Source: Auanema rhodensis | Lineage: Eukaryota > Animalia > Nematoda | Length of the DNA stretch: 64,000 nt | Assembly: GCA_964057225.1 (NCBI GenBank) | Contig: OZ059895.1 | Span: 7,502,001-7,566,000 of the forward strand | Direction of reading: 5' to 3' | Shown here: positions 1-64,000 of the stretch, in pieces | Layout of the letters: each line of letters starts with the position of its first letter | Numbering within the stretch: position 1 is the first letter of the stretch | The notes under the pieces: model-generated | What the model was told of the DNA's origin: nothing | Database searches by the model: none | The model's input: the letters and a program-made list of their open reading frames with translations, nothing else | Made by a program: the position numbers and the translations under genes

Positions 1-15
1 TATGAAACATTTCAG

Positions 16-442
16 CAATGAAGTCAATATATTCTGCAATCTTCATATATGTGTTGACTGTGAACAAAATGTTTGTAATCATGAAAGAAATCGTCGAAAT
101 AAGGATTCATCATCAATACTTGCATCAGCTTCCCAGTTCGGTAGACGTTTATCTGATGACGTCATTGATGACGATATACTCGAAGACATCAGTCCTCCCA
201 TCTCATTGCGAACGTCATTCCGGTTGAGACGACAGAACAATAAACAAGAGCCATCTGCCATGGAGCAGCAGCAGCAGCAGCAGCCAAGCCCGATGTCTAT
301 ATCTGAACCTAATTCTTCCCCAATAATTCCAATGAATGACGTATCTTCTACAAATAATCATAATGAGCATATGATGTCATCTTCATCATCGTCAATATTT
401 TACATTTCAATTACATTATTGTTATTATCACTGATTATCTAA
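16..442 (+). CDS. Last exon of a ZP-domain (cuticlin-like) protein; gene starts upstream of the window
   Basis: tttcag acceptor at 10-15. The peptide NEVNIFCNLHICVDC...C resembles a ZP-C terminus, followed by a furin-type RNRR, a Ser/Gln-rich linker and a hydrophobic C-terminal anchor (IFYISITLLLLSLII*). Confidence 0.7.
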
Positions 443-2721
443 GACGATATCATCCATGTTTTTGTCATTCCATGTTTTTTTTTGTGTGAATATTGTTATT
501 TGTATAATGAACAAAACTATGAAAAGTAATAAAATGATTTATTAATATTTCTTTTTAAATAAAAAATTTTTTAAAATATATATTTCATTATATTATACTA
601 TAGTTCTATACTATAAATATTATAAATACTATGAATATTTATGAATAACTGAAGCAGCAATATTATATCAAATAGAGATACACCTTTTCAATACTTTTCA
701 TTGTTCTCACCTATTATCTAATTTTTTTTTTTGAAATTTGACAAATTAACTGAATTTTGAATAAAACAAAAACAATTATTTACAAATACCTATCAATATA
801 TTTATATATTATATGTCTATATATGGATCTTTTTGAAAAAAAAAAGATTCAAATAATTGGCTTTCATTATTAAAATGAATTGAATTCTACTTAATTCTTG
901 GAAAATGCTATCAATTTTAATTATTTTTTGTTTTTTCCTCTTACATGACTCATTTTATGGATATCCATGCATAGCTATTAGAATAACGTAAATCAGATGT
1001 TGTTCTTCTAATACTAATTAAGCAATTATGGTTACATCTGTTTCTGAAGGGTCAAATTCTACAGAATCCAAAATAAGATGAATTTCAAAAATCATTGGAA
1101 TAATCTTTGATGAATAATACTGGATAACGTATAATGACATATTATTTCTAATATAATTTTATGACTAAGTCATTCAAAATAAAGTATAAAATGCGAAAAC
1201 GTAAAGTAATTTAATCAACAAATTCAAAATAACACTGAGTTATAACATTTATATGAACAACCGTTCTTAAACTCCGAATAATTTGAAATGAAACTTAAAA
1301 TAAATTTCAAATAAGGTTTATATATAATGAATATAAATCATTTTTATATTAATATACTCATATATACTAAATATATCTGTGAATATCGAACTATAAACGT
1401 TATATGATTAATAGTAAATGAAATATTAAATAGAAAATGTATTGAATATGAAATTTAAATTATAGCTAAAATACAATTTTTAATAAATCAAGTTTATGTT
1501 ACATTTTCTCTAACTATTTCTATTTAAATGTATAGATAAATCTTACATTCATTTAAATACTCTCATGTTTCATTCATTTAACTATATATAATATAAATTT
1601 ATTTAATTACTAATCTATTCAAATGATGGGGCGTGTCTCATTCAAAGACAATGATGTTCCAACCTTTTTATTCATTTTCTGTTTCAAAAATTTCATTTTA
1701 GTAGATCATGTAAACCATTTGATCTATAGACAACTAATAACAATCTAAAAGTCTGAGGTTATAGCTTAATCAAACAAGGAAATGGCAGGTAATATTAATT
1801 TTACAATTGTCAAAAACAATTAAATTACTTCATAATCTAATTAAATTATTTTATTATTACCATTATTATTATTTGAATTTATTCTTCTTTATTATAAGAA
1901 TATTAATTATTAGTCTTAAATCTAATCAATTCTCTCATTCTATTCTTTTTCTCTTCTCTCTTTCCTTATTGAACATCCCACCTACATATGTATCTATCTA
2001 TCAACATCATTTCCTTTTCTTTTAGTTTATTTATGAAAGTATATGCTTATCAATATTCAGAAAACTTTTAAAACATTCACCGACAATTATTTTATTTGTT
2101 ATTTTAAATTATTTTCTATTTATACATTTATAAGTATATATGTATATATATACATAATTGTTAATGTATTTTTCAAATTTCAACGTTTTATACTACAAAA
2201 TTCATATTTATGTTGTTTTATTCTTAATATTAACAGCCAGTGAATATTTCAAATATTTCTACAACTTGAATTTACTATGAATTTTTCTTTTTTTTTTTTA
2301 ATTTTTTAGCAACAATTTCTAAAAATTTAATCTTTAAAATAGCTCTATAACATAATCAAATCAATAGTAAATCTATAAAAAACCTGTAATTATGATTTTT
2401 TTTTTAATTTTGAATATTACCACCCTCACTTTTAATTCTAATAATTAAATAAATAATTATTTATTAACATAAATTGTATATAATATTCTTATTTCTTATT
2501 AAGAAATAAGAATATTATTTAAGTTTATTCAAAGTTTTATTAAATAACTTATATGTATCTTCTGGATTTTTTAATTTATTATATATAGGCTTGCTGACCA
2601 TTTAAATTTTAGAAGAAAAACAAAATATATATATACAAATAAATTTATCAATTTTTTTTTCTTTTAAATAGAAAATAAATTCATTTTATTTTCAGATTTT
2701 CAAATATTTTTTAACTTTAGT

Positions 2722-4575
2722 ATGACACATAATAAATCTGAAATTGATCCATTTTATTGTGAGCAATTAGATATATTATCAAAAAACACAATAACTATAT
2801 TTCTGTATGTATTTAAGTTATTTATATGTTTACTTGGATTAATTGCTATGATTCTTAATGTCAAATTACTGGTAAATTTTTCAAATTTTTTAAAAATTTA
2901 ATTAATTAAAATAATTATAATTTAGGGTATACGTTGGATTGTTCATCCAAATGCTCGTGTACTGTATATAGCTGTATTGATTTTATCTTTTTTAATTTGT
3001 TTACAATATTTTATTATGTATTGTATTGATAGTTTTAGGTAAAAAACTTAATTTTCTTCATCTTTATACAGCATTTTATATTTATTTTCATTTAGAATGC
3101 TTACTTCAACATCATATTGTGATGCATTGATTTCAACTCGACTATCATATCTATTACTAACACCCGGTGTTACCTTTGAAGCTTATTTGGTAATTTATAA
3201 TATTAACTATATATATATAATTATAAATGAATAGTTATATATATATATATCAAACTATATAGAAATTTATTCTTATATCATTAAAGGTTACTATATTTCT
3301 TTTTATGTCAATTGAACGACTTATTGCCTCATTATTTCCTGCATATTATGAAAAAATTAAAAGTTGTCATTTTGGTATATTTCTCGTAGTTACAGCTGTA
3401 AGTATTAATATTAACAGTTTATATAGTTAATCATTTATATAGATACTTATGCAAATGCCTATACTCTATAGAATTTGGCGTCATCCAGTTGCATGGGAAC
3501 AACCAAGTATAGCTTTTTCTATTATCAATGAGGAAAATCATGAAGATTATAAGGTAAATAGCTTTAAAACTATATCTTATATATAAGATATATTATAAAT
3601 AAATGAATAAGAATATATTTAGATAGCTATTTATCTACAATTAGTATATGAAGTATTATCAATTGTAACATTTCATTATGTTTTAATACGTAATCGACAA
3701 AATCGATTAGAACGTTATTCTAATGGTTTATCTGTTAATTATCAAAAATCTGAAAATCTTAAAATGGGTTTATATTTTCTGCCAGTATTCTATTGTCATT
3801 TTATTATAACTGTATTCTATATGGGATCATTTACTATATTTACTATGGTATGTTTTTTTTTTTTTTTTTTTCAAAAATATTGAAATTGAATAGTATACTT
3901 GGGCAAATCTCGGCACTGAACCCATTTGACTTAAGTCGACTTTTTCAAATCTAAAGTCGAAATATTTCAAAAATTCCAAAAATCGACTTAAGTACAAGGT
4001 CAGAGTTTTCTAAAGTCCATATACATATAGTTAAACTATGCCCAAGTATAGTATATATGTATATAAGAATATGTGTTATAACATATGTTTGACGAAATTC
4101 TCTTTCAAATAAAATTGTTGAAAGACTGTAGGGGCCACAAATCAGTTTTACCGTTCAACATATGTATTATAACGCATTATAATATAAATAATTAAATGTT
4201 TTGACTTTACTATACCACGTTTGATATTTTTTAAATTATTAGGACGAATGCTTTTCGCACAAAAAAATATAAATAGAACATTAAAGTTTTATCGAATTAA
4301 AAAAAATTATATATAATTAAGAAGAACTTATATTTATTTAGACAGCAAATGCTTCTGATCTTGCTTCCTATGCAATTTTCTCAGAATATGTTAGTTGGAC
4401 GCCATTGTATGCAACAGCAATGTCTCTTGTTTTATATTTCACAAAAAATTCTCATACAAAACATTTGAAAAAAATGAAAACAACTCAAATGGGATCTGTA
4501 TTCATACCATTGGATACATTATTCACATTACGAAATGCTAAAAAATATAGTTCAAACACTGTTTCACAAAGTTAA
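2722..4575 (+). CDS. Serpentine chemoreceptor, Sra/Srab-like (7 exons)
   Basis: Spliced ORF MTHNKSEIDPFYCEQ... has the family motifs VHPNAR, MSIERLIAS..YYE and YQKSEN, multiple TM segments and GT-AG introns. Confidence 0.8.
3894..4050. mobile_element. Small MITE-like element (Tc1/mariner-type ends) in the last intron of the chemoreceptor
   Basis: Perfect inverted ends TATACTTGGGCA (3894-3905) and TGCCCAAGTATA (4039-4050). The outer TA is readable as a target-site duplication. No coding capacity. Confidence 0.6.
4071..4177. repeat. Imperfect inverted repeat, possibly a decayed second MITE
   Basis: The left arm ATGTGTTATAACATATGTTTGACG approximates the reverse complement of CCGTTCAACATATGTATTATAACGCAT. 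Confidence 0.4.
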
Positions 4576-4939
4576 ATAAAATATTTTAAAAAGAATTGAA
4601 AAATGAAATATTTTGCATGAAACTGTAGTATAGATACACAATAATCAGAATGAAATACAATGAGGTTAATGAATTCAGATAAACAACGTCAAAGTTAAAA
4701 TTTTAATTTTCTAGAAGAATATACTAATTTTCGAACGAACTACTAACATAATAATTGAAGAATATTCAAAAATTGAATATAATAAGTCAGATAGTCAGAC
4801 TATTATGATCAAATAAAACTTTACATATCTGAATGTATATATTTGATCTTTGAATAAAATATACATATATTAACCATGATATGATGATAAAGCTATATCA
4901 GTTCTTATACTAAATTTATTAATTATTATAACATAATAA

Positions 4940-6552
4940 TTAATTTATTATATAAACATACGTGCTTATTGTTGACTGTCCTACATGATTCTCCCGTTTC
5001 AATATTTTACGAAAAGCCGAACGATACGAATCAGATCTCCAATAACATATAAAAAAATTAGACGCATATGATAATACAGCTGGTATGACCTTGAAAAAAC
5101 ATTTTAAAAATTTGAAATTAACACGAGAAACTAACAAGAAATGCTTGAATAGATAACATATCTCGTTTTGATAAAGGCAAATATGTTACAGCAATAGCTC
5201 CAACACAAGCTACAAACCAAGAACACGTAAAAAATACAGCAGTTACTCCTAATCTACGAAGAATTAATGCTGTTTGAGAAAGATTTGTGATAGCTTCTAA
5301 ACATTCAACATTAGTTGGTCGGCCGATATATACATTTATGCTCAAAATTCTTTAAACAGCTTAAGGATTTATTTTTTAAATTTACAAAGAAACTTGAACT
5401 TGAAACTAAATAGTTACATACTTCGTTGTCGAAATACTTTTAATGTAAAAAGATAAATTAATATTGTACAAATATTTATAGCTGTAGCTGTTAAGAATAT
5501 AATATCTCCTAATGGTTCAACATTAACTATAAATATTATATTAATTAGCATATAAATAGAATAACAAAATTTCATTTATAAACTAAAATGCAAACTGATC
5601 GGTTGTTGAGAGCAGAGAAAATAGAATAAAAGTTAAAAATTATAACAAATTAATATATTACAGTATCATTATTATAATTAAACTATATCTATTATTAATT
5701 TTAAAATTGGAATAAAAAGGTTCAACTAATTTTTTTTTTCTAAAAAAAAAAGAATTGATATAACTTTTAATATAATTAATATATAAATTATAAAAAATGT
5801 ATTATAAATACATTATTTAAAAACCTGTATATGGATTACATCGGCAGATATAATCATCTTCATATGATTTAATACACATAAACAGTATAGTTAATCCAAT
5901 TGCATTTGGCCATAATGTCATCCAGAAAACATATTTTCTACTATTAACTCTTAAATGCCTAAACAATATAATATATTATAAATATTGTATTTAATTATAA
6001 AATAATCAACCATATTGGATATAAAACAGAAAATAAAAGATCCAGTATCATAACAAAGTATAATCCAGCTTGTTGAACAAATGTAAATAAATACGGAAAC
6101 ATTATTATAAAACAGTTTCTTCTTGGAACTTTATATCCAAACGTAAGGCATATAGAATAATAAGCATTAGCTAATTCAGAAGATAATGATATTATATTTG
6201 AAATTGCAGTAAGACATTGAATATATCCTAAATCACAGTATTTTAGTAAATCCTTAAGCTTCGTATTAACTTCATCATTTAGCTCTAACTTTATTTTAAA
6301 ATTTTACTGAAAATTTAAAATATTAAAAGAATTTTATATAAAATATATAACAATTATAGAATTGTATGTAAGTTATCTTTCATCATTGAAACATATACTT
6401 GTAATTGTTTTACCTGATTTATGTCTTAATTCTTTTTTTGTTTTGATAGCAATAATAATCATAGAATTGCCAAATATCCCAAGAACAAATATAAGAATAA
6501 TAAAGAAAGCAATAGTTAAATTTGAACAGATAAATAGTATGTTCGAACTCAT
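4940..6552 (-). CDS. Serpentine chemoreceptor, Srsx-like
   Basis: Spliced ORF MSSNILFICS...GIFGNSMIIIAIKTKKELRHKS|GY...RRNCF...LDLLFSVLYP...CRCNP...SYASNFFICYWRSDSYRSAF. Confidence 0.8.
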
Positions 6553-8200
6553 TTTTCAGCTTATTCCAATGATTGAAGTACCGAATATAAGTATATGTAC
6601 ATACATGAAACTTTGATAATATTTAATATTGTTATTATATATATATATATTAATAATATTAATAATAATTATTTAAATAATTTGATAAAAACAACAAGTC
6701 TCGAAATAGAAAGAGCAGAGATACACCTTATACTGATCATCTTATCAACTAATTCTTCTACCATTTCTAATCCCTTGGGTATTCCCATCTGTCCGAAAAT
6801 ACTTTGATGTTTTTACCGAAACTTTCTTTAAATTTATCGACCAAATATTTATTATTAAGTATAACAGTCATTAGAATATAGGAAATGTTTTTCTCTTTTC
6901 GTACATGAACGATCAAAATTTCCTATAAAAAACATAATGATTTCCCAAAATCTATTACTACTTATCTTATACATAACTATATTGTTCTTTATATATTTAT
7001 ATCAAATAAAAATAATAATATAATAATAAAATATGAAATAGAGAATCATATGTACTATAGTTGAGCAAAAATACCATACATTACGACACGATGTTGGTAA
7101 TTATCGATGATTGAGATATCATAGTTGATTTATCTTAAAAGAAAATAAATCGATAATTTTCTAAATACTTCGAAATTACTTCGAAATTATATAAATTTAT
7201 ATAAAAGTTTTTGCTTCTTTATCTATATCCAAGACTAATTTTAAAAATGAGAATTTTGGCCATTTAACAATGATGTTTTAACATAACTACAGCTTCATAG
7301 TTAGTAGGAGATTTAGGATTTATCTGAAATAATTTGAAAATGCATGCTGTCTGGAGAACACTTCAAAGCTTTCGGGATCTAGTATTATACTGACAGTTCA
7401 TGGTATACTATATGCTCATGAGTACTCACTCTCTATCATATGGGCTCATCTATCCCTTCATTTTTCCCTAAGCTTATTTCTGATGTTACTAGCATCAAAC
7501 TAATAGAGAATTTGTTAGCACTGTTTCTGTACTCCACATATGTCGCTGCAAAATTTAGAAAACTCAAGATGTGCAAATGAATTCGAGAATTTTCGCTAAT
7601 CTAACGAAGGGTGTTAATTGTGAAAAGGTAAGCCAAATTGCTTTCAAATTTTATGAAGTTCATCATCAATGAAATATCAAAAGAGTTATTAATGAATAAG
7701 TTTTTCAAATTGAATTGTATTCTCCCTTCCTTATCTGAGTTTGACAGTAAATGTGTTTGAGGATTCCTTTATCTTCAGTTTAATGATCAAATTTTTATTT
7801 ACATTTATTCTAATACTAATGAAATTCAAATGTAGCATGATGGGTATTTCTTTTGACCAAAGAAAGCAACATAACAACAATTGAAACATCTTTAAGAATT
7901 TGTTTAAAGTTTTGATTCAAAACAATTTGATAACAAATATGAAAATAACAAAGATGAAGACACAGAAGACAAAGACGAAAACGAATATCTAAAAAGAAAA
8001 TTAATTTAGATCTTCAAAGCTAAATCTATTGTATTGAGTAGGACTTATGAGATATGTCAATAAAAACCGTTGTTGCTGTCCTCTCGATTTGAGAATATAG
8101 AAAAATGTATGAGAAACAGAAGAAACGATACGATTTCGATAGAAGATAGTATCGTAAGATATTGAGAAGTTGTATTTTAGTTTAAAAAATGAAATAAAAA

Positions 8201-9364
8201 TTATTTTGTAATATTAGTTCGGGAAGATTCACGTATTCCTGTAACCAAAAGATGTGCTGACGTCATTCCTAATATTCGTTTAATTGCTATACGGTATTTC
8301 ATTGATCGAAACCAATAAACAAAGAAATGTGATGAATATCCAAAAAGTGATGGTATTACCTACATAATAGTATATTTAATTATATTAACTATATAATTTA
8401 TATATTTACCATCAAACCCTGTATAGCTCCTCGTGCTTCTCCGCTCATAGGTATGATGTTAGCCATCAACGACCCAAATACAGCTGCAAACCATGAGCAA
8501 GCGAATATAAGTGCTGTATATCCAACCCGTTTTAATATACCGTTCATATGAATTCCACCAAACGATTCTTAAATATGTATTTAATGAATCTTGAATGAAA
8601 TATTTTCTTAAAAACTTACTTTTAAATTTAAAAAATAATAATGCTAAAGCATATGTTATAAGAGTTATAATATTAATAATTGTTGTTGTTAATATTTGTA
8701 CGACATGATATGGTGGTGTTACAACTTAAATATATTGAATACGTTTTGATAGATGAAATTATACTGATTACCTGCTATTGGGTTACATCTCATGATTACA
8801 CCATCTTCATACTTCATAAAAATGAATGCAGCATTAATTAATCCCACAAATATAGGAAGTAATGAGAGAATCGTGACATATCTCATATTATCAGTTGATT
8901 TATGCCTATAATTAAATATTTTAGTTTATAAAAAAATAAAATTTATATTAATATTAACCATATAGGACGAATAATTGCTGTTAACAGATCTAAAACCATT
9001 ACAAATATAGCGACAGTTTGATGAAGAAATGTAAACATATAAGGAGATATTAAGATATAACACATCTTTCTTTGTATTTCAACTCCATATATTAAAGCGA
9101 TAGAGTAAAATGCATTTGGTATTTCACATATTATACTTATACTATGTGATAATATAACTATTAATAAGAGATAAGCTAAAAATTAAATAATTAATTTTGT
9201 CATTTTTAAACAAAATTTGAAATTTTATAAACAAGCTTACCCGATTTACAATGTAATTCTGGCGATTTATATATTGCAGCAGCCAATACCATGTTACCAA
9301 CAAATCCAAAAACAACACTAGCAGATATAGAAATAGCTATTGCTAGATTAACTACTACTGACAT
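8201..9364 (-). CDS. Serpentine chemoreceptor, Srsx-like (paralogue of 4940-6552)
   Basis: MSVVVNLA...GFVGN...ELHCKS|AY...RKMCY...LDLLTAIIRP...RCNP...GYSSHFFVYWFRSMKYR. Motifs and several intron positions match the neighbouring gene. Confidence 0.8.
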
Positions 9365-10459
9365 TTGAATTATCATTTTTATAACTTTATGTATTAAAAG
9401 ATATCAAAAAATCTGAAAAAAAATATTTTGAGTCTAAAACAACGATAATGAATTCAAAGAAAATTAAAAAAATCAAGAAATCATGCTTAAAAGTATTTTC
9501 ATAAATTGCTTGAAGTCTTCTTTCTAGATATCTATCAAGACTTCAGCCATAGTTTGTGAGAGTATTCGTAGTACACTAAACGTCTGTTTTTCTTTTGAAC
9601 GGGAGAATTTATAAATATTAGAATTAATATGTTTCTAATTTCATATTTTTTTACATCAAAACGAATTATTCAAAAAGGGGTGTGTTGGGACCAGTGAGTT
9701 GCAGGTGTCTGACGTTCATTGTATAACAATGTATATATATATGTATATATTTGTGTACATATTATAAAGTATTAGAAATAATAAATTTAATGAAAATACT
9801 ATTAAAAAACAACATGTCTACATAATGAACAAGCTGTTATGTGATGTAATAAGAGCTATATGTGAATGTATCAATGTTCAAGAAAAAAAAGTAAAAAAAA
9901 AAAGAATACGTAAGAATACAAGACAATAAGATGAATTTTTCAATATAAACAAATTTATAAGCTATATGTCTATGTATTATGTATATATTTGATGTTTTGA
10001 TGTAAAAAAAGACAATTAATTTTAACTTTTTTTTTTGATCTAAAACCAAACAATTAATTTTATTGTTTATAAGAAATAAATTTTTAAAAATGTAATGGAT
10101 ATTTATAGAAACTTTAAGAATATATGTAAATAAACTAAAGATATTATATTGAGACGTATTGAACCGAGTATTATATGACTGGAAACTATATCTCGTTTCC
10201 AATGCAGTTCAATCATGATTGGAAAGACGGAACCGCAAAAGAAACTATAATTATGAATGTAGTATATCAGGATAGATGAGAAGCTTTATGTAATATGCAG
10301 AAAAATGAAGGATAAACGAATAATATTGAAAGTCTATCGACGCTATTGCAGTTTCTGAAACACCCACCCCAACGTTTTCGCCCACCCATTTGCATGGCTG
10401 AGGGTTAACGCGAGTGCTGGAGCAATCTGCAATAGAAGTCCAAAAACAAGATCAAAAGA

Positions 10460-11402
10460 TTAATAATCTCTTTCAGGACGAAGATTGTAGCGATTGCGAT
10501 GAGCGAAAAATGAACTCAAAGCGAAACAAATTGCCAAGACAAAACAGATGAACTGAAATATATAATTTAAATAAATATTATAAAATCTTCTATTTTTTAT
10601 ATTTTAACCATTCATAGTTAAAATCTTCTTACAATCGTTTTTGAATTTTCATATGTAATTCTATGAACTTACAGCAGCAAATGCCCATTCATAGATGATG
10701 CGACATCCATTATGGATTATTCCATCAGATCCAATATCATTACAATTATTGGACCAACTTCCTGTAGAATAATATGCTTCAAGGAAGGATAAAATTAAAA
10801 AAATTATAGCAGAAGTAGCAGAAAAGACCAAATCCTATAAATTATATTTCAATTGAAAAAGAAATCTTGTAGTATCAGCATACTGTTAATCGCCAAGGCC
10901 AAAAATCAAGATGTGTTTCATTGAGAGTGAAGAAATAAACAATTAAAAAGATAAAAGCGAGACATAGAGCAACTCCTGCTAATATCAAAAGAATTGTTTG
11001 TCCAAATAAAACACCTGAATGTTATAAGTATATTAACTATATCGTTTTATTATGATTGTTTTAATACCTTTAAATGGACCAGGACCAAAAACAGATGTAA
11101 CAAGACAAATAACTACTAGACATAAGAACTATAAATTCATTATAAGTTAAAAATAATTAAATACTTTCTATAAAGTTTTCTTACAATTTCGAGAATTCTT
11201 AGAATTCCATGAGGTCCCATACAATACTGCTTATTGAGACGTCCAACACCACAACTGTAAACTTCATCTTCCTGAAAATAATAATAATTCTAATAGTTAA
11301 TATTAAATAATATACTCTGTATTTAGTTTGAGTTCTTGTTGTAGTTGTTACGTATGTTCCATCAGGTTGTTGAGTTGTATAAACTTCCGCACGACCATCC
11401 AT
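10460..11402 (-). CDS. MARVEL-domain tetraspan membrane protein
   Basis: Spliced ORF MDGRAEVY...GPHGILRILEI|FLCLVVICL...WPWRLT|DLVFSA...WAFAA|FICFVLAICFALS...RDY*, with four TM helices in MARVEL pattern. Confidence 0.75.
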
Positions 11403-12410
11403 TCTGATTGTAATATTATTTATAAAATATTAAATTTATAGCAAAATGCGTGATCAATTAAGGGTAAACAAATCAGCAAATTGTAGTTCATGAATTGAAT
11501 TAAAAATTGAATAAAGTTATCACTAGTTATGCGTCATAATATTTTGCTATATTTTTGCTTTATAGTAATATATTATAATATTAAAAAATTATATAAATGT
11601 ATGTTATTAAGTTACAACGATATTGCAAAAAATAATTGTGCATAATCTTTGTATAGTTTAGTCAATCTATAAGGAAGTAACATGCAGGGATTTGTTGAGT
11701 ACTTCAATCATAAAGTGTAACTAATAGGTTACATATAACTTTAAAAATACTTATAACTCACATAATTGAAATATATAATAAAAATATTCGAATAATATAA
11801 ACTGAAACAAGGAACAGGAAAAGCTTTTGGTCAAAACAAAAATTAGAAAAACGGAAAACTGAGGATTAATGTGAGTGATGTAAACTAAGAATTATTGTAG
11901 TAAAAATAAACATAAAATAAAGATTTAAAAGGTTAAAATGCAATGATTGATAGGTTGTCTAAAACTTACAACCTGATTACATTTGTAGACCATGAGCTAA
12001 ACTTTAGAGGTGCTCTATGGCACTTCTTAGATTCGCTTATGGAAACTACTCGTGAAGCAGATTCACTTTCAGTTGATAAAAACATTACTTATTAACTATA
12101 AATTATATATATGAAATGAAGAAAAAAACAAGTAAATTAAATAGTAAACAATATAAATATTTGTATGATACTTTAGAGTATCTATATACAGAAAAAAGTT
12201 GTAACAGTGACCGAGGCATTTGGTTCAAAATCAAAAGGTTTTTAAGAATAAAGAGAGAAGGAGAGAGAGAGAGAGAGAAACGATTGCTTGAATGGACAAC
12301 AGTTTCTTACTATTTGAACAAACAAACTATACGAATATTTTCAACATAATGGGTTTTTTCTATTAAAAGGGCTTGACCAACAATGTCATTTCTAAGTTTC
12401 CATTCAAAAC

Positions 12411-12444
<34 letters not shown>

Positions 12445-13170
12445 CATATCAAAGATGGGAAAAGCATAAGAGAAATCAAATATATTACATAGAGATGATC
12501 TAACATTTCATCCTAACAATGACCTCCATCATCTTTACGAAAGCTAGAAAACTATCGTTTGTTGTAGTTCTATCAGTTTACTATGAATTTTTCTTCTTCT
12601 TTCTTTCTTTTTGTGTTAAATAGGGAGATTGAGCGAAAGAGACGAGAAAAACTAAAAAAACTACAAATATTCACTTCTGTAAACTGCAAAACTATAATCA
12701 AATTATAATCAAATATTCAAGAAATAAATAGAAAATATATTAAATTGCTGAAACTCCAGCATATGATTTATAAAAAAATATTATTAATAACATGATGTCA
12801 TATTTTCAAGAATTTAAAGAGGAATACCAATTTCTTGAGACAAACAACTAAATAAGAAAGCTTCACAGTTAGTATAGTTAAGTATAGTTAACTATGAGTT
12901 CTCACATAAGCACCGTTCTTGAATCGCCACACATGACTACATAAGCGGAGGGTGAGAAAGAGCTCATACTGAATGAGAACATTGAGAAAGATAGAGTTTG
13001 TTCAAGAAATAACGTCTTCTAATGCAATACAAATGCAGGAAAAGAACCTAACATAGAGGTCGGACAACAAGAAACCGATGAAATGACGATTGTAATCGAT
13101 TTCTTGTGTTCAACCACACCCATCACTAGCCACCCTACAACCGCATGTAAAAGAATTCTGATAGAGATAA

Positions 13171-13241
<71 letters not shown>

Positions 13242-13245
13242 AGAG
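13171..13245. repeat. (GA)n microsatellite
   Basis: Near-perfect AG dinucleotide run seen directly. Confidence 0.95.
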
Positions 13246-13864
13246 GAAGACAGGACAAGAGCGTATAAGATAAAATAGAAAATAAAAGATGCTGAACCCG
13301 TTGTTGTCTTATACAGAAAGCTAATTACACATGCAAATAGATTGATTAGATCATAATGATCAGAAGAATTCAGATGTTTCATCAGGAAATAAAGAATAAG
13401 ATAATTCAATTTATTTTATTTTATCTCAACATGGATAAGATCTATGTATGTACAAAGATACATAAATCAGATATATATATATGATAAAATAATTTAAATA
13501 AGTATTTAGTTCTTAGTTAATTATTTTTTAGAAAAGTACTTTGATTGTATAACAATGGCAAAAAAATAAACAACCTGAGTATTCTCTCACAACCGTCATC
13601 ATCATCAACAGGTATGGGTGTGGTCTCATCTTATCAAGAATACCCTTGAACTATGTCTTAGATCATTAGCAGGATAACAACCCATCAGTGTGAAATCAAT
13701 TTTTTTTTTAAAAATCCACTTATTTTCATCTGTAAAAATGTATAAAATACTATTTTTCAAATGGCTGTAAAACATTATTTAATTAACTGTAATTTTTGAT
13801 TGAATAGTTTTCTAATAATGAAAATGAAATTTTAAAAATATGATAAAAAGAAAATTTAAAAATC

Positions 13865-13942
13865 GGGCTCCGTCCTATCATTGTGTCATCAAAGACATAA
13901 GTCTTATGTAAAGGATTGGCTCTAGATAACTCTTCCTCGCCC
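13865..13942 (-). ncRNA. Box C/D snoRNA-like RNA, copy 1, with two 28S rRNA antisense elements
   Basis: Minus-strand order: GGGC stem, GAGGAAGA (C-like), guide AGAGCCAATCCTTT, ACATAA/TTATGT hairpin, TTGATGA (C'), guide CACAATGATAGGA, CGGA (D-like), GCCC stem, then TTTTT. The guides complement the recalled 28S segments AAAGGAUUGGCUC and UCCUAUCAUUG. Confidence 0.75.
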
Positions 13943-14010
13943 ACATGGGGATCGAACCCAAGACTACCGCTGTACTACAGCGCAACTTCGCATACTACCA
14001 CAGTTTGCCA
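13943..14010 (-). promoter_or_regulatory. tRNA-like Pol III internal promoter/leader of copy 1
   Basis: B box GGTTCGATCCC (13948-13958) and A-box-like TGGCAAACTGTGG (13998-14010), with a CGCTG/CAGCG stem between them. No acceptor stem. Confidence 0.7.
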
Positions 14011-14171
14011 TATTTTAAAGACTTCAATAGTCTATGATGATTCCTGGTTGACAGTGTTAGTGCCTCAAAAATAATATGTTTCTATACTGCATACTTTAAT
14101 TATTCAATTAGACATAATTTGTGAAGATTTAAGCATATCAGAAAACAATGTGAATCAAAAAAAATAAAAAA

Positions 14172-14255
14172 TTCAGGCTACGTCCTATCATTGTGTCATC
14201 AAAGACATAAGTCTTATGTAAAGGATTGGCTCATGATAACTCTTCCTCGCCCGAA
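14172..14255 (-). ncRNA. Box C/D snoRNA-like RNA, copy 2 (leader type A)
   Basis: Same core with a TTCGGGC/GCCTGAA terminal stem. Leader has A box TAGCCAATCGG (14298-14308) and B box GGTTGAAATCC (14257-14267). T-run downstream. Confidence 0.65.
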
Positions 14256-14395
14256 TGGATTTCAACCACTAACTTCTTGGCAGTTTGAAACACATATCCG
14301 ATTGGCTACAATGCCACAAAACTGTACTTAGAAATGAGACATAATTCGTGAAGATCACATCTGAATACAGTACGAATCAAGAAAAATAAAAAAGA

Positions 14396-14479
14396 TTCAG
14401 GCTACGTCCTATCATTGTGTCATCAAAGACATAAGTCTTATGTAAAGGATTGGCTCATGATAACTCTTCCTCGCCCGAA
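14396..14479 (-). ncRNA. Box C/D snoRNA-like RNA, copy 3 (leader type B)
   Basis: Core identical to copy 2. Leader TAGCCAATTGG...GGTTGAGATCC. Confidence 0.65.
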
Positions 14480-14623
14480 AGGATCTCAACCACTAACTCC
14501 CTGGCGGTTTGAAACACGTATCCAATTGGCTACAATGCCACAAGAAGTGAGTTTGAAATGAGACATAATACGTGAAGTTTGACCACATCTGAATACAGTA
14601 CGAATCAAGAAAAATAAAAAAGA

Positions 14624-14707
14624 TTCAGGCTACGTCCTATCATTGTGTCATCAAAGACATAAGTCTTATGTAAAGGATTGGCTCATGATAACTCTTCCTC
14701 GCCCGAA
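14624..14707 (-). ncRNA. Box C/D snoRNA-like RNA, copy 4 (leader type A)
   Basis: Core and leader identical to copy 2. Confidence 0.65.
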
Positions 14708-14847
14708 TGGATTTCAACCACTAACTTCTTGGCAGTTTGAAACACATATCCGATTGGCTACAATGCCACAAAACTGTACTTAGAAATGAGACATAATTCG
14801 TGAAGATCACATCTGAATACAGTACGAATCAAGAAAAATAAAAAAGA

Positions 14848-14931
14848 TTCAGGCTACGTCCTATCATTGTGTCATCAAAGACATAAGTCTTATGTAAAGG
14901 ATTGGCTCATGATAACTCTTCCTCGCCCGAA
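14848..14931 (-). ncRNA. Box C/D snoRNA-like RNA, copy 5 (leader type B)
   Basis: Core and leader identical to copy 3. Confidence 0.65.
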
Positions 14932-15075
14932 AGGATCTCAACCACTAACTCCCTGGCGGTTTGAAACACGTATCCAATTGGCTACAATGCCACAAGAAGT
15001 GAGTTTGAAATGAGACATAATACGTGAAGTTTGACCACATCTGAAAACAGTACAGATCAAGAAAAACAAAAAGCA

Positions 15076-15146
15076 TTCACGTCCTGTCATTGTGTCATCA
15101 AAGACATACGTCTTATGGAAAGGCTCATGACAACTCTTCCTCGCGC
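15076..15146 (-). pseudogene. Degenerate sixth copy of the C/D-type RNA
   Basis: 5-nt deletion in guide 1, a substitution in guide 2 and loss of the terminal stem. A B-box-like AGTTCAATCCC remains upstream. Confidence 0.6.
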
Positions 15147-15398
15147 ATCAAGGGATTGAACTCTCAATTTCAGCTCTCAACAAATCTTACATGGTTCAAC
15201 TACAACATAACAGTTTCAATTTCTCTTTTTGACTTTAAGAAAGTCTTGAATTTTGTTTAATAAGTACACATACATCTTTTTCTCTATGTTTGTTGCGTCA
15301 TTTTCACGTGAAGTGACGTGAATTTTTCACGTGATATGACGTTTCTATATAGTTGTCTTTATTCCTCAAGATTTATCTGAGAGAAGCGGCTGTGTATA

Positions 15399-16534
15399 AT
15401 GTCTGAGGTTATTAATTAAGTATTTATATATTATATATTTGAATTTATTTAGAACCAAACTGCAGACAGTAAAATGGTTGTAGTAAATATACCTATTGAC
15501 GAAGGAGAACCGTTAGGTGCTACTCCGAACGAAAAATTAGTTATAACGCGTGTGCAGCCAGATACAATTGCATATGATAAATTGAAAGTATGCTATAAAA
15601 TACAAATAGTTATATATGCTTCTTATATTATTTACAGATTGGAGATCAGATTCGAGAATTGAATGGAAGAAAAGTAAACGATTGCAATCATTTCTTTAAA
15701 CTTCTCAGAAATGCACCTCCCTCTGCTAAGATTACTCTTATTAGGTATAAAATGTTTTTATTTCTTCTATATAAATCTTCTCAAACATCAGAGATGAAAA
15801 GAAAGTTGAAGAATTGCAAGCTCGAATGAATATTCCAGAAGAGAGAGCCAAAACTATCATTCGTCGTGATGGATTTTCCTATATTATAGTGCAATTTCAA
15901 TGGATGCAAGGAGGGCCCAAGTTAGGATTAGGAATTAAGCATTACCAAAATCGTGTTTTGGTCTCTCGTTGTGATCCGGGTTCTCTGGCTGCTGAAAATC
16001 TTATGGTTTGCATTATTTGAAAAATATCAATTAAATTATATCTGATATATTGATAGATTGGTGATCATATAATGGATGTTGACGGTGTTCGAGTTACCGA
16101 CAAAGACGTAGCACGTGATTTATTGATAAAGGGTTTAACAGTTAGTTTATAATTACAGAAAAATAACTAAATAATTGTTTAATTTTTAGAAGCAAGGCAG
16201 TATTTCCTGCGTGATCGAAAGACCCGAAACTACAGAAGCAAAGGCTTGGACACAACAAGCGCTGTCTACCCAAGCTGCTCTTCCTCCTTCTATTACCTTG
16301 GGGGTAGATGTACGCAACATTGCTCAAAGAGAACGTAACCGTATTACTGAAAATAGACAAGTAAGACAATATCAATACCTTTTCTTATTGAATTGTAATA
16401 TTTAGCCTAACAAATCAATTCTCGTGAAAGGAACTATTACTTCCAATGCCCGTGTAATCATTAATGATACTATCAAAGAGCATGTCATTGCTTCAGATAA
16501 TGAAGGACGTTGTCTCCGAGCTGTGAAAAAATAA
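15399..16534 (+). CDS. smz-1: Two-PDZ protein, SMZ-1/SMZ-2 (sperm meiosis PDZ)-like
   Basis: MSE|NQ...[18 protein letters not shown]...[26 protein letters not shown]...DKDVARDLL...ERPET...LRAVKK*, closely resembling the recalled C. elegans SMZ-1/2. Confidence 0.75.
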
Positions 16535-18348
16535 AAATAGATAATTCAAAAGTTGCTAACAACTTTAGCTAGATTAGCTTTTCATATAATATCTTCATAA
16601 AAAGTTAATCAAAATTTGTATTTTACTTTGGCTACAACAATTACACATGACCTGTTAAATGTAAAGCTAGAATAAATAAACTTATGCAATTTAACTCACC
16701 TTATATGTAGTTGGATATACAGTTAATATTCCATCTAGCCACATGACTTTACTATTAAATTCCACCTTTATATCATTTTTTTTGAATACCGTTAAGCATC
16801 GACTTTTGTTACCAAGGAAACAGCGAAAGTTCTGAACTTATGAATTTAAATAGAATTTTTCATTCAAGTATTGATTGCGAACTACTATAAGTACTATTTT
16901 CATATACAGTCCCGACTTGCTAATAGCTAAATTAATTTTTCAATAAATATCTTCATAAAATATGTAATATCATAGCATTTCCTAGTTAACATAAGTTAAT
17001 TAGTTTTCAATTACTAAGTTAATATGAAACCTTAATCGATCGATGATATAGCAAGAAAAAAAGCAATTTGATTCTTATGAAAATTGAAACAAATTTTCAT
17101 GGCACACTGGCAATTTTCGGACGATCGCTATATTAATTTTATCAAGCTGATTTTTTTACATATGTATTAATATAACAAGATGTATTGTGATAAACAATTT
17201 TAATTATTTTGTTTTCTTTGTTGTGTTGTTGAATATCCCTTCTGGCAATATTTTGATGCCGCTGTTTCTCTATTTGAATTGCAATTCGATTATTTCTTTG
17301 TAGGTAATTCAGCTTTCTATTCTTATTATAATAATTACTATTAATCCGCGTATGGCACATGTCTCCTCTTTTTAATATATATGTGAGCCTGCTCTATCAT
17401 CTGTTGTCTGAATGAAAGGCGAAACGTTTTCATTACTCAGGCTTAGTTTCCATCGTCGTCCCTCATTCTATTCTCAGCTCATTAGTCTTATTAGTCCATT
17501 TATCTTTGCTTTGCTATCCTAATATTATTCACTCCAAATCTGAAATGTTCTTTCTCTCTCTTCTGACTTTCCTCTCCGTCCTTATCTGTTCTTTCTTTCT
17601 CTGTGTCCTTCGAAATATCAAGCCGACTGTCCATTTCAGGTTAATCCGTTGGTGTCACATCTATCCGATGAGTATAATTGCATATGCTCCATAGAGCAGA
17701 AGCTACCTGCTCTAACTGACACACCTCTTATATTTTCGTTTTTATCATGCAGTCTCAGCGTGAATAGCATTTTTTTTTGCAAAATATCCTGACACGAAAG
17801 AAATATAAGCTACGTGATCAGTAAGAAATGTAATATTACTAATATGCTTCTAACAGTTTTATTTTATTTTCTAATTACTTTATCTTCACAATGTTTTGAA
17901 TGTAGCTATATATTGCTTTAAAAAATATTCAATATGTGGAAATTTTATGAGATCTCATGTTTCACCTGAATAATCCAGTATTTCTCTTCTCATAATTTAA
18001 CTGTAAATGCTATACCTGTATTAAAACGATTTTGTGAGTCCGTGAATTTTAAGATTTTGTATTTTGTACTTTGTTCATATCTCGTAAATGACCTTCGAGC
18101 AGTAGTAAATTCAACTATATATTAATCTCATTGATCGAGTGGATTTTGTTATTTCTGTTGATATATATATATATAAATAACTATAATTCGTTTATTATTA
18201 TATTTCAATGTTTATCTTCTTTCTAAGTTTTGTCTTATATTATTTTTTCTTTGTAGATTTCGTTTGATTTCTAATTTCTTCAATTGTTTAACGATTTTTG
18301 AAATCCGTGACTTATTCGCAACCGAAACCAGTATCAGATAAAACACTT

Positions 18349-20894
18349 ATGTCACTAAGACCCCGAGGGGAAAACAGACGGATGCAAGCAAGCTTTCGTC
18401 GATTAGTAAGGATTAAGTCACTTTTGAACTTCATTATTTTGTTTAATTTTAGAATCGAACGATTGATTTGACATCTTCTGGAATTCCTCCACCTGATTAT
18501 TCTCCTCATAATCTTGGAGATTCTCGTTTAGTTTTAGAACCTCTAACATTATGTGAGAACAATGTTGCCACTATGATGCTAGCAGCTTTTCGGATGTCAA
18601 GAGAAGAAGCAATGAAAGAAGATCTGGAGAAACACCTGAAACGGGTTGCTTCTGACATTAAAAATCAGCATCAGCAACAAGCTGCGAAAGCATTAAAAGC
18701 CAAAGTTGTACATTCTAACAGTACTCTGATCAGTTCGAGCAAAGCTGCTGCTGCGGCTGTAGCTGCTGGTTTAGTTTCCAGTCCTAAGAAAAAAATTTAT
18801 ACTGCCAGAAGAACAATTCTTGATGAAAGACTTGTGTCTGGAAAAAACTGCACATCGCTCGCTTCTGACCTTTTACCTCAATGCTCGTTATCCATTGCAT
18901 CAGATTCATGTGATACTTTGGACCTAACAGATCATTGTGAAAGTCTGTCTTCGTCTTGTAGCAGTATTCTCACCAACAGCGAAGACGTTTCTGATTTCTC
19001 CGAGCCTTGCACGGGAATCATTAAGGAAGAAACTGCTGACATTCGAAATTCTTGCATAAAAGATGTTGGTGGCGGCCTAAAACTGGTATCTGCAGTAAGA
19101 ACTACGATGAAAGACGATGGTACTTTTGAGTCGACATCGTTTACTCCAACGATTACTCGTTTAAAACCTACAGTACAAGAAAATCAGGTAACAAATCAGC
19201 TTGTTACACCTAGTTCTTCTCTTGGTTCTGAACCCACACCAATTCCCAAGTCTAGCATCAGTGAGCAAGCGGGATTCATATCGGTGCAATCTCTTTTACC
19301 AACTGTCCCAGAAATGAGACTACTTCCTCCAAGATATGAGATTTTTCTACCACCATTAAAGCATAAACCTGAAAATAGTCAAAAAACTGTCCCGTGCGTT
19401 GGAGGCTGTCGTTCAAAGAAATCTTGCCAACAGGTTTGTTAAATAATATTTTAAATTAATTTACCTTTTTTTGAAGACTGCTCGTTATCATCATCATCAC
19501 CACCATAACCATCATCATAGTCATTATCATCAACATCAACAAAATCATCATATACATCAGCAGCATAAACTCAGTCAACAATTTCATTCAAAACGAAGTC
19601 AAAATGGGCACTCTTATGAGCAAACGATGCCGAAAGATCCGTCTTCACAGGAACCAGAGATGGAACTGGAAATGTATGGCGTTTGTATTGACAGACTTTA
19701 TGGGCACCCAAAGCATTCTATCTTGGGCCCTCTAGTAACATTTGAAGACTGGAAAACAAAAATATCTCCCGCATTAGATTATATGAGAAATGATTTAGTC
19801 CGCCTTAAAAAAGATGTAAGTATCTGAAATACTAGAATAATAATGTATTTCTTTGTAGCATTTACGAATAATTGATGGTTTGAATTTGCTGACCGAACAA
19901 TTTGATCAAGTTGTTGAAACTTTCAAGTTTATGGAGAAAATTGAGCCCCGTGTTCGATTATTGACTCCTAATTACATCTGGTTTCAAGGAGTAGGTTAAA
20001 TAGAGCAATATTGAAACATTTTAATCATGTGTTTAGTTGGAAATTGATGAAAATTTGAATATAGCTGAGATGGAAAAGGATTCGAAGTTTCGAATACCTG
20101 GACTTATTCTCAAGCTTAGACGAGTGTTTTCGGTCATTTCGACAGTGCGGCAGCGAATACTGATTGCTTGTAGGGAATCTTTGAATGATTTAGTGGTATT
20201 TTTTAAAATTAATTTTTGAAGTAATTTTAATTCGCAGGATCTTTGTTATTTGCATAATTATGCTCCTCGTATTGATATGGAACGTATATGTTCTGATGGC
20301 TTATATAAGATAGCAGTTCAAGATCCTAGTTGGTGTGATGTAAGTAAATTTTTGATCCTAAAAAACATAAATTTCATATTTAGCCAATTACTATAATACT
20401 TCTAATTGAAACACTACGGGAAATGAACTTTTTGGAATACGTCAGTAAAATGGTAGTTAAAGCTTTTTCTGTTTTCATAACCCTTCAATATTTATGTTGT
20501 GTAGGAACGATGTCATGCTGAGCAAGAACCTGAGATGGAAATGTCGTACGTTCCTTTAACCGAAGATCCATTTGTTCGCCGTGTTATAAGAGTGGTTCAT
20601 ATAACTGAAATGTTAGAACGAGTGAGAATTACCATTGTGCATGCTTTGGTCTCCTGTGCAAATGAAATATCGGTATGTTTCAGTTTCTGTCATTGATGTT
20701 TTTTTTATATCTGATAAGACTACTAGCATTTTTACCAGGATTTTCTGAAGAGATTACGCGACGTCTTGTCTGAAATCGAACCATTACCTCCACATATGAA
20801 CTGTCATAATGATTTATGTAAGGATAATATTCTAACCAATGTGGATACCAACAAAAAATCCAATAAGAGAAGAAGAAAAAGCTATTCGGAATAA
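18349..20894 (+). CDS. Uncharacterised multi-exon protein (Ser-rich region, His/Gln tract, helical C-terminal domain)
   Basis: Large ORFs (324 and 118 aa) are joined by canonical short introns. Starts MSLRPRGENRR and ends KKSNKRRRKSYSE*. Confidence 0.75.
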
Positions 20895-22023
20895 TGAAAA
20901 CAATTTTCAAAACATTACAGTAAGCTCGTTTTCTTTGTATGACTGGAGGTTTTAAATTAAGTTTTCGTATGTATTATTATGTTCCTGTAAGGAATTTCAT
21001 TAGCCACAAATTTGTATGATTTCATTTATTATTAATAATTTAATTAACATTAATATCCGAATTAACACTCTGATTCGTTCCCTGCGTTTCACAATCTTAC
21101 CTGCTGTTGGTTTTAATTCATAATTGTATATCTTGTTTATTATCACGATTACTTTCTTCGCAACACCTAATATATTATTCGATTATATCTTGGTTATATT
21201 ATCTCGACTTCTTGATTGCAACGAAAGATATTAAATGCGGGACCCGGAAATATATCCTATTATCAGAACTGTAAAACAATTATCAGGAACAAAATAATAG
21301 AACATTTCAAACGCGATAACACGGCATGACAAATCTTTAAGAACAAAACAACCGAAGGTTGTCTACAGTGAACAAGATATGTGTCAAACGAAACACGTGT
21401 CAAGTAACATCCATCTCCGGCGCTAGTCTTTTTGTTTCAAATTAGATTACTTATTTGAAATTTTTTATATAGTTTAAGGGTTATTCAGGTAATTTTATTA
21501 TTCTTATTTTCGTTATAATTCTTCCGAAGTTAATTGTTCCATTTTTTTTCATTTGCTTTTTCTGATTTCTCAGATCTGTTAATACTTAATTAATACTTTA
21601 TCAACAGCTTCATCATTGATTATGTGATAACATTGATCTTACGAGATTTCCCCAATATTTAAGTACTTTTCTGAAAATTTTGGCTTCTCATCTTTTCAGA
21701 TCTATTTGACATCCAAATAAAGTTTATTTTGAAATTCGAACAGCGAAGTTTGTATAAAATTGCCATAAACGATGAATTGAATGATGAATCAGTTATCTCT
21801 CAATCATCTTTTTGTTCTCTTACTAGGCTATTTATATTGATTATTTTTTCTTGATAAGCGTTCATCCTAGTTTTTGAGCAATAATATTTCTATAATGTTC
21901 TTCTTTTGCTGGTTATTTATTAATTCTCATGATCATATTTTTGTTGTTTTATGTAAGAGTTAAGCTTTTCCAAACTCCGTTAGTTCAAAACTGAAATTAT
22001 ATTTCCTATTTTTTAATGTAGTC

Positions 22024-23854
22024 ATGGATGCACCAAATCCACAGCTGGGAACAACTGAAGAGGAAATGAAACAATTAACCAGAGAAATTACAACTAGGAC
22101 AATAGCTGATATTCAAAGAGAAGTGTTCTGATTATAATGTCATAATATGACGATATGATTTCAGATGGAAGAAGCTTTAAAAACCCAGACAGCTGCTGAA
22201 TTAATTGATAAGTTAAAACAAGAGCAGGAACCTGAACAGTCCGAAAATGCGGTCAGTTTTTCTAATTGATTGTTCAATATTTATTGAATTTTGAAAAGTA
22301 TTAATTTTGAAGGATTTGAATAACCAACGTATACAAACCATTATAAATTATATAAGGTTTGTTGACGAAAATGCTCAGCTTATGAAAAAGGCTACGATTC
22401 AATTAGAAAATGATAAAGATTTTATATTTACTCCGAAGCAATTTAAAAGGTGGAAAAAAACTAACAATGTTTCACCTGAAGATGAAGCTTTAGCGCTTAA
22501 AGTCAGTTTGGTGACAACAACTCTATAAACCCAATAATTTTTTCTAGGAAGATGGCGGGGAATTGTTACTGTACAAGTTAACTCAGCTTTGGGATTATGT
22601 TATTGAAGTAAGAAAAATTGGTCCATCATTACTGTTATCTAATAACATGGGAAAAAAATACTTCGACTGTTAAGTGGAATATGCAGCAGATCCCGCAACC
22701 GAATTTCCTGGGTGCCTTGGAATACATCGTGTGCCTAAATGACCGATTACAAGCCGTTCGCTCCATTCAAAAAGAGCTTTTCGATTTATCTAAAGCACTT
22801 ACTTTGAAAATTAAGGTTAATAATATAGTTTGAAATTAGACGAATGTTTGATATTTTAGAAATATAAGGAATTAACTAACCTCAGTACTTCTCCCGTTAG
22901 TGCTGCGGATATTATGGTTGATGTTTATAACCAGTCGTCAACTGAAGATTTTAATGAGGTAAGACTTATGAAATCATAATTATGCGATTCTTATTTTTTT
23001 AGTTAAAATCATATGTATATTGTTTTTCTGTTCTAGGAAGTTATACCGAATTTCATAGAGTTTGTTAACATTATGAATTATATCAAATTTATTAGTGTTC
23101 TTTTCAGTTATATAAGGCTATAAGTAATCCGGGGCCTCTGTACGAACACAGTTCTGGAAAGAGATGTTTATGGAAAGGAATTATAGATATTATTCAAAAA
23201 ACATTCATTTGTCATCTTGTTACTCTGATACCTAAATCTCGAGTTAGTTCTAGAATATAGTTCCGTATATGATTGTGATTATATCAGGCAATCGCTGAGC
23301 ATTTACTACGTGATTTTGACACTTACTTAAGATCCAACGTTCATCGTTTAACTCCTAACGGCCCTCCCGCTCCGATTCCACCACCTTCGGTAGTACGGCC
23401 TGTCCCATCGAAACGAAATCGTTGGGCCAAACATCGCGATATTCAAAAGCAGGTTACTCAAGTTGTTGTCAATTTCGAGAAGATGATGCAGAACCAAAAC
23501 ATGACAACTATGGTGCCTTCTCGAGAAGAAAAGGTATTCCACACAGAAGGTGGATTTGATCTCAACAGTTATTGTCCACCTCCACCCTCTCCAGAGCCTG
23601 AATATCACATCCCTTCAGCCTTCAATCCTCAAATGTATTTTATGAAACCTGATGGAACCATGGGCGATATTCCTGAAGCTATCAGAAATGTGAAAGGATT
23701 ACCTCGTAATACCCCTATAAACAAGCAAAGGGACTTTTTATTAGAGCTTTTTCCGGAAATGCGAGACAAAATTTTGAGGACTATGCCTACAGATGAAGAA
23801 TTAGCAGAACTGGGATTATTGCCAGATGCTGAAACATCGGAATCCAAGTTGTAA
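22024..23854 (+). CDS. Uncharacterised multi-exon protein with a Pro-rich C-terminal region
   Basis: MDAPNPQLG... exons are linked by short GT-AG introns. The final exon includes the 123 aa ORF ending at 23854. Confidence 0.7.
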
Positions 23855-24199
23855 ATCTTTATTACTTTTAATATTTTCAACTTGATTATAATTTGTGGCT
23901 GAAATAATTGTTTTATGCTCTTATGACACTAATTTTAAACTTTTACTCTTAACATTTATACTTTCTATAGTCTTGTGGCAACCGAACTTCCTTTCAATAC
24001 GCGGGTAAAATTGTGCCGAAGATCTCTTTCTATTACTTCTTCATACAAGTATATTTTATTAATTCCATGTAACATCTTTACCATAACATATATGTTACTT
24101 ATATTAAGAATAAAGTTATGAACACTGTTGGCTATCTAATCAATCTTAAACATATACACCTAAAACGTTCATTTTTCTTCTTTGCTAAGCTTTCTTGTG

Positions 24200-26380
24200 T
24201 TATCGTATGCATTCATTTCCTATTTCAAATCGGGCGTTTCTCCAATAATGAAAGTTGACTAAATCTCCGGATCCTGCTGAACTGAAGAAATCCGCTTGAG
24301 CGTTGACACATGTGATGTTTAGACGAGGAAACTAAGAAGGCGCATGTTTAGAAATAAAAATTATTCAAACTTGGCATCTATCAGGACCGGGACATTTCAT
24401 TTTTTCATGGTGTCCTGAGTAATGGTAACGATAGAAAATCCGGTTATAGCATTCTAGAATAATATCAAAATGAAACCATTTCGTAGGTAATGAATTCCAA
24501 ATATTTTTAATTTTTTTCAAAGATGACATCCTATAAAATGAATTCTAACTATTAATATTAATAAATATAATGAACTTTTCTAAACTTTCTTGCATATCAA
24601 TAATTCCTTTTCTAGATAATAATGTTTCCTTATGATTTCTTCCTGTAATATTATATACAGGAGTATGAATAGTACCATCAAATGGCTTGTTCTCCTTAAT
24701 TATAAGATTATATAATTATAATATACTTAACATACATAATGAATATGTTTCAAATGAGTAATAACATTAACACTCTGTGGTACTTCATATCTAAGATAAT
24801 AATATATTATTCTAAATTAATATATAGTTGTATTACTTGATTCGATCGTCAATAACACTGGGTGGCCAATGTATCCATGTACTATTTATATATTCTGGAC
24901 GAGTAACCATCTTTCCCGTTTCACTCTAAATTATTTTATATTTTAAAGTCAGTATAATGATGTCATACCACACCCGTAAAACTTATCGAAGAAAACATCT
25001 GACTAAGTGTGAAATTTTTGGATGATCGTTCTATAATTAGGATTATGACAGTTTGAGAATAATGAAGAAACATACGAATACGCACGTTGACATTCTGCTT
25101 ATCATAGAAAATGTAACCTATATTAGGAAATTGATAAAATAATTTATGAAATTCTTCAAAATAAGTTCCTCCAATTCTAGGAATAAGAACATCATCTAAA
25201 TCCATAAATGCAATAAAGTCAGTTGCTTCCTGAAAAAAAAAACTTTTTTTATTTTGAATTAAGAACTAAGCACTTTATATTGAAGTAGACAGTCTGTCTG
25301 TGCAGCAGCTTGGTTACGAAACTCTACATTAGCATTAGGGTTGAATAGATGATGTGATGGATCTTTCTGTTCTAAATGTATCCTTAACCAAGGTTGTAAC
25401 TTTAGATAGCCCTTTAAACAATTATTTTTATATTTGAATGAAATCTTATTGATTTTACCTTATCTTCATATTCTTTAGCTAAATCATACATTGCTTTTAC
25501 CATACTTCGAGCATATAAATGCATAAATGATCCATATCTATAATCAATTTATTATATTTTTCTTCTTCTTCTTCTTCTTAACCTTCGATATGTATGAACA
25601 GCAAATAAAAAAAATTGCCATTGTTCATTAGCGAATAAAGGAGCTATGCAAGTAACTACTTTATGTTTAGTATTTGATGGTTTTTGAAAAGGAATCTAAA
25701 ATTATATTAAAAATTTCAATATTGACATCGAATACAGAAGATAACTTACACTTTTTATTTTGTCACCTTGAATAACGGATAAATGTGTGAGTGATGGCAA
25801 AACTGGTGCAGTTACAAGAATAGAAATCCATAAACAAACTGAATGAGGAGTAATTCTAAAAAGATTTATCTTAACTAACAACAAGAAAATATTAAATTAC
25901 CTTTCTAATTTTACTGTACTAACTAAGCTATCAGTTTCATTCCATGAAACAATTGTAATTTTCTTATTTGTGTCAGCATAATCATATCCAGCTGTTAAGA
26001 CCATTGCTATACTATTATCACCTAAGCTAAAATAGGAAAAACTTTTTTAGAAACAGTAAAAGTTTTATACAAACCTCTTCGATTTAGGATAATAATATGA
26101 GGAAACAACAAAGACATCATATGGTGGAAGTCGATCTCGTTCTAAAAGTTTCCAAAATGGTTCAATATATTTGTGAAAAAGCCATGAATATAGAAATCTA
26201 TAAAATACAATAATAATAAAATATTTATGTAAAATAAAAAGATAAAACATACATTATTGGTGGTATAAATAATATTATAATTAGTAAAAATATTCTGGAT
26301 TTAAAGTTACGTCTAGCTATCCGAGTAAGTTTATCTATTTTTTTAGATGGTCTATTGTTGTTGATGAAGAAGAAATTCAT
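24200..26380 (-). CDS. Glycosyltransferase family 92 (DUF23) type II membrane protein
   Basis: N-terminal [52 protein letters not shown] (DxD), and a C-terminal CPGPDRC. Confidence 0.85.
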
Positions 26381-29300
26381 CTGTAGCTCACGCAATACAC
26401 CAAAAATGAGGTTTGTAATGATTCTTTGAATTAAAATAAAATCGAAAATACTATTTAGAAGGTATTAGCGAAACGAATAGTTGGTATATCTACATCTATT
26501 TATATATTTTATGTAATACTTTCAAGATGTATCACAAACGATAAGAAGAATAAAGACAAAGTTTGATTATATCGGCTTCATAATATGTCGAACATTTCCT
26601 TTTTCTTACTTCTTATAATATATTTCATAAGTTTTTTTTTCTTTTAGAGCATACGATTTTTCTTCATTTCTTTAAAGATTTGTTATTGAATTGATTGATT
26701 GATTTACTAAAACTATACAAAACCATTAGTTACTAATCTTATATGATTTGTTATTTTGATTTTCAAAAGAAAGCGTATCGTAAAGAAACAATGAGAGCTA
26801 AAAATAATCCAACGTATTACCAGTTTTACGGAAAGACATGCTTGGATGATGACCTTTACTTTAATTGTCATCAGCATAATGTATAAATATTTTGAACATC
26901 AAACATTTAATATTTTAAATATAAAATTTCAAATTATAAATATTTCTATATCAATATAAATAAAAAAATTTATTTTAAATATCCATATAGATTAGTTTTT
27001 AATATAAATATATTTAACATCTATCTATGTTGACTGGCTTAATACATCAATTTTTCAATTCAATTTAAAAATTTAGTTCTGCCATACTTATTATTCTTGT
27101 ATATGTATAGCATAAACATATAAACACATATCTTTCTCAGTTTTTTTAAATCCTATTCCTCATGGTAATCACTATTATATGAAGAATCTGTTATGCATGA
27201 ATGAAAAAAAAGATTGAGAGCGTCTACGACTCCCCAAGAAATTCAAAAGCATCAAAAGAAAACAATTCTGAAAACCCGTTTCAATTGCGCGTGAAAAAAA
27301 GCGAAAAAGCTGCCACAAACTTGTCACCAAAATGTCTTCATCTATTGTAACATAAGTGGTATAGTTCATTAGTTTTAGTTTTAAATGAAAATTTTAGATG
27401 GGTTATTATTTATTTTGTTTGCTTTCTAGTTTTTTTTTCTTCTCCACGTTTTACTTTATTCGAAAATATTTGTGGCAACACCCTCGGAAGTAATATGTAG
27501 CGCTGTCACTCATGATTTTGCCGAGGAGAATAGAGAATATGCGACTTCATCTACAGTATTACTTTACAAGCTAAGTGAGGGTTTGTTCTGATTCTTTTAC
27601 TTTTATTTTCAATGCTTTTGACAAGGAACCAGTCTCACGTAGTTCATCTGCATCCCTAGGGGGGAGGGATATCTTCATATTCGCTTTTCGACCTGCCTGG
27701 GCCTGTCGTGTATGTAGAAGAGACGGATACATGTGAAAGAAGAGCTATCGTCTCACCTAATTGCCCGTCAGCGACCATAAGATTAGTCAATCCGCTTTGT
27801 CTGGCTACTAAAATCTTCTGAGATCTAAATAAAACATTAGTTTACCTTACAAATTATAAAATAACAAAGCTAATTATAATATTTTTTTATTAAATTATAA
27901 AATTAAAATGAAAAGAGCACTATTAGAATGTGTTGACAAATAGATGTTGTTACTGTTTATTTATTTTTATTATTATTTCTAACACAAAAAATTGTTTGCT
28001 ATATACTATTTTTGTGTTTCCAGTTAGATGTGCTTGTTACGAACAAAAAACAATTGAACTAAAATACAATTTGAATCTTAACCTCAAGTTCAAATGTATT
28101 TCCTTCTCTTCTTCTTTTCATTTTTTTCTTTTTTTTATTTTTGGAATACTCCTTACATTAGCAATATCAATTCACCAAAGAAGTAATGGTCGAGATGTTT
28201 CTATTTTCCTTCCTCGTTTTCTATACATGTTGCACTGCTTTGTACTTCAATGAAAGATTTGTTAACCACAAAATTCAATTTCATATTTGTCATTATTTTG
28301 CTGGTTCTTCATGCAATAGCATGAGAAATTTGGCACGGATCTTTTTATTAGACAGTTGTGGTGGTAAACAGCCTCTTTTTTATTTCTAGATAAAATTAAA
28401 GATGATTGGGAAAAAAACCTGAAATTTTGTTGAACTCTATAACATCACTGGATGATTTAAAAGTTCTTAATATTTTTGTAGAATAATAAATAAATGTTAT
28501 ATTTGCACTGTTCTTGATGTAAATGGCAGTTTATGGTATATCTATTAGATAGGTATATATATACATATATGTATATCTTCATATTTCTCACCTTCTTTTA
28601 CACATTCTCTTCATCTATGTATCTCTTTCTATTTCTTTTGGTTATATTCAACTTTTTTTCTTCTTCCTTGTACATGCCCATCTTTTGGTTTAATCCCTTC
28701 CATAATTCCAGTTTCTCATTGCCATATGGTTATACATATTCATATCTCTTAACCCTACATGAAGTTTTATACTCTCTCTCTCCACCCCTAGACTGCCAAC
28801 CTTCATTATCACTGTTTGAATAATCCAATATTAAACATTAATTGACAGATATTTCATTATTAATATACTTTTATTATCATTAAAACTCTTTTTTTCCTAT
28901 TTTGTCTGAAATTAGGAAAATCTCAAATCCAATTCTTCCATTTACTTGTTGGTTGAAAATAATTATTGTCCATTATAAGTTATTATATAGAAATCCGGTT
29001 TACCTGGTGAAGATATATCTATATTAGCTAGGCTTCGTGTTTTCAGTTTAGTAAAATCAAAATTTAGTTTGATTTTAAGGAATTTTTCTCAAATCAATTT
29101 CGGGTTTTTTTCCAAAAAATTTTCCCATTGTCTTTATTATTATTTGTGTTTCTAGTTTATTTGTTTTAATTTTTATCATTAATACTCATTTTTAATTTGT
29201 ATTGTACACTCATACATGTATATGTATGTAATTTTAATTTCTAAAACTTTTATTTATATATAATTGAATTGAATTTATAAATATAGAATCTATCGTCATG

Positions 29301-30589
29301 CTGTGATGATGCTCTTTGAATTGTTGACTTTATAAGGCAATGATGCACTTTACCTGAAATACTAACCTAACTTTTGACTTTTTCTACTATTACCAGTTCT
29401 TTCTTTTTAAAGAATTTTCTGGTCAGCTCTTATTTTGAACTCAAAAACATAATGAGCTAGATCGTTTCTCGAACTTCCATGACGTGATTCAACCTCTGTT
29501 TAGGTACATTTACTGCGTTACTACATCATAACTATTGTTATAAATAGCAAGTAAACTGAGCAATGAGTTCCTGATCTCTAAATGATTCAAGTTTTTCATT
29601 CATTCTGGGGGAAATCTGAAAAATCTATTTTTCTCAGGAATAAGTCATTTATGTTTTGAGCTGTTTTTTTCATGATTTATATCTAATTTGATGGAACATT
29701 TTAATTAAACCTATAATATTACGATGTACTGTCTTTAAAAGAAATGATAACCATTGTCTGAATTTCAACTAATTGTTGTTCATTGTACGCTATTGTGGCA
29801 CGTGAACGTCAGGGTCATTTTGTTGACCTCCAAGCGTTCGTGGCTTTTCCCAGCAGGCCAGCAAAGTTTGGTACTTACTTATATAGAGTATCGAATTAAG
29901 TGAAAACATGTCTGAAGGAGAGCAATCAATTTTCAGTTTTTTTAAGTTCAGTGGTGTTGAAAACGTGGTGACAGTAGTAAAGATATATCTCTATTTTTCG
30001 ATAATACTTTGGTTTTTGCTTGTAATTTCCGGTATTAAAATGAATTTCATATCGTTATTCTTGAAATTCAGTTCATAACGGTGAAAGTTATAAAACGTCT
30101 TCTCAGGTTGAATTATTGGCTCATACAATTCTTTGTTTATAAATGAAAACAACTTATTCGAGAAATTCATATACCTGACGATGTGATACCAGTAGCAGCC
30201 TGTTTCTTTGTGGAACGTTCCACTACGGCCCAGCTACTGCCCAGAAGGTTTTAAGAGTATTGCCTTTCGATGAACGCCATTTCATACGTTTTCATTTGTT
30301 TCTTAGTCTTGCGAATCTTCATTTCAACTTTTTTTGTTTCATTTTTCGTGCATCGTCATCATCATCGTCTTCTTCTAATTCTTTACCGAATTGTGAGTGA
30401 AAAAGTGATGTTCGAACAGTATATGAACTTCAAAAGAACAAGAACAATTACAAGATGATTCAGTGCATTTTATTCGTTCTTTGTACTTATTTTTAGATTT
30501 TTAAAGCTTTCTTTCCATTTTTCTCTCAAATTCATTGTTAATAGTTTTTATAAGTTATTCTATACTTACTTATACTTTTAGAGAATAAA

Positions 30590-32654
30590 ATGAGACGTTT
30601 ATTACTATTCGCTTTATCCATAAATCTGGTATGGTGTCACTTTGAAACTGCTAATTGTGGAAAATCCAAGAAATGTATGTTTGTACCAGCCGGCTGTGAG
30701 GTAAATTAAAAATTAAAAATATTATATTCAAACGAATTTTTAGGAAAACGAATCATGTGTCATGATGTACAGTTATAAAGCTGTCGATGATGGAATAACA
30801 GAAATGGAATTGTTTAGGTATAGTTTTTTCTTTTAAAATATATATTGAAATCTTCAAAATTATTTCAAAAATATTTTTTTAGCGCGAATGATGAAGCTAC
30901 TAATAACTATGTTGCCGTTGGTTTCTCAAAGGATACTCAAATGGTAAGAGAATGTAGTTTTTCTCTTATTTAGAAATATTTCTTAAGGGTAATGATCATG
31001 TAACTCAGTGCGCATTTCCGGATACAGGAGCTCCTGAAGTTCATTTATCTTTCAATTTTGGCAAATCCAATAGTGCACCAACAGAAGCCGCTGATCTAGT
31101 ATGATCGATCAAGGATTAACCTCAATATTTGAAATTTATTTGCAGGATTTCGAAAAGAATAATCTTAAACTGATTCACGCTCACAAAGATGACAAAGGAT
31201 TATATTGTCATTTTAGCCAAAAAAGTAGTAAAGTATGAGCTATTTTATACTATCTTAAAGATCAAGAAATATATTTCAGCCCGCAAAGCAATATGCTCCA
31301 GATCTTGATGGTGATCATAATATCTTATTGGCTCGTGGAAAAGCCCGTCAACCTAGAGGTATTATATATTATATATCGACTGATTATTTATTATAAAATA
31401 ATTTTTCTTTTCTTAGATCTTGGAATTCATACTTTGGATCCAAATGCTCCTGATTTCCCTTTCATTTCTACAAGACAAGTAAATGTTGGTAAACTCGAGG
31501 CTGACTCTACCACAACATCTAATCCTGAGGAAACTCATCATGATCACTCGCCAAACGCTACAACTATCGTTCAAGCAAAACCAACAGAGAGCAGTGTACC
31601 TCAGGGATGGTTCAAGCCAACGACTAAGTTCTTCATGATCAAAATACATGGTATTTGCATACTTATTAAGAGAGAGAAAGTTAAATTTGTTATTTCTAAG
31701 GTGTATTAATGATTATTGCTTGGTTTTTCTTTGTCGCACTTGCTATATTGTCAGCTCGTTATCTTCGTGATCATTTCCCTTCTTCCAATCCCGGAGGCTT
31801 GAAATGGTGGTTCCATGTGAGTTTTTATTCTTTATATGTATGTTAATAATTTTCATTTAAAGATTCATCGTACTTTTAACATTGTTGGAGTTTTCTTGAT
31901 CTTAATTTCTGCTCTTCTGATCTTCTTAGCAAAAGAGTTTGAATGGACAGGACCAACTGCTGATGGTACCTCTCAACAAAATTCTAACCCTGGTAGTATT
32001 CACAGTTTGGTAAGAACTTTTAAATGTGCTTGTTTTGTTATAAACTAGTCATTCTAGCTAGGTACAATTGCTATTCTGATATCTATTGCTCAGCCATTGA
32101 TGTCATTGTTGCGTTGTGCCCCTGATACAGGAGCTCGACCAATCTTCAACTGGTCCCATCGAATTTTAGGAATAATTGGAATTCTTTGTGGAAGTAAAAT
32201 CTTTTGAATTTATTCAATAGAATAATATAATAATTTAGTCATCGCTATTACAATTGCTGGTAACTCTTTTGTTTCTTTATGGTCAGACAGTAACTGGAGT
32301 TTTTCACTTATTATTTTCTATATTGTTATTTTAATAGCAGGATTGATTGGATTTGAGGCATATTTACATTCATTAAAACAATATTAACTATGTTTTATTT
32401 AGATTTTCAATTTCTTAAAATCTAAGGAAAACAAAGCTTCCGATTTGGAAATGCATAAGCGAGGTGGACATCAGTATGACAGAGGGCATATGCGAGCTCA
32501 TTCCCTACCACCCAAAAAGGTAAAATTCAATTATTTTAATTTAATATAAAATTTAAAATTTCAGCCAATGTTTGGTATATTATCAATATATATTCTATTT
32601 GCTCTTTTCTCTTTATGTTTGTGTACAGCTTTATGTATAATGCTGTTAATTTAA
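30590..32654 (+). CDS. Ferric-chelate reductase-like protein (DOMON + cytochrome b561; SDR2/FRRS1 family)
   Basis: Signal peptide, CGKSKKC, YVAVGFSKDTQM|GNDHVTQC (DOMON), and the four heme-His motifs KIHG|VLM, WFH|IHR, IHSL and FNWSHR. Confidence 0.85.
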
Positions 32655-32819
32655 TTATTATTGTAAGTAACTTACATTTATACATATCGTGTCAATGGGA
32701 TATTAATTATGTGTATACCATGATAAATACTTAAATACTTTTTAAAAAATATTTCTTAAACTAAATAAAGATATAATTATATTGATTTTATAATAATAAT
32801 AAGAAGTAGAAGAAGAATA

Positions 32820-35662
32820 TTAGTGCATTACTTGAAGTAATAATGATTTAATCATTCTTGATTCATATGTTATTGAGTTTTTAATTGTGTCCACATTGCC
32901 TTCTAATAATGGTCCATCAACAATAGTTGGTATATGTCGACCATAAACTATAAAAAGTTTAAATCAAGAATATAATATACAGAATATATGCATATATTTC
33001 TGAAAATCCAACTGATATTTTGTATTGAACTTACTTTCGCACTGTTCTAAAAACTTGACACAATCATGAAGAACACTTTCCCGAATTACTATTAAATGTT
33101 TTGACATTGATTCTAAAAAACAACTTTGTTTAAAGCTTTCAAAAAATAATGTTCTACCTATTAAAGCTAGAAGACACCGTTTAGCGTAATACCAAGTATC
33201 AGTACCCAATCGACGTTCTTGAGGTTCCATTGCTTTAATAACTCGAGATATACCAAATTCATAGTTTCCCTAAAATAATAATATTAAATAATAGGTATTT
33301 CTTCTAAATATATATATATTCATACTTTGCTGCAATATAATGTTCCGATGACTAAATTAATTATACACACATGATAGATCTTTCGATATTCATCAACTTC
33401 ACGAGCATCATCTTCTTCTCGTTCCACTTTTCTCATTAATTCTTCAGCCTAAAGAAATTGTTTAGATCTTTTTGAATTCCAATTTTTGAAATTACTTCTT
33501 CATTCTGATTAGTCATAATATAGCATACGCATAAATTAGCTAAAATTATAGCGGAAATATTGAGGATCTGAAAAATACTCTCACATGTTAAATTATAAAT
33601 TTTCGTTTACGCTATCATAATTTTTGTTCACGATTGGCTCATAAAAGCCTGCTGCTTCTTTGAACTTTTGTTCTTGCATGAATAAGGTATGAGCAACATT
33701 TAAACGCCATGTATCGTGCTCACTGCAAAATTCCACTGATTTTCTGTAAACAAAAGTAGAATTCGGGTAGCTAATAAACATTTAAAATCAAAATAAAAGC
33801 AATAACTTTTAATATTTAATATAAAATAACAAAATACCTAAATATTTTTTCAACTTGAGCATAATTGCCTTTATCCCAGAACATTTTTGCTTGAGACATT
33901 AAAACAGGCAGATATCTGAAATGATGTTCACAACCATTTTCTTATTTTGTTTTCACTTACTGTTCCAATATTTCATCAAAATCTTTAACTGCTTGAACAA
34001 CATGATCATCATTCTTCCTTTTTAATTCCTGAAAAAAAGGAATTTGAAAAAAAGCTATCAGGATTAAATGAAACCTGGGCTCTCTTAGTGACTTTTCTTA
34101 ATTCGCCAATTAAATCGTTAGCCATATTATCAAACTTAGAATATGCTTCTTCTGGAGATGTTTGTTGGCTAATAAGAGCATCAAGATAGTCAAATTGATA
34201 CTAAATTCAAGTTTATCTCTGTAGAAGAGAAATAATCAAAACCTGTGAAAGGAATTTATATGTTAGATGAGCATTTTCTGCTAAAACATCAGCAGCCAAA
34301 TCATAATACTGAAAAGAGCTGTAAGGAAAGCACTTCAATTTTTAAACTTAATACCTCATATTTACAATATAAGAGCAATAAATTCACAAACGTTTCGGGT
34401 GGAAATGGATTTTGTGTTAATAAATATTGTAATTTGGCAAATCCATCAGTTGGATTAGAATCAATACCTAATAATCAAAAAATAAATTTTAAATTGATGT
34501 TTACGATACCAATTAAAGCTTGATTATGAAGAGTTACTGCATCAAGCTCTTCTTCAGTTCTGGGTGGCATGTCTGTTAATGCTTCAGCTGCTGTTAGAGC
34601 TATAATGAGTTGGAGATATTGAAAAAGCACAGGTTGATGTAAGAAATATATACCGTTTTTCATTTTATATTCGATAGCGAACTTCAAATTAAATGCTTCT
34701 ATCAATGAAGTTTCATGTAAAAGTAATGTATTACCAACAGATCTCATTTCAACCCCTTCTGAAGCAAACCCAACACCAAGTTCTAAGAACGAAAATTACT
34801 ATTGTTTTGTATATTACGTGAAATAGAAACCTGGATGATCTTTAACTCCTCTGTCTATAATATCAGTGATGTACTTTAAGCTTTGTGTATAATTTTTCTT
34901 TCGATAGTGACATAGGGCAATTGCATACGCTAACTCTGGCTGAAATAAGATTTATTCATTTAAAGTTTGTAATCTGCATGCATGTGTTACCTGATATCCA
35001 AAGGAGTTTGTAGCTCTATTGAACTTTTCCAATGCATTATCATAATTTTTTTGCTGAATAGACAAACATTTAAGAATTATATTTAAAGTTATTTAGTTAT
35101 TTATTTAGATTACTTACCTTATAATCTATGCAACCTAAGTTCACTTCTATGTCAGGATCGTCAGGATCGTATTGTTCAACCAGAATACGAGAATTGTTCA
35201 TATCTTCTTCACGATACTTGATTGCTGCTTCAAGCTTTATAACCTGATTCAACAGGTGTGGCTCTTCAATCTGAATAAAGCTCATTATGGTGAACAATTT
35301 AAGAATCAGTTACAACCGTTGAAACTGCTGCTAAAGCTTCAGGTATCATAAATGCCTGATAAAGAGATTGTGCATAGTATATCTTGTATTCCGGAGAATT
35401 AGGAAAATGTTGAAACAAATATTCATAGCAATCAGCAGCATTTACAAAATCTTGAGTATAATAATAGCAGTAACCGAGTAGTGATAAAGCTGCTCGATTT
35501 TGTGGTGATCGTTGTAATTCAAATTGAAGAACTCGAATTGCTTCGAAATACTTTTCATTTTTTATCTGAGAAAATCATAATAAAACCTCAATTTGGCGAA
35601 AACCTTACCATTCCATAAATAGTGCTGGTGAAATCACCATCCTTAATTGGAACAAACGACAT
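32820..35662 (-). CDS. dyf-1: IFT70/TTC30 intraflagellar transport TPR protein
   Basis: MSFVPIKDGDFTSTIYGM...RAALSLLGYCYYYTQDF...ETSLIEAFNLKFAIEY...DMPPRTEEELDAVTLHNQAL...LGTDTWYYAKRC. Confidence 0.93.
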
Positions 35663-35716
35663 ATTATGGCAAGTAGTGCGGACTATTGGATACTTTCTAA
35701 GCACGCTTGTGAAACC

Positions 35717-35730
35717 GTTTCCTAGGCAAC
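35717..35730 (-). promoter_or_regulatory. X-box (RFX/DAF-19 site) upstream of dyf-1
   Basis: GTTGCCTAGGAAAC on the minus strand, ~55-68 bp upstream of the ATG of a ciliary gene. Confidence 0.85.
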
Positions 35731-36236
35731 AGTTCCAACAACCCCGGGAAGAAACTCTAATATGAATCATTTTGAAGCAATATTTAAAATTAAAAATAAG
35801 TTTTATACTGAATTTATGAATCGATAAGTTTATTTGTGCCCTTTTTTATTTAAGTAATTCAGTTATGGATAGTTCCATCTATATATTCATGATCACTTCC
35901 ACAGGAAACATTCACAAATGTTTGTATTCTCAATGACAAAAGGTCCCGCAGCGATCTGTCAGAGAGAATTGGTTGAAAACATTTGATTATTATTGTTCTT
36001 AGTATTGGTCTAGATCTTCTTAATAAAAATTTATTTGAAATACATGACAAAATGAAAACTACTGTGTTAAAATTTTTGTATGCTCCACTATATCCTTCTG
36101 GGAAATATCTTTTACATTCATGCCTCAGGACGAGCAATGTCTCTACCCTGATTAAAGCATGGTTTGTATCAATTAACAGTTTAAACATGAGTCTTTTTTC
36201 AGTGGGAAGAAACCTTTTCACGCCTCTGTTAGAACA

Positions 36237-36749
<513 letters not shown>

Positions 36750-37124
36750 TTTTGCTTTAGAATTCACAATGATGTTTTCATAAATAAATATTTTATTTTC
36801 CGTTTCAATTTCTTTAATATATATTTAAACACTGTTTCATACGATAACTTATCTAAATAGTTTTGGTGATGGTATAATAATGTACTGAGGTCTAACATTT
36901 TTATTAAATGGTCCTGGCGCGATCGCCACTTTTTGCGACTCTCATTCAAAACGAAATATTCGGTTTGAAAATGATTTTTTAATTTTTTTTGTTATAAATG
37001 TAATATTTCTCTACAATGAATTAATCATATTTACAGAAAAGCTTTCACTGTCTCTATTAACAATTTCCCGTTTTACTGTTGCTTGTTAAATGTTCTAGAA
37101 GCGGGAAATTAAGAAGACGTAAAT

Positions 37125-40100
37125 ATGCATTTGTATAATTTGACTCTACAAGGACAAACATGTATAAACCAAGCTATTCATGGTAATTTCACTGGAAAAC
37201 CAAAATCTCAGGTTTGTATATTGTATGCATCATTGCAAATTAACCTTTCAATCTTCAATATTTAAACCAAGTCTATTAACAGGAGCTGTGCATTGGCAGA
37301 GGTACAACATTGCAGCTATTATATTGCGATCCATCAACTGGCAAATTGAAGGTAAAATATTTTTTTGTATAGTTTAAATAGTTTTATGCATAGGTTATCT
37401 GCAGTCAAGATGTTTTCGGTGTTATTAGATCACTTCTTGCATTTCGTTTAACTGGAGGATCAAAAGGTGTGATTTAAATTTTTTCTAGAATAAATTTATT
37501 TTTATTCAAGATTATATCGCTGTTGGATCAGACTCTGGTCGTATTGTTATTCTTGAATATTTAGCAGACAAAAATATATTTGAAAGAGTTCATCAGGTAT
37601 CTCAATAGATATTTCTCTTCTACCTTTTTTTTTCAGGAAACGTATGGAAAGACAGGATGTAGACGTACTGTGCCTGGGCATTATCTTACTTCAGATCCCA
37701 AGGGTCGTGCTATTATGATAGGTAAATTAGTTATAGAAAAGAGTCTTTTACTGTTTTTTTTTCTAAAGGGTCGGTAGAACGACAGAAGTTAGTGTATATT
37801 ATGAATCGAGACGCGGAAGCACATTTAACAATTTCTTCACCACTTGAGGCTCATAAACAGTTTACTCTCTGTTATGGTATGGTTGGTATCGATACTGGAT
37901 TTGAGAACCCACTGTTTGCTTGTTTGGAATATGACTACGAGGTGAGCTGATGATATATTTTTTTGAAGTTGTAAGTTCATTAAAGGATTGCGATAATGAT
38001 CCAACTGGAGAAGCTATTAAAAGAACTCAGCAAACATTGACTTTCTATGAGTTGGACTTGGGTTTGAATCATGTAGTAAGAAAATATGCCGAACCTTTAA
38101 GTGAACCAGGAAACATGCTCATTTCCGGTAGGTAGCTTTATGCTTACTGTTTAATAATATTTATATTCTACTGTTGCTACTCACGATAATATTTTTTTTA
38201 TTTCTTGTATAAGCTTCAAAACTTGTTGTAAAACAAAGTTTGATTTTCCTTTCCCCCTCTTAGAAAACTAAATTTTATTTTTTAAATTATATAAATAGAT
38301 TTTATATCTACTACTAACTAACTTCTTTTTTGATCTTCTTAAACTTTTATTTATTATATTTTTCACTGCTATTCCTTTTGTAAATCATAGCAGAGGATGT
38401 TCGATGAAGTTGATTTGTTACAGTTCCTGGTGGCAATGAAGGACCTTCTGGGGTTATCGTTTGTTGTGAAGGATCTCTTGTCTACAAAAATCTTGGAGAT
38501 CAACCTGATATTCGTTGCCCAATCCCTAGAAGAAGAGTATACTGATGTTTTAGAACTAATACTTTCATGGACTTCTTTCAGAATGATCTCGATGATCCTG
38601 ACCGAACATTAATGATCATTGCAGCTGCTACACACAAAACAAAATCCATATTCTTCTTCCTTGTTCAAACCGAACAAGGTGACCTCTTCAAGGTATAATC
38701 ATTCTTTTGAATATTGTATAACCATAATTAAATAGGTTACACTTGAAACGGATGAAGATTTGGTAACTGAAATGAAAGTTAAATATTTTGACACTGTACC
38801 ACCGGCTAGTGCTATGTGTATTCTTAAAACAGGATTTCTTTTTGTTGCCAGCGAGTATGGAAACCAGTAAGCTTTGTTATTTTTTTATAAATTGAATCGA
38901 ATTGTGTCTAGTCATTTGTATCAAATTGCTAACCTCGGTGAGGATGATGACGAAGCTGAGTTTTCTTCTAAATTGCAACTCGATGAAGGAGAGACTTTCT
39001 TCTATGGTGTACGTGAGCTTAGAAGTTTAGTACTTGTGGATAAGATGGAAAGTTTAGCACCTCTTCTTGGAGCTCATGTGAGTTCTGTCTTATGTATGCA
39101 AATGTATTTAATTTAATGTTAGGTTGGAGATTTAACAAAGGAAGACGCCCCACAAATTTATACCCTTAGTGGAAGAGGTCCCCGTTCAAACATGAAAGTT
39201 TTACGCAATGGTCTGGAGGTGTCTGAAATGGCCGTTTCCGATCTTCCTGGTAATCCTAATGCAGTATGGACTGTGAAAAAGAATGTTGATGGTTAGAAGA
39301 TTTGCGTATTCAGTTATTGACTTACGTAATTATAGACAAGCATGATGCGTACATCGTGGTATCTTTCGTTAACGCTACTCTGGTTTTGACAATTGGCGAA
39401 ACAGTTGAAGAAGCTAATGATTCCGGATTTCTTGATCGCGCTCCTACACTTGGTTGTGGACTTATCGGAGACGATGCACTTTTACAGGTATCATAAAGCG
39501 TATTTAAAACTGTTAAAATACATTCTTTTTCAGATCTACGCTGAGGGTATCCGTCATATTCGTTCTGACAAGAGAGTCAACGAATGGAAAGTGCCATCAC
39601 GTAGACAGATTGTTAAATGTACAATGAACAGGTAATCTTGTTATTCAGTAACTTAGTTTAAGCTATTTTTCTAGGCGCCAAGTAGCTATTGCCTTATCGG
39701 GTGGTGGCCAAAGTGAGATTGTATATTTTGAATTAGACATAGTAAGTTGTATATTCTCTATCATTTTTTATTTTTTATTTAGACTGGTCAACTTAACGAG
39801 TTCACTGAAAGAAAAACGTTAAGAGATGCTGAAATTTTGTGCATGAGTCTCTCTGAGATTCCAGAAGGTGAAATCCGATCCCGTTTCCTCGCTATTGGAA
39901 CAAGCGATGGTTCTGTGAAAATTATATCTCTTGACCCCAACGATACTCTTTCGTTTTTGAGGTAATTATTCTCGTTGATATAATTCTAATTTTTCAATAT
40001 AGTGTTCAAGCTTTGCCTTATCTTCCTGAATCTCTCTTACTGTTGGAAACTAGAAACGAGGAAAGCAAAGGAACTTCCACTATTCTTTTGAATATTGGAC

Positions 40101-43100
40101 TTCAGGTGAGTTAATATAAATGGTTTGACTATTATCAGTAATATTCAGAACGGTTGTCTATTGAGAACTACTGTTGATAATGTTACCGGAGATATGCTTG
40201 ATACTCGTACTAGATACTTAGGTACTCGTCCAGTAAAACTTTTCAGAGTCCGAAGTCAGAACAAAGATGCTGTAAGTTTTCCTAAATTATTCATTAATTT
40301 CATTGATGTGTTCTAGGTGTTGTGTACATCATCTCGCTCCTGGCTCTTATACCATTACCAAAATCGTTTCCATCTTACACCTCTAAGTTATAACACATTA
40401 GAATATGCTTCTAGTTTCAATTCTGAACAATGTCAAGAAGGTATCGTAGCTATTGCAGAAAATACTTTGAGGTTGGACTATTTTAATTTCTTAAGTAAAT
40501 TTTTTGTATCAGAATTATGGCGGTTGAAAAGTTGGGTGTATCCTTTAATCAGACCGAATTCCAACTGCAATATACACCTCGTAAGATGATTATTCATCCT
40601 CAAGCTGGAAGTTTGATGGTAATTGAATCGGATTACGCGTCTTACACGGAGTCCACAAAGAATAAGAAGAGAGAGGAGATGGCAGAGGTTAGTATTGTGT
40701 GTATTATAGCCGAAATGGGTTTGTCATGAATTATGAGGGAAGTCATGAAAGTTCGACTCCCGCAGCCATTTGTCATGCTATTCCATGTAGTGAATGCGGT
40801 TAGCAGACAAAGATACCATAGTGTCGGTTGCTAAATTGAACTCAGTGTGCGTGTGCCGATGTTCTATTACCAGCATTGGTTCCTATTTAACCTGATACAT
40901 CTTTTTAGGATATTGAAAGACTAGCCAGTGATCCGGAAGAAAAAGAACTTGCAAAAGAGATTGCTAGCACTTTGAGGGAAAATAAGTTGGATGAAAGTGT
41001 TTATGGAGCCCCAAAAGCTGCACCCGGTAATAAGGAAGTGATAAAAACTTTTAACTCTTCCGCTTTAAGGAAAATGGGCGTCTTGCGTTAGATTAGTGCA
41101 TCCCAAGACGGGTGATGTACTTTCCTTCTTCGAACTCCCTCAAGACGAGGCGGCAAAGTGGTTGGTACCTTTGTTTTTAAAGAATGATAAAGATTCCTCT
41201 GCATAAAAAGAATGTAAAAATATGCACTTTGAAGCAAATGATCAGAAATGGATAAAATAACTAATACAACATATTTTACAGTATTGCTCTTGTTCAATTC
41301 AAAAATCATCCTGATGCATTATTAGCACTGGTAGGATGTGGAGTGGGACAGCGGCTAGGCCCCATCCCAACTCATCGTAAAGGTTGCATTTATACATTCT
41401 TGTTATCTGCCACCGGAGAAAAATTCGATTTGTTGCATAAGACTGAAGTTCCTATGGTACACTCTTTGAGCTTTGATGTAGTATTCACTATTTTTTGTAG
41501 CCTGTTACCGCTATTCACGATTTCCGAGGATCAGCTCTTGTAGGATTTGGATGCCATCTTAGAATGTATGATTTTGGACAGAAGAAGTTATTGGCAAAGT
41601 GTGAAAACAAGGTTAGTACATTTCTCGTGTTTTTAAATAATAGAGAATTGAGAGAAAGAAGTATGTATATTTTATTTAAAACTTTTGAATAGGTATATAA
41701 ATAACCGGAACGTAAAATTATGCGAAATTAGTAACCCGAGTTATGAAATGATTCGATTTGTTTTGCGTCATTTGCCGCTACTTGCTTGATGTTGGCATGG
41801 GATTGGTTGAGTACATCAACATTTGTGGTGGTGATGATGATGCTCGATTTTTTATTCCCGTTCTTGCGATTGAATTGTATGAGTTGTTGGTGTACTGAAA
41901 GGCATAGTTTAAAGATCATTTTTCTTGGATAATATAGAATGTTGACTAACTTTTGTGGTGTTAGGGTGATTTAAATGATGGCATGTCAAAAGGCGCTTGA
42001 AACATGTCCGGAACTCTCTGTTAAACACAGTATAGATGACTGGATTAAGTGCTGAGTTCAAATAGCCTAGCCAAAACACAATCGACCAAGTTACTTCATC
42101 GGTTTCTAGCTCTAATCCATACATCAAAGCAAATCCCAACCAGCAAAATATGAAGCAACCCGTTACAATGGCCACAGTTTTGGCTGCTTTGATCTCCAAA
42201 GACAATCTTTTCTCGTATGCACAACCCGCCTGAAAATCGTTAATGAAAACTTTGGAATGATTAATTTGATTACCTTTTTAATTTGTCCCCTACGTATAAG
42301 TTTTTTCAATGGGTTGATGGAATGTAAAACTTTGCTGGGTGATCTTGAATCCTCATTCTTTTTCTTTTTGTTTTTTTCGGAGCTGAAAATACTTTGTATT
42401 ATACCTACGTTTTCTAAATCTTGTTTACCTGCTCTGAACGTCGATTTCCATAATTGGCTTTTCTACTCCGATTCCTGGTGTTTCCAAAGTGTTGAGCGCA
42501 ACTGGAGATTGCCCGTTCTGATGGGGAACAGGAGAATAGCTATTTCTTGCCAAACCAGCGTTTGAATAAGCTGTGGTACTATTAACTGCTGTTTGACTAC
42601 TGCTTCTATAATTAACTTCTTCATATCCATACAAAGAAATTTGATCTTACAAATGCTTGTTGACAATGGTCGATGGTCGAATGCTGGCAACGGAAGATCC
42701 CCGATGAACACGCAGCATCGGTAGTGATTCCTTAGCTAGCACACTGGGGTGGCTGAGTAGATAGCTTTTTGTGTTTTTATTAGCATTTGCTGTCACCTGA
42801 AAATAGTAAGCTGGTCTTTGTTGTTCTTGGTTGGTTAAAATTAGTAATATTGTTTGAGATTTGAATAGTTCATAAATGCTTTGTAATGAATGCTCACCTG
42901 CATCATTCCGGAATAAATGCTCTTAGTAGCTGCTCGAGCCGCAATATATATCCGGAAGTACACGAAAATGACGACTATCATAGGCACATAGAAACTACTG
43001 GACGCAGAGAAGATGATGTAAGCTCGACCAGCACTTGCAGGAGAGCATTTACATTTATCTTCGGGTAGTGATGAACTTCCCATAAAAAAGCTTGGACTGC

Positions 43101-46100
43101 AGATGAGGAAAGAACCAACCCAAACTAGTGCAACAATACATCTAGCCCGGAATTTAGTCACCAGCATTGGGTAATTGAGCGGCTTGATTATAGCTATATA
43201 GCGGTCTATAGAAATCGCAACCAGGTTGTAAATGGAAGCTGTACACATCCATATATCCATTGTCACCCAGATTGTACACCAAGTATCTCCAAAAATCCAG
43301 TACCCACTGAGCACTTCGTTAGCTATACTGAACGGCAAGATGACAATTCCAACCTAAAAATGCGATTTGCTCGATTAGTTTTAAATTTTGGGACTATAAT
43401 AAGCTTACCATGAGATCTGCGACGCCCAAAGAAAGAATTAGCAGTCCTGTAGCTGAACGAAGCCTCCGCCGTAACAAAACTGCTGCTATTACTAGAGCGT
43501 TTCCTAATACGACCACGAATATTAGAACTGTGAGCACGGATATTATAGAGAATATACGAAAAAATGTGGCATGCTGGGGATCTCGTGACCATTCGTAGAA
43601 GGTGCACTGTGTCTTATTTGGAAATGAATCATCTTCATTTATTAGACGGTCCATATTTCAAATACTAAGAATCATACGAGTTCCTGGAAATAAATAGGTA
43701 TATTATGTAATCGAAAACAGGTTTATAAATCAAGAAATTAAATAAGCGAAGCCAACGTGAGAAAGCAAATTAGACTAGGATTTATATATAGTAGCAGTAT
43801 GTGAGAGTAATAGATACTGAAACGCCAAAGGAGTCAAAAAATCAAATCTTCAATCTTAAAGTGGTCAAGGTAAAGAGGATCAGATCGAGCTGATCGATGC
43901 GGCTTCAGATTGATACGACGAACAATTGGATCAATGTATGATGCTGCTTCAAAATAGTTTTGAAATGTTTGATTACTTTGTTTTATTTTTCCAATGTGGA
44001 TTATGAGAAACCCAAAAGGTGTCTCAGGTTTGGTTCCGTCGATCAAGATACATTCAGAGAAAATTCAAAGAGAAAAAATTCCTGTGTGAAAAACTGAAAA
44101 AGAGGAGGGAGGGTGAGAGATACAAAAAGAGCAACAATCAATAACCAAAAAAAAGAAGACGGTAAACAAGACAAAATATATTGGAAATTCGTGGTGCTTG
44201 TTACCAAGTTCGATTGGGCCTGCTCAGCTATTTGATTTAACCAAGCATGGGGAGAAGGCAGAATCAGCAAGCATATACATAGTAATTATTGTGACTGCAA
44301 CGTTTTAATGAGAGCCATCGACTGAAAATAACTAGGTAGATCTTAAATGCTTCATCGTCAGTGCTTGCTTGATATCTTGTTTCTTATGTTGTAATTTGCT
44401 ATAAAGCAACAGAGAAAAAGAGGAATAGAGGAGAAAAACAGATAGCGACTGCAGCAGCAAAGGGGGCTCCAATCCAGAAGGCCGTCGTTGAGAAAACTAG
44501 TCAGTCGGGGTATGCTAATGAATATTATATGAAAAGCCCGTAGGCGTTGTTTTCTGTTGTGCGTTAGAATGATGATTGATTGCCTCATATGGTTATATAG
44601 TGCTAACATACAGCACTTAGCCGAACGATTAATAACAATAATTTAACTTATGTTTTAGAACTTCCCTGTACAAATCACTGGTATCATATCTACAGGACAA
44701 AGAATTATAGTAGCTGATAGTCAGGAATCGGTTCACTACTGCAGATACAGAAAAATGGTAAGAAATTTAATAATAGTATTGATTAACAAGTATTTTGTTT
44801 AAAGGAAAACCAATTAGTGATTTTCTGTGATGATACCACGCCAAGATATACAACTTGCATGTGTGTCTTGGATTATGACACCGTTGTAGTTGGGGACAAA
44901 TTCGGAAACATCAGTATTGTGAGTTTGTTTTATCGAACGATGAATTTTCTCAAAAATGACGTTTGTATGCATTTCCATGAGTTAGGGGCAAATGCGTTGG
45001 CGTGGAAAACATATCAGCCTTACGTCTCTGTTCTTAAAATTTGAAGCTACGAATTAAGGATATGTTTCTATAGTGGCACTTGAAGCAGTTAGTGTGCTGA
45101 GTAGCGAATATATATCGAACAGAAAAACTTAATAATAACGCTAGAATGAGAAAAAGCGATGCTCAATTCGGCGAGAAAGAAGGCGACCATGTAGATGCGT
45201 GGATCTATACGTTGTAGAATAGCTCTGCTCACCTTCTCTCATTTCCGGAAGTGGAAACGATTTACTTGAATTATTCATATTTGGTCGATCAAGCGTGCTT
45301 CGTTGAAGAACTGCCATTTTTGTTGAACAGAAGTGAAGAATCAGAGAAATAAAAGCTAAGGAGAAGAGACTGACAGAAGCTGACGACGAAATTGTTTGAA
45401 AATAAGAAAAAGCATGAAAGAAATGAGGTATTTCTGAGTATCGATTTTTTGGTTGCGTTCGTCTTCGTCGTCTACATTCTTTATGGCTAAATGATACAAG
45501 GTAAAAGACAAAGTTGTTGAAATGTTAATAGTCTTAATGTCGTGGTGCTCTTATACTGCGAGCTATGGGAACAACGTGGAAGTAACAGGATCAATAACTG
45601 GAAATGTGAGCGTGGCTGCATCTGAAGAAGAAACAGACGTGCCTTATTATAAATTGTTGAGCCATGAGACGGACGACATTCAAGAGAGGAAGAACGGCGA
45701 TTGATTGAATCAAGGTTTTCATGTATTCCAGTGAATAATCGTCTAGCATGCACAACGTGTTTTGAAAATGTATCGTTGTGCTAAATGCTTTTGTTGTGTA
45801 TCACTAACATAAACAAGATGAGAAACCACAAACTTTTCGTTTATGTTTCCTCATCTACGTTCATCTGTGTTTATGAATAGGTATGAATGTGTAGGATTTC
45901 AATATGAACGTTGAATCTTGATACTTGGCTACTTCTGAAACAAAGTTGAAATGAGCAATGATCAAAAGAAATTTCAAAAAAGGATTGCTTCTTTGGAAGC
46001 CTCTGAAAGAACTACTCAGCCAAAAGTTCGGAATTCGTTTGAAAGATTATCACGACGACATCGTTCAATTTTAGCTTTGCTTTTCTACGTACTCAGGCCT

Positions 46101-49100
46101 CGAAAATGTAATTTTTGCATAACAGCGATAGTCAAACAGAGAAGCTGTTTACGTAGTTATGTTGGAATGCGTTCAGGCATTAGCCCGACATTGAAAAAGA
46201 GACTAAAGCAGATATGTATCAAACTAGAAGTAAGAATCGAATTCTTACTACAGAATCTTAAATTGTTTGGAACATACACAAAATAGTTTGGAGAGTGCCT
46301 GCTAAGGGCAAAATCAGAAGCCGAAGAAATCATCAGGTTTCAGGTCATTGCTTTTTCTTCTGACAGCATCTAAACTTTCATCTTTCATATGTTGGTGAAG
46401 TACTACAGCAAATCAAATTTTGCGCTTTGCCGTACATTCAATTAGTTTCTTCTGTCTCTGGTCAACAGAAGTTATTTGTTGGTATGTCTAGCATTTTCAT
46501 CTGAATCTGCTCTCTGTTATAACAAGAAAAGAAGCTTCGATTTAGAAGACTAATATTTAATTTGTCGCAGATAGGATTTACTAATTGATTTCAACAGGGA
46601 AAATTGCGAATTATTAGATTAAAGCGCTTATTTCATTGCCGGAAGCGAAGAAAAAATTGTTGCAATAGTAAGATAGAACGGTGGAGAGGTATGAAAGTGG
46701 TGGCGACTTACATCGATAGTCTCATGTTTTCAAAATACAATCGCCCATTCATTTTTTACGAATAGAAGGAGGTAGTAGTGAAGTAGTGGTTTCTCTTGAG
46801 AAAGTTTTCTATTTTCATTATTTCTACTGTGTCATATGTTCAAAGTGGAAGCATTTATGTCTTGCTCCAACCAAAGTTTCCTTTAAGATCTTTACGTATA
46901 CTCTCTTCCATCTCTCTACCTTCCTCACTCTCCCTGTATCTCTGTCTTTTCCTCCCCCTATACACACAAATAAAGGTATGCAATCAATACTCTTATATTT
47001 TTTTGCTATATATATATATATATATATGAAGAAAATATATTTTATATAGTATAGCGTGTGTGTTACCATTCAGCAATTAATACGGTTTTAATTAGTATGA
47101 AAATGATGCATCTTTTTGTCCGGCTTTTCAAAATGAGCTCAACTATAAGCTCAAAAATAGCAAATTTATAACGAACAATACCCTGAAAGAGAAAGCTAGG
47201 GGACTACTACTAGGCATAATAATAATAATAATAAAAGGGCATAGTGGGTGAGAGAAAAATAAAGGAAGGAGGTAATAGGAAGTGTCAAAAATAAAAAATG
47301 ATAAGATATGATACACAATTTCCTTACTTTTCCTCGTCATAACACTTTCTATCTTATTCTTCGAAACTTACAAGTTGAGTGGCATATTTTTTTGGAATTT
47401 ACTTTAGATTCAAGTAATGTGAAGCTTTTTCTCTGAGCTTTTTTGTTGCTTGCTTACTACCTCGACTTGCTTACTCGCTTACTGCTATCCTATTCCGTCG
47501 TGGTTTCCTTATTATTGTCAAGAGGAAATAAGTGCTAATACTATTATTGAGTAGCAGATGCGCCGCCTTAGAACATAAGAATCTCAAATCTCCTTAGTTC
47601 AAGAAAAAACCTCTATTTGCTTCAAAAAAAAAAACACAGGTTTTAAGGAGTTACTTTGAAAAAATGGAACGGGTTCATACAAATGACACGCGCCATCTTG
47701 TTCTTGTCGACGGACAACACGTCTTGATGGCATCGATGAGGTTGTTTGTTGTCTAAAAATAGCCGAATAATGCTAGCTTGTTGTTTTGTTCTCACTTGAA
47801 TGCGAAGATAACGAAATATATAGTTTGACAGAGAGAGTTCAGAATAGATATGTGAATACAGAAGAGTGAACATACATCAATATGTTATAGTCAGTTTTTT
47901 TTTGGGAAACATAATTTTGGTCGGGAATTCAATGAAAATTGGCACATCTGCAGGTGGAGTATAGAAATCAAGACACAAAGATAAATATCCAACCGACTGC
48001 GGGAATTTTCCCGACAACAAATGTGTGCTTTGTTATTATATGAGAACTAGAAAGGGGAGAGTTTGACTTTGGATAGCGAATTAGTAGCTTAAAGTGAGCA
48101 ACAAAGGTGTTTGTCAAAGCTAACTTTTTCTGCATAAGTAGATATCAGCATTAATTAATTTATGAGTTTTCAGAATGAAGTAAATGGGTATTATCATAAT
48201 TATAGATACTTTGATCATAAATTGCTCATTAAGTTTGACTCATTTGGACATGTTCAAACATTTTCGTAATAAAGAGAAATAAATTTTTTCATTGAATTAA
48301 AGAAAAATGATCTCTACTTTCTAATCGTCTAATGTTTTAGCTTCGCTTACCGGAGAAAGTCAATGAAGACATTCAGGAGGACCCTACTGCTCATCGATCA
48401 TTATGGGACCGTGGAGCATTGAATGGAGCTTCACAAAAAGTTAGTTTTTTACTTTACTTCAAACAACTACTTGATCTCTGTAATTTGTTCAAATTAAAGC
48501 TATTGAATTGAAAATAAAAGTGACAGCCGACTGCATGTATAACAACCACTAATACATTATTTTTTTTACAGCTTGAGCTTCAAACAGTTTTCTACACAGG
48601 TGACATGATCACCTCTCTGCAAAAAACTTCTCTTGTTCCTGGAGCTAGTGACTGCATTGTCTATACAACAATCGGAGGAGCAATTGGAGTTTTGGTTCCA
48701 TTCATTTCAAAAGACGTAAGTTATAAAAGTTTTACTATAATTGATAATGATGCATTCATACTATACGCTTGAAAGTTGGGGGAGGATTTATTCAAAAGTT
48801 GTGGTTCACTTAAGACGACAGCTTTTGTTATATACACAACGCTTGACAATTGAAAAGTGAGGGAGTAACAAATTAAAATCTGTAGTTCTCGTTCATGCCA
48901 AAGATCAAGCTTTCTATAATTCGCGATAACGTCACTAATTCAGTAAAACCCAAGTGCTTCATTTTATAAAAAAAAGGGAGGGGGGGAATAATAATTTAAA
49001 GTGCGTGCTATAAGGTGAAAGCGAAAGAAAATATGAGGAACAGTGGAAGTATGAAGGTTATAAGAGATAAAATATCAAGATATTTAATATGCGCTGTTCG

Positions 49101-50712
49101 AAGTTTGCTCGCTTCCGATGTTATGCTTGCCCTGCTAAGCTTGCATGCTAATCGTTTCTTTCTCTAATAACTGTGAAATGTAGCAATAGGCTTATATATA
49201 ACAGTGGTTTTATCAAAATATAAAGGTTAATAACGTGAAAATCTTCAAAAAAAAAAATCTTATACAACACCAATTCATATTGTTCATATAAATGAGAATA
49301 ATAACTGGCTTTGAAATAGAAAATTCTTTTGTGTAGTCAGTCAATATGTAGAAATGTCGACGGATGGGTTGGAGTAGACCAGCAACAACGAAGTGAGGCC
49401 CACAGCTGTCTTTCTCCCACTAGCTGAGACCAGGCTTAGTCTCCGTCTATGGGGACACGAGAAGCATAGATGAGGAGATTGGAATGAGCAAAACATTGGG
49501 CCTCTACCGGGGAATTCTGGGAAACTCTCCCAATCTCGTGTGTGTTCACCTTCATCTCCATTTTGGAATAGGGCAAACAAGTGAAATTACCTAAACTACT
49601 ATTTTTAAACCATAGATGGTCCTCTAGACGAAAATAAGCCGAACTAAAAAGTAGTATTCGATAGAAAAGGTTATCAAACCTAACTTAGTACGAACTGCGA
49701 AGCTTACGGATTAGCACCAAGTGTTGTTTTCGAGAAAAGTTATTTTGCTGCCGAATATTTATAGCTTCTACTTAGTAAAGAAGACTAGGACTCTCGTCCT
49801 ATCCAACGGGCTCCATTCAATGCATTCTAGTTTTTATCTTATACTTTCGATTTAATGTCCTTTTGCTTTTTTATCTTTAGAGAAAAGGTTGTGAGATGTT
49901 TTAATGCTTTAAACAAAAAAGGCGGGTTGTAAAACTCGGGTGGAATTTTTACTAAAAGCTACGGAGGATACGGCGAACATTTTCCCAGCTTTGTTGTTTT
50001 GTTTTGTTTTGTTTCGAATAACAGAGCTCGACCACAAAATCAACTGAGATGAATTTGAAGCCAATGGCTTGTCTGACTGAATTTCAATACGCAGAAAGAA
50101 AATGCGGAATTTTACATAAGAGCAAAATGACATTACAAATATGTTCTGAGAAGAACATGATGTTAGAATATGGATAACACCTTTTGGTTGTCAGAGCTCA
50201 TCCAAAAACTATCATGAGTATCCAAGCTTCCGGTTAGCTCTCATCTAACAAGATTAGCTAGTATTATAGGCTCTTTTATTGGTTACAATTACAACTGAAA
50301 GGCAGCAAATGAGAATCGGATGTATAATTAGAATTTCTTTTCAGGAACATGATTTCTTCCAAAATCTTGAAATGCACGTCCGATCAGAGTTTCCCCCCTT
50401 GTGTGGACGAGACCATCTGGCATTCCGGTCCTACTATCACCCATGCAAAGTGAGTTTCTTTTTATTTTCTAGGGGCCTGCAGCCAATAAAAAGAAAACGA
50501 TCAATGATAATAATGAATTGTTTAAGAATGTGATTGATGGCGACTTATGTGAACAGTTTGGACTTATAGATGTTATGAAACAAAAAGAAATTTCGGACGA
50601 AGTGGATAAGACTGTTAGCGAGGTATTAAAAAACGACAAATGAGATCAAATTCTAAAATTATTTTAGATCTCGAAGAAGCTGGAAGATATTAGAACAAGA
50701 TACGCCTTCTAG
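37125..50712 (+). CDS. teg-4: Splicing factor 3B subunit 3 (SF3B3/SAP130)
   Basis: MHLYNLTLQ...[15 protein letters not shown]...[14 protein letters not shown]...[15 protein letters not shown]...[12 protein letters not shown]. Many short introns plus three large 3' introns. Confidence 0.95.
40707..40760 (+). promoter_or_regulatory. tRNA-like Pol III A/B box leader inside an SF3B3 intron
   Basis: A box TAGCCGAAATGG (40707-40718) and B box AGTTCGACTCC (40750-40760) at tRNA-like spacing, with no cloverleaf. Confidence 0.65.
40762..40902 (+). ncRNA. Box H/ACA snoRNA candidate
   Basis: Hairpin 1, H box AGACAA (40805-40810), then hairpin 2 (GTCGGTTG/TAACCTGAT lower stem, GAAC-CAGTGT/GCATTGGTTC upper stem, pocket 14 nt from ACA). 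ACA at 40897-40899 is followed by 3 nt and a T-run. Length ~140 nt. Confidence 0.65.
41778..43654 (-). CDS. tyra-3: Biogenic amine (tyramine) GPCR nested antisense in an SF3B3 intron
   Basis: [28 protein letters not shown]3 Asp ([13 protein letters not shown]), [23 protein letters not shown] and [14 protein letters not shown]; resembles recalled C. elegans TYRA-3. Confidence 0.85.
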
Positions 50713-52515
50713 CTTTGATTTTAACTTTAAATTTGTTTTAAAGTATGTTTCATAATTTCCTTTTAATTGATATGTATGTTCTTCCCATCTTCATGCATCT
50801 CTTCTTGAAATCACCTTAATTCTAGGCGGTCACTGATTGTCGTGACCGTTGTTTGTTTTCTTTACTTTAACTTATCAGTCTTCAATGTTACATTTTGATG
50901 TTGTTTCCTTTCTCCATGATATCTCTTTCCAAGAAAATGCTCGGTTTGTTAATTGTTGTGTAAGAATACATGAAGCAGGAGTATTTGTGTATATATATTT
51001 CGGCAATGGAACAAGCTCATACCCCTTCTCCCTGCGGACTTTTTCGTTTCACTGATACTTTTCGTCTCCAAATATCTGTATCTTTTTCTCTTTTCGTTGA
51101 ACGATTATCATGCGTATGGTACCGTTAAGATGGTAATGATATCGAAAAAGTACACAGAGAAACATGAATTTAAAGTTCGGCATCTTCACATCGGCTAATC
51201 AATGCTCTTCGTTCTGCTGAATGACCTTCTGATGTATGAAAAAGAATGACAGGAGACTAAAATAGGAATATCTTTCCTTTTTTTCAATATTTTGCAGCGA
51301 TGAGGTCTTTCATTGAAGAACTATAGTCATCACCAAAGTTTCATCTTTAATTGCAAGCAAACTTTAAAATCTTATATACGTGTTGCAAGTGTGATTTGGA
51401 GAGTATCGTAATATAAAGTTTCTTTTATACAATCTGCTTTTTCTCATCAGCCTTGATGATTATCGTGTCTAACATTTCTCGTGGTGGAGAACTTGCTATA
51501 TGTGCAGAAAAGAAGAAAAGCCAATGTATTAACCTCATCAATTTCTAAGGCTGATCAGCCAGATTAAACATTTGAAAATGCGTTATCTTACCATCTCTGA
51601 GGCAGGTCATCTTCAAATAGATTTAGGGTTAAGATTACACGAGTTTCCAAATAAGGCAAGCAGTCCCGTCAGTCAGTCAGTCACTAGTCATTCGGTCTAG
51701 ACAATGTGGACGCCGACACTAGACATTCAGCTCTTTCGTGTTCACCTTTGCATTCGTTTCTCATGTTTTGTTTGAAAATGTTTTATACGATGCCATAGTA
51801 GCTGCAACTTCTGGAATGATTATAATGTCCTTTCAACTCAAGATGTATTTTGAAATCTTATCATGATCACCAGTTCACTTCTACGTGGCGCCATCTACCC
51901 TTTAGTGTTTTATATTAGGGCGGAGCTTTGAAACAGTATAAATTGGATTGCTTCCTATTTGTCAATGCCGCAGACTAGCGAGCTGAACACGATGGTAATG
52001 TCTATGTAGAAAATGATAATTCCTTATCAGTAGTAAACCCAATTAGTTTTTCAGATAAGCTTACCGTTCAAGCGCGATTCTTCTCAGTTTTCTAACTTCA
52101 AATTTAAAAAAAAACAACTTCCAGAATTTTCCAAAACATCTGTGTGTGCGATGTAAATAGAATATGCATCTTTTTATTGGCGCTATTTTCGAATTATCAA
52201 AATACAGAGAAAAATATTATGTATTTTCACGTAGTCAAGAAAATAACATATCAATCTCATCACCGGCACCACTCATCATTGTGTTCTATTCTAACACTCA
52301 TCGCTTTTCCAAACTTTCGCGGTGGGACTCTTCGAAATTCAAAAAAAAATTTTTTCTGGACTTGTTCTGTATTTGTTATATATCAATCCTATACCGTTCA
52401 GTATAACACCATTTGTACTTACGTGAATCTTCATGTTCTCTGGAATTTTCGAATACATAGTTATTATATATATATATTTCAACGTTCCTTTCATTACAGG
52501 TAATACACTTTTGCA

Positions 52516-54000
<1,485 letters not shown>

Positions 54001-54289
54001 ACATATCCTTTGTTACAATATTATTTGTTACTTTACTTTGAGTTTTAAAGTATTCATGTAATCATATGATGATAGATTTGTTTTTTATTGTTACGAGCAC
54101 GGTCCTCAGTGATTAGGATTCATAATCAATTATAATATAAAGATTTTGCACCATTTGTTGTTGTCAATGAAGTACTATCGAATTTCTGAGAAAATTCCGA
54201 ATGACGTTATTATTAGCATACTGATAGGAATTGACCGGTTAGGAATATGCTATGTACTGCTCCAATTTTCATGAAACTTAATTTCAAAA

Positions 54290-54391
54290 TGGGAATCGAA
54301 CGCTGCGTGGCGCAGAAAGGTTCCAACACAGCAGGGGCAAGCAAAACCTAGCCCCATGTTTGGGATTGACTGACCCACCTCTGACAATTTT
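54290..54391 (+). ncRNA. Candidate structured small RNA (snoRNA-like) with 28S-antisense sequence
   Basis: GC-rich intergenic island with hairpins, ACAGCA (H-like, 54328-54333), GGGATTGACTGACCCAC (antisense to recalled 28S GUGGGUCAGUCGAUCC with G-U pairs), then CTGA/ACA and TTTT. Confidence 0.4.
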
Positions 54392-54786
54392 CTCGGTGGT
54401 GAAATAAGAAACATTGTAAAATATAATTTCTTCTTCCAAGCAATTTCTTAGCAAATAAACCACGTTGAGTAGGGTTGCGAGCGATCGTCATTGTCATTCC
54501 TATGTATACACAAGCCTTCAATCCTCGGCCTAGGTGTGGAAATGAGTCTCGTCGCGAAACACCTGGTGCTGGGCCAGGTATGCAATATCGTCAGAATTAT
54601 GATAATAACATGCTTTTATCAGTAGAAGCTCTTAATGATACATATTATTTTAATTTTAATTTTTAATATTATTATGTTCTTCTTCTATTTCTTAAAAGTA
54701 GTTTACATTTGTTTATTTCTATTTTATCATTTAGGGTCTGAGTCATCCACTGGTCTAGTGCCAGTGTACGTCGACCACGACTGACG

Positions 54787-56812
54787 ATGTCCTGTTCTGC
54801 GATTTTTATACTTGATTTTAAGGGGAATGTAAGTTAATATTTTCGAAATATTCGTTTCTATAATATTGTTCATTTTCTAAAGGTATTGGTATCACGAAAC
54901 TATAGGGGCGATGTTGAAATGAGTTGTATCGAAAAGTTCATGCCTCTTTTAGTTGATAGAGAAGAAGAAGGTATTGTATCTCCCGTTGTTCAAAATGGAG
55001 ATATTAGTTATACTTATATTAAACATATGAATGTATACTGTAAGCTCTTAAAATTTTGAGAATAATTTAATTAATTACTTTTTAGTGGTTAGCGTGTCCA
55101 AGAAAAATATGAACGCTGGATTAGTATTATCCTTCTTATATAAATGTGTTGAGGTAAAACTGTAATAAAGACAATTTTTCATTTAAAATATAATTTAAGG
55201 TTTTTTGTGAATATTTCAAAGATTTAGAAGAAGAATCAGTAAGAGATAATTTTGTAATTATTTATGAACTCTTCGATGAAATGATGGATTTTGGTTATCC
55301 CCAATCAACCGAAGGAAAGATACTACAAGAGTATGATTTTAATATAATTTTATCCAGTTTATTGGCTTTTTAGGTATATAACGCAGGAAGGACATCGTTT
55401 AGAAATGGCTCCTCGGCCTCCAACCGCTGTTACAAATGCGGTGTCTTGGCGTTCAGAGGGAATTAAATACAGGAAAAATGAGGTTTTCTTGGATGTTATT
55501 GAAAGTGTAAATATGCTGGTATGATGTAAATAATTATCTGTTAAATATAATTACTTACTAAGGCAAATGCACAAGGAACAGTGCTGAGGAGTGAAATTGT
55601 AGGTTCAATCAGAATGAGAGTAGTTCTTAGTGGAATGCCCGAGTTAAGACTTGGGTTGAATGATAAAGTTATTTTTCAACAAGCTGGTGCTGGACGTAAG
55701 TGTTGTTAACTTATTCTTCTTTTTAATTTGATATTATAGGTGGAAGAGGAGGGAAGGGAGTAGAACTTGAAGATGTAAAATTTCATCAATGTGTTCGTTT
55801 ATCCAGATTTGAGTCTGAGCGAACTATTTCGTTTATACCACCTGATGGAGAGTTTGAACTCATGAGCTATCGTTTGACAACTCAGGTCCTTAAGCTGTTT
55901 AATAATAGTAAATAAACATACATCATTTATAGGTTAAACCATTGATTTGGGTTGAATGTGTTGTTGAAAAACATCTTCATTCACGTGTTGAATATATGGT
56001 TAAGGTTCGAATTATTATAACCTCGTTAAATCCGCTTATAAATTAATTTAGGCTAAATCACAATTCAAACGACAATCGATTGCTAATCATGTCGAAGTTA
56101 TCATTCCAGTGCCATCGGATGCTTACTCTCCAAAATTCAAAACGGTATACATATTCATGAATGAATAGATGAGCTTGTATTTTAAATTAAGAGCACTGGG
56201 TCTGTTAAATACGTTCCTGAACTTAACGCTTTTGTATGGACTATAAGAAGCTTCCCTGGTCAGTAGATAATCTTTATCTATCTTTATTTTATTATAAAAT
56301 TTGAGGTGGAAGAGAATATCTTATGCGAGCTCATTTCTCTTTGCCATCAATTATGAGCGAAGAAACTGAGGGAAGACCTCCCATTAACGTTAAGTTCGAA
56401 ATTCCGTACTATACTACTAGTGGCCTGCAGGTTAGTAATACACTAATAATAATGCTAAAGAATAATTTAAAATACGATTATATATATATATATACACATA
56501 TAATAAATATATAAGAAAAAAATATAAAAGTTCTTCCATAGTTTGCTAAACCAACTCTGTTATGCGTTTGCTCAAAAATAAATAGGTTGAAGCTTTCACG
56601 TAAGTAGTAAAATGCGGATGAGTGTCAGTACTTTCAATAATATTTAATTCATGAAGTATAAAATCTATAAAATAAGATTCTGCTTTATATTAAATAGTAA
56701 TATTTTATTTCAGGTTCGCTATTTGAAAATTATAGAGAAAAGTGGATATCAAGCTCTTCCATGGGTACGTTATGTGACTCAAAATGGTGATTATCAGATG
56801 AGGATGAACTGA
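54787..56812 (+). CDS. apm-1: AP-1 adaptor complex mu subunit
   Basis: [14 protein letters not shown]|[19 protein letters not shown]...[26 protein letters not shown]|[14 protein letters not shown]...[19 protein letters not shown]. Closer to recalled APM-1 than to UNC-101. Confidence 0.9.
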
Positions 56813-57890
56813 TTTTAATTGCCTCTTCCCCTTCCAATAACCTCATCTGTGTACCAAGGTTGTGAATATGCAAAAGTTCATTCTAATCTTAATATAACTT
56901 TAAAACGTTTGTATTTAGTGGGTGATACTAATCTTATAGCATGTAAAATATTTATTTGTTATTCAAGCTTCACTTTTGCCTGGCTTTCGTTCATTTAAAA
57001 ACTGTGATGGTTTGTTGTGAATTTTTTATATTTCTTGTTAGAGCTATAGTTTTTTGGTAGAATTTAAATGTAATAATATTCTTAGGGATTGGTTTAAATA
57101 TATATTTATCCCCTCTAAATGTGATATTCCATATCATGTGATTTTATCTGCCTTATTGTAAGAAAATATATCTTTTATTCCAAAAAATATCAACATATGT
57201 ATCTTATTATGCCTAAGTCGTGAACTTAATAAATTGTTTTAACAGTACAATGTGATTACGTCTTTTGATAATACCACTTATATCAACCGGTCAGAGATAT
57301 CTTCTTAGTATATGCGGTAATAGAAAATGATCGGAACGATTGGAGGAACCAATTGATAACTAACTATATTTGTGTACACAATCAAATCGTTCGCCGATCC
57401 TACAGAACTACGCCTGCGGTGGTAGTGGTTTTGGGGGAGGGCAGTTAGGAGACGGCCTTGTCCCCGTTTTCTTTCCTAATACGCTATTTCACTCTCACAT
57501 AGAGAGGCTAGGGCTACATTTCTAGACAATTTTTAAACTGTTTCCAAGAATTGAATTATCAAAATTAACATTTTATATTTTGATTTTCTTAAAAAGCTCT
57601 CAAACATTAAAGATCACTTGTTTTTGGCAACTGCTCTTAGCAACACTGATTCACTTTGTATCTTATTCTTATGTGTATTTGTTTTTGTTTATTCGTATAT
57701 TTGGTTTTCGATCTAGCTATTAGCTTGTGATCTAACCGTTCTTGATCTTGTATTTTATAGTTTGAATAGCAGATCAGCCTGATGGCTGGATCCCCATGAC
57801 CTATTGGAGTTGCTATCATCCAGTTGAGCATTTGTCAGCACTTCTTTACTAACTATATAATATATATAACTCACTCTATCAACTACTAAT

Positions 57891-60800
57891 ATGGCCAGGT
57901 TAGTTAAAATTTTCTTCATTAGCTCTTGGCTTCTCCATGTAAATTGATGACTCATGAACTGTAATTCGGGGTCGCTTGCAATCGAACACCCTTGTCTTCT
58001 TGATATTACCTCAGGAATTTGGGTCAACGTTTTTTGGAGGAACCCAGTAGCGCTATCGGTTAATTTATATCTTAATGTCATCGAGTTTCATTTTCAGACC
58101 TCTAGAAGTGTGGCTTGTATCTATATTATGTCTGTTTGTGACTTTGAAAGCTGAACTGACTTGTCCTGTGCTACCATCCACCTGTACTTGCACAGTTGAA
58201 GAAAATGAAAAGCTGACTATCTCTTGTGATGGCGCTATTCTTGGCAGTCTATTCAAGGTAAGTCTGTTGTGTAAGGATTTAAACTAAGCTTAAAGAAACT
58301 TTTATGAATCTTTAATAATCTTTGGCGGGATGGTCTTAAGGATCATGAGCGATGGAGATCAGAAGATGGTTGGAAATTTCAAGCCTTCTTCTCCTTTTCT
58401 TCATCGTTTTAAAAGAGATTTTCCTTTCATGGATTTTTCTATTTTGTTTCATGTGCCTCAAACTAGTTGCCTTATTTGACAATTCACGAGACTGAAATCT
58501 CGTTTAAGTAGTTTTAGAAACTTGGGGGATGTTAATATTTAGTCTAAGCTAAAAAAAGTTTTACGCAATATAATTTTGGTTTGTTTTACAGGAAATTGGA
58601 AATCTGCCGTTAGACAAGCTTAAAATCTCCAATTGTTCCCAGCCTTTCCTCAATGTTTTGCCGAAGACTAGTATTCGTGTTTTGGAGCTATCTAGCTGTG
58701 GAATCAAATCTGTGGATGCTAAGGTAAGAGAATTTTTTTTTATTTGTGAGAAATGAGAGTTGTGTTCCTTTTTTTTCCGAGACAGACGACGTTTTTTTTG
58801 TTACCAATTAAGAAATGATTGACTAAACGTCTCGTATTGCTCTGATCGGGGTTACGGAGGTTTCTTATTCTTTTATAATTGGACTAGCTGTGCCATATTT
58901 AAAAGTCTCTTCAGCATTTTGACGCGGAACTATCAGAAATGAGGAGTTATGATTTTGTTAGGAAATGGTTTCAATTGATTTTCGTCTTTTTGTCATTGAA
59001 AACTATTTCAAATATTCCGGTCCTCTTGACGCGCTTTTAATTTTTTTCTTCACATATTCCTGCGATTATGAACTAAGTACTAAGTAAGCTTATAGAGTCC
59101 CATATTATAAGAATGAGTGCAGTCGAGGTAACATATTATGAATATTGTCGCCACCTTTTCCGATGGGATCAAAGTGATGTTGACAACATTACTAAGAGAA
59201 GTTAATACAAAATTTCGTATTATATATCCACACACATATTTATGATGTGTCTGTATGTCGAGTTGTGCTCCCAATGTCATAATCAGTCATTGTCCGCATC
59301 GGCGATCTGATATGATATTGACATTTTGGCGTTTTATTCTTCTACATCATCATATACACATCTTCATTAACTATCTTCTTATTCTTCATCAATGTCTTCT
59401 CCTCTTATTCGTTTGAAGTATATTGTACAGGAGAATCCACAAGTAATTAGGTCGATGTTGAAGATGACAACGAACACAACGTCTGACTGTTCAGTGTCAC
59501 TTCGTCATCTCTTCGAAATGCTGAATGACCAAGAGATACAGCAACGGAAGATTATTTTAAACATTTCGTTTTACTGTTGTTAGAAGGACGCTGGCAGGAC
59601 AACACGGGGCGTTTCTTGTGGAATCGGTTCATCGTCCACCTGTAGCGTGCTGGCCGACACCAACATTGTCGAATATCGTGCCCACGTCGTCTTCGATGTC
59701 AACGATCACATTGCCTGCTTATTCACTTCAATGAATAGTGAACAAATCGATTAACGGATGTGTTGTACCAATATTTTAAATCATTCAATTGACCTTACCG
59801 ATTAGGTGATTAAATTTGGGGTATATAGCATGTACAACCCGGGTGGTGCTTAATTGAGGTTTTGTAATACAAACATTATTAATATGTTTGTTTCATATGC
59901 GACCTATTTTTAATTTGTTTCGCATAAACCCATGTGTCACTCCATCTGTATATATATATATAGGTTTATGAGCGGCATTTTGTGGTTTATTGTTTTAACA
60001 TGGATATTAGCTCTGAATTTTCTAATATTCATCAGATTCACTTGTGTCACATTTTATGAAATTTTTTGTTTCCGTAGGGAGTGACCGGATGCGGTTTCTG
60101 TGGTCCTCTTGTTCTGTCTCTAACACCGGTCATGTACAGATTTCAACGGATTATGTAGTAACTGGGTCAGCCGCGGCTTCGCCTGACTCAGGCCTCTTTC
60201 ATTCTCTCTTCCTCTCTTCCTCGCACACTGTTTCCTCATCGTTCTGTATTGGTAGTACAACCATATAACATAGCGAAAGAAGGAAGGAGGTAAAGATCTA
60301 GACAGATGTGAAATGAAAGTGAATTTCGTCAGTCAGTCGACCATAGAAGGCAAACTTAGCCTGAGGCATAACGATCGTAGGAGAGGAAATTTATTGTCAC
60401 TGAACATACTATGGGTTCCATTAAAACTGGATACAATTTACGCTGCTAAATGTACTATGTGTAGGCTTAAGCAGGACCGATCTGGTTAGGTAGCTAGTAT
60501 CTACTCGGAAATAGAGCCTGTATTCCACCCGTACTTGTCTGACCATATTGGGATAATATGTATCCGTGAAAGGGAATTTCGAAAATGAACAGTCATATAT
60601 TTTTGGGGAAAGCTTTTATGGATAGTCGAAACGAGAAAAACGTAGTGAACGAGATTTTTGGTTTGCAGATCTTCCGTCAACTCGCTGGATCATTGGAAGA
60701 GTTGAGCCTTGCTGACAATCGTTTGAATGCTGTTCCTGATTTTGGATCCTTGCCCAAGCTTATTTCTCTCAATCTCAATGGAAATCAGGTAAGCCGGTTA

Positions 60801-63800
60801 TGTTTGACGTTTTCCGGAGGGTGAGACTGACCTCCTATATGCCTCATGGATTTCCATAAAAGATCTTCGGGTTAGAAAAGGATCTTGACGTTGTCGTTGC
60901 AGTTGACCGACATTGCTGCGAAAGCACTCGAGGGTCAAAAGAATCTTCGATTTCTGCGATTGGAGAGAAACCGTATCTGCGCATTGAACAGGTTGAATAC
61001 AAAGTAAAATGAGAGCTTAACACTGTTATTGTAGAAATTCATTGGCTGAAATCAAGAATTCTCTGGAGTTGTTAGATTTGAGTGATAATTGCTTAAACGC
61101 CGTACCAGCTCAGAATATCCGCAACAGCGGACGTTTGATGTATTTAGATCTTTCTGATAACAAAATTGCTGAGGTAAGAATTATTTATTTTTATGAATCG
61201 AGAAAAACCAAACTTTCTGAAGATTAACAACTTCGAACTCATGAACATGCCAGTTCTTCGCGAAATTAGATTGAACAACAATCAACTTAACGTCATTCAC
61301 CCAATGGCTTTCATGAATGTTCCACAACTTCAATTCTTATACATGAGGTTAGATAACATTACTATTAGTCAATATTATTAAATTTTCTTATTAAAGAGAT
61401 AATCTTATAAGTACATTGGATGGTAATAGACTCCAAGCATTCCAACAGTTGGAAATTCTTGATGTTACTAACAATCTTCTTCAAAAGGTTAATTGAATAT
61501 CTAAAAAGTTTTAAAATAGTAATTGTTTAGCTTCCATCTTTGAAAGATTTACAAAACCTGAAGCAAGTCCGTATGGACGGAAATTTAATTGATAAGATTG
61601 AGACTCTTGCTTTTTCAAACAATCCTAAATTACAACTGATTAGTATTCAGGTACATCATGACTTTTAAAAATCTTTTAATGAAACTCATTCGTTTTAGGA
61701 TAATAACATTTCTCAAATTTCTCGTAACAGTTTTGATTCCCTTGATGAATTAATCATCTTGCTGTTAACCAACAATTCTATTCCTACTATCGGTTTGACA
61801 AATATATGTATAATTTACTTTATTAATATGATTCAGAACGAGGAATGTTCGATGGAATGAAAAATCTTCAACAGCTTAACCTTCGTAATAATACTATAAC
61901 TAAGGTTGATCCTAGCGCTTTCATTTCTCTTACTCATATGACTGTAATTGATTTGGCTTATAACAAGATAACTGACGTTGATAAGGTTCATCCAAACTAT
62001 AAATATTCAATCATTTAGCTATTTATAGGAAACATTTTCTCGACAAGGAAAGCTTTTCTGGTTAGATATTTCTAACAATAAAATCAGTGGTTTCGCTAAA
62101 GACACATTTACCAAAAAGATTGCAAATATTCTTCTCGATGGTTCGTTTTGGTTAGTTTTCGTATTATGAATCAAAAATTTAGGAAATCAACTTGTGTGTG
62201 ATGAAGCTTTTGATTGGTTTGTTCAATATCTCGTTAATTATCATGTCAGAACATTCTTACCGTTCCAACCGGAAATTTCATGTGTTGGACCAGCAAAGTA
62301 TGCTGGAGTCAGGTTAGTTGCTCTCCATATTTGCTTGTTCTCATGACTACTGTTACAGACTGAAGGACCTTATGATGAAGAAAGCAAATGATACTATCAA
62401 TGAAGGAATGAAGACTCTTGGCTTTAATGGCCCCAATAATCAGAGATCATTAATTTCTTCATTTATTCCTGGATTGAATGGATTACAAGGAGCTGTCGGA
62501 TCTGGAGGATCATTTAGCAACATGGCATCTGGCATTCCTGTCTTAGGAACTTTGACTCAAGCTATACCTTCCCTCAGAAATTTCCCTGGAATGAATCTGC
62601 CTTCTGCTGGCTCCGCTAATGTTCCAAGTAACCGCAAGCTTAATAGCGCTATTGAACAGGCAAGATTATTACATTTGGACAGGTTGAAGATATTTATTTT
62701 AGTTTACTGCTCCATTAGTTCGTTTTGCCACTGGTGGACAACCTGTAGCTAGTGATATTGAGCAACTAATTCAATCTATTCCTAATTTCGTTGTTAATGT
62801 TCCTGGGCTCGGAGATGTTGATATTAGACAGGTAATTTCGTGTGCAAAATTCTAGTTTTAATAATTGGTGTTAAGCTTGATCCTAACTTGGTTGCCCATG
62901 TCTTGCGCGGTGGACAAATTCCTGGAATCCCCAAAGAAACTCTGGACGGTATCATTCAGCAATATATGCTAAAGATGCACGAGGCTGCTGCTGCTGCTAA
63001 CTCTGGAAAACTTAGAGATTCTCAAGCTAAGGTTATTAAAGACTTCAATTATATATAAAACCCTTCCATGTTTCAGTTTTTGCCTCCAGTGAATACTCTT
63101 CCTCAAGAGCTAGTAACTAGTGTAATGGAAGGCGAACCGCTACCTGGCTTAAATCATGAACAAACTAAAGCTATTTCGGTACTGTGTTTTTTTCAGAGAT
63201 TAATTTGAATGACTAATTTCAGGAATACTATACTAAAACCATTGCGGTAGAATCAGGACAAGTTGGACCTGCAGGAACTAAGAATGTATTCTCTCTTACA
63301 CCTGCAACACTAGAGATGTTGAAAATGCTACCACCTGGATACAATATTTCTAAGATCCCAACTGAAATAATTCAATCTATTAGTCGTGGAGAAGTTCCTG
63401 ACCTTACTAAATTGCCTAAAGATTTGTTGGACCACTTCAAGACTAATACCGATAAGATGGCTGTCTTGTTCACCAAGGCTACTGTTGTAAGTTATTGATT
63501 TCTAATATTGTGTTATTCAACTTATTTAGGCTAATGCATCGATCGAAGATATCTTATCCAAACTTCCTAAGTTTGAGAAGCCCGTCTTAGCTACCTTCTC
63601 TCCTTATGATATTAACCAAATCTCGAGCGAAATGATTCACGAGGAAGAAGAAGCTTTGAAAGCTGCCAAGATTAGACTGTATACAGCTATTGCTCTCGGA
63701 TTAGTTGGAGCTTTAACAATAGTGGTTCTTGCTTTCTTCGTCGTTTACTTGAAACGTCAACGCAAATTGAAGAACGGGTATAATATAATTGTTTCAATAA

Positions 63801-63929
63801 TTCTTTCTAAATTTTTTCTTCAGTGGACAAACATTTACTGGAACCCCTCAATTGACAACCATTCCTGGAGCGCCATTGGCTAATTCAACAATGCGTGATG
63901 CTGTAACAGTTCACCTTCGTCAAGAGTAG
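57891..63929 (+). CDS. egg-6: Extracellular LRR transmembrane protein
   Basis: MAR|PLEVWLVSILCLFVTLKA signal peptide, LRRNT cysteines, INNFELMNMP..IHPMAFMNVPQLQ, LRRCT, RLKDLMMKKAN, PLVRFATGGQPVASDIEQLI and a C-terminal TM; matches recalled C. elegans EGG-6. Confidence 0.88.
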
Positions 63930-64000
63930 ATATCTTTGCCTCTTAGAGACTCTTTTAAATCCTTGCAGCCATTCCTAGAGCTTTAGCTTATTTTCACTGA

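Follow-up and report, generated by a model that had tools for sequence, protein, structure and literature searches.

A probable CeN53-family box C/D snoRNA gene with a UM2-type leader and atypical terminal boxes in the nematode Auanema rhodensis

Among described snoRNA genes, the closest counterpart of the locus reported here is CeN53 of Caenorhabditis elegans, a UM2 locus and one of the four at which a joint leader-snoRNA transcript was sequenced, by RACE (PMC2527325). UM2 loci in C. elegans carry tRNA-like A and B boxes 33 bp apart that lie within the primary transcript (Li et al. 2008, PMC2527325), with transcription starting 9 to 13 bp upstream of box A and terminating at a run of at least four T residues (PMC2527325). 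The consensus boxes of the ceN53 family are ordinary (C, AUGAUcGA; D', CUGA; C', UGAGGAU; D, CUGA). With regard to structure, and using the k-turn nomenclature of PMC5689011 throughout, box C/D k-turns have U:U at 3b:3n and G:C at 4b:4n, and the ribosomal Kt-7 has C:G at -1b:-1n, a GAA loop, A:G at 3b:3n and C:G at 4b:4n (PMC5689011). A:G is the best-folding pair at the 3b:3n position (PMC5689011, PMC5061560).

Here, we scrutinized a 64-kb stretch of the A. rhodensis genome (the window, from whose first letter all coordinates are counted) and found on its minus strand, at 13865-13942, a known kind of gene, namely a CeN53-family C/D snoRNA that has two guides and is preceded by a leader of UM2 type; the RNA is neither new nor U3-like. 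At gathering thresholds, no Rfam model matched the 64-kb window. The only matches with E < 1 were those of this 78-nt RNA (copy 1) and of four sister copies (copies 2 to 5) to RF01641, the Caenorhabditis C/D snoRNA ceN53, with scores of 28.7-29.1 bits and with E values that were 0.002 when 2 kb were searched and 0.066-0.085 over the full 64 kb; by score, at about 29 bits, they fall below the 50-bit gathering score for membership of this family. Copy 1 scored 28.7 bits (E 0.0027) and covered model positions 1-74 of 74. Over this full length, the terminal stem (all four pairs standard), the C' box and the ungapped guide elements GAGCCAAUCCUUU and AAUGAUAGG stay in register. Given two independent guides whose order is shared between RNAs of like size, orthology of 13865-13942 with CeN53 is much more likely than convergence. 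A literature search for C. elegans RiboMeth-seq and for Auanema snoRNAs returned nothing on either.

Read 5' to 3' on the minus strand, copy 1 begins with the 5' stem GGGC (13942-13939), the loop GAG (13938-13936) and GAAGA (13935-13931), the C-like box AGGAAGA thus occupying 13937-13931. A short spacer separates GAAGA from guide 1, GAGCCAATCCTTT (13922-13910), which is followed directly by a perfect 7+1+7 palindrome, ACATAAG-A-CTTATGT, able to form a hairpin (13909-13895); inspection of the sequence after guide 1 in copy 1 revealed no CUGA-like D' box. A canonical C' box, TGATGA (UGAUGA in the RNA; 13891-13886), is preceded by CTT and abuts guide 2, CACAATGATAGGA (13885-13873), after which come the D-like box CGGA (13872-13869) and the 3' stem GCCC (13868-13865). 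An earlier reading of this DNA from its letters (hereafter the sequence-only reading) had described much of this layout, and its observations are borne out at 13865-13942 on the minus strand: the two guides of 13 nt are there, as is the GGGC-GAG-GAAGA...CGGA-GCCC motif, and guide 1 leads into a hairpin with no D' box. Approximately 600 bp from copy 1, at 13163-13245, lies an (AG)42 microsatellite.

Likeness to ceN53 extends to the length class (74-78 nt), the terminal 4-bp stem, the antisense elements, arranged in both RNAs as GAGCCAAUCCUUU, C' box and AAUGAUAGG, the upstream tRNA-like leader with A and B boxes, and the downstream oligo-T run. In contrast, the C box is AGGAAGA rather than AUGAUcGA, the D box is CGGA or CGUA rather than CUGA, and the D' box CUGA has become CAUA with a 7-nt insertion that forms the hairpin. 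The C' box, UGAUGA, is nearer consensus than the UGAGGAU of ceN53, guide 2 has been lengthened to 13 nt (CACAAUGAUAGGA), and the A. rhodensis gene occurs as six clustered copies. Neither the RNA nor its leaders and precursors were predicted to fold more stably than shuffled sequences, as is usual for C/D RNAs.

An Rfam search found no rRNA in the 64-kb window, and complementarity of the guides to 28S was judged from published metazoan and human 28S primers as stand-ins for the 28S of A. rhodensis. The exact complement of guide 1 lies inside the universal metazoan 28S primers TAACYTCGGGAWAAGGATTGGCTC and AGAGCCAATCCTTTTCC (PMC4860332), extending over 13 nt if W is A and 12 nt if W is T. For guide 2, 12 of the 13 nt are complementary to the human 28S primer GATGTCGGCTCTTCCTATCATTGT (PMC6822507), which ends at that point. 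The 13-nt complements are AAAGGAUUGGCUC for guide 1 and UCCUAUCAUUGUG for guide 2; both target stretches are also identical in human 28S, and the predicted duplex energies are -20.3 and -16.2 kcal/mol, respectively. Against a 3.5-kb rRNA, about 0.003 antisense 13-mers would be expected by chance and about 6e-6 for two, in agreement with the sequence-only reading, which had considered two such matches improbable by chance. Guide 2, at 13 nt longer than the 10 nt expected of such an antisense element, lies directly upstream of the D-like box; guide 1, also 13 nt, matches the metazoan 28S primers but has no adjoining D' box. Counted upstream from CGGA, guide position five is a U pairing with the A of UCCUA, the nucleotide given by the earlier D+5 count. 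The broader proposal of the sequence-only reading, a guide RNA of box C/D type whose two antisense elements face conserved LSU rRNA, is likewise supported. The Caenorhabditis guide implies a CAUUUAC-like 28S after CCUAUCAUU, and a 28S of this form would cut duplex 2 to 9-10 bp. In metagenome contigs, both guides separated by a 15-45-nt gap were found at seven loci, all of them chance-like in bacterial-type sequence and none a snoRNA or of human appearance.

The region immediately upstream of copy 1 (13943-14012, minus strand) is a tRNA-like leader in UM2 layout. Five nucleotides upstream of the RNA it carries a perfect B box, GGTTCGATCCC (13958-13948), and 31 nt further upstream an A-box-like element, TGGTAGTATGC (14000-13990). 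An exact match to GGTTCGANNCC occurred only once in 64 kb, in this leader, compared with 0.09 expected. Downstream, a T5 run at 13858-13862, a probable Pol III terminator, starts 3 nt past the 3' stem. Copy 1 therefore agrees with C. elegans UM2 loci in the spacing and placement of its A and B boxes and in having at least four consecutive T residues no more than 40 bp downstream, with no such run internally. The array units have leaders of the same kind (14253-14322 on the minus strand, with equivalents upstream of copies 3 to 5), with a good A box, TAGCCAATCGG, and a B box, GGTTGAAATCC or GGTTGAGATCC, that has two mismatches and has lost the C of TTCGA. A T6 run lies 7-9 nt past each array copy, and the longest T run inside the units is T3.

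ARAGORN identified no tRNA in the window, and the leader folds without an acceptor stem or cloverleaf; the leaders were hence rejected as tRNA genes and are regarded as tRNA relics. As far as they are described in PMC2527325, which cites them, the plant tRNA-Gly-snoR43 clusters are similar in that the C/D snoRNA is driven by an upstream internal promoter of tRNA type, in being multi-copy and in having a precursor that needs cutting or trimming. Unlike the tRNA-Gly of those clusters, the A. rhodensis leader is no tRNA (none by ARAGORN, no acceptor stem), so release of a functional tRNA by RNase Z is unlikely. When the window was scanned for other canonical C/D or B-box-led units, only an H/ACA-like unit near 40750 was recovered. 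This H/ACA-like RNA (40707-40906, plus strand) ends in ACA and TCTTTTT directly before a TTTTTAG 3' splice site, and it is preceded by a tRNA-like leader, TAGCCGAAATGG ... AGTTCGACTCC, of the same design as in the snoRNA cluster. On the strength of this second unit, the tRNA-like-leader layout seems to be in general use in the A. rhodensis genome.

At higher coordinates on the same strand lie copies 2 (14175-14252), 3 (14399-14476), 4 (14627-14704) and 5 (14851-14928), which are mutually identical and form a 224/228-bp tandem array with an A-B-A-B higher-order pattern (copies 2 and 4 in A-type units, copies 3 and 5 in B-type units), and a decayed copy 6 at about 15078-15146. Copy 1 differs from the array copies at four positions, two between the C-like box and guide 1, where the array copies carry UCAUGAG and copy 1 has UCUAGAG, and two at the 3' end, which reads CGGAGCCC in copy 1 and CGUAGCCU in the array. 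The array copies consequently have the D-like box CGUA and the 3' stem GCCU in place of the CGGA and GCCC of copy 1, and the label of an array RNA that had been attached to the CGGA-GCCC motif was misplaced, since this motif is confined to the solitary copy 1 and the four tandem copies read CGTA-GCCT. Copy 6 is an example of real decay, with two 5-nt deletions and several substitutions. Its 5' stem GGGC has changed to GCGC, the deletions fall within guide 1 and in the D/stem region, one substitution each is found in guide 2 and in the hairpin, and the C-like box is intact.

Comparison of the A and B units (14589-14812 vs 14361-14588) showed that 18 of 108 columns differ, all of them in the spacer and leader, while the identical block spans the RNA and its 38-nt 3' flank. 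This pattern points to homogenisation by blocks and not to selection acting just on the RNA, and the 78/78 identity between A and B copies was dropped as a sign of selection on the RNA because the identical block extends into that flank. Copy 1 and the array copies are 95% identical over the RNA (74/78), but their leaders agree at only 52-56% of positions and their 3' flanks at 64%, a contrast that supports constraint on the RNA or else a recent conversion that did not reach beyond it. A SINE or retroposon origin is unlikely given that the units are head-to-tail repeats without an A-tail or target-site duplications.

Neither terminal box is canonical. The C box differs from RUGAUGA in that both uridines are replaced, giving AGGAAGA, with G3, A4, G6 and A7 kept; the D box differs from CUGA in being CGGA in copy 1 and CGUA in copies 2 to 5, and it is deleted in copy 6. 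Nonetheless, a stem and k-turn can be drawn from the sequence of copy 1, comprising the stem GGGC/GCCC, the loop GAG, the pairs G·A, A·G and A·G, and a closing G-C. Relative to RUGAUGA/CUGA, the uridine-free motif of copy 1 is changed only at the L3, 3b and 3n uridines, all G and A residues of the G·A pairs being kept. In k-turn nomenclature, -1b:-1n is C:G, 3b:3n is A·G and 4b:4n is G-C; the mutually pairing positions 3b and 3n were changed together, from U:U to A:G, and G occupies the loop position L3. This G counts against a working guide, because the nucleotide that Snu13/15.5K contacts there is a flipped-out U. Copy 1 resembles Haloarcula marismortui Kt-7 (PMC5689011) in its C:G at -1b:-1n, its purine-rich loop (GAG here, GAA in Kt-7), its G·A and A·G pairs and its A:G at 3b:3n. 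It differs from Kt-7 in having G:C at 4b:4n, as box C/D k-turns do, where Kt-7 has C:G, and in being the terminal motif of a guide RNA, Kt-7 being located in rRNA.

In the array copies, CGUA places a U at 2n and hence a non-standard A·U at 2b:2n. U is the most frequent 2n nucleotide in Thermus thermophilus Kt-23, a likeness to the array copies, whereas in Kt-7 it stops folding in metal ions (PMC5061560). Two other candidates for an array D box were rejected: a CUGA 6 nt further 3' (GCCUGAAUC), for which no 5' partner yields a stem plus G·A pairs, and the spliced junction described below, where GUGA is followed by a UCUUC complementary to GAAGA, which arises in A-type units only and with a geometry that is not k-turn compatible. 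To our knowledge, no box C/D snoRNP with U at 2n has been described. The sequence-only reading had likened the terminal motif to the k-turn of U3. A k-turn can be drawn, as it had proposed, but the likeness to U3 did not hold: the window gave no Rfam match to U3 at gathering or E-value thresholds, the U3 C'/D boxes are canonical UGAUGA/CUGA, and the motif is nearer to ribosomal Kt-7.

Contigs of four RNA-like runs were used to examine transcription across 13700-15400. They include the spacers and leaders of the array but never a 45-nt segment, which the joints and the splice-site context identify as a minus-strand GT..AG intron (14813-14857; equivalents at 14589-14633 and 14361-14405). Joints were observed at 14812/14858 in two runs and at 14360/14858 in a third, with GT..AG on the minus strand in both unit types, leaving exons of 179 and 183 nt per unit. 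The donor, GGAC/GUAGCC, lies inside the D-like box and the acceptor reads UAUUCAG/AUGUG, so that splicing deletes both T-runs together with the 3'-terminal 7 nt of the snoRNA. In copy 1, which reads CGGA, the donor position has no GU. Contig depth was 90-590 over a neighbouring exon, whose coverage begins immediately behind an AG at 15371, and 3-20 over the array, the latter summed over copies, and the unique flanks were uncovered. That the runs are RNA is a guess, for which the uncovered unique flanks and the depth of the neighbouring exon argue; being contigs, they drop rare forms, unspliced ones included, and reveal neither small RNAs nor transcript ends. No contig in the four runs was specific to copy 1 or its leader, a result that has no bearing on a mature snoRNA. 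The array is presumably read through in a transcript made by Pol II and spliced once per unit.

CACGTG-type boxes form a palindromic cluster at 15296-15371, with the array on one side and a plus-strand exon on the other. This exon begins at 15371 after CTCAAG, and contigs of three runs stop exactly there; one contig at 15371 continues upstream by 23 letters with no counterpart in the window, which so come from a distant exon or a spliced leader. Pfam searches of the neighbouring ORFs gave no useful context. Elsewhere in the window, an exon of an S-adenosyl-L-homocysteine hydrolase gene was identified at 52984-53664 on the plus strand (Pfam PF00670, E 2e-35).

The analysis shows the sequence anatomy, the homology to ceN53, the layout of leader and terminator and the complementarity to published 28S. 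Regarding Pol III use, processing, snoRNP assembly and methylation, we infer the following course. RNA polymerase III would start about 10 nt upstream of the A-box-like element in the decayed tRNA leader, near 14010, read through the leader and the 78-nt snoRNA and stop at the T5 run, the leader being trimmed off after snoRNP formation. Assembly of the snoRNP would occur on the terminal k-turn drawn above. Guide 2 would then pair with 13 nt just 3' of the peptidyl-transferase loop and direct 2'-O-methylation of the A in UCCUA, and guide 1 would pair with 13 nt at AAAGGAUUGGCUC, at the base of H63/ES27. By a simple count, the A predicted for guide 2 would lie 17 nt 3' of the NSUN-1 m5C site, and the candidate position for guide 1 would be the G of AAAG-G-AUUGG. 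Guide 1 may methylate poorly or only pair, since its D' box has been lost. The array copies are sister genes with weaker B boxes and the D-like box CGUA; at a minimum, Pol II presumably transcribes across them, with splicing at that box. Judged from sequence and homology, we consider it moderately probable that the RNA is a working methylation guide, at least through guide 2.

C/D copies with non-canonical C and D boxes and no D' are often unexpressed pseudogenes, and all six copies could accordingly be decaying CeN53-type relics whose loss of boxes precludes a snoRNP, a canonical copy elsewhere supplying the function. The boxes AGGAAGA and CGGA or CGUA, the missing D', an Rfam score below the gathering threshold, the visibly broken copy 6 and array B boxes without the C of TTCGA all fit such decay. 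However, the B box of copy 1 is perfect and its k-turn consensus complete, with the terminator and the two guides still in place, its RNA body is 95% identical to that of the array where the flanks reach about 50-64%, and the three box changes leave every G·A position untouched, two of them falling on mutually pairing positions. We thus regard wholesale decay as unlikely, although it deserves consideration. A more restricted proposal, quite improbable in our judgement, retains copy 1 as the sole snoRNA gene and takes copies 2 to 5, with the remnant copy 6, mainly as a spliced Pol II non-coding RNA in which the snoRNA-like part is exonic cargo. On this account, each 224/228-bp repeat would give a 179/183-nt exon, made of spacer, leader and truncated snoRNA, and a 45-nt intron. 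Contigs of the four RNA-like runs that cover the exons with their spacers and never the 45-nt segment, GT..AG joints on the minus strand in both unit types, and a D-box change of G to U that creates the donor GU absent from copy 1 are what this proposal predicts, and the uncovered flanks beside an exon at depth 90-590 make the runs look like RNA. Their RNA nature is nevertheless guessed, the depth of 3-20 is low and summed over copies, genomic units lacking the 45 bp are an alternative source of the joints, and, as contigs lose rare forms, unspliced or Pol III products are possible. Spliced read-through and snoRNA production are, moreover, not mutually exclusive.

The sequence-only reading had also envisaged a non-methylating chaperone that pairs simultaneously with pre-28S domains IV and V as a folding aid in 60S assembly. 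Such bridging would suit a guide 1 that is followed by a hairpin in place of a D' box, the atypical terminal boxes and the stability of both predicted duplexes, but nothing in the data supports it specifically, and guide 2 abuts the D-like box in exact methylation register. Since the Caenorhabditis homologue has the same two guides beside ordinary CUGA D' and D boxes, a normal double-guide layout, the chaperone idea is unneeded; many ordinary methylation guides have two guide elements directed at sites far apart. We consider this role very improbable, and the methylation guide remains the reading we prefer.

Unusual for a guide of this family are the uridine-free boxes of copy 1, the CGUA-GCCU of the array and the use of the GU of CGUA as a 5' splice site. 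A bolder interpretation, which we hold to be speculative and more probably wrong than right by a wide measure, is that a working snoRNP assembles on a uridine-free Kt-7-type k-turn and that the array CGUA doubles as a 5' splice site, with splicing and assembly in competition. If this were true, the k-turn of copy 1 (AGGAAGA/CGGA, with A:G at 3b:3n and G at L3) should fold without protein by published folding rules, and read-through transcripts of the array would lose their Pol III terminators by splicing. Should the RNA prove functional, the C/D uridines that count as 'invariant', three in all, would be dispensable given the G·A pairs and a purine pair at 3b:3n. A D-like box overlapping a used splice donor would be a small curiosity on Pol III snoRNA units under Pol II read-through. 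Overall, a CeN53 orthologue with a UM2-type leader mainly carries the C. elegans layout to another rhabditid nematode and indicates that this layout can be amplified in tandem.
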